Source: Patescibacteria group bacterium
Lineage (GTDB): Bacteria > Patescibacteriota > Patescibacteriia > UBA2591 > UBA6264
NCBI GenBank assembly: GCA_028713575.1
Contig: JAQTOB010000006.1
Coordinates: 22,729 to 54,728, forward strand
Reading direction: 5' to 3'
DNA length: 32,000 nt
Shown here: piece after piece, positions 1 to 32,000 of the stretch
Position numbering within the stretch: position 1 is the first letter of the stretch
Layout: every line of letters starts with the position of its first letter
Made by a program: the position numbers and the translations under genes
Notes under the pieces: model-generated
What the model was told of the DNA's origin: nothing
The model's database searches: none
The model's input: only the letters and a program-made list of their open reading frames with translations

Positions 1-386
1 AAGACGGCAGCGTTTCTGTTACTTCACCTAATAAAGAATCTTTACAAAAAGCGGTTGAATGGATTAAAAATTTAACCCGGGAAATAGTGGCAGGAGAAGT
101 TTTTGAAGGGAAAGTTACTAGAATTATGGATTTTGGCGCTTTTGTGGAATTAATTCCCGGACAAGAAGGAATGGTTCATGTTTCTGAAATGGACTATCAA
201 AGAGTTGAACATCCTAATGATTTGGTTAAAGTTGACGATTTAGTTAAGGTAAAAGTGATGGAAATAGATAAACAGGGAAGAATTAATCTTTCCATGAAAG
301 CCCTAAAAACCCCACCGGAGGGCTTTAGTGGAAATTATGTTCCGCGAAAGCGTCCGGCTAGACGACCATTCCGTTCATCTCGTTAG
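1..386 (+). CDS. pnp: Polyribonucleotide nucleotidyltransferase (PNPase), C-terminal fragment; 5' end lies outside the window
   Basis: Frame 3 is open from the window edge. The translation DGSVSVTSPNKESLQKAVEWIKNLTREIVAGEVFEGKVTRIMDFGAFVELIPGQEGMVHVSE is the PNPase S1-domain pattern (G-x-V-x-x-I-x-x-FGAFVE...G-x-VH-x-SE). The listed ORF 87..386 is only the part after an internal GTG. Confidence 0.85.
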   Translation, partial: DGSVSVTSPNKESLQKAVEWIKNLTREIVAGEVFEGKVTRIMDFGAFVELIPGQEGMVHVSEMDYQRVEHPNDLVKVDDLVKVKVMEIDKQGRINLSMKALKTPPEGFSGNYVPRKRPARRPFRSSR

Positions 387-411
387 GAATTGGTTTTTAT
401 AATAGAAGTTT

Positions 412-438
412 TCAAGCAGGGCCTTTCTTGATTTTTTT
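412..438 (+). terminator. Candidate intrinsic terminator after pnp
   Basis: TCAAG (412-416) pairs with CTTGA (427-431) around a 10-nt loop, followed by a run of 7 T (432-438). The stem is short, so this is tentative. Confidence 0.4.
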
Positions 439-475
439 GATAAAATGAAGAATAAAAAATTTAAATAATAAATTT

Positions 476-1531
476 ATGAACCAGGAAAAAACAAAAAAAT
501 TTTATCCCGGTGAAGTAAAAAATATTTTAATTACTGGCGGCGCCGGATTTATTGGGTCACATTTATGCGACCGTTTAATCAAGGAAGGAAACGTTATTTG
601 TTTGGATAATTTTATTGGCGGAGACGTTAATAACATAAAACATTTATTGCAAAAACCGAATTTTCGTTTTATTAAACACGACATCAATCAACGTTTTGAC
701 CTTGAAAATTTTCATGAAATAAAAGATTTTCGCGTTGATATTCATGGGATTCAGGAAATTTATCATTTAGCTTGTCCGACCTCAGCGAGGAATTTCAATC
801 AGTTAAAAATGCAAACACTACAAACTAATTCAATCGGAACAATCAATATTTTAGAATTAACCAAATTTTATAAAGCCAAATTACTTTTTACTTCTTCCTC
901 AGTAGTTTATGGCCCCAAAAAGGCTAGTGGTTCGTTTAAAGAAAATGAGTCTGGCGTTGTAAATTTTATTGGACCGCGGGCTTGTTATGATGAAGGAAAG
1001 AGATTTTCTGAAACGGCGATTATCACTTATCGCGATTTATATGGATTAGAAGCAAAAATTGTCAGAGTTTTTAGAACTTATGGACCGCGAGAAGTCCTTT
1101 TTGACGGGCAAATGGTGCCTGATTTTGTTTTACAGGCCCTAAGCAATAAACCGTTGGTAATTTATGGAGATGAAAGTTTTTCTACTTCACTTTGCTATAT
1201 TAGCGATTTAATAGAAGGTTTAATTAAAGTTATGGAATCAAAAGAAAATGGCCCGATTAATTTAGGACACTCACAAGAATATAAATTGTTTGATTTGGCT
1301 CAAAAAATTATTGATTTGACTGGTTCGCAATCTAAAATTGAATTTTTACAAGCCTTACTTTTTATGACTCCCTTGGGCATGCCAGACATATCTTTAGCTA
1401 AAGAAAAGTTGGGATGGTATCCTATTGTTAGGATTGAAGACGGGTTAAAAGAGTTAATTGATTATGTCAAGGCCAATTGGATGTTGCTTAAACCTTTAGT
1501 GAATAGGTACGAACAGAAAGAGAATTATTAG
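476..1531 (+). CDS. NAD-dependent epimerase/dehydratase, UDP-glucuronate decarboxylase (UXS)-like
   Basis: It has the N-terminal Rossmann motif ILITGGAGFIGSHL, plus SSSVVYG and the YDEGKR (Y-x3-K) catalytic motif typical of extended SDR sugar-nucleotide enzymes. Confidence 0.8.
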   Translation: MNQEKTKKFYPGEVKNILITGGAGFIGSHLCDRLIKEGNVICLDNFIGGDVNNIKHLLQKPNFRFIKHDINQRFDLENFHEIKDFRVDIHGIQEIYHLACPTSARNFNQLKMQTLQTNSIGTINILELTKFYKAKLLFTSSSVVYGPKKASGSFKENESGVVNFIGPRACYDEGKRFSETAIITYRDLYGLEAKIVRVFRTYGPREVLFDGQMVPDFVLQALSNKPLVIYGDESFSTSLCYISDLIEGLIKVMESKENGPINLGHSQEYKLFDLAQKIIDLTGSQSKIEFLQALLFMTPLGMPDISLAKEKLGWYPIVRIEDGLKELIDYVKANWMLLKPLVNRYEQKENY

Positions 1532-1532
1532 A

Positions 1533-1630
1533 TTAACTAACTTAGATTAACCCTTAATCTCAATTTAAATCAATTTAACCCAAATTAACCTAATTAATCT
1601 AATTTCTAATTGACCTAATAAAATCCCAAT
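1533..1630 (-). repeat. Array of phased 7-11-nt AATTNNNCC(T) words; contains a 47-nt element (1582-1628) in minus orientation
   Basis: At least seven consecutive words are visible: AATTTAAATC, AATTTAACCC, AAATTAACCT, AATTAATCT, AATTTCT, AATTGACCT, AATAAAATCCC. The reverse complement of 1582-1628 matches 30181-30227 at 44/47 positions. Confidence 0.7.
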
Positions 1631-1724
1631 AATCAATAGCTGAATAACCAAGAATTTTTAGACATTGGGGTTTGGAAATTGGGCATTTATTAGAATAATT
1701 AGGTTAATTAGAATAATTTAGTCA

Positions 1725-1806
1725 TTGATGGGGACGCACCTCATCAGTATGAAATGCCAAATGTCAAATCAATGTTAAATGACTAAATGTCAAATAAAAG
1801 TTTGGA
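1725..1806 (+). promoter_or_regulatory. Bipartite conserved upstream module (copy 1) ahead of the GT2 gene
   Basis: TTGATGGGGACGCACCTCATCAGT (1725-1748) matches 9943-9966 at 23/24. AAATGACTAAATGTCAAATAAAAGTTTGGA (1777-1806) matches 10017-10046 at 27/30. Confidence 0.6.
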
Positions 1807-1830
1807 TTTTGGAATTTATAGATTTAGAAT
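1802..1830 (+). promoter_or_regulatory. Sigma70-like promoter TTGGAT-17-TAGAAT abutting the annotated ATG
   Basis: TTGGAT is at 1802-1807, followed by a 17-nt spacer and TAGAAT at 1825-1830. The predicted +1 near 1837 falls inside the annotated ORF, so the GT2 start may instead be the in-frame GTG at 1855. Confidence 0.4.
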
Positions 1831-2529
1831 ATGGGAACATTGGGACACAAAAAGGTGATAGTTATTATCCCGGCTTATAATGAAGAAGAAAAAATTGCCA
1901 CGGTTATTAAAGAAGTAAAACCAAATGTTGATGAAGTGGTCTTGGTTGATGACGGTTCAGACGACCGGACGGCTGAATTAGCGCAAAAACAAGAAGTTAT
2001 TGTTTTAAGGCATTTATTTAATCGCGGTCAAGGGGCGGCCTTAGAAACGGGGAATCAATATGCTTTAAAACAAGGAGCAGACATTATTGTTCATTTTGAC
2101 GCCGACGGGCAATTTCTAGCCGGAGAGATAAAAAATATTATTAAGCCAATAGAGAACGGTGAAGCAGAAGTAGTTTTAGGCTCTCGTTTTATGGGGAAAA
2201 AATCAAATATTCCTTGGCTCAAAAAAAATATCATTTTTCCTTTAGCCAGAAAGGTAAATAGGCTTATGGGTATAAATTTAACAGATCCGCAAAGCGGTTT
2301 TCGGGCTTTTAGTCGTCGGGTTAACGAACAATTAAGAATTGGACAAGACGGTTCGGCTCATTGCAGCGAAATATTAAATAAAATTTTTTATTATAAATTT
2401 ACGGTGAAAGAAATTTCCATTACCGTAATTTACAAAGATTTTGGTCAATCTTTTTTTCGCGGGAAAGGACGGGGGATGGGGGGAATCAGAATTGTTAAAG
2501 ACCTAATTTTAGCCAAACTAATAAATTAA
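1831..2529 (+). CDS. Family 2 glycosyltransferase (polyprenyl-phosphate sugar synthase-like)
   Basis: It shows VIIPAYNEEEKI, VDDGSDDRT, DADGQ and QSGFRAF motifs typical of GT2 / Dpm1-like enzymes. The start is uncertain (ATG 1831 or GTG 1855). Confidence 0.85.
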   Translation: MGTLGHKKVIVIIPAYNEEEKIATVIKEVKPNVDEVVLVDDGSDDRTAELAQKQEVIVLRHLFNRGQGAALETGNQYALKQGADIIVHFDADGQFLAGEIKNIIKPIENGEAEVVLGSRFMGKKSNIPWLKKNIIFPLARKVNRLMGINLTDPQSGFRAFSRRVNEQLRIGQDGSAHCSEILNKIFYYKFTVKEISITVIYKDFGQSFFRGKGRGMGGIRIVKDLILAKLIN

Positions 2530-2535
2530 TTTTTT

Positions 2536-2862
2536 ATGTTACAAAGAATTTTAGCTTTAATTATAATTGTTTTCTTCATTTCTCGCGTTTTTTGGCAGAA
2601 ACGGAAAAAACAAATTCAAGTTAATGAATTTGTTTTTTGGCTTGTTTTTTGGGCTTTGGCCGGAATTCTGGTTTTATTTTTAAAACAGATTGACAAATTT
2701 GTTTCTTATTTGGGATTCTCTGCTTCGGGGATAGACATTCTGCTCTATTTAGGAATAGCCATTTTATTTTATTTTATTTTTCGTTTGCGACTTAAATTGG
2801 CAAAAATAGAAAAAGACATCACTGTTATTGTCAGAAATATAGCCCTAAAAGACGAGAAATAA
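2536..2862 (+). CDS. Small multi-pass membrane protein (DUF2304-like GT2 partner)
   Basis: The 108-aa product has about 4 hydrophobic segments and sits 7 nt after the GT2 stop. The size and pairing resemble the DUF2304 family; this is from memory, not a search. Confidence 0.55.
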   Translation: MLQRILALIIIVFFISRVFWQKRKKQIQVNEFVFWLVFWALAGILVLFLKQIDKFVSYLGFSASGIDILLYLGIAILFYFIFRLRLKLAKIEKDITVIVRNIALKDEK

Positions 2863-2872
2863 TTTTATATTT

Positions 2873-3475
2873 ATGGAAAATTTTTCCGAACAAATAGAAA
2901 ATAAAAATCAAAAAAAATTTCTCTCTCCATTCTCTTCGTTTATTTTTGATTTGATAAAATTGGTTGTTCTGGCTTTTATCATTGTTTGGCCAATTCACCG
3001 TTTTGTTTTTCAGCCGTTTTATGTTTCTGGTCCGTCCATGGAATCCAATTTTTACAATAATGATTATTTGATTATTGAAAAAATTACTTATTATTTTCGT
3101 CAGCCGCTTCGGGGCGAAGTGATAATTTTTCAATCACCGATTAATTCTAAAGACCACTTGATTAAAAGAGTTATTGGATTGCCCGGGGAAAAAATTGCGA
3201 TAGAAAAAGGACAAATCATTATTTATAATCATCAATTTCCGCAGGGAATAATTTTAAAAGAAGAATATTTAACTCCGGGAACAGGCACGCCCGGACAAAC
3301 AACAATTGAGCTAAAAGAAGATGAGTATTATGTTTTGGGCGATAATCGTAATATGAGTTTAGATTCCCGGTCGTTTGGCACAATTAAAGAAAAAAACATT
3401 ACGGGACGAGCCTGGTTTAGAGGATTACCGACAAGAAACGCCGGTTTGGTTAAAACACCAATTTTTATTTATTAA
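2873..3475 (+). CDS. lepB: Signal peptidase I
   Basis: An N-terminal TM segment is followed by SGPSM (catalytic Ser), KRVIGLPGE (catalytic Lys) and GDNRNMSLDSR boxes. Confidence 0.9.
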   Translation: MENFSEQIENKNQKKFLSPFSSFIFDLIKLVVLAFIIVWPIHRFVFQPFYVSGPSMESNFYNNDYLIIEKITYYFRQPLRGEVIIFQSPINSKDHLIKRVIGLPGEKIAIEKGQIIIYNHQFPQGIILKEEYLTPGTGTPGQTTIELKEDEYYVLGDNRNMSLDSRSFGTIKEKNITGRAWFRGLPTRNAGLVKTPIFIY

Positions 3476-3491
3476 TTTATTAGATAAATAT

Positions 3492-4988
3492 ATGATGAAG
3501 AAGAAACAGAAGAGAAAACCAAAAATTAAATTACAAAAAACTAAAAAAATTTTAAAAAAATCTAAAGAAATTAAAAAGAATAAATTTAAAAAATTAAAAA
3601 CAAAAAAACAAAAAAATAAAGAGCCAAGAAAAAAGGGAAAATACTCGCCTAAAATTTTAAGAGGGATGAAAGATATTCTTCCCGAAGAAACGAAAATTTG
3701 GGATTTTGTTTGTAAAAGATTGACAGAATTGGCGGAAAGCTATGGTTTTCAAAAAATAGAAACGCCTGTTTTGGAAGAGAGAGCTCTTTTTGAAAAATCT
3801 ACCGGCTTAAGTTCAGATATTGTGGAAAAACAGATGTATCAATTTACAGACCGAGGAGGAAATAGCGTGGTGATGCGTCCGGAATTTACCCCCGGAATAG
3901 TTCGTTCTTATATTGAACAGGGGATGTTCAATTTGCCACAACCGATTAAATTCTTTTGTTTTGGCCCCCTTTTTCGTTATGAAAGACCGCAAGCCGGGAG
4001 ATTAAGACAACTCCACCAATTTAATTTTGAAGTTTTAGGTTCAGCCAAACCCGTGGTTGATGCCCAGCTTATTTTGTTTTCACAGGCATTTTTTAACACT
4101 TTGGGATTAAAAGTAAATATTCAAATTAATAGTTTAGGTTGCCCTTCTTGCCGAAAATCTTATCGTTCAAAGTTAATGAATTATTTTCGTGCCAAGCAAA
4201 AATGGCTTTGCCCGGATTGTCAGCGAAGATTAAAAACAAATCCTTTAAGAATTTTAGATTGTCAAAATCCAGATTGTCGGGAATTAATCACTCGCGCGCC
4301 ACAGTTAGTTGATGATTTATGTTCCGAGTGCCAAAGTCATTTTGTGAAAGTTTTGGAATATCTTGATGAAGCAAATGTTATTTATAAATTAAATCCCTAT
4401 TTAGTTAGGGGCCTTGATTATTATACTCGCACGGTTTTTGAATTTTGGCCGGAGCGGCCAGAAAAGCCAATCAACGATTCCTTATTGCAAGGAGAAGAAG
4501 AAAAAAAAATAACAAATGAATTACAAGAAAAAGAAAAAGAACTTTTTTCTTCACCCAGTGCTTTAGGCGGGGGCGGAAGATACGACAATTTAGTGGAGAG
4601 TTTGGGAGGGAGGCTGACTCCGGCCGCTGGTTTTGCCTATGGTTTGGACAGAATTATTGAAGAAATAAAAATTCAAGACCTTAAGGTTTTGAAAAGTAAA
4701 TCTCCACAAATTTTTTTAGCGCAAATAGGTGAAGTCGCTTGTCGTCGAGCATTAAAATTATTTGAAGATTTGCGTAAACAGGGATTTAAAGTGGGAGAAA
4801 ATTTAGCCAAGGATAGTTTAAAAGCGCAAATGGAAATGGCCAATAAATTAGGCGTCAAATTAACTTTAATTCTCGGACAACAAGAAATTCTTGATAAAAC
4901 TATTATTATTCGCGATATGCACTCGGGTAATCAGGAAATAGTTGATCAAGAAAAAATAATCAAAGAATTAAAAAAACGGTTGAAATAA
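3492..4988 (+). CDS. hisS: Histidine--tRNA ligase with a lysine-rich N-terminal extension
   Basis: It shows LRGMKDILPEE, RPEFT, FRYERPQAGRLRQ-H and GGGGRYD class-II HisRS motifs, plus the Cys-rich CPSC...CPDC insertion. The start is set at ATG 3492 because the track start 3375 is a TTG overlapping lepB. There is no other ATG before the conserved RG-x-x-D motif. Confidence 0.88.
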   Translation: MMKKKQKRKPKIKLQKTKKILKKSKEIKKNKFKKLKTKKQKNKEPRKKGKYSPKILRGMKDILPEETKIWDFVCKRLTELAESYGFQKIETPVLEERALFEKSTGLSSDIVEKQMYQFTDRGGNSVVMRPEFTPGIVRSYIEQGMFNLPQPIKFFCFGPLFRYERPQAGRLRQLHQFNFEVLGSAKPVVDAQLILFSQAFFNTLGLKVNIQINSLGCPSCRKSYRSKLMNYFRAKQKWLCPDCQRRLKTNPLRILDCQNPDCRELITRAPQLVDDLCSECQSHFVKVLEYLDEANVIYKLNPYLVRGLDYYTRTVFEFWPERPEKPINDSLLQGEEEKKITNELQEKEKELFSSPSALGGGGRYDNLVESLGGRLTPAAGFAYGLDRIIEEIKIQDLKVLKSKSPQIFLAQIGEVACRRALKLFEDLRKQGFKVGENLAKDSLKAQMEMANKLGVKLTLILGQQEILDKTIIIRDMHSGNQEIVDQEKIIKELKKRLK

Positions 4989-5059
4989 TTTAATGTAAAA
5001 CTTAGAGAAAATTTCTAATTGCATTTTGAGATTTAAATTTTAAATTAACAATGTTTTAA

Positions 5060-5068
5060 TGTTCTAAT
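5060..5068 (+). promoter_or_regulatory. Extended -10 box TGtTCTAAT placed for a leaderless mtaB-like transcript
   Basis: TG is at 5060-5061 and TCTAAT at 5063-5068. The A of ATG 5075 lies exactly 7 nt after the hexamer. Confidence 0.4.
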
Positions 5069-5074
5069 GTTTTT

Positions 5075-6298
5075 ATGACAGTTTGTTTTTATACCTTTGG
5101 CTGCAAATTAAATCAAGCAGAAACAGAAGAATTAAAAGAAAAATTTTTAAAACAAGGATGGGAGATAAAACAAGGAAACATTAAGGCCGACCTTTATGTA
5201 ATTAATGCTTGTGCTGTTACACAAAAAGCGGAGAAAGAGGTAAGACAATTAATTCATCGTGTTAAGAAAAATTATCCCCGTTCTTTGTTAGCCGTAATCG
5301 GATGTTTTACGTCAGAAATTAAAAAAACGGAGAAGAAAGTTGATTTTTGGATTAATAATTTTGAAAAATATAACATTCTTAAGATTATTTCTTTAAAAAC
5401 CAGGCGGCCCAAAAAGGCTTTTAATAAAATTGAAAGACGAAATCGTTTTTTAATTAGAATACAAACAGGTTGTCAGCATTATTGTTCTTACTGCATTGTG
5501 CCCTTTTTTAGGCCAAAGATATTTAATCGGCCGCTGAAGGAAATTATTAAGGAAATAAATGAAAAAGAAAAACAGGGCTGTCAAGAAGCGGTTTTAGTGG
5601 GGACAAACATCGGCTTATATAGAGAAAAAGAATTTAATTTTGTTGATTCTTTAAGGGAGATTTTAAAAAAAACAGCTATTTCTAGAATTCGTCTTTCTTC
5701 TCTTTGGCCGACGAATATTGATCAAGACTTGCTTTCTTTATTTAAAAATAAAAGACTGTGTCCGCATTTTCACTTATCAATTCAATCCGCTAGCGATAGA
5801 ATTTTAAAATTGATGAACAGAGAATATACTCGGGCCGATTTAGAAAAAATAATTAAAGGAATCAAAAAGATTCCGGCTGTCGGATTAACCGCTGATTTTA
5901 TTGTTGGTTTTCCCGGAGAAAAGGATATTGATTTTCAAAAAACAAAAAATTTTATTAAATCGGCCGGCTTTTTAAAGATTCACGTTTTTCGTTTTTCTCC
6001 TCGGCCACAAACAGCGGCGGTCAATTTTAAAAATCAAATAACAGAGAGGATAAAACAAGAAAGAAGCCAAGAGTTAATTGAATTAGGCAAAAAAATAGGA
6101 GAAAATGAAAAAAATAAATTATTAAAAACAAGAAATGAGGTTTTGATTGAGTCAAAAATTAATTCTTATTGGCAAGGATGGACGGGTAATTATTTAAAGG
6201 TTTTTGTTCAAAATTCTCGTTGCTTGATTAATAAAATCGTTAAAGTTAAATTAATTAAACGCTTCAGAGAAGGATTTATTGGTCAAATAATAGAATAA
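5075..6298 (+). CDS. Radical-SAM methylthiotransferase, MtaB/MiaB family
   Basis: An N-terminal UPF0004 region (FYTFGCKLNQAE) is followed by the radical-SAM CxxxCxxC motif (GCQHYCSYCIVP) and a C-terminal TRAM-like tail. Confidence 0.8.
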   Translation: MTVCFYTFGCKLNQAETEELKEKFLKQGWEIKQGNIKADLYVINACAVTQKAEKEVRQLIHRVKKNYPRSLLAVIGCFTSEIKKTEKKVDFWINNFEKYNILKIISLKTRRPKKAFNKIERRNRFLIRIQTGCQHYCSYCIVPFFRPKIFNRPLKEIIKEINEKEKQGCQEAVLVGTNIGLYREKEFNFVDSLREILKKTAISRIRLSSLWPTNIDQDLLSLFKNKRLCPHFHLSIQSASDRILKLMNREYTRADLEKIIKGIKKIPAVGLTADFIVGFPGEKDIDFQKTKNFIKSAGFLKIHVFRFSPRPQTAAVNFKNQITERIKQERSQELIELGKKIGENEKNKLLKTRNEVLIESKINSYWQGWTGNYLKVFVQNSRCLINKIVKVKLIKRFREGFIGQIIE

Positions 6299-6314
6299 AA
6301 ATTAATTTATATTT

Positions 6315-7142
6315 ATGATTAAATCAACGGCAAAAAATCCTAAAGGAGAGAATAATTGTCAATATCATATTGCTTGCCGAAAAAATGAATTGGCTTCTTA
6401 TGCTCTTTTGCCCGGCGATCCGGGCAGGGTTTTGAAGATAACAAAAAACTGGGAAAAGAAAAAACAAATTGCTTTTAATAGAGAATATCGTTCAATAACT
6501 GGATATTTTAAAAATTTGAAAATTTCTTGTGTTTCCACCGGCATTGGCGCGCCTTCTGCCGCCATTGCCATAGAAGAAATGATTCGTTTAAATGTTCACA
6601 CTTTTATTCGAGTTGGGAGTACCGGGGCGATTCAAAAAGGCATTAATCCCGGAGATTTAATTATTAATATCGGGGCCGTACGTTCAGATGGAACCTCAAA
6701 AAGTTACATTCAACCAACTTATCCGGCCTTAGCCAATTACGAAGTAGTGATGGCCTTAATTGAGGCCTGTGAAAAATTGTCCATTAAATACCATTTGGGC
6801 ATTTCCGCCTCTACGGACGCTTTTTATGTCGGCGAAGGGCGTTTAGGATTCAGGGGATATAATCAGGCCGCCCTTAAAAATATTGTCCCGGATTTGCAAA
6901 AAGCAAATGTTATTAATTTGGATATGGAAAATTCAATTATTTTTACTTTGGCCAGCCTTTATAATTTTCGCGCTGGAGCAATTTGCGTTGTTTTTGACAA
7001 TTTAATAACCAATAAATGGATAGTTAAAGGAGAGGAAAAGCTCGGCAAAGTCGCCTCGGAGTCAATGGTTATTCTTAATCAATGGGATAAAATAAAGAAA
7101 AAAAGAAAAAAGAAATATTTTTATCCTTCTTTAATATATTAA
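6315..7142 (+). CDS. Nucleoside phosphorylase (PNP/UDP family 1, uridine phosphorylase-like)
   Basis: LLPGDPGRV, STGIGAPSAAIAIEE, RVGSTGA and DMENS motifs are characteristic of the hexameric NP-I family. Confidence 0.75.
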   Translation: MIKSTAKNPKGENNCQYHIACRKNELASYALLPGDPGRVLKITKNWEKKKQIAFNREYRSITGYFKNLKISCVSTGIGAPSAAIAIEEMIRLNVHTFIRVGSTGAIQKGINPGDLIINIGAVRSDGTSKSYIQPTYPALANYEVVMALIEACEKLSIKYHLGISASTDAFYVGEGRLGFRGYNQAALKNIVPDLQKANVINLDMENSIIFTLASLYNFRAGAICVVFDNLITNKWIVKGEEKLGKVASESMVILNQWDKIKKKRKKKYFYPSLIY

Positions 7143-7162
7143 TAAATTTAAAACAAAAATTT

Positions 7163-7411
7163 ATGTCAAATTTGAAAAAATTTTTAAAAATTGGAGCAAT
7201 TGGAACAGCAATCGGCTCATTAATTGGTTTGCTTTGCGCCAAAAAATCAGGAAAAGAAACAAGGGCGGAATTAAAAGAAAAGATAAAAGAAACAAAAGAC
7301 AAGGCTATTGATTTGGCGGAAAAAACGGCCGACCAAGTTAAAGAAATTAAACAAGAGGTTGAAGAAGATTTTGGAAAAGTCAAAGAAATTTTTAAAGACA
7401 AAGAAGAATAA
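7163..7411 (+). CDS. YtxH-like small protein (N-terminal TM helix plus charged coiled tail)
   Basis: The 82-aa product has the hydrophobic stretch GAIGTAIGSLIGLLCA, then SGKETR and a K/E-rich helix. Confidence 0.55.
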   Translation: MSNLKKFLKIGAIGTAIGSLIGLLCAKKSGKETRAELKEKIKETKDKAIDLAEKTADQVKEIKQEVEEDFGKVKEIFKDKEE

Positions 7412-7415
7412 ATAT

Positions 7416-7649
7416 ATGTTTAAAACTTTCTTAGACAAAGAAAAATGCATTGGTTGCGGAACCTGTGTCGCGGTTTGTCCTGCTAATTTTGAAATAGATG
7501 ACGACGGGAAAGCAAAGGTCATTAAAGAAGAGACTGAAACCATGGGATGTAATAGATTAGCAGAAGAAAGTTGTCCGGTTAAAGCAATTAGTATTAAAGT
7601 TGATAAAAAGCCGAACGAACCGGAATCAACAGAAATTAAAAAAGAATAG
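7416..7649 (+). CDS. Small ferredoxin (single Fe-S cluster type)
   Basis: The motif is CIGCGTCVAVCP ... CP. The start is moved to ATG 7416 because the track start 7308 is a TTG inside the ytxH-like gene. Confidence 0.8.
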   Translation: MFKTFLDKEKCIGCGTCVAVCPANFEIDDDGKAKVIKEETETMGCNRLAEESCPVKAISIKVDKKPNEPESTEIKKE

Positions 7650-7661
7650 AAAATACTGAGA

Positions 7662-7682
7662 TTAGACTTTTCTAAATTTTTT
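7662..7682 (+). terminator. AT-rich hairpin plus T-run after the ferredoxin gene
   Basis: TTAGA (7662-7666), a cttt loop and TCTAA (7671-7675) are followed by A and T6 (7677-7682). The stem is only 5 bp and AU-rich. Confidence 0.35.
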
Positions 7683-7698
7683 ACATTTTTATGTTTTC

Positions 7699-8088
7699 AT
7701 GATAGTTGAAGTTAATAAATTGATTAAAAACCAGGTCAGTAAAAATTTTATAATTTCAGTTATAAAACAAGCAGGCAAAAAATTAAAATGCGATTTTATC
7801 CTTTCCGTCGCTCTAGTGGACAACAAAACAATAAAAAAGTTAAACCATCAATATTTAAAAATCAATCAAACAACAGATGTTTTGTCTTTTTCTGAACCAG
7901 CGGAAATTATCATTTCTTGGCCAATGGTAATAACTCAAGCTAAAAAGCAGAAACATAGCCAAAAAAAAGAATTAACATTTTTACTTATCCACGGCTTATT
8001 GCATATTCTCGGCTATGACCATAAAACAAAAAGGCAACAAGACATTATGGAAAAAAAATTTAAACAAGTAATTTCTTTTCTAAAATAA
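7699..8088 (+). CDS. ybeY: rRNA maturation endoribonuclease YbeY
   Basis: The C-terminal zinc motif HGLLHILGYDH is present, and the size (129 aa) fits. Confidence 0.85.
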   Translation: MIVEVNKLIKNQVSKNFIISVIKQAGKKLKCDFILSVALVDNKTIKKLNHQYLKINQTTDVLSFSEPAEIIISWPMVITQAKKQKHSQKKELTFLLIHGLLHILGYDHKTKRQQDIMEKKFKQVISFLK

Positions 8089-8095
8089 AAAAAAT

Positions 8096-8130
8096 TTTTG
8101 TTAAAGGTGGATTCGCCTTTAGCGGAAAAA
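8096..8130. repeat. Decayed copy of the rpoB-rpoC GC-rich palindrome
   Basis: TTTTGTTAAAGGTGGATTCGCCTTTAGCGGAAAAA aligns without gaps to 23920-23953. Every difference I see is a C-to-T or G-to-A transition. Confidence 0.5.
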
Positions 8131-8152
8131 TAAGAATATAATTTTATTTTTT

Positions 8153-9379
8153 ATGTCCCGTTTACCAATTATTACTGGCATTGATTTAGGCTCATCAACC
8201 ATTAGAATCGCAGTAGGAGAAATCAGGCCAGAGGGAGACCTTCATATAACTGGATTAGGAGAAGGACCGTCTGAAGGAATTAGCAAAGGAGTGGTTACCA
8301 GTATTGAAGATACGGTTTCCAGCATTTCCGCTTGTGTAGAACAAGTAGAAAGGATGACCGGTAATTCAATTGAGACCGCCTATATTGGCATTTCCGGCAG
8401 TCATATTATTTCTCAAGAAAGTCGAGGCGTGGTGGCTATTTCTGGCGCTGACGGAGAAATTAAACACGAAGACGTGGAAAGAGTTTTAGAGGCGGCAGAA
8501 AAAGTGGCGACCCCGGCCAATTATGAAATAATTCACGTTTTGCCCAGAAATTTTTCTGTTGACAATCAGGTTGGGATTATAGATCCAGTTGGAATGACGG
8601 GCGTTCGTTTAGAGGTGGAAGCGCAAATTATTTTGGGATTGGCCAATCAGATTAAAAATCTTAATAAATGTCTTTATCGAGTGGGAATAGACGCCAAAGA
8701 AATAGTTTTTACCGCTCTTTCTACGGCGGAAGCGGTTTTGAACAAAAGACAGAAAGATTTAGGTGTCTTGGTTCTCAATATTGGCAGTACGACTACGAGT
8801 TTTGCCGTTTTTGAAGAAGGAGATGTTTTAACCGCTAAAGTTTTACCTATTGGTGCTCGGCATATTACCAACGATATTGCTATCGGATTACGCATCCCGG
8901 TTGATTTAGCTGAAATAATTAAAATAAATTATGGTACTTCTTTAATAGAAAAGGCTAGTAAAAATAAAATTATAAATTTTAAAGATTTGGACGAAAAAGA
9001 ATCAGGGACAGTTTCACAGAAAGAGGTGGCAAAAATTATTGAAGCTCGGTGCGAAGAAATTTTTAAAATGACAGACAAAGAATTGATTCACGTTGACCGG
9101 AATGGTAAATTGCCGGCAGGCGTGGTTTTAACTGGCGCTGGAGCTAAATTAGACGGCTTAACAGAAACGGCTAAAAAAATTTTTAAAATGCCGGCTTCTT
9201 TAGGAGTTCCTCAAGGATTTGTTAGTGGCATAAATAAGGCCTTTGACCCGAGTTTTTCCACCGCCGTTGGTTTAGTTTTATGGGGCCAAAAATCAGTTGG
9301 CAAAAACAGTAAATTTATTTCAAAATTAAAGATAGGGTCAAAAATAAAAAAAATATTTAAAAATTTAATGCCGTATTAG
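8153..9379 (+). CDS. ftsA: Cell division protein FtsA
   Basis: It has an actin-like ATPase fold (GIDLGSSTIRIAVGE, VLNIGSTTTSFAVF, VVLTGAGAKL) and a C-terminal amphipathic tail. Confidence 0.88.
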   Translation: MSRLPIITGIDLGSSTIRIAVGEIRPEGDLHITGLGEGPSEGISKGVVTSIEDTVSSISACVEQVERMTGNSIETAYIGISGSHIISQESRGVVAISGADGEIKHEDVERVLEAAEKVATPANYEIIHVLPRNFSVDNQVGIIDPVGMTGVRLEVEAQIILGLANQIKNLNKCLYRVGIDAKEIVFTALSTAEAVLNKRQKDLGVLVLNIGSTTTSFAVFEEGDVLTAKVLPIGARHITNDIAIGLRIPVDLAEIIKINYGTSLIEKASKNKIINFKDLDEKESGTVSQKEVAKIIEARCEEIFKMTDKELIHVDRNGKLPAGVVLTGAGAKLDGLTETAKKIFKMPASLGVPQGFVSGINKAFDPSFSTAVGLVLWGQKSVGKNSKFISKLKIGSKIKKIFKNLMPY

Positions 9380-9457
9380 TTTTATTGTGCGCATCTTTCT
9401 AAAAATGTTTTAGTTCTACATTTGGGGAGATGCTTAATTTATTTAATTTCTAACGGA

Positions 9458-9883
9458 ATGAGAATTTTGGCCATTGATTATGGAAGCCGGCAAATGGGAT
9501 TAGCCTTAGCTGACGATAAGATAAGAATAGCTACGCCTTATAGGATTTTGCCGGCAAAAGAAGAAGACGCCTTTTTTATTGAATTAAAAAAAATAATTTT
9601 TCAAGAAAAAGTAGAGAAAATTATTATTGGCCGACCCGTTTCTTTATTAAGTAAAGAAACAACCCAAACGGAAAAAACAGATTTTTTTATTAAAACCATA
9701 AAAGAAAAGATAAAATTGCCCATTGTTATTGTAGATGAAAGATTAACCAGCAAAATGGCGGATAAATTATTATTTGACAATCAAACGGAAAACCACGCGA
9801 TTGCGGCCAGCATTATTTTGCAAAATTATCTTAGTCGCACTTCAGGCGAAAATTCAAGAAGCAAAATTGACGTTAAAGATTAA
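9458..9883 (+). CDS. ruvX: YqgF/RuvX-family putative pre-16S rRNA nuclease / Holliday junction resolvase
   Basis: The product starts MRILAIDYGSRQMGLALAD and contains VDERLTS. The start is moved from TTG 9422 to ATG 9458. Confidence 0.8.
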   Translation: MRILAIDYGSRQMGLALADDKIRIATPYRILPAKEEDAFFIELKKIIFQEKVEKIIIGRPVSLLSKETTQTEKTDFFIKTIKEKIKLPIVIVDERLTSKMADKLLFDNQTENHAIAASIILQNYLSRTSGENSRSKIDVKD

Positions 9884-9942
9884 TTTTGTTTTAGTTAAAC
9901 AGTTCTCATGTTCTTATGTTCATCCTTAATGGGGACCACTCC

Positions 9943-10046
9943 TTGATGGGGACGCACCTCATTAGTTTCCTTTCCTCATCAGTCTTCTCATTAGTTTCTC
10001 CTTATCAGTTCTTCCTAAATGATTAAATGTCAAATGAAAATTTGGA
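9943..10046 (+). promoter_or_regulatory. Bipartite conserved upstream module (copy 2) ahead of the GT4 gene
   Basis: The same two boxes as 1725-1806 are present (9943-9966 and 10017-10046). They are separated by four ~13-nt CT-rich TCATYAGTYTC-like tandem words. Confidence 0.6.
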
Positions 10047-10081
10047 GCTTGACATTTGTTTCTATGTTCTAATGTTTTTTT

Positions 10082-11191
10082 ATGGAATTATTATTTTTTT
10101 TAATTAGTTTTTTCGTAGCGGTTATTTTAACTTTTTTGATAAGAAAATTGGCCTTGAAACTGAAAATAATAGACGTTTCCGGAATAGACGAAAGAAAAAT
10201 TCACAAGGAATCCACACCCCTTTTAGGTGGGTTAGCGATTTTTCTTTCTTTTTTTATTGTTTTATTTATTGTTAGATTATTTTGGTGGCCTGCCTGCGTG
10301 AGCGGGACGGTTGATAAAGTTTTAGACAAATATTTGATTGGCTTGTTTATTGCCGGCGCTTTTCTTATGGTTGGCGGAATTTTAGATGATAAATATTGTT
10401 TAAGTCCTAAAAAACAGATTATTTGGCCGATTTTGGCATGTTTAATCGTAATTATTAGTGGAATTGGCGTAAAATATATTAATAATCCTTTCGGTTCTGG
10501 ATATTTACATTTTGATAAAATAAAATTTGAAATCGCGCGTTTTAGCAATACTCCTTATTATTTTATTCCTTGGTCAGACATTATTACTTTTATTTGGTTA
10601 ATGCTTTTAATGTATTCCACTAAATTGTTAGACGGTTTAGATGGTTTGGTTTCCGGCATAACAGTAATCGGCGCTTTAATTATTGCCGGATTTTGTTTTT
10701 TAACGCCGTTTTTTCAACCAGACGTGGGGATTATGTCTTTAATTTTAGCTGGCGCGAGTTTGGGATTTCTTTGTTTTAATTGGCATCCGGCTAAGATATT
10801 TTTAGGAGAAGGAGGAAGTCTTTTTGTCGGATTTATGCTGGGTATTTTAGCTATAATTTCCGGAAGCAAGGTGGCAACCGCTTTTTTGATTTTAGGCCTG
10901 GCAATTATTGATTTAATTAGCGTAGTGATGCAAAGAATTTTTATTGACCATAAATCTCCTTTTAAGGGTGACCAAAAGCATTTTCATTTTCGTTTGCTAA
11001 AATTCGGCCTTTCTCATCGTTTAGTGGTAATACTTTATTGGTTAATTGCCGTGATTTTTGGCTTAAACGCTTTAATTTTTAAAACTAAGGGAAAAATCAT
11101 TATTTTAGTTGTTTTAATTCTTTTGAGTTTGGGTTTTACTACATTTTTTTCTTTTAAAGAGAAAAAAATTTGTCAAAAAACGTTAAAATAA
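10082..11191 (+). CDS. Polyprenyl-phosphate N-acetylhexosamine-1-phosphate transferase, MraY/WecA family (GT4)
   Basis: The product has about 10 TM segments plus ILDDKY, KLLDGLDGL and NWHPAKIFLGEGGSLFVGF motifs. The usual F-x-G-D-x-GS Asp is Glu here. Confidence 0.8.
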   Translation: MELLFFLISFFVAVILTFLIRKLALKLKIIDVSGIDERKIHKESTPLLGGLAIFLSFFIVLFIVRLFWWPACVSGTVDKVLDKYLIGLFIAGAFLMVGGILDDKYCLSPKKQIIWPILACLIVIISGIGVKYINNPFGSGYLHFDKIKFEIARFSNTPYYFIPWSDIITFIWLMLLMYSTKLLDGLDGLVSGITVIGALIIAGFCFLTPFFQPDVGIMSLILAGASLGFLCFNWHPAKIFLGEGGSLFVGFMLGILAIISGSKVATAFLILGLAIIDLISVVMQRIFIDHKSPFKGDQKHFHFRLLKFGLSHRLVVILYWLIAVIFGLNALIFKTKGKIIILVVLILLSLGFTTFFSFKEKKICQKTLK

Positions 11192-11226
11192 ACATTTTTT
11201 TGTTTTAAAACGAAATTTATTTTAAA

Positions 11227-11254
11227 TTGACAGTCGGTAAAATGGTGATATAAT
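11227..11254 (+). promoter_or_regulatory. Near-consensus sigma70 promoter: TTGACA-N16-TGaTATAAT
   Basis: TTGACA is at 11227-11232, TG at 11246-11247 and TATAAT at 11249-11254. The predicted +1 (11261) is the A of the second ATG of the ORF. Confidence 0.65.
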
Positions 11255-11260
11255 ATGCTT

Positions 11261-12790
11261 ATGGACAAACAAATTCAAGAAAAAAATTCTTCTAATAACA
11301 TTGTTTTTTTTGCCGAAACCAATTATCGCAACATCAGGCGCAAGTTTGGTGTCAAAGATAAAGATCGTCGGCAACACATGTATTTGGTGGGGAAAACCGG
11401 GGTGGGCAAGTCAACGGTATTTGAAAATATGATTTTTCAAGATATTCAGGCCGGTCGCGGATTAGCTATTGTTGATCCGCATGGCGAATTGGCGGAAAAA
11501 GTTTTAGATTTTATCCCCGCAAACAGAATCAATGATACAATTTATTTTAATCCGGCCGATGCGGAAAATCCCTTTGCCTTTAATGTTTTGGAACGGGTGG
11601 GGCCAGAACATCGGCATTTGGTCGCTTCTGGTTTGGTGGGGGTTTTTAAAAAGATTTGGGCCGATTCTTGGGGCCCGAGATTGGAATATGTTTTAAGAAA
11701 CGCAATTTTGGCTTTATTAGAATATCCGGGCAGTACTCTATTGGGGATTATGAGAATTTTAGTGGACAAGGAATTCAGAAAAAAGGTGGTAGATCGTTTG
11801 ACTGATCCAGTGGTAAAATCTTTTTGGGTTGAAGAATATCCCAAATATCCGGAAAAATTAAGAACAGAAGCAATTGCGCCGATTCAAAATAAAGTGGGAC
11901 AATTTTTATCCACTTCTTTAATCAGAAACATTGTTGGCCAGATAAAATCAAAAATTGACATCCGACAAATTATGGATGAAGGGAAAATTTTAATTATGAA
12001 TCTTTCTAAGGGAAGGGTCGGAGAAGACGCTTCCGCTTTATTGGGTGCGATGATGATTACCAAGATTCAAATGGCGGCGATGAGTCGGATTGATATTTCT
12101 GAAACAGAACGACGCGATTTTTATCTTTATGTTGATGAATTTCAAAATTTTGCTACTGATTCTTTCGCTGATATTCTTTCTGAAGCAAGAAAATACCATC
12201 TTAATTTAATAATCGCTCATCAATATATCGGACAATTAATATCAGAAAATAGTCGGGTAAAAGATGCGGTTTTTGGCAACGTCGGGACAATGATAGTTTT
12301 TCGCGTCGGCGCAGAAGATGCGGAATTTTTAGCCAAAGAATTTCAGCCTCGTTTTGACGAAACCGATTTAGTTGATTTAGATTCGCACAATATTTATGTA
12401 AAACTAATGATTGACGGTATTACTTCTGAGCCGTTTTCGGCCGTTACTTTACCGCCCTTAGTCAAACCAGAAGGCAATAGAGATAAAATTATTAGAGTTT
12501 CTCGTGAACGTTATACTGAACCCAAAAAAATAGTAGAAGAGAAAATTGTTCGTTGGAGCGGTATTGTTGAATCTAATCAAGGATTATCTCGTTTGAATGA
12601 CGTGGATAAATATGAAGCAAAATGTGATAATTGCGGAGCAATAACTTATGTCCCTTTTATTCCCGATGGCGTGCGACCAGTTTATTGTAAAAAATGTTTA
12701 AAAGGCATGCAAAAGAATATCAAAAACGAAAAAGAAAAAATAATGAAAAAGGAATCAACTTTTTTTGATCAGCATCGTCGTCATCTATGA
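11261..12790 (+). CDS. TraD/VirD4-like P-loop NTPase with a C-terminal CxxC-x17-CxxC zinc ribbon
   Basis: It has Walker A GKTGVGKST, Walker B-like FYLYVDEFQNF and AHQY. The C-terminus reads CDNC-17 residues-CKKC, and I see no hydrophobic anchor. The start could be 11255 or 11261; 11261 is preferred from the promoter geometry. Confidence 0.75.
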   Translation: MDKQIQEKNSSNNIVFFAETNYRNIRRKFGVKDKDRRQHMYLVGKTGVGKSTVFENMIFQDIQAGRGLAIVDPHGELAEKVLDFIPANRINDTIYFNPADAENPFAFNVLERVGPEHRHLVASGLVGVFKKIWADSWGPRLEYVLRNAILALLEYPGSTLLGIMRILVDKEFRKKVVDRLTDPVVKSFWVEEYPKYPEKLRTEAIAPIQNKVGQFLSTSLIRNIVGQIKSKIDIRQIMDEGKILIMNLSKGRVGEDASALLGAMMITKIQMAAMSRIDISETERRDFYLYVDEFQNFATDSFADILSEARKYHLNLIIAHQYIGQLISENSRVKDAVFGNVGTMIVFRVGAEDAEFLAKEFQPRFDETDLVDLDSHNIYVKLMIDGITSEPFSAVTLPPLVKPEGNRDKIIRVSRERYTEPKKIVEEKIVRWSGIVESNQGLSRLNDVDKYEAKCDNCGAITYVPFIPDGVRPVYCKKCLKGMQKNIKNEKEKIMKKESTFFDQHRRHL

Positions 12791-13800
12791 AAAAGTTTTT
12801 ATTGTTTTTCATTTCTTTTTTATTGGGGGTTTCTCTAATTGTTTGGATTTATCGCCAAATTGATTTAAAGGAAGTTTTTTTACATTGCCGATTTTTAATC
12901 TGGCCGCAAATTTTTCTTCTTTTTCTTTTAACTTTAGGGAAAATAATAACTTGGGTTTTTCGCTGGAAAATGATTTTAAAAGAAATGGGATTCTCGCATT
13001 TGCCTTTTTGGTTTTTGTTTAGAGCGCGTTTGGGCGAAATGTCTTTAAGTTATATCACCCCGGGTATGTATTGCGGCGGAGAAGTGGTCAGAATTTTTGT
13101 CTTAAAGAAAAATAATAAAATAACTTTATTGCAAGGATTAGCTTCTGTTTTTTATGACCGGATTGCAGAAATAACTTCTTTTGGGGTTTTTGCCTTTTTT
13201 GGCGCGTTGATTATGATTTTTAGAAGAGATTTAATCGGCACGGGATTTTATATTTTATTGGGGACACTTGCTTTAGTTGGCGTTTTTTTAATTTTTAAAT
13301 TATTAAAATCAAATAAAATACCAAAATTAATTAAATTTTTACACCTGGATAAAATAAAATTTTTTCAGCAAAACAATACAGACTTAAAAGAAAAAGCAAA
13401 GTTTATTTGCCAATTAATCATAAATTTATTTAAAAATTCTCCAACCCTTTTTTTAAAAAGCATAGCCTTGACCATTTTAGGGTTTATTCTTACGGTTTTC
13501 CAAATAGTGTTTTTTGTTAATTTTTTAGGCGAATCAGGCATTTTCAGCAACGCCGTATTAGTCAGGATTTTAAGCCTTTTTTCCGGCATTATCCCGATTC
13601 CGGCCGCCTTAGGGATATATGAAGGTATTAATGTTTTATCTTTTCAAATGGTTCATCTGACGCCGGAAACAGGATTAAGTTTTACTTTAATCATCAGGAT
13701 GATTGATTTTATTTTCGTCGCCGCCGGATTTTTAATCATTATTTACTATTTAAGCCATCATTTTTTTCAAATAATAAATAATAAAAAAAACAATCGTTAA
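12787..13800 (+). CDS. Flippase-like multi-pass membrane protein (LPG-synthase TM domain family)
   Basis: The product has about 8 TM segments and the motif RWKMIL...ITPGMYCGGEVVRIFVLKK, which resembles the TIGR00374/PF03706 signature. Its start overlaps the upstream stop as ATGA. Confidence 0.6.
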   Translation: MKKFLLFFISFLLGVSLIVWIYRQIDLKEVFLHCRFLIWPQIFLLFLLTLGKIITWVFRWKMILKEMGFSHLPFWFLFRARLGEMSLSYITPGMYCGGEVVRIFVLKKNNKITLLQGLASVFYDRIAEITSFGVFAFFGALIMIFRRDLIGTGFYILLGTLALVGVFLIFKLLKSNKIPKLIKFLHLDKIKFFQQNNTDLKEKAKFICQLIINLFKNSPTLFLKSIALTILGFILTVFQIVFFVNFLGESGIFSNAVLVRILSLFSGIIPIPAALGIYEGINVLSFQMVHLTPETGLSFTLIIRMIDFIFVAAGFLIIIYYLSHHFFQIINNKKNNR

Positions 13801-13812
13801 TTTTTCATTTTG

Positions 13813-13836
13813 TCCGTCAGCTGACGGATTGTATTT
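13813..13836 (+). terminator. Perfect 16-bp palindrome TCCGTCAGCTGACGGA followed by TTGTATTT
   Basis: This is read directly from the sequence. It lies in the 48-bp gap between the flippase-like gene and alaS. The T-run is interrupted. Confidence 0.4.
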
Positions 13837-13848
13837 AGCGAAGCGTTT

Positions 13849-15699
13849 ATGAAAGCGGAACAAATCAGAAAAAGATTTATAGAATTTTTTAAAGAAAAGG
13901 GACATCAGGTCGTGAGCTCCTCTTCTTTGATTCCGGCCGACCCGACCGCTCTTTTCACTTCCGCCGGCATGCAGCAGTTTGTTCCTTATCTCAGCGGCAA
14001 AGACGACCCCCCTTACAAGCGGGCCTGTTCGGTACAGAAATGTTTCCGCACCTCTGACATTGATGAAGTCGGCGACGAATTTCATCATACATTTTTTGAA
14101 ATGCTAGGCAATTGGTCGTTCGGCGATTATTCTAAAAAAGAAGCCATTAATTGGGCTTTGGAATTATTGGTTGACTGTTATCATTTAGAAAAAGACAGGC
14201 TGTGGGTCACTATTTTTAAGGGTCAAGCGGGCGTGCCTCGCGATGAGGAAGCGAAAAAATTTTGGCTGGAAAATGGCATTAGAAAAGAGAAAATCAAGGA
14301 ATTCGGTTCGGAAGCCAATTTTTGGGGTCCAGTTGGTTCAACCGGCCCTTGCGGTCCCTGTTCGGAAATACATTATGACCGGGGTAAGGAATTCCAAAGC
14401 AAAAAATGCACTTTGCCTGATTGCGGCCCTAACTGCGGCTGCGGCCGTTTTGTGGAAATATGGAACCTGGTCTTTATGGAATATGACAAATCGGAAACAG
14501 GTGAATTTAGGAAATTACCGGCGCAGAACGTTGATACCGGCGCTGGTTTGGAAAGATTAGCCTGTATCCTGCAGGACAAGGAATCCGATTACGAGACGGA
14601 ATTGTTTCTGCCGATTATTAAAAAAATTAGAGAAATAGCTCAAGATGATGAAAATGAAATTTTGAATAGTAATAATTATGTCATTCCACCTAGCATTAAC
14701 ATACCTAAACGAAATCATCGGATTATTGCCGATCATATTCGCGGAGCTTGTTTCTTAATTGCTGATGGTGTTTTGCCTAATAAAGAAGACAGGGGTTATG
14801 TTTTAAGACGAATTTTGCGTCGAGCTATGTGCTACGGCAAATTAAGTAAATGCCCCGAGAATTTTTTAATTTCTATTATTCAAACAGTGATTGATAATTA
14901 TTGTGAAACATATCCAGAACTAAAAAGCAAACAAAATGATATTTTAACCGTTATTCAAAATGAGGGAAAAAATTTTAGCAAAGCGTTAGATAAAGGATTA
15001 AAAGAAGTAGACAAATTAAAAATGATTGGCGGGGTAGCAAGAGAAAAACCAGGAATAAATCCACCAACCCTTAATAGAGTTGATGCTTTGAAAGTTTTTT
15101 ATATTATTCAAACTTACGGAGTCCCGTTAGAAATAATTAAAGAAGAACTTGCTAAAAAACTTTTATTAGTTGATGAAGAAGAACTTCAAAAGGAGATTAG
15201 AAAGCATCAAGAAATTTCCCGTGCCGGAGTGAAGAATAAATTCGGCGGCGTGGGGGAATGGGGAGAGCAGGTCGCGGCTCATCATACGGCGACCCATCTA
15301 CTGCATCAGGCCTTGCGGCAGGTTTTGGGCAATTATGTGCAACAGGCGGGTTCTGATTTGACGCCAGAAAGATTAAGATTTGATTTTACTCATACGGAAA
15401 AGTTAACAGGAGAACAAATAAAAAAAACGGAAGAAATAGTTAATCAAATAATTGACCAAAAATTAGAAGTGAAAATGGAAGAAATGTCTTATGAGCAGGC
15501 GATGAAATCCGGAGCTTTGGCGTTTTTTAAGGAAAAATACCCGCAGACAGTTAAAGTTTATTCTGTCGGCAATTTTTCTAAAGAAATTTGCGCCGGACCA
15601 CATGTAAAAAATACCAGCGAAATAGGCAAATTCAAAATCATCAAAGAACAGGCGAGTGGAGCCGGCGTCAGAAGAATAAAAGCGATTTTAGAAAAATAA
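13849..15699 (+). CDS. alaS: Alanine--tRNA ligase, short form (catalytic, tRNA-recognition and editing domains; no C-Ala domain)
   Basis: Motifs include FTSAGMQQF, FEMLGNWSFGDY, GPCGPCSEIHYD, RFVEIWNLVFMEY, the editing-domain HTATHLLHQAL and the ending GAGVRRIKAILEK. At 616 aa it is far shorter than the ~870 aa typical of bacterial AlaRS. Confidence 0.9.
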   Translation: MKAEQIRKRFIEFFKEKGHQVVSSSSLIPADPTALFTSAGMQQFVPYLSGKDDPPYKRACSVQKCFRTSDIDEVGDEFHHTFFEMLGNWSFGDYSKKEAINWALELLVDCYHLEKDRLWVTIFKGQAGVPRDEEAKKFWLENGIRKEKIKEFGSEANFWGPVGSTGPCGPCSEIHYDRGKEFQSKKCTLPDCGPNCGCGRFVEIWNLVFMEYDKSETGEFRKLPAQNVDTGAGLERLACILQDKESDYETELFLPIIKKIREIAQDDENEILNSNNYVIPPSINIPKRNHRIIADHIRGACFLIADGVLPNKEDRGYVLRRILRRAMCYGKLSKCPENFLISIIQTVIDNYCETYPELKSKQNDILTVIQNEGKNFSKALDKGLKEVDKLKMIGGVAREKPGINPPTLNRVDALKVFYIIQTYGVPLEIIKEELAKKLLLVDEEELQKEIRKHQEISRAGVKNKFGGVGEWGEQVAAHHTATHLLHQALRQVLGNYVQQAGSDLTPERLRFDFTHTEKLTGEQIKKTEEIVNQIIDQKLEVKMEEMSYEQAMKSGALAFFKEKYPQTVKVYSVGNFSKEICAGPHVKNTSEIGKFKIIKEQASGAGVRRIKAILEK

Positions 15700-15758
15700 A
15701 TAATAAAATAATTAGAATGTTTTAATGTTAAGATATTCTAATGTTAAAATGAATTTCT

Positions 15759-16262
15759 ATGGCTATTGCAAAAAAACTTATTAATTATTTGGCGCAGAAA
15801 AAAATTAATTATGAATTAATTGAGCATCGTATTGTTTTTACCGCCTGGGATTTAGTTAAAACTCTGCACTTGAAAAAACCAGAAGAAGTTGCCAAAACCC
15901 TATTAGTTAAGATGGATAAAGAACCAGTTATTGTTCTTTTGCCGGCTAATAAGAATTTAGATAAGGCAAAGTTTAAGAAAATTTTCAATGCTTGGAGAAA
16001 AAAACAGAATTTGAAAATAATTAAAGATATTGATTTTTTCAAAGAAGCTTGGATGAAGAAGAATATTAAGATAGGAAAATTAGGCGTGATTCCGCCTTTT
16101 AGCCAGTTATTGAAAATGCCGGTTTTTGTTGACAATCTCGTGCTTAAGCCGGCAAAAATTATCGTTAATTCCGGGGAATACGGGGTTTCTTTAAAAATTA
16201 AGACTAAAGATTTTGTCAAAGCGGAACAACCGGTAAAAGGAAGTTTTAGTAAGAAAAAGTAG
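15759..16262 (+). CDS. YbaK/ProX-type aminoacyl-tRNA deacylase domain protein
   Basis: The 167-aa product has a pattern consistent with the YbaK/EbsC fold (HRIVFTAWDLVKTL, TLLVKMDKEPVIVLLPANKNLD, INSGEYG). Substrate specificity cannot be called. Confidence 0.65.
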   Translation: MAIAKKLINYLAQKKINYELIEHRIVFTAWDLVKTLHLKKPEEVAKTLLVKMDKEPVIVLLPANKNLDKAKFKKIFNAWRKKQNLKIIKDIDFFKEAWMKKNIKIGKLGVIPPFSQLLKMPVFVDNLVLKPAKIIVNSGEYGVSLKIKTKDFVKAEQPVKGSFSKKK

Positions 16263-16300
16263 AAAAAATAAAACATTTTCTTTCTTGGGGCCTTTTCTTT

Positions 16301-16392
16301 TCTTGGGGTCTGACCCCATTTGAGCCTTGGGGTCTGACCCCATTTGAGCCTTGGGGTCTGACCCCATTTGAGCCTTGGGGTCTGACCCCATG
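16301..16392 (+). repeat. Four tandem 24-bp units, each carrying the palindrome GGGGTCTGACCCC
   Basis: The palindrome occurs at 16305, 16329, 16353 and 16377, an exact 24-bp period. A partial fifth copy lies at 16281-16292. Confidence 0.95.
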
Positions 16393-16746
16393 AAGAGGCC
16401 TTCTGAAACCCGCATTAATAAAGGATTATAGAGCAAAAATTCAAATTTGGTGTGATTTTAAGCAATTTTTTTATGGAATTAAACCTCAACTAAAAATATG
16501 TATACTCTTGTCCTCAAGTCCATGGGGCCTGACCCCAAATGAAATATTAAGAGCCTTGGGGTCTAGAGCCTTGGGGTCTGACCCCATGAAGAGGCCTTCT
16601 GAAACCCGCATTAATAAAGGATTATAGAGCAAAAATTCAAATTTGGTGTGATTTTAAGCAATTTTTTTATGGAATTAAACCTCAACTAAAAATATGTATA
16701 CTCTTGTCCTCAAATCCATGGGGTCAGACCCCAAATGAAATATTAA
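16370..16746 (+). repeat. Tandem duplication of a 181-bp unit (period 196 bp) with 18-bp inverted termini; MITE-like
   Basis: 16370-16550 and 16566-16746 differ by 3 substitutions. The termini are TTGGGGTCTGACCCCATG and CATGGGGTCAGACCCCAA. A 15-bp truncated unit (16551-16565) lies between the copies. Confidence 0.9.
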
Positions 16747-16765
16747 ATAAATTAACAAGTTTCGC

Positions 16766-17464
16766 GTGTATACTCTTACTTTGGAAAAATTTCAAGGACC
16801 TTTTAACCTGCTTTTACAATTGATTGAAAAGGAGAAAATGGATATTACCGAAGTTTCTTTGGCTCAGGTAACGGATGAATTTTTACATCATTTAGAAAAA
16901 GTGGAACAGGTTCAACCCGATGAATTAGCGGATTTTTTAGAAATTGCCGCTAAATTAATTTTCATTAAATCAAAGCTTTTGGTTCCCGGGACAACAGAAG
17001 AAGATGAAGAGGGTCAAGATTTAGTTGGCCAGTTAAAGATTTATCAGCAGTATATGCGGGCAACCAAAGAAATAGGGAGAATTGCTAGTCAACCGATTTA
17101 TTCTTTTGCTCGAGAAAGAATTCCCTTGGAAATTGTGCCGCATTTTTCTTTGGAAACTAAAATTACGACTCATATTTTGGAAAAATATTTTAAGAATTTA
17201 TCTCTGTTTATTTCAGAACAAATTAAATTTAACCAACAAATTATTAAAAGAAAAGTTGTTTCTTTGCAGGCGAAGATCAGGGAATTAATTGAAGTTTTAA
17301 GTCAAAAGAAAGAAATAATTTTTGATTCTTTAATTAAAGGCAAAGAAAAAGCGGAGAAAATAGCCACTTTTTTGGCAGTTCTGGAATTAGTTAAAAGAAG
17401 GCAAGCTGTAGTTAGTCAGGCAGGATTGTTTGAAAAAATTATTGTTACTAAAAATAAAGAATAA
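16766..17464 (+). CDS. scpA: Segregation and condensation protein A (kleisin)
   Basis: The N-terminus FQGPFNLLLQLIEKEKMDITEVSLAQVTDEFL is the ScpA signature. The GTG start at 16766 is tentative, with TTG 16781 as the alternative. Confidence 0.85.
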   Translation: MYTLTLEKFQGPFNLLLQLIEKEKMDITEVSLAQVTDEFLHHLEKVEQVQPDELADFLEIAAKLIFIKSKLLVPGTTEEDEEGQDLVGQLKIYQQYMRATKEIGRIASQPIYSFARERIPLEIVPHFSLETKITTHILEKYFKNLSLFISEQIKFNQQIIKRKVVSLQAKIRELIEVLSQKKEIIFDSLIKGKEKAEKIATFLAVLELVKRRQAVVSQAGLFEKIIVTKNKE

Positions 17465-17479
17465 TAAAATTATAGAATT

Positions 17480-18070
17480 ATGGAAATAAAAAAAATAAAA
17501 TCAATTATAGAAAGCATTCTTTTTATAATCAACCGGCCTTTGAATAAAAAGGAGCTGGCTAAAATTACCGAACAAAAATTGGAAAGCGTAGAACAGGCCT
17601 TAAAAGAATTGACCGAGGAACATAATTCAGCGGAGAGGGGGATAAGGATTATCCAGAACGGTCAGGATTTCCAAATGGTTACCAGTCCGGAAAATAGCCA
17701 GATTATTCAGAATTTTTTAAAACAGGAAATCAATCAGGAATTAACCCCGGCTTCCTTGGAAACCCTGGCGATTATCGCTTATCGCGGACCCATTAGAAAG
17801 GAAGAACTAGAACAAATTCGCGGGGTTAATTGCAGTATTATTTTACGCAATCTTTTGATCAAGGGTTTGATTGTAGAAGAACCTCTCTCTTCCCGCCTTA
17901 TCGGCGGACAAGCGGCGGATGAAGACAATGAAGATAAAGAAAGTCAGGTTTATAGCGTCAGTTTGGATTTTATCCGGCATTTAGGCATTAATGACTTAAA
18001 AGAACTGCCCGATTATAATAAACTTAATAAAGATGTTTCTTTATTATCTTTAGCGGAACAAGAAGAGTAA
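17480..18070 (+). CDS. scpB: Segregation and condensation protein B
   Basis: IIESILFI, LETLAIIAYRGPIRKEELEQIRGVN and a tandem winged-helix pattern are present. The gene contains a GC-rich insert at 17882-17920. Confidence 0.85.
   Translation: MEIKKIKSIIESILFIINRPLNKKELAKITEQKLESVEQALKELTEEHNSAERGIRIIQNGQDFQMVTSPENSQIIQNFLKQEINQELTPASLETLAIIAYRGPIRKEELEQIRGVNCSIILRNLLIKGLIVEEPLSSRLIGGQAADEDNEDKESQVYSVSLDFIRHLGINDLKELPDYNKLNKDVSLLSLAEQEE
17893..17913 (+). repeat. GC-rich hairpin element CCGCC-TTATC-GGCGGACAAGC inside scpB
   Basis: It matches 19603-19623 in murE at 19/21 and is translated here as SRLIGGQA. Confidence 0.8.
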
Positions 18071-18074
18071 TTAA

Positions 18075-18150
18075 CCAAATACATAGGCCAAATACACAGG
18101 GGCCAAATACACAGGTTGAACCTGTGTAGAGTGTACCTGTGTAGAGTGTA
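18075..18150 (+). repeat. 3x CCAAATACA(C/T)AGG followed by 2x CCTGTGTAGAGTGTA (mutually inverted)
   Basis: Direct copies lie at 18075, 18088 and 18103, and inverted partners at 18121 and 18136. The central hairpin is TACACAGG-TTGAA-CCTGTGTA (18108-18128). Confidence 0.9.
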
Positions 18151-18187
18151 GAGACTAAGATGGAGGCTTCGCCGTTATACTAGTTTT

Positions 18188-18259
18188 CCCCTCGTAGTTC
18201 AATGGACAGAATATAAGCTTCCGGAGCTTAGGATACAGGTTCGATTCCTGTCGAGGGGA
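18188..18259 (+). tRNA. tRNA-Arg (anticodon CCG)
   Basis: A hand-folded cloverleaf works. The acceptor is CCCCTCG/CGAGGGG. The D arm is GTTC-AATGGACA-GAAT with GG and A20. The anticodon arm is TAAGC-TTCCGGA-GCTTA. The T arm is ACAGG-TTCGATT-CCTGT, and the discriminator is A. CCA is not encoded. A -10-like TATACT lies at 18176-18181. Confidence 0.85.
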
Positions 18260-18454
18260 TTGGTGTGGGGGTGAAATTCCTCCTTGGGTACTTTTATTTT
18301 CTTAAGAATTATTTAATGGCGGAAAAAAGACGGTCAACGGAAATATACAGAAAATTGTTCACCAGGGATTTTTCTTTGGCCAATATTGAGATTTGGTATC
18401 GGGCGGAATAGTAAAGATAATTACAGAACCTCAAGACATAAAATATCTACGTAT

Positions 18455-18591
18455 CTACGAGGCGAGAACCTCGTAGGTCTCATAGGTTTCGACCTCGTCT
18501 ACGAGGCGTAGAATATCTACGAGGCGAGACCTCGTAGGCTTTCTGAAATATCTACGAGGCGTAGAATATCTACGAGGCGAGACCTCGTAGG
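18455..18591 (+). repeat. Cluster of CTACGAGG-CGAGA-CCTCGTAG hairpins, including a 41-nt unit repeated with 53-bp period
   Basis: Hairpins lie at 18455-18476, 18517-18537 and 18570-18590. The unit TCTACGAGGCGTAGAATATCTACGAGGCGAGACCTCGTAGG occurs at 18498-18538 and 18551-18591. Confidence 0.9.
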
Positions 18592-18662
18592 TTTCCTTGC
18601 CCCTTTATTCTAATTTAGTGATAAAAATTTTTTTAAAATCCCGTAGAGAAATTTTGGAAATT

Positions 18663-18928
18663 ATGTTTTTCTATAATTATGTCATCCAAAGTTCAAAAAA
18701 TAAAAGTCTCTATGTGGCTACGCCATAGATTTAAAAGAGAGACTAGAAAAACATAATAAAGGTTTAGTAAAGTCCACCGAGCCGTATAGACCTTGGAAAG
18801 TGATATATTATGAAGCCTATTTAAATAAAGAAGATGCAAAACGCAGAGAGTGTTATTCAAAGACCGCCCAAGGTCAAAGATTATTAAAAAGGCGTCTTAA
18901 AGATTATTTTTATGATGATAATAAATAA
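18663..18928 (+). pseudogene. GIY-YIG nuclease family gene (YhbQ/UPF0213-like) interrupted by a 1-nt frameshift
   Basis: The frame from 18663 gives MFFYNYVIQSSKNKSLYV, then a stop at 18726-18728. The frame from 18716 gives GYAIDLKERLEKHNKGLVKSTEPYRPWKVIYYEAYLNKEDAKRRECYSKTAQGQRLLKRRLKDYF, ending in TAA at 18926-18928. Joined, they form a complete ~88-aa GIY-YIG domain. Confidence 0.75.
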
Positions 18929-20336
18929 TTCAAAATTTTTCTACGGGGTAAAAAAAATAGTTCCTAGTTTTTTGTTTTTATTTTATCACCGCGTTTTGGC
19001 TTTGTCCGCGGCTTTGTTTTATGGTTTTCCCGGTCAAAAAATGATTGTTATTGGCGTGACCGGCACAACGGGGAAATCAACTACAGCAAATTTGATTGCC
19101 AAGATTTTAGAACAAGCTGGTTTTAAAGTCGGGTTAGCCACCACTTTTAATTTTAAAATTAGAAATAAGGAATGGGAGAATAAAACAAAGATGACTATGC
19201 TTGGTCGTTTTGCTTTACAGAAATTATTAAAACAAATGCTTAAAGCTGGTTGTTCTTATGTTGTGATTGAAACCAGTTCGCAAGGCGTAATCCAATATCG
19301 TCATTTAGGCCTTAATTATGACATCGGAGTTTTTACTAATTTATCGCCAGAACACATTGAAGCGCACGGCGGTTTTGTTAAATATCGTGAGGCCAAACAG
19401 AAATTTTTCCAGCATTTAAGCAAAAGTAAAAGAAAAAAACTCAATGATAAATTGATTGATAAAATCAGCATTATTAATTTAGATGATGACAATCAGGAAC
19501 ATTTTTTAAAGTTTAAGACAGATCAACAATACGGTTATACAATAAAAAATTTGAAATTTTTTGCCGAAAGTGAAACTGCTGACTTAAGAGGAAAAAATCA
19601 ATCCGCCTCTTCGGCGGACAAGCCCGTTTCTTCCCGTCTCTCCGGCGGGCAGGCGCCGGACTTGCCGATGAGGCAAGAAATTAAAATTGTAGAAGCGAAA
19701 GAAATCAAATTGACTTCTCAGGGGTCAGAATTTATAATCAATGGCATTAATTTTAAACTTAATTTATTGGGGAAATTTAATATCAGCAATGCTCTGGCCG
19801 CGGTTAATGTTGCTTTGTCGCAGGGGGTTAGTTTAGATGTTTGTAAAAGAGCTTTGACTGAAGTTAAACAAATGCCCGGCCGTATGGAAATTATTGCCAA
19901 AGAACCATTTATTTTAGTTGATTACGCGCACACACCAAATTCATTGGAAAAAGTTTATCAGACAATAAAAAATTTAGATAAGCGAGGAAAATTAATTTGC
20001 GTTTTTGGTTCAGCCGGCGGCGGACGAGACAAATGGAAAAGGCCGATTATGGGAGAAATCGCGGAGAAATATTGCGACGAAATAATTGTTACCAACGAAG
20101 ACCCTTATGATGAAGAGCCTGGAGAAATCATTGCTCAAGTGATTGCTGGTATTAAAAATAAAAAAGCAATGAAAATTATTGACCGAAAAAAGGCCATTAC
20201 TCAAGCTTTATCTATAGCAGAAAAAGAAGACACTATTATAATTACAGGCAAGGGTTGCGAACCATGTATTATGGGACCAAAAGGGAAACGTTTTCTTTGG
20301 GACGACAGAAAAGCGGTGAGAGAATTGTTGACCTGA
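18912..20336 (+). CDS. murE: Mur ligase, MurE-like (UDP-MurNAc-tripeptide synthetase)
   Basis: It has the P-loop GVTGTTGKSTT, plus NLSPEHIEAHG, DYAHTP and GSAGGGRDKWKRP. The short hydrophobic N-terminus replaces the usual N-domain. A GC-rich insert lies at 19600-19675. The amino-acid specificity is unknown. Confidence 0.8.
   Translation: MMIINNSKFFYGVKKIVPSFLFLFYHRVLALSAALFYGFPGQKMIVIGVTGTTGKSTTANLIAKILEQAGFKVGLATTFNFKIRNKEWENKTKMTMLGRFALQKLLKQMLKAGCSYVVIETSSQGVIQYRHLGLNYDIGVFTNLSPEHIEAHGGFVKYREAKQKFFQHLSKSKRKKLNDKLIDKISIINLDDDNQEHFLKFKTDQQYGYTIKNLKFFAESETADLRGKNQSASSADKPVSSRLSGGQAPDLPMRQEIKIVEAKEIKLTSQGSEFIINGINFKLNLLGKFNISNALAAVNVALSQGVSLDVCKRALTEVKQMPGRMEIIAKEPFILVDYAHTPNSLEKVYQTIKNLDKRGKLICVFGSAGGGRDKWKRPIMGEIAEKYCDEIIVTNEDPYDEEPGEIIAQVIAGIKNKKAMKIIDRKKAITQALSIAEKEDTIIITGKGCEPCIMGPKGKRFLWDDRKAVRELLT
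19603..19654 (+). repeat. Two tandem copies of the GC-rich hairpin element inside murE
   Basis: Copy a is CCGCCTCTTCGGCGGACAAGC (19603-19623). Copy b is CTTCCCGTCTCTCCGGCGGGCAGGC (19630-19654), which aligns to scpB 17889-17913 with 6 mismatches. Confidence 0.75.
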
Positions 20337-20531
20337 CTATTAATGTTTTTTAGCGCAGGGAACAATCCTACACCAAACGAATATTTTTAATGTAAAAATT
20401 CTTATTTTTAATGCTCTTTATAATGTAGATATAGAACATAATTTTTATATTCGTTTAGTGTGTATGGGGGATAAATTGTGGAAAACGCTTATTTTGGCTT
20501 AAATAAAGGGAAAAAATAGCTTAATTTTCCC

Positions 20532-20560
20532 TTGACTGAATAAATGATATTTGTTATTAT
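20532..20560 (+). promoter_or_regulatory. Sigma70-like promoter TTGACT-17-TATTAT upstream of rpoB
   Basis: The -35 is at 20532-20537 and the -10 at 20555-20560. This implies a ~115-nt leader before ATG 20682. Confidence 0.5.
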
Positions 20561-20681
20561 ATATTAGCTAAATTTTATTTAGTATTTTAATATCTTTTTT
20601 ATTTATAAAAAAATAAAAGTTAATAAGAAGACCTTTTAGGAAGAAACAGTTCCGAAGGGTTTTTTATCCTCAAAATATTTT

Positions 20682-23600
20682 ATGTCTGATAAACGTAAAT
20701 ATTTTTCAGAATCCCGCGTTAATTTAGAACTTCCTGATTTAACGGAAATTCAAAAAACCTCATATAAATGGTTCTTAAACAAAGGGATTAAAGAATTAAT
20801 TAAAGAATTTTCTCCAATTGAAGATTCAGTAGGAAAAATTTTTGAATTGCATTTTTTGGATTGTTATTTAAACGCCCCTAAATTTGATGAAATTATTAGC
20901 AAAGACCGCAATTTAACATATGAAGCACCTTTAACCGTAAAGGTGCGTTTAATTAATAAGAAAACCGGTCGCCGAATAAACCAAGAAATATATTTCGGCG
21001 ACATTCCTTTAATGACGGAAAGAGGAACTTTTATTGTTAACGGCATTGAAAGGGTAGTAGTTCAACAGCTTATTAGGTCACCGGGTGTATTTTTCAGTCA
21101 AGAATTAATTAAGGGGAGATTTTTTTACGGCGCTAAAATTATTCCTGATCGTGGCGCTTGGCTTGAATTTGAAACAGACGCCAAAAAAGTTATTTGGGCA
21201 AGAATTGACCGCCAAAGAAAAACACCAGCCACTTCTTTGTTAAGAGTTTTTGGTTATGGGACAGACAAAGAAATACTTGATTTATTTACCCCCAAAGTTC
21301 CTTTAGGCAAGGAAAAAGATGAAGATATTAAAATTTTAGATTATATTAAAGCTACTTTAGAAAAAGACCCTTCGGCCTCGGAAGAAGAGGGGTTAATTGA
21401 AGTTTACAGAAAAATTAGGCCAGGCGATTTAGCTACTGTTGACAATGCTAAGTCTCTTATTTACGCTATGTTTTTTCAACCCAATCGTTATGATTTAAGT
21501 AAAGTGGGAAGATACAAAATAAACCAGAGGCTTAGTTTGGATGAAAAAATAAAAAATCGCACCCTTCGGCCCGAAGATATTGCCGCCATTCTTAAAGAAA
21601 TGATTAGACTTAATATTACTCAGGGGAGGGGTGATGATATAGATCATTTAGCCAATCGTCGTATCCGCGCGGTTGGCGAATTAATTCAAAATCGGATGCG
21701 CGTGGGCATGTTAAGATTACAAAGAATTGTTAAAGACAGGATGAGCGTGGCCGAGGGTAAAGTGACATCTAGTCAATTGATTAACATTAGACCGATTGCC
21801 GGCGTGATTAAGGAATTTTTTATGTCTTCACAGTTGTCCCAATTTATGGATCAAACAAATGTTCTTTCTGAATTGTCGCATAAAAGAAGATTAACCGTGG
21901 CTGGTCCCGGCGGTTTGAGTCGGGAAAGAGCGGTTTTTGAGGTTCGCGATGTGCACCGCACTTATTATGGTCGGATTTGCCCCATTGCCACCCCAGAAGG
22001 ACCAAATGTTGGATTAGTTAGTCATTTGGCGAGTTATGCGCGCATTAATGAATATGGATTTATTGAAACACCATATCGCAAAGTGATTAAAGGAAAGTTG
22101 ACTAATGAAATTGTTTATCTTGATGCCTTTGAAGAGGAGAAATATGTATTAGCTCCTTTTTCTATAGAGATTGATAAACATGGGAAAATTATGGAAGAAA
22201 GAGTAGAGGCTCGTATTAACGGCCGGCCTACTTTTTGCAGTAGCGATGAAGTTGATTTTATTGATGTCGGCGCCGGTCAAATAATCAGTATTGCCACTTC
22301 TTTAATTCCGTTTTTGGAGCATGATGACGGCGTCCGCGCTTTAATGGGTACTAATATGCAACGTCAGGCCGTTCCTTTAATAAAACCAGAGGCGCCGATT
22401 GTTGGTACGGGAATGGAAGAAAAGGTGGCGCGTGATTCCGGTCATTTGATTATTGCCAAAGAAAACGGAAGAGTAATGGAAGTGGATGCCCTACATCTTC
22501 GTTTATTGACCAATTCGGGAAAAAATGAAATTTATTATTTTAATAAATATGCCCGCTCAAATTTTGACACTTGTTTTAATCAGTGTCCGGTGGTGATCAA
22601 AAATCAGAAAATCAAAGTGGGTGATGTTTTAGCCTGCGGTTCTTCAACCGAAAACGGAGAATTGGCGCTTGGTCAAAATATTTTAGGCGCCTTTATGTCT
22701 TGGGAAGGGGGAAATTATGAAGATGCGATTTTAATTTCTTCCCGTTTAGTACAAAAGGACAATTTTACTTCTTTGCATATTGATGAACATGTAATTGACA
22801 TTAGAGAAACAAAGTTTGGCCCAGAAATGACCACGCGAGACATTCCGAATGTGAGCGAAGAAAAATTAAAAGATTTAGACGAAGAAGGTATTGTTAGAAT
22901 AGGAGCGGAAGTTAAATCAGGCGATATTTTAGCGGGTAAGATTACTCCCAAAGGAGAAGCTGAATTAACAGCAGAAGAAAAATTATTAAAAGCGATTTTT
23001 GGAGAAAAAGCGCAAGACGTAAGGGATTCTTCTTTATATCTTGAACATGGCGAACACGGCAAAGTAATTGGAGTTAAGATTTTTTCACGAGAAAAAGGAG
23101 ACAAATTGGCGCCGGGCGTGATAAAATCAATTCAAGTTTTAGTGGCGGATTTAAGAAAAGTTCAGGTTGGTGATAAAATGGCGGGTCGTCATGGCAACAA
23201 AGGAGTGGTTTCCAAAATTGTCCCCCAAGAAGATATGCCCTATTTAGCTGACGGAACGCCCATTGATATTATTTTAAATCCTCTGGGCGTGGTTTCCAGA
23301 ATGAATTTAGGGCAAATATTGGAAATTCATTTAGGTTTGGCGGCTCAAAAGTTAGGCTATAAAGCCGCTACTCCGGCCTTAAACGGAATTAAAGAAGAAA
23401 CCATAAGACAAGAATTAATCAAAGCCGGTTTTTCTTCTACAGGCAAAACAACGCTTTATGACGGTCGCACGGGCGAGATGTTTAAAGAACAGGTAACAAT
23501 CGGTTATGTTTATATAATGAAATTAAATCATTTGGTTGAAGATAAAATCCACCAACGTTCAATTGGTCCTTATTCCCTGATTACTCAACAACCTTTGGGC

Positions 23601-23867
23601 GGGAAAGCCCAGTTTGGCGGGCAAAGGTTGGGAGAAATGGAAGTTTGGGCTTTAGAAGGTTATGGTGCCGCTTATAATTTACAAGAAATGTTAACTATTA
23701 AGTCAGACGATGTGGTGGGAAGAACTAAGGCCTATGAGTCAATTATTAAGGGCGAACCAGTAAGAGAAGTTTATATTCCAGAATCATTTAGCGTTTTAGT
23801 CCGTGAACTTAAAGGTTTGTGTTTAAATGTGGAAATGATTAAGGGAGGAAGAAAAATTAGGGACTAA
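20682..23867 (+). CDS. rpoB: DNA-directed RNA polymerase subunit beta
   Basis: The 1061-aa product carries RpoB signatures throughout ([72 protein letters not shown]). Confidence 0.97.
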   Translation: [1061 protein letters not shown]

Positions 23868-23919
23868 ATTTTGAAATTAACTAACTTTTGAAATTAATCT
23901 TTAACGTTAATTTGCATTT

Positions 23920-23953
23920 TTCCGCCAAAGGCGGACCCGCCTTTGGCGGGAAA
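23920..23953. repeat. GC-rich near-perfect palindrome in the rpoB-rpoC spacer
   Basis: TTCCGCCAAAGGCGG-AC-CCGCCTTTGGCGGGAA can fold as one ~14-bp hairpin or as two small CCGCC/GGCGG hairpins. It is the only GC-rich stretch in the 101-bp spacer. Confidence 0.85.
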
Positions 23954-23968
23954 TTTAGAGAAGTATTT

Positions 23969-26900
23969 ATGTCTACGCCATCAAGTATCAACACTTTATC
24001 TTTACCCAATGAGCGGTCAAAAAAGACCTTAGATTTTGACGCCGTTCTTTTGCGTTTAGCTTCTTCGGAAGAAATTAAAAATTGGTCGCATGGGGAAGTA
24101 ACTAAGCCAGAAACAATTAATTATCGCAGTCGTAAACCGGAAAGAGATGGATTGTTTTGTCAAAAAATTTTTGGTCCGGTAAAAGATTGGCAGTGCGCTT
24201 GTGGAAAATATAAAAAATTGCGTTATCGGGGAGTTGTTTGCGATCGTTGCGGCGTAGAAGTAACGAGAAGTTTGGTTAGAAGAGAACGAATGGGTCATAT
24301 TGAATTGGCAGCTCCAGTGGCGCATATTTGGTTTTTACACAGTTTACCGTCAAGAATTGGTTTAATTTTAGATATTTCAATTCAAAATTTGGAAAAAGTT
24401 ATTTATTTCGCCAATTTTATTATTACAGAAGTAAAAGGGGACTTAAAACAGAAATTAATTATTGAACTAGAAGAAGAATTTAAATTAAAGAAAAAAGAAT
24501 TAAAAGGCGACCCAGAGGAGGAAAAGAAAATTAAACAATTAACTGTTAATTATAACGAAACCAAGCGTGAAATTGGAGAAGTAAAACAAAAGAAATTTTT
24601 AACCGAGCTTGAATATCGGGATTTATCTTTAAAGTATGGGCATATTTTTGAGGCCGGCATCGGCGCCGAAGCCATTTTAAAACTTTTGAAAGAAGTAGAT
24701 ATCCTTAAATTAATTAAGGAATTAGAAAAAGAAAAAAAGATTACGGTTAATCCGGGGAAAAAGAAAAAATTAGCTCAACGTATAGAATGTTTAAAAAGTT
24801 TTGCCGGCAATAAAATCAAACCCGAGTGCATGATTTTAAATATTTTACCGGTTATTCCTCCAGAATTAAGACCTTTAGTGCCTTTAGACGGCGGAAGATT
24901 TGCTTCTTCTGATTTAAATGACCTTTATCGTCGGGTAATAAATCGCAATAACAGATTAAAACGTCTTTATGAATTACATGCGCCAGAAGTAATCCTTCGC
25001 AATGAAAAAAGAATGTTACAAGAAGCAGTTGATGCTTTAATTGACAATGAAATGAGGTCGGGTAAAACAACCATTGCTTCTACCGGACAAAGAAGGGCTT
25101 TAAAATCATTGGCTGATATTTTAAAGGGTAAACAGGGGAGATTTAGGCAAAATCTTTTAGGGAAAAGAGTTGATTATTCCGGTCGTTCAGTAATCGTCGT
25201 AGGCCCGCAATTAAATCTTAATCAATGCGGTTTACCGAAAATTATGGCCCTGGAACTTTTTAAACCTTTTATTGCCAGTGAGTTGATTAAAAATGGCACA
25301 GTTCATAATGTTCGTAGCGCCAATCGTTTGATTGAAGAAGGAACAGAGGAAGTGTGGGCCATTTTAGAAGAAGTCACCAAAAAATCTTATGTTTTGTTAA
25401 ATCGGGCGCCGACTCTTCATCGTTTGGGAATTCAGGCCTTTCAACCGGTTTTAATTGAAGGCAAAGCAATTCAAATTCATCCCTTGGTTTGTGCTGCTTT
25501 TAACGCAGATTTTGACGGTGACCAAATGGCAGTTCATCTTCCAATTACTAAAAAAGCTATGGAAGAAGCGGAAAAAGTTATTTTATCCAGCCACAATCTT
25601 TTAAAACCGGCGACCGGTGAACCGATTGTAACGCCGACTCAAGATATGGTTTGGGGCGCTTATTATTTAACCTTTTTAGAAGAAAAGAAAAAAGATTTAA
25701 TTTCTTTCAGTGATATAAATGAAGCAGTTTTGGCTTATCAGTTGGGAAAAATAGGATTAAGACAACAAATTAAAGTAAGATTAGAAAATAAAATAAAAGA
25801 AACCAGCGTTGGTCGTTTGGTTTTTAATCAAATTTTGTTTCCTGGTTTATACAACATGGATTGTATAGTTGACAGGAAAAAATTGAATGAAATTGTTACT
25901 CAATCAATAGAACAGTATGGGATGGAAAAATCAGTAGAACTGCTTGACCAGATTAAAAAAACTACGCTTTCATATTTAACTTCTTCTGGCCTTTCTTGGG
26001 GAATGGATGATTTACCTGTTTTGACGGAAAAAGAAAAGATTGTTAAAGAAGCGGAAGCGAAAATAACGGAAATTCAATCGCAATATGAGTCGGGTCTTTT
26101 GGCTGAAGACGAAAGATATTTAAAAAGTATAGAAGTTTGGATTGAGGCGAAAAATAAAATTACGGAAATAGTGAAAAAAAATACACCGGCCAACAGTTCG
26201 GTTTTTTGTATGGTTGAATCGGGCGCGCGCGGCTCTTGGAGTCAATTATCGCAAATGTTCGGGATGAGGGGAATCGTTTCTTCACCTACGGGCCGTTTAA
26301 TTGAGTTACCAATAAAATCTTCTTTCAAAGAAGGTTTTAATGTTTTAGAGTATTTTATTTCCACCCATGGTTCAAGAAAAGGCGTGGCCGATACGGCTTT
26401 AAGAACGGCAAGCGCTGGTTATTTGACGCGACGGATGGTTGATGTTTGTCAGGATATAATCATCACCGAAAAAGATTGCGGAGAGAAAAAAGGAATATGT
26501 TTAACGCGTCAAGACAATGAAGAAATGGAAGAAAATTGGCAAAGCCGATTGTTCGGCCGAACCGCGGCGCAGGATATTAAAAATCCAAAAACAAATAAAG
26601 TGATAGTTAAGGCCAATGAAATTATTACTAGAGAAAAAGCCAAACAAATAAAAGAAGCTGACCCGGAAAAAGTTTGGATTCGTTCTGTTCTTACTTGTCG
26701 GACAAATCGGGGAGTTTGCGCTAAATGTTATGGCAATGACCTTGGTTATAATCAGCCAGTAGAAATGGGGGCGGCCGTTGGCATTGTTGCGGCGCAAAGC
26801 ATTGGCGAGCCAGGCACGCAATTAACATTAAGAACTTTTCATACCGGTGGTGTGGCCGGACAAGATATTACTCAGGGTTTGCCTCGGGTGGAAGAACTTT

Positions 26901-27739
26901 TTGAGGTTCGTCCAGTAAAGAAAAAAGCGGTTATGGCTCATCATGACGGGACGGCGGAATTTATTCAAGAGAAAGATCAGAAAAAAGTAATTATTAAATA
27001 TAGAGGAGAAAAAGCGGAAACCTATTTATTAGATGAAGAAGAAAAATGGAAGATTAGTGTTAAAGATGGTCAAGAAGTTAAAAAAGATGAAGTTTTAGCG
27101 AATTTTGATAAAAAGAAAATAAAGGCGAAATATAAAGGAAAAATAAAAATTAAAGACAACATGATTCAGGTTATTTCTGAACGGGACGACAAAGAAGAAT
27201 ACGACGTAGCCGGTTATAATGTTTGGATTAAAGACGGAAGCAAGGTGGTTGCCGGACAGCAATTGACTGACGGCAGTCTTGACCTCCGCGAACTTTATGA
27301 ATTAAAGGGACGAGAAGAAACAGAAAAATATATTTTAAAAGAAATTCAATATATTTATTCATCGCAGGGACAAAAATTAAATGATAAACATATAGAAATA
27401 GTTATCCGACAAATGTTTTCTCGTTGTTTGATTAAAGACGGCGGCGACACAGACCTTTTGCCCGGAGAATTGGTGCCTAAATCATATTTAGGAGAATGTA
27501 ATCAAGAAATAAAGAAAATGGGCAAAAAACCGGCGGAAGCGGAGGAACAATTAACCGGCATTACTCGCGTTTCTCTTAGTACCGACAGTTGGCTTTCCGC
27601 CGCTTCATTTCAGGAAACTTCCAGAGTTTTAGTTAAGGCGGCGATTAGTGGCCGACCGGACTATTTAAGAGGCTTGAAAGAAAATGTAATTGTTGGTAGA
27701 TTAATTCCCGTAGGAACAGGACTAAAACATCAACATTAG
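23969..27739 (+). CDS. rpoC: DNA-directed RNA polymerase subunit beta'
   Basis: It has the zinc motif CACGKY...CDRCGVEV, the catalytic NADFDGDQM, and trigger-loop and clamp motifs. The start is set at ATG 23969 because the track start 23888 is a TTG that would translate the palindrome. Confidence 0.97.
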   Translation: MSTPSSINTLSLPNERSKKTLDFDAVLLRLASSEEIKNWSHGEVTKPETINYRSRKPERDGLFCQKIFGPVKDWQCACGKYKKLRYRGVVCDRCGVEVTRSLVRRERMGHIELAAPVAHIWFLHSLPSRIGLILDISIQNLEKVIYFANFIITEVKGDLKQKLIIELEEEFKLKKKELKGDPEEEKKIKQLTVNYNETKREIGEVKQKKFLTELEYRDLSLKYGHIFEAGIGAEAILKLLKEVDILKLIKELEKEKKITVNPGKKKKLAQRIECLKSFAGNKIKPECMILNILPVIPPELRPLVPLDGGRFASSDLNDLYRRVINRNNRLKRLYELHAPEVILRNEKRMLQEAVDALIDNEMRSGKTTIASTGQRRALKSLADILKGKQGRFRQNLLGKRVDYSGRSVIVVGPQLNLNQCGLPKIMALELFKPFIASELIKNGTVHNVRSANRLIEEGTEEVWAILEEVTKKSYVLLNRAPTLHRLGIQAFQPVLIEGKAIQIHPLVCAAFNADFDGDQMAVHLPITKKAMEEAEKVILSSHNLLKPATGEPIVTPTQDMVWGAYYLTFLEEKKKDLISFSDINEAVLAYQLGKIGLRQQIKVRLENKIKETSVGRLVFNQILFPGLYNMDCIVDRKKLNEIVTQSIEQYGMEKSVELLDQIKKTTLSYLTSSGLSWGMDDLPVLTEKEKIVKEAEAKITEIQSQYESGLLAEDERYLKSIEVWIEAKNKITEIVKKNTPANSSVFCMVESGARGSWSQLSQMFGMRGIVSSPTGRLIELPIKSSFKEGFNVLEYFISTHGSRKGVADTALRTASAGYLTRRMVDVCQDIIITEKDCGEKKGICLTRQDNEEMEENWQSRLFGRTAAQDIKNPKTNKVIVKANEIITREKAKQIKEADPEKVWIRSVLTCRTNRGVCAKCYGNDLGYNQPVEMGAAVGIVAAQSIGEPGTQLTLRTFHTGGVAGQDITQGLPRVEELFEVRPVKKKAVMAHHDGTAEFIQEKDQKKVIIKYRGEKAETYLLDEEEKWKISVKDGQEVKKDEVLANFDKKKIKAKYKGKIKIKDNMIQVISERDDKEEYDVAGYNVWIKDGSKVVAGQQLTDGSLDLRELYELKGREETEKYILKEIQYIYSSQGQKLNDKHIEIVIRQMFSRCLIKDGGDTDLLPGELVPKSYLGECNQEIKKMGKKPAEAEEQLTGITRVSLSTDSWLSAASFQETSRVLVKAAISGRPDYLRGLKENVIVGRLIPVGTGLKHQH

Positions 27740-27777
27740 AACATTAGATTGAAAATTTCTAATTTCTAATATCTAAT
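27735..27777. repeat. 2x ATTAGA followed by 3x TCTAAT (nested inverted words) straddling the rpoC stop
   Basis: ATTAGA lies at 27735 and 27743. TCTAAT lies at 27758, 27765 and 27772. Confidence 0.8.
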
Positions 27778-27874
27778 TTCTGAATAATATTCAAATTCAA
27801 AATTCAAAAAATTAAGTTGAACTTTTTGAGTTTATTTAGAATTTAGAATTTAAAATTTAGAACGAAGTGGTACT

Positions 27875-30124
27875 ATGGTTAAAAGAAAAAAGCCTATTAA
27901 AAAAGTTTTTTTACTTGGCAAACAAAAGTCTGCCACGGATAAAAAGAGGAAATCGGAATCTTTTTTAAATATCAAAACAAAACGTTTGATTGTCGCTATT
28001 ATTTTATTTATTTTAGCGATTATTTTATTTTTAGGTTTAATCAACTTAGCCGGAGCAGCCGGAGAATTTTTGGTTTTAATTTTAAAAATGTTGTTTGGAT
28101 GGGCTAGTTGGGCAGTGCCAATTTCTTTATTAATTGCCATATTTTTAATCCTGCATTATCAAAAAATCAATGAGATGAATAGCGCGACAGAAAAAAAATC
28201 TCCTTCTTTTTTGGCTCGCTGCGTTGCTTTGTTTTTTTTAGTTTTGCTTTTGGCTTCTATTTTTCATTTATATGTTATTAATGACAATTTTGTTTTGAAA
28301 GACCATCAAGGTGGCGGTTACCTGGGTTATGGCGTAAGTTATTTAATGTTTAATACTTTTGGTTTTTGGGCCGGTTGGATTATTTTAGTCGGTTTTTTAA
28401 TCATTGATTTAATTGTTATTTTTACCGGGTTTGTCTTTTTTAGAAAAACTTCTTTATCCGATTTTAGAGAAGAAGATAAAAAAGGAGAGGAATCTCTGAT
28501 TCAACAAAATATTTTTAAAAATGTTTTTAATAAAGGAAAGTCCATATTTAAGAGAAAAGAAAAACTTATTTTAAAACCAGAATCAACAGAAAGATTATTG
28601 GCCAAACCGGAAAACGAAGAACAAAAAAGGGGAATTGAAGAAGAAGAGGTCCCGATTAAAATCAAGAAAAAGGGCATTTTTAGCAAAAATAAAGAAGAAA
28701 TGGATATTTCTTATGTTAAAATCAATAAAAAAATTGATTTACCTATGAGTTTATTGGAAGCAGATTCCACTAAGCCAAATGCCGGAGACATTAAGGAAAA
28801 TAAATTGATTATTCAAAAAACTTTGGAAAATTTTAATATTCCGGTGGAAATGGGAGAAATAAAAATAGGACCAACTGTTACCCAATATACGCTTAAACCG
28901 GCCAATGGCATAAAATTGTCGCAAATAACCGGCTTGCATAATGATTTGGCTCTGGCTTTGGCCGCTCATCCCATCAGGATTGAAGCGCCGATTCCCGGGC
29001 AATCATTAGTGGGAATTGAAGTACCAAATCAAAAAGTGGCGGTCATCAGATTAAGACAAATTTTATCAGATGAAGTTTTTAAAAATAGAAAAACAAATTT
29101 AGTTGTTGCTTTGGGTCGTGATGTGGCCGGCAATATTTGGTTGGCCGACATTGGGAAAATGCCACATTTACTGGTAGCGGGCGCGACCGGCAGTGGTAAA
29201 ACCATTTTTTTAAACGCCGTAATTATCAGTTTAATCTATCAAAATTCTCCTGACGATTTGCGTTTTATTTTAGTTGACCCCAAAAGAGTGGAATTAACCC
29301 TTTATAATGATTTGCCTCATCTTTTAACGCCAGTGATTACCAATGTGCAGAAAACAATCAATGCTTTAAAATGGGCGGTTAATGAAATGGAACATCGTTT
29401 TGATGTTATGGCAGAAGCAAAAAAAAGAGATATTCATTCATATAACCAAGCTAATCCGGAGAATAAATTGCCTTTTATTGTTATTATTATTGATGAATTA
29501 GCCGATTTAATGGCTACGGCAGCGCAAGAAGTGGAGGCCTGTATTGTTCGTTTAGCGCAAATGGCCAGAGCCACAGGTATTCATTTGGTTATGGCGACAC
29601 AGCGACCGTCAGTTGATATTATTACTGGTTTAATTAAAGCTAACATTACCGCTCGAGTGGCGTTTTCTGTGGCTTCCTTAACCGACTCGCGCACGATTCT
29701 TGATTTTTCCGGCGCAGAAAAATTATTGGGCAGGGGAGATATGCTTTTTATGTCCGCGGAATTATCAAAACCCAAAAGAATACAAGGCGCTTTTATTTCC
29801 GATGAAGAAGTAAAAAGAATTGTGGAACATTTAAGAAATATTGCCGAACCGAATTTCCAAGAAGATATTACAGACAACCGACCGATTGGATCAGGCTCGG
29901 AAAAAGGGGATTTAATAGAAGATGAAATGTTGCCACAAGCCAGAGAAACAGTAATTCAAGCCGGAAAGGCCTCGGCCTCTCTTTTACAGCGTCGGTTGCG
30001 CATTGGTTATGCTCGCGCGGCTAGACTTTTAGATTTATTAGAAGACGAGGGAACAATCGGGCCCGCAGACGGAGCCAGGCCCAGAGAAGTATATCAATCT
30101 TCCGAGAATACAGAAGATTTGTAA
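27875..30124 (+). CDS. ftsK: DNA translocase FtsK/SpoIIIE
   Basis: N-terminal TM segments and a K/E-rich linker are followed by the motor domain with GATGSGKT and IIIDELADL. The gamma domain reads ASASLLQRRLRIGYARAARLLDLLEDEG. Confidence 0.93.
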   Translation: MVKRKKPIKKVFLLGKQKSATDKKRKSESFLNIKTKRLIVAIILFILAIILFLGLINLAGAAGEFLVLILKMLFGWASWAVPISLLIAIFLILHYQKINEMNSATEKKSPSFLARCVALFFLVLLLASIFHLYVINDNFVLKDHQGGGYLGYGVSYLMFNTFGFWAGWIILVGFLIIDLIVIFTGFVFFRKTSLSDFREEDKKGEESLIQQNIFKNVFNKGKSIFKRKEKLILKPESTERLLAKPENEEQKRGIEEEEVPIKIKKKGIFSKNKEEMDISYVKINKKIDLPMSLLEADSTKPNAGDIKENKLIIQKTLENFNIPVEMGEIKIGPTVTQYTLKPANGIKLSQITGLHNDLALALAAHPIRIEAPIPGQSLVGIEVPNQKVAVIRLRQILSDEVFKNRKTNLVVALGRDVAGNIWLADIGKMPHLLVAGATGSGKTIFLNAVIISLIYQNSPDDLRFILVDPKRVELTLYNDLPHLLTPVITNVQKTINALKWAVNEMEHRFDVMAEAKKRDIHSYNQANPENKLPFIVIIIDELADLMATAAQEVEACIVRLAQMARATGIHLVMATQRPSVDIITGLIKANITARVAFSVASLTDSRTILDFSGAEKLLGRGDMLFMSAELSKPKRIQGAFISDEEVKRIVEHLRNIAEPNFQEDITDNRPIGSGSEKGDLIEDEMLPQARETVIQAGKASASLLQRRLRIGYARAARLLDLLEDEGTIGPADGARPREVYQSSENTEDL

Positions 30125-30180
30125 ATTTAATCCTTCGGCAAGCTCAGTTGGAATTTGTTTGTTATTTGGTGCTTGTAATT

Positions 30181-30227
30181 TGGGATTTTATTGGGTCAAT
30201 TAGAAATTAGGTTAATTAGGTCAATTT
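30181..30227 (+). repeat. 47-nt element built of GGTYAATTA words, plus-orientation copy
   Basis: TGGGATTTTATTGGGTCAATTAGAAATTAGGTTAATTAGGTCAATTT matches the reverse complement of 1582-1628 at 44/47. Confidence 0.85.
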
Positions 30228-30232
30228 TGATT

Positions 30233-30901
30233 ATGTCTTTTACTTCTCGCGAAATTAGAGATAATACTTTGGGGGGATTTTTAAAACAGACCCGCCTTTC
30301 TCAGGGATGGGAATTAGCCGAGGTGGCGAAAAAAATCGGCATTGAATTTAAATATCTTGAGTTTTTAGAAGCAGATGATTTTTATAAATTGCCAAGCCCC
30401 ACTTATGCGCGCGGTTTTTTAAAAAGATACGCGGAATTTTTAAAACAGGATGCAGAGAAAATAGTCAAACAATGGGAAGTAAAACAAAAAACAAAATACT
30501 ATCAGGAACTTTTTAAAGAAAAGAAAAAAAAAGAAAATATTTCTAAAGAATTTAATTTTAAAATAGTTTTTGTTTTTTTGCTTGTTTTATTGGTTTTTTT
30601 GTATTTTAGTTGGAGCGCAAAAAAAGTTTTATTTGCGCCGAGAATTAAACTTTTATACCCCCCACAAGATATTGTAGTTTGGGAGAGGCCATTGATTATT
30701 AAAGGCAAAACCGATTTACGTGCCGACGTTTTTATCAATAATCAAGCGGTAGAAAAATTTGAAAACGGAGATTTTAGCCAAAGGGTAGATCTTTTGCCCG
30801 GCTTGAATACCATTGAAATTTCGGCGCAAAAGAAGTATTCTAAAAAGAGTATCATTTATTTGCGTGTGGTTTTTGATCCTATTGAAAATTCTTATAATTA
30901 G
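30233..30901 (+). CDS. RodZ-like protein: XRE-type HTH, single TM segment and an extracytoplasmic beta-rich domain
   Basis: The N-terminus is LGGFLKQTRLSQGWELAEVAKKIGIEFKYLEFLE...ARGFLKRYAEFL. A TM helix FKIVFVFLLVLLVFLYF follows. The start is moved from TTG 30191 to ATG 30233. Confidence 0.6.
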   Translation: MSFTSREIRDNTLGGFLKQTRLSQGWELAEVAKKIGIEFKYLEFLEADDFYKLPSPTYARGFLKRYAEFLKQDAEKIVKQWEVKQKTKYYQELFKEKKKKENISKEFNFKIVFVFLLVLLVFLYFSWSAKKVLFAPRIKLLYPPQDIVVWERPLIIKGKTDLRADVFINNQAVEKFENGDFSQRVDLLPGLNTIEISAQKKYSKKSIIYLRVVFDPIENSYN

Positions 30902-30983
30902 TTTTTGCGACATTATATTTTAGATAATTTTTGTTAAAGAAATTTTAAACGAAGTTAAAAAAATAATAAAATAATTTATTTAT

Positions 30984-32000
30984 ATGATTAAACAACAAGA
31001 AGAATCTTCATCTCGACAAAAAGCAACCGAGATAGCTGTAGAACAACTAAAAGCTCGTTTTGGCGATGGCGCGATTATGAAACTGGGAGAAGCAAAAAAA
31101 ATGGAAGTGGAAGTTATTCCGACTGGTTGCCTTTCTTTAGATTTGGCTTTAGGTGCGGGCGGTGTTCCTCGGGGTCGAATTATTGAAATTTTTGGACAAG
31201 AAATGAGCGGAAAAAGCACTTTAGCCCTGCACATAATTGCCGAAGCGCAAAAAAGAGGCGGGATAGCCGCCTTTGTTGATGCTGAACATGCTTTAGACCC
31301 GGAATACGCCAAAAAAATAGGGGTAAATATCAACGACCTTTTAATTTCTCAACCCGACACAGGAGAACAAGCTTTAGAAATCGTGGAGACACTGGTGCGG
31401 TCTAATGGAGTGGATATTATTATCATTGATTCTGTAGCCGCTTTAACTCCGAAAAAGGAAATAGAAGGGGAAATGGGCGACCAGCAGATCGGTTTGCAAG
31501 CTCGTTTAATGAGTCAGGCCTTAAGGAAACTAACCAGTATTGTCAGTAAAACGAAAACAGCGGTTATTTTCATCAATCAAATTAGAATGAAAATTGGCAT
31601 TATGTTCGGTAATCCGGAAACAACTACCGGCGGTTTGGCTTTAAAATTTTATTCTTCAGTTAGAATTGAAGTTCGGCGCTTGGCTCAAATTAAAAAAGGA
31701 GAAGAAATAATCGGCAACAAAGTAAAAGCTAAGATTGTTAAAAATAAAGTGGCGCCGCCGTTTAAGGTTTGTGAATTTGAAATTATGTATGATGAGGGAA
31801 TTTCTTGGACAGGCGATTTATTGAGTTTAGGCGCCAAATACGGATTAGTTAAAAAATCAGGCAATACTTTGAGTTATGGAGACAATAAATTGGGCGTTGG
31901 TTGGGAAAACGCCAAGAAGTTTTTAAAGGATAATAAGAAAATAGCTCAGGACTTGAAAAAAGACATTTTAAAAGCGGTTAAAGAAGCAGAAAAAGAGAAA
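30984..32000 (+). CDS. recA: Recombinase A, N-terminal 339 codons (3' end outside the window)
   Basis: This gene is not in the ORF track because no stop is reached. My own translation from ATG 30984 gives [36 protein letters not shown]...[20 protein letters not shown]...[20 protein letters not shown]...[10 protein letters not shown], a classic RecA sequence. Confidence 0.95.

Follow-up and report, generated by a model that had tools for sequence, protein, structure and literature searches.

In the window (the whole 32-kb stretch of DNA analysed here), a YbaK-type gene is followed by 503 bp of repeat-bearing intergenic sequence and then by the condensin accessory genes scpA and scpB. The features of this region are as follows, where REP denotes the putative REP hairpin discussed below.

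15759..16262, + strand: YbaK-type tRNA_edit gene (aminoacyl-tRNA editing; Pfam tRNA_edit, E 6.5e-13), the last gene ahead of the repeats
16276..16311, + strand: degenerate stutter of half-REPs repeating every 18 nt (…CTTGGGGCCT / …CTTGGGGTCT), running into the first full REP (repeat search)
16302..16391, + strand: tandem array of four REPs, unit GAGCCTTGGGGTCTGACCCCATTT, 24-bp period (TRF, exact matches)
16305-16317, 16329-16341, 16353-16365 and 16377-16389, + strand: hairpins of the 24-bp array (exact matches)
16390..16497, + strand: copy 1 of the 'leader' module, recognised by its similarity to the sequence between REP and RAYT start elsewhere in the same genome
16498..16509, + strand: duplicate of the scpA 5' end, ATGTATACTCTT, in unit copy 1 (11/12 against 16766-16777)
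16524..16536, - strand: degenerate inverted REP GGGGCCTGACCCC, which closes unit copy 1 and has the form present in all other strains
16551..16565, + strand: duplication junction, a half-REP unit GAGCCTTGGGGTCTA cut at the palindrome centre and absent from all other assemblies examined
16566..16746, + strand: copy 2 of the 181-bp unit (repeat search, 98% against copy 1), in this strain/assembly only; it consists of a REP (16573-16585), the leader, an scpA-start duplicate (16694-16705) and a perfect inverted REP (16720-16732)
16747..16765, + strand: ancestral stretch directly 5' of scpA (…TAAATTAACAAGTTTCGC), which aligns with relatives L275 and L267
16766..17464, + strand: scpA (Pfam SMC_ScpA, E 4.9e-19)
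17480..18070, + strand: scpB (Pfam SMC_ScpB, E 2.3e-41)

The basic element of the spacer is a 13-bp palindrome, GGGGTCTGACCCC, which occurs at 16305, 16329, 16353, 16377 and 16573 and, as the variants GGGGCCTGACCCC and GGGGTCAGACCCC, at 16524 and 16720. It forms a hairpin of 13 nt with a 6-bp stem (-5.3 kcal/mol when folded as ssDNA). When up to two mismatches were allowed, 14 strand-matches were obtained against 0.15 expected from shuffling; all copies of the window are intergenic, and none lies outside this spacer in the 32 kb. The five exact and two variant positions, the 24-bp phase of four of them and their restriction to this place had been reported in an earlier note on this DNA and were confirmed. 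Using TRF, the 24-bp array was found at 16302-16391 (3.8 copies, 100% identity), together with a 196-bp period over 16370-16746. The two 181-bp copies differ by exactly the three substitutions previously described (16518/16714, 16528/16724 and 16530/16726) and are spaced by GAGCCTTGGGGTCTA at 16551-16565, and the sequence joining the two units contains …ATATTAAGAGCCTTGGGGTCTAGAGCC…. Inverted termini of 18 bp had been ascribed to each unit; this is correct for copy 2, where 18/18 positions match (16571-16588 / 16717-16734), but the right end of copy 1 is degenerate. The inverted REPs of a unit are separated by 128 nt, and their arms are complementary over no more than 18 nt. Three copies of the scpA 5' end are indeed present, with the 12-mer ATGTATACTCTT at 16498 and 16694 matching GTGTATACTCTT at 16766 at 11/12. 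Finally, the statement that no sense ORF exceeds 14 codons is valid for ATG starts only, because two 39-codon sense ORFs with TTG starts were found (16508-16627 and 16704-16823).

Hairpin and leader beside RAYT genes

Two intact IS200-like Y1 (HUH) transposases of the RAYT type (REP-associated tyrosine transposase), P0254 and P0247, are encoded in the genome as covered by the Patescibacteria MAG GCA_028711035.1 and by JGI contigs. The first is found on GCA_028711035.1 and on JGI 3300037067 (L293/L294), and the second on a 517-kb contig (L288) which also bears the ybaK-scpA locus. The left flank of P0254 consists of ATGGGGTCTGACCCCATG and a leader about 80% identical to the core of the window unit; GGGGTCTGACCCC lies upstream at 2774 and 2893, and inverted AGGGTCAGACCCC is repeated three times downstream in a 33-bp array. 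Copy 1 of the window leader shows 77/94 identity to both leader copies 5' of P0254, and the window leader is 79% identical over 97 nt to L126:157-253, upstream of a RAYT gene. P0247 has the compensatory hairpin GGGGACTGTCCCC on its upstream side only. Taken together, the flanks of the two genes contain REP arrays, half-REP stutters and a 119-bp REP+leader tandem duplication, which is present in two independent assemblies. Half-hairpin stutters like that at 16276..16311 precede full REPs beside RAYT genes in L126, L288, L293 and L294. On L126, a 200-aa Y1_Tnp gene (Pfam E 2.6e-17) is placed between GGGGTCTGACCCC and GGGGTCAGACCCC, and two other Patescibacteria RAYT loci (P0145 and P0133) have similar flanks. 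Inverted hairpins bracket the RAYT at six Patescibacteria loci, namely L126, P0145 (contexts L276 and L280), P0133 and L293/L294.

The assignment of these genes to the RAYT family was also assessed from their sequences. Across the RAYT alignment, no change is seen in the HUH histidines or in the catalytic Tyr. The best NCBIfam match of the L126 RAYT is REP_Tyr_transpos (NF047646) at 70.4 bits, where the cut-off is 80; on the same model, L225 scored 75.8 bits (below the cut-off) and L041 98.2 bits (above it). The IS200 scores of the tested RAYTs were 23-31 bits, well under their REP_Tyr_transpos scores, and family members are annotated by JGI as 'REP element-mobilizing transposase RayT'. A sequence search of the RAYT against PDB returned no relative at E <0.01.

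In about 45 kb of accessible sequence of this genome, the palindrome is found at no fewer than four loci (ybaK-scpA, L293:320, the L293 RAYT flanks and L288:1321-1559), and its neighbours at the other loci are RAYT, Wzy_C, TPR and HNH genes. The copies at these different loci share about 80% identity, which gives no sign of recent transposition. Outside this genome, the palindrome was found in at least 10 phyla, and in a 17-mer metagenome scan mostly unrelated taxa were represented among the matches listed. In loci selected by the palindrome, crude ORF calling placed 153/233 copies in intergenic sequence, and a RAYT-like ORF lies within 100 nt of the palindrome in 8 of 240 loci fetched solely for containing it, including Marinobacter, Burkholderiales-order and Comamonadaceae contigs. 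The RAYTs of Marinobacter, Burkholderiales and other Patescibacteria are flanked by the same 13-mer, and tight REP doublets with the same core and 14-40 nt spacers were observed in Marinobacter, Halomonas and soil contigs. In a matched-control test in viral contigs, the real core was found in 10 stretches and the control palindromes in 0, 4 and 0. The core is enriched compared with control palindromes, yet not unique, and chance or a generic hairpin was not retained as the source of its recurrence across phyla.

Several side results concern the same sequence. The control palindrome that gave four viral contigs, GGGGACWGTCCCC, itself represents the second REP family in this genome. A link to an HDV-like ribozyme was seen in a single gut contig (L105), and the window has no counterpart of it. 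The palindrome also resembles the tip of the Tn3 terminal repeat (GGGGTCTGAC…); this likeness was put down to coincidence, given arms of just 6 nt and adjacent genes that are RAYTs, not DDE transposases. In the full text of the literature, the 13-mer was found in no paper and the 11-mer core only in primers and unrelated sequences; our search also found no paper tying RAYTs to Patescibacteria.

Variation of the spacer among relatives and strains

The gene order LPG_synthase-alaS-ybaK-scpA-scpB is kept in relatives, and the content of the spacer varies. Of the two nearest relatives examined, the one at 75% ScpA identity has a 111-bp spacer with one GGGGTCTGACCCC and the leader, and the one at 79% has a 128-bp spacer with GGGGACTGTCCCC and the leader; in the latter, a compensatory stem change has altered both half-sites. 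The next two, at 72% and 66% ScpA identity, have spacers of 5 bp and 15 bp, from which hairpin and leader are absent. Relatives L275 and L267-269 carry the leader between ybaK and scpA. In the relatives, the hairpin starts a few nt past the ybaK stop codon, and the leader directly abuts the scpA ATG.

A search for the unit in sister genomes, as proposed in the earlier note, gave one 181-bp unit in each of five other same-species assemblies as well as hairpin plus leader in two relatives. The ybaK-scpA spacer is 503 bp here versus 307, 283, 282, 282 and 259 bp in these five assemblies, which contain, respectively, 4, 3, 2 plus irregular, 2 plus irregular and 2 of the 24-bp hairpin units. The 196-bp duplication and the perfect right terminus are confined to this assembly/strain, and a single assembly stands behind the duplication.

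For this part of the locus, an assembly artefact has to be considered, in which two coexisting single-unit strain alleles (the GGGGCCTGACCCC type and the GGGGTCAGACCCC type) were concatenated through their repeats while the remaining cluster is real. Such an event would fit the presence of two units in this assembly alone. It would also fit the distribution of differences, as copy 1 is exactly the GCA_028711035.1 allele, with 0 differences in 2981 aligned nt upstream, and copy 2 carries 3 differences followed by 3 more downstream. Furthermore, short-read contigs of the same samples break at both sides of the region: three stop just past ybaK or within the first REPs, and two further contigs start within the last unit or just 5' of scpA. 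However, the junction (ATATTAA/GAGCCTTGGGGTCTA/GAGCC) holds sequence that is absent from every single-unit allele and that therefore could not be created by collapsing or joining existing k-mers. Contigs L010, L011 and L004 (SRR2231550x samples) match the window at 100% identity on either side, and the last of these (SRR22315509) begins at 16684, with the first copy-specific SNP following exactly 30 nt later. A comparable tandem duplication, the 119-bp REP+leader repeat 5' of P0254, is also supported by its two independent assemblies. We consider an artefact unlikely, with a modest chance left to it.

Interpretation of the repeat cluster

Since RAYTs of the same genome are accompanied by the same hairpin and leader, and since the number of copies varies between strains, the locus can be assigned to a known kind of element, a non-autonomous repeat cluster of REP/RAYT type, with no condensin-specific signal. 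More specifically, the palindrome is very probably a REP (repetitive extragenic palindrome), one of the short repeats that go with a domesticated RAYT transposase, and the spacer would hold a cluster of such REPs together with the ~95-nt leader that accompanies the RAYT. The REP flanks in the window are CCTT…ATTT and CCTT…ATGA, and those of the inverted REPs are CATG…AAAT; the canonical GTAG or CGTC tag (PMC3733652) is absent from them, and no tag is conserved across copies. Among the options raised in the earlier note, a MITE-like element comes nearest, as the repeats are non-autonomous and the cognate transposase is encoded elsewhere in the genome, but a classical MITE with TIR and TSD was rejected: the 18-bp TIR is found in copy 2 only, the copies elsewhere have diverged as given above, and the unit has no target-site duplication. 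A 12-bp direct repeat brackets the right-hand 60 bp, not the whole unit.

The history of the spacer may be reconstructed as follows. One REP+leader module would have been gained between ybaK and scpA in an ancestor, and the REP could then have been amplified to the 24-bp array by hairpin-promoted slippage, by template switching or by RAYT-mediated single-strand cleavage and rejoining. The same process may have added the inverted REP plus the 12-nt scpA-start copy and, in this strain, duplicated the whole 196-bp block. The half-REPs, which are cut exactly at the palindrome centre, would be the marks of these events. With respect to gene expression, the hairpins may act on the alaS-ybaK transcript by ending or stabilising it, and the leader, which lies 5' of RAYT and scpA start codons, may supply the promoter and 5' UTR of scpAB. 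Because consensus scans of 16263-16765 called neither a terminator nor a sigma-70 promoter, both suggestions are drawn from position.

The hairpins might instead be ordinary terminator or mRNA-stabilising stem-loops that were amplified by replication slippage and have no functional link to the RAYTs, the resemblance to RAYT flanks being incidental. Their start just after the ybaK stop codon in relatives would agree with such a role, as would the A-rich sequence 5' and the T-rich sequence 3' of the 13-mer in 120 genome loci. In addition, the compensatory stem change suggests selection on structure and not on sequence, and other GC-rich palindromes also occur in pairs, such as the control GGGGACWGTCCCC in its 4 viral contigs. 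In contrast, the hairpin travels with a ~95-nt leader adjoining RAYT starts in this genome and in other Patescibacteria, inverted hairpins bracket RAYTs at six separate loci, and each of the two RAYT paralogues has its own hairpin variant. An intrinsic terminator was also rejected on structural grounds: there is no U-tract, and the scan made no call in the spacer because only AUUU follows each stem. Overall, stem-loops of this ordinary type appear quite improbable as the source of the cluster, and the REP/RAYT assignment is preferred.

The earlier note had also offered an iteron or centromere-like array for SMC-ScpAB, and phased palindromes could likewise be parS-like sites or operators through which a protein affects scpAB or chromosome segregation. 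In favour of this are the perfect, evenly spaced palindromes and their position beside condensin accessory genes. However, the palindrome is not specific to scpAB, as it is also present at unrelated loci of this genome and in many phyla; near-identical strains have 2-4 sites, relatives with a 5-15 bp ybaK-scpA gap have none, both half-sites are changed in a close relative, and the 24-bp spacing corresponds to a non-integral number of helical turns. With site number and sequence varying at the locus itself, an iteron/parS-type array was rejected and is very improbable. Equally hard to sustain is the proposal of a small RNA transcribed from each 181-bp unit by means of a TATACT box, for which the conserved ~95-nt sequence between two hairpins and the duplication of the unit would speak: the 'box' is the duplicated scpA start codon region, the same sequence lies directly 5' of protein start codons elsewhere, and no Rfam family matched at gathering or at E <0.3 (gathering mode over the whole window gave tRNA-Arg only, and E-value mode over 16150-16850 gave sub-threshold miRNA/snoRNA noise). 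When 10 diverged copies were analysed by RNAalifold, the sole conserved structure was the 6-bp REP hairpin, with a U-A to A-U compensatory change; the leader has no conserved RNA structure, and with only this single hairpin conserved a structured small RNA was rejected.

A broader proposal can be made tentatively. The REP core GGGGTCWGACCCC and a related RAYT clade appear common to Patescibacteria and at least 10 other phyla, the hairpins of the two paralogues in one ultrasmall genome differ by one compensatory pair (T-A vs A-T), and half-REPs cut exactly at the hairpin centre lie repeatedly beside full REPs. Together these could reflect enzyme specificity and ongoing RAYT action, which we regard as conceivable and rather doubtful.

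The REP/RAYT assignment has several consequences. First, it removes a tempting link between a palindrome array and condensin biology, as the array consists of transposase-associated repeats that happen to part ybaK from scpAB; from its position, the cluster may nevertheless have rewired scpAB transcription. Second, Patescibacteria are usually described as streamlined and repeat-poor, and here REP/RAYT elements with strain-level copy-number variation are documented in such a genome. Third, the two co-resident RAYT/hairpin pairs, which are one compensatory bp apart, would provide a compact test system for hairpin recognition. On the practical side, the array can be used as a hypervariable marker for strain typing, and it predictably breaks contigs when these organisms are assembled from short reads. 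If the broader proposal is true, with both enzyme specificity and ongoing RAYT action being real, the pairing of RAYTs and hairpins would represent a natural 'recognition code', and the half-REPs would be the footprint of hairpin breakage by the enzyme or a replication fork. REP/RAYT systems would then also survive and remain active in the streamlined genomes of symbionts and might cross phyla, at odds with a picture of REP/RAYT as mostly vertical and lineage-specific.

Comparison with known repeat systems

REP/REPIN sequences and their RAYTs have been described in E. coli, Pseudomonas and Stenotrophomonas (PMC3116915, PMC3337134, PMC5581495, PMC3479197). Compared with these systems, the elements reported here share short GC-rich extragenic hairpins (found alone, in inverted pairs or clustered), a low-copy IS200-like Y1/HUH gene between inverted hairpins, paralogues in one genome with different cognate hairpins, and a strain-dependent copy number. 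In contrast, the described REP super-families carry a GTAG or CGTC tag (PMC3733652), and here there is neither, the stem is just 6 bp, and the hairpin is coupled to a conserved ~95-nt leader. The inverted pair of the window, with its 128-nt separation, forms no tight doublet, and direct tandem arrays with a 24-, 33- or 29-bp period are found instead. The host also differs, being a member of the Patescibacteria whose largest contig in this analysis is 517 kb. Described REP systems occupy tens to hundreds of dispersed sites; at least four loci lie in the ~45 kb read here, and abundance over the whole genome appears low.

The cluster can also be compared with other repeats of bacterial genomes. 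Like enterobacterial BIMEs, it comprises several REPs with short linkers in one intergenic region, is strain-variable and lies between co-oriented genes; in BIMEs, however, successive REPs alternate in orientation (Y/Z types) and IHF or gyrase is bound, whereas the array here is head-to-tail and has no known linker motif for a host protein. With the MITEs and palindrome-associated elements derived from IS200/IS605, it shares a small non-coding unit with inverted ends and a transposase encoded elsewhere. It differs from them in the missing target-site duplication of the unit, in the ~80% identity of copies at other loci and in the stable retention of the unit at the orthologous site in related species.

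A last likeness concerns RAYT genes that are bounded by long terminal inverted repeats in place of simple REPs, with moderately abundant TIR-repeat families (PMC3733652). By eye, the leader of P0254 seems similar to the trailer of this gene read as the reverse complement; in that case, the hairpin and about 60 nt would make up a long inverted terminal repeat on either side of P0254. Copies of the left end are present elsewhere in the genome. Unlike in those long-TIR systems, the tip of the proposed repeat is a REP-like hairpin, which amplifies alone as well.

Repeat cluster between ybaK and scpA

The cluster lies between genes for a YbaK-type editing protein and for scpA and scpB, in a wider neighbourhood of alaS, a lysyl-PG-synthase-like (LPG-synthase) gene, rpoB and rpoC, with every gene on the + strand and a GC of about 34% in the gene context of the window. 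When the repeats were searched for again by TRF and matching, the anatomy described in the earlier note was recovered.

15759-16262, + strand: ybaK
16302-16391: 24-bp array, 3.8 copies, 100% identity (TRF)
16305, 16329, 16353, 16377, 16573: palindrome GGGGTCTGACCCC; variants at 16524 and 16720
16370-16550 and 16566-16746: 181-bp unit, copies differing at 16518/16714, 16528/16724 and 16530/16726; 196-bp period at 16370-16746 (TRF)
16498 and 16694: ATGTATACTCTT, matching the scpA start (16766) at 11/12
16551-16565: spacer between the 181-bp copies, GAGCCTTGGGGTCTA
16766-17464, + strand: scpA
17480-18070, + strand: scpB

The palindrome occurs nowhere else in the 32 kb, as had been noted, and 14 strand-matches, all within the cluster, were counted at up to two mismatches against 0.15 expected from shuffles. 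Two details were revised: the inverted termini match at 18/18 in copy 2 of the unit and not in copy 1, and the sense strand, previously credited with no ORF above 14 codons, holds two 39-codon ORFs once TTG starts are allowed.

Several assemblies of the same organism were returned by exact-protein look-up with ScpA and the YbaK-like protein.

Table. The ybaK-scpA spacer in assemblies of one species (spacer length; 24-bp units; 181-bp units)
Window: 503 bp; 4; 2
GCA_028711035.1: 307 bp; 4; 1
Contig L008: 283 bp; 3; 1
Contigs L007 (517-kb JGI contig) and L002: 282 bp; 2 + irregular GGGGTCTGGGGTCTGACCCC; 1
Contig L003: 259 bp; 2; 1

Since the unit counts differ between these assemblies, the 24-bp array is a variable-number repeat. 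Three short-read contigs (L009-L011) stop shortly past ybaK or within the first REPs (short extragenic hairpin repeats), and two others (L004, L005) start within the last unit or shortly before scpA. The 196-bp duplication is private to the window's strain or assembly, and for this duplication only, an assembly artefact is possible. SRR2231550x contigs match the window at 100% identity to either side of the region, and L004 begins at 16684, exactly 30 nt ahead of the first copy-specific SNP, as expected of a k=31 graph (the k value we infer) if the sample holds both alleles. Against an artefact, the junction sequence is absent from every single-unit allele, which argues for a genuine duplication, known from one assembly.

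The order LPG-synthase, alaS, ybaK, scpA, scpB is kept in relatives whose ScpA is 79, 75, 72 and 66% identical. At 79%, the 128-bp spacer carries GGGGACTGTCCCC, with one stem pair altered on both its sides, and the same conserved sequence up to the scpA ATG; at 75%, the 111-bp spacer has one GGGGTCTGACCCC, beginning 7 nt past the stop codon, and a stretch of about 60-70 nt with homology to the unit core in the window. The spacers at 72% (5 bp) and 66% (15 bp) are without the hairpin. Judging from these spacers, the simplest history would be that the three closest lineages inherited hairpin and core from one gain in their ancestor, with later expansion in the window's species.

Other features of the window were also observed. 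A second palindromic family at 18440-18597, CTACGAGG-CGAGA(A)-CCTCGTAG with an 8-bp stem, ends in CTAC/GTAG as canonical GTAG-tagged REPs do; it has three copies (18455, 18517, 18570) with half copies (TCTACGAGGCGTAGAATA) interleaved, and two or three copies in other strains. Directly upstream of a Mur ligase gene, a small GIY-YIG-nuclease-like frame (~18664-18912; …GYAIDLKERLEKHNKG…PWKVIYYEAY…) has an apparent frameshift near 18712. A 67-aa product that matches GIY-YIG weakly is called at this site in GCA_028711035.1, where about 230 additional nt, estimated from alignment coordinates, are also apparent directly past 18741. The reading frame beside the LPG-synthase-like gene (11255-12790) encodes a TrwB/TraG-like type IV coupling-protein ATPase carrying a treble-clef zinc finger at its C-terminus, and it is conserved in related loci.

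Transposase genes flanked by such hairpins

REP/RAYT systems are defined by hairpins alongside a gene for a REP-associated tyrosine transposase (RAYT) (PMC3116915, PMC3337134, PMC5581495). The key locus is L126, a 1.4-kb contig of 33% GC, in which a 200-aa Y1_Tnp (IS200-like) gene has GGGGTCTGACCCC 105 nt upstream and GGGGTCAGACCCC 80 nt downstream, the latter followed by five 18-bp half-site repeats. The 97-nt stretch from its left hairpin to the start codon is 79% identical to window 16399-16495. The top NCBIfam match of the protein is REP-associated tyrosine transposase, and its family is large in Patescibacteria, with members named 'REP element-mobilizing transposase RayT' by JGI and with the catalytic tyrosine and HUH histidines invariant in the alignment.

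By cluster and contig look-up, the window's organism has two family members. First, P0254 (GCA_028711035.1 contig JAQTSZ010000013.1; also a JGI contig, sample 3300037067) has upstream a half-hairpin stutter, ATATAATGGGGTCTA, with a single occurrence in one assembly and two in the other, and then a 119-bp-period tandem duplication of ATGGGGTCTGACCCCATG plus leader, the leader being identical to the window core at 77/94 positions; downstream are a trailer resembling, by eye, the leader's reverse complement and three copies of AGGGTCAGACCCC spaced 33 bp. Second, P0247 lies about 93 kb from the ybaK-scpA locus on the same 517-kb contig, with the compensatory hairpin GGGGACTGTCCCC about 85 nt before its start codon. 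A nearby spacer (L288:1290-1650) holds a cluster of this second REP family, GGGGACTGTCCCC; it includes a 50-bp tandem duplication as well as a truncated copy of the P0247 5' end, after which a further REP lies. At L288:1559, a degenerate REP-A plus leader was observed, a relic comparable to the unit in the window.

In the Patescibacteria loci of P0145 and P0133, the RAYT is likewise bracketed by GGGGTCAGACCCC and GGGGTCTGACCCC, 69-93 nt before the start codon and about 80 nt past the stop, and one of these loci is directly downstream of LPG-synthase-alaS. In other Patescibacteria (L282:2028-2040, L276:2419-2431), a REP overlaps the final codons of the upstream gene, either alaS or a TPR protein gene with the ending …GSDPKD*, and REP insertion therefore reshapes protein C-termini.

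Hairpin structure, possible functions and distribution

The palindrome folds as a hairpin, which is the sole structure conserved over ten diverged copies and shows compensatory change. It is amplified head-to-tail, with periods of 24 and 33 bp in this genome and 29 bp in contig L041, and truncated units stop at its centre (GGGGTCT-A, GGGGACT-A, T-AGACCCC). The hairpin may promote slippage or template switching, or RAYT may cut and rejoin it on single-stranded DNA; such events would account for the array, for the inverted copy and the 12-nt duplicate of the scpA start that goes with it, and for the duplicated 196-bp block. Directly past the scpB stop (18075-18150), the palindrome ACACAGGTT-G-AACCTGTGT is accompanied by stuttered copies of its arms, of the left one upstream (CCAAATACACAGGGG x2.9) and of the right one downstream (ACCTGTGTAGAGTGT x2.1). 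Half-palindromes stutter in the same way at the REP sites, and this suggests a signature of hairpin processing that is general to the genome.

Effects on the neighbouring genes are more tentative: the alaS-ybaK transcript may be ended or stabilised by the hairpins, and the scpAB promoter and 5' UTR may be provided by the leader, since in every case the latter adjoins a start codon, whether that of a RAYT gene, that of scpA (in relatives) or the scpA-start remnant (in the window). Simple consensus scans called neither a terminator nor a promoter in the spacer. A pure terminator hairpin, independent of RAYT, is hard to reconcile with a leader shared with RAYT loci and with each RAYT paralogue having its own hairpin. 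The iteron or centromere-like array considered earlier, binding condensin or ParB, is contradicted by hairpins at unrelated loci and in other phyla, by their variable number and absence from some relatives, and by the altered stem. The results for Rfam and for the alignment fold contradict small-RNA genes, as does the identity of their proposed TATACT box with the scpA start.

Contigs among the matches listed in a metagenome scan with TTGGGGTCTGACCCCAT had GC contents of 27 to 72%; a second 13-mer copy lay within about 50 nt in about half of them, some had up to 9 copies in 10-14 kb, and the copies were mostly intergenic. Pairs among the genome matches listed were found in Halomonas, Marinobacter, Massilia, Dorea, Bacillus and others, and also in Acidobacteriota, Gaiellales, Planctomycetota and Omnitrophota. 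Apart from 5' A-richness and 3' T-richness, no conserved flanks of the 13-mer were seen. In 8 of 240 loci chosen solely for containing the palindrome, including Marinobacter, Burkholderiales and Comamonadaceae contigs, a RAYT-like ORF lay within 100 nt of it. With matched controls, 10 stretches were obtained for the 13-mer core against 0, 4 and 0 for control palindromes, one of which is itself the second REP family of the window's genome. It is notable that one 13-mer core recurs with RAYTs over many phyla; this recurrence is enriched, not unique.

Two further arrangements were observed. A Halomonas sp. contig has dense TGGGGTCAGACCCCA / TGGGGTCTGACCCCA hairpin arrays in two intergenic regions that are 2 kb apart, with 7 copies at L190:2071-2284 and 6 at L190:4228-4367 by a count on the printed sequence. 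After some of these hairpins comes CCGGCTACCCC; it includes CTAC, which is GTAG in reverse complement. On a human-gut metagenome contig (L105:2330-6090), the palindrome GGGGTCWGACCCC lies about 65 nt 5' of each of three HDV-like ribozyme matches (F. prausnitzii family, 71-81 bits), a repeated module with no relation to the window.

Comparison with described REP/RAYT systems

The locus works like a REP/RAYT system: the hairpin, its extragenic location and same-genome RAYT genes with a hairpin alongside were all found, one RAYT being bracketed in inverted orientation and the other having a variant hairpin upstream only. Our literature search found no papers linking RAYTs with Patescibacteria. 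Compared with the described systems, the present one lacks the GTAG or CGTC tag (PMC3733652), its REP is coupled to a long leader, its arrays are direct tandem repeats, its inverted pair is widely spaced, and its host belongs to the Patescibacteria.
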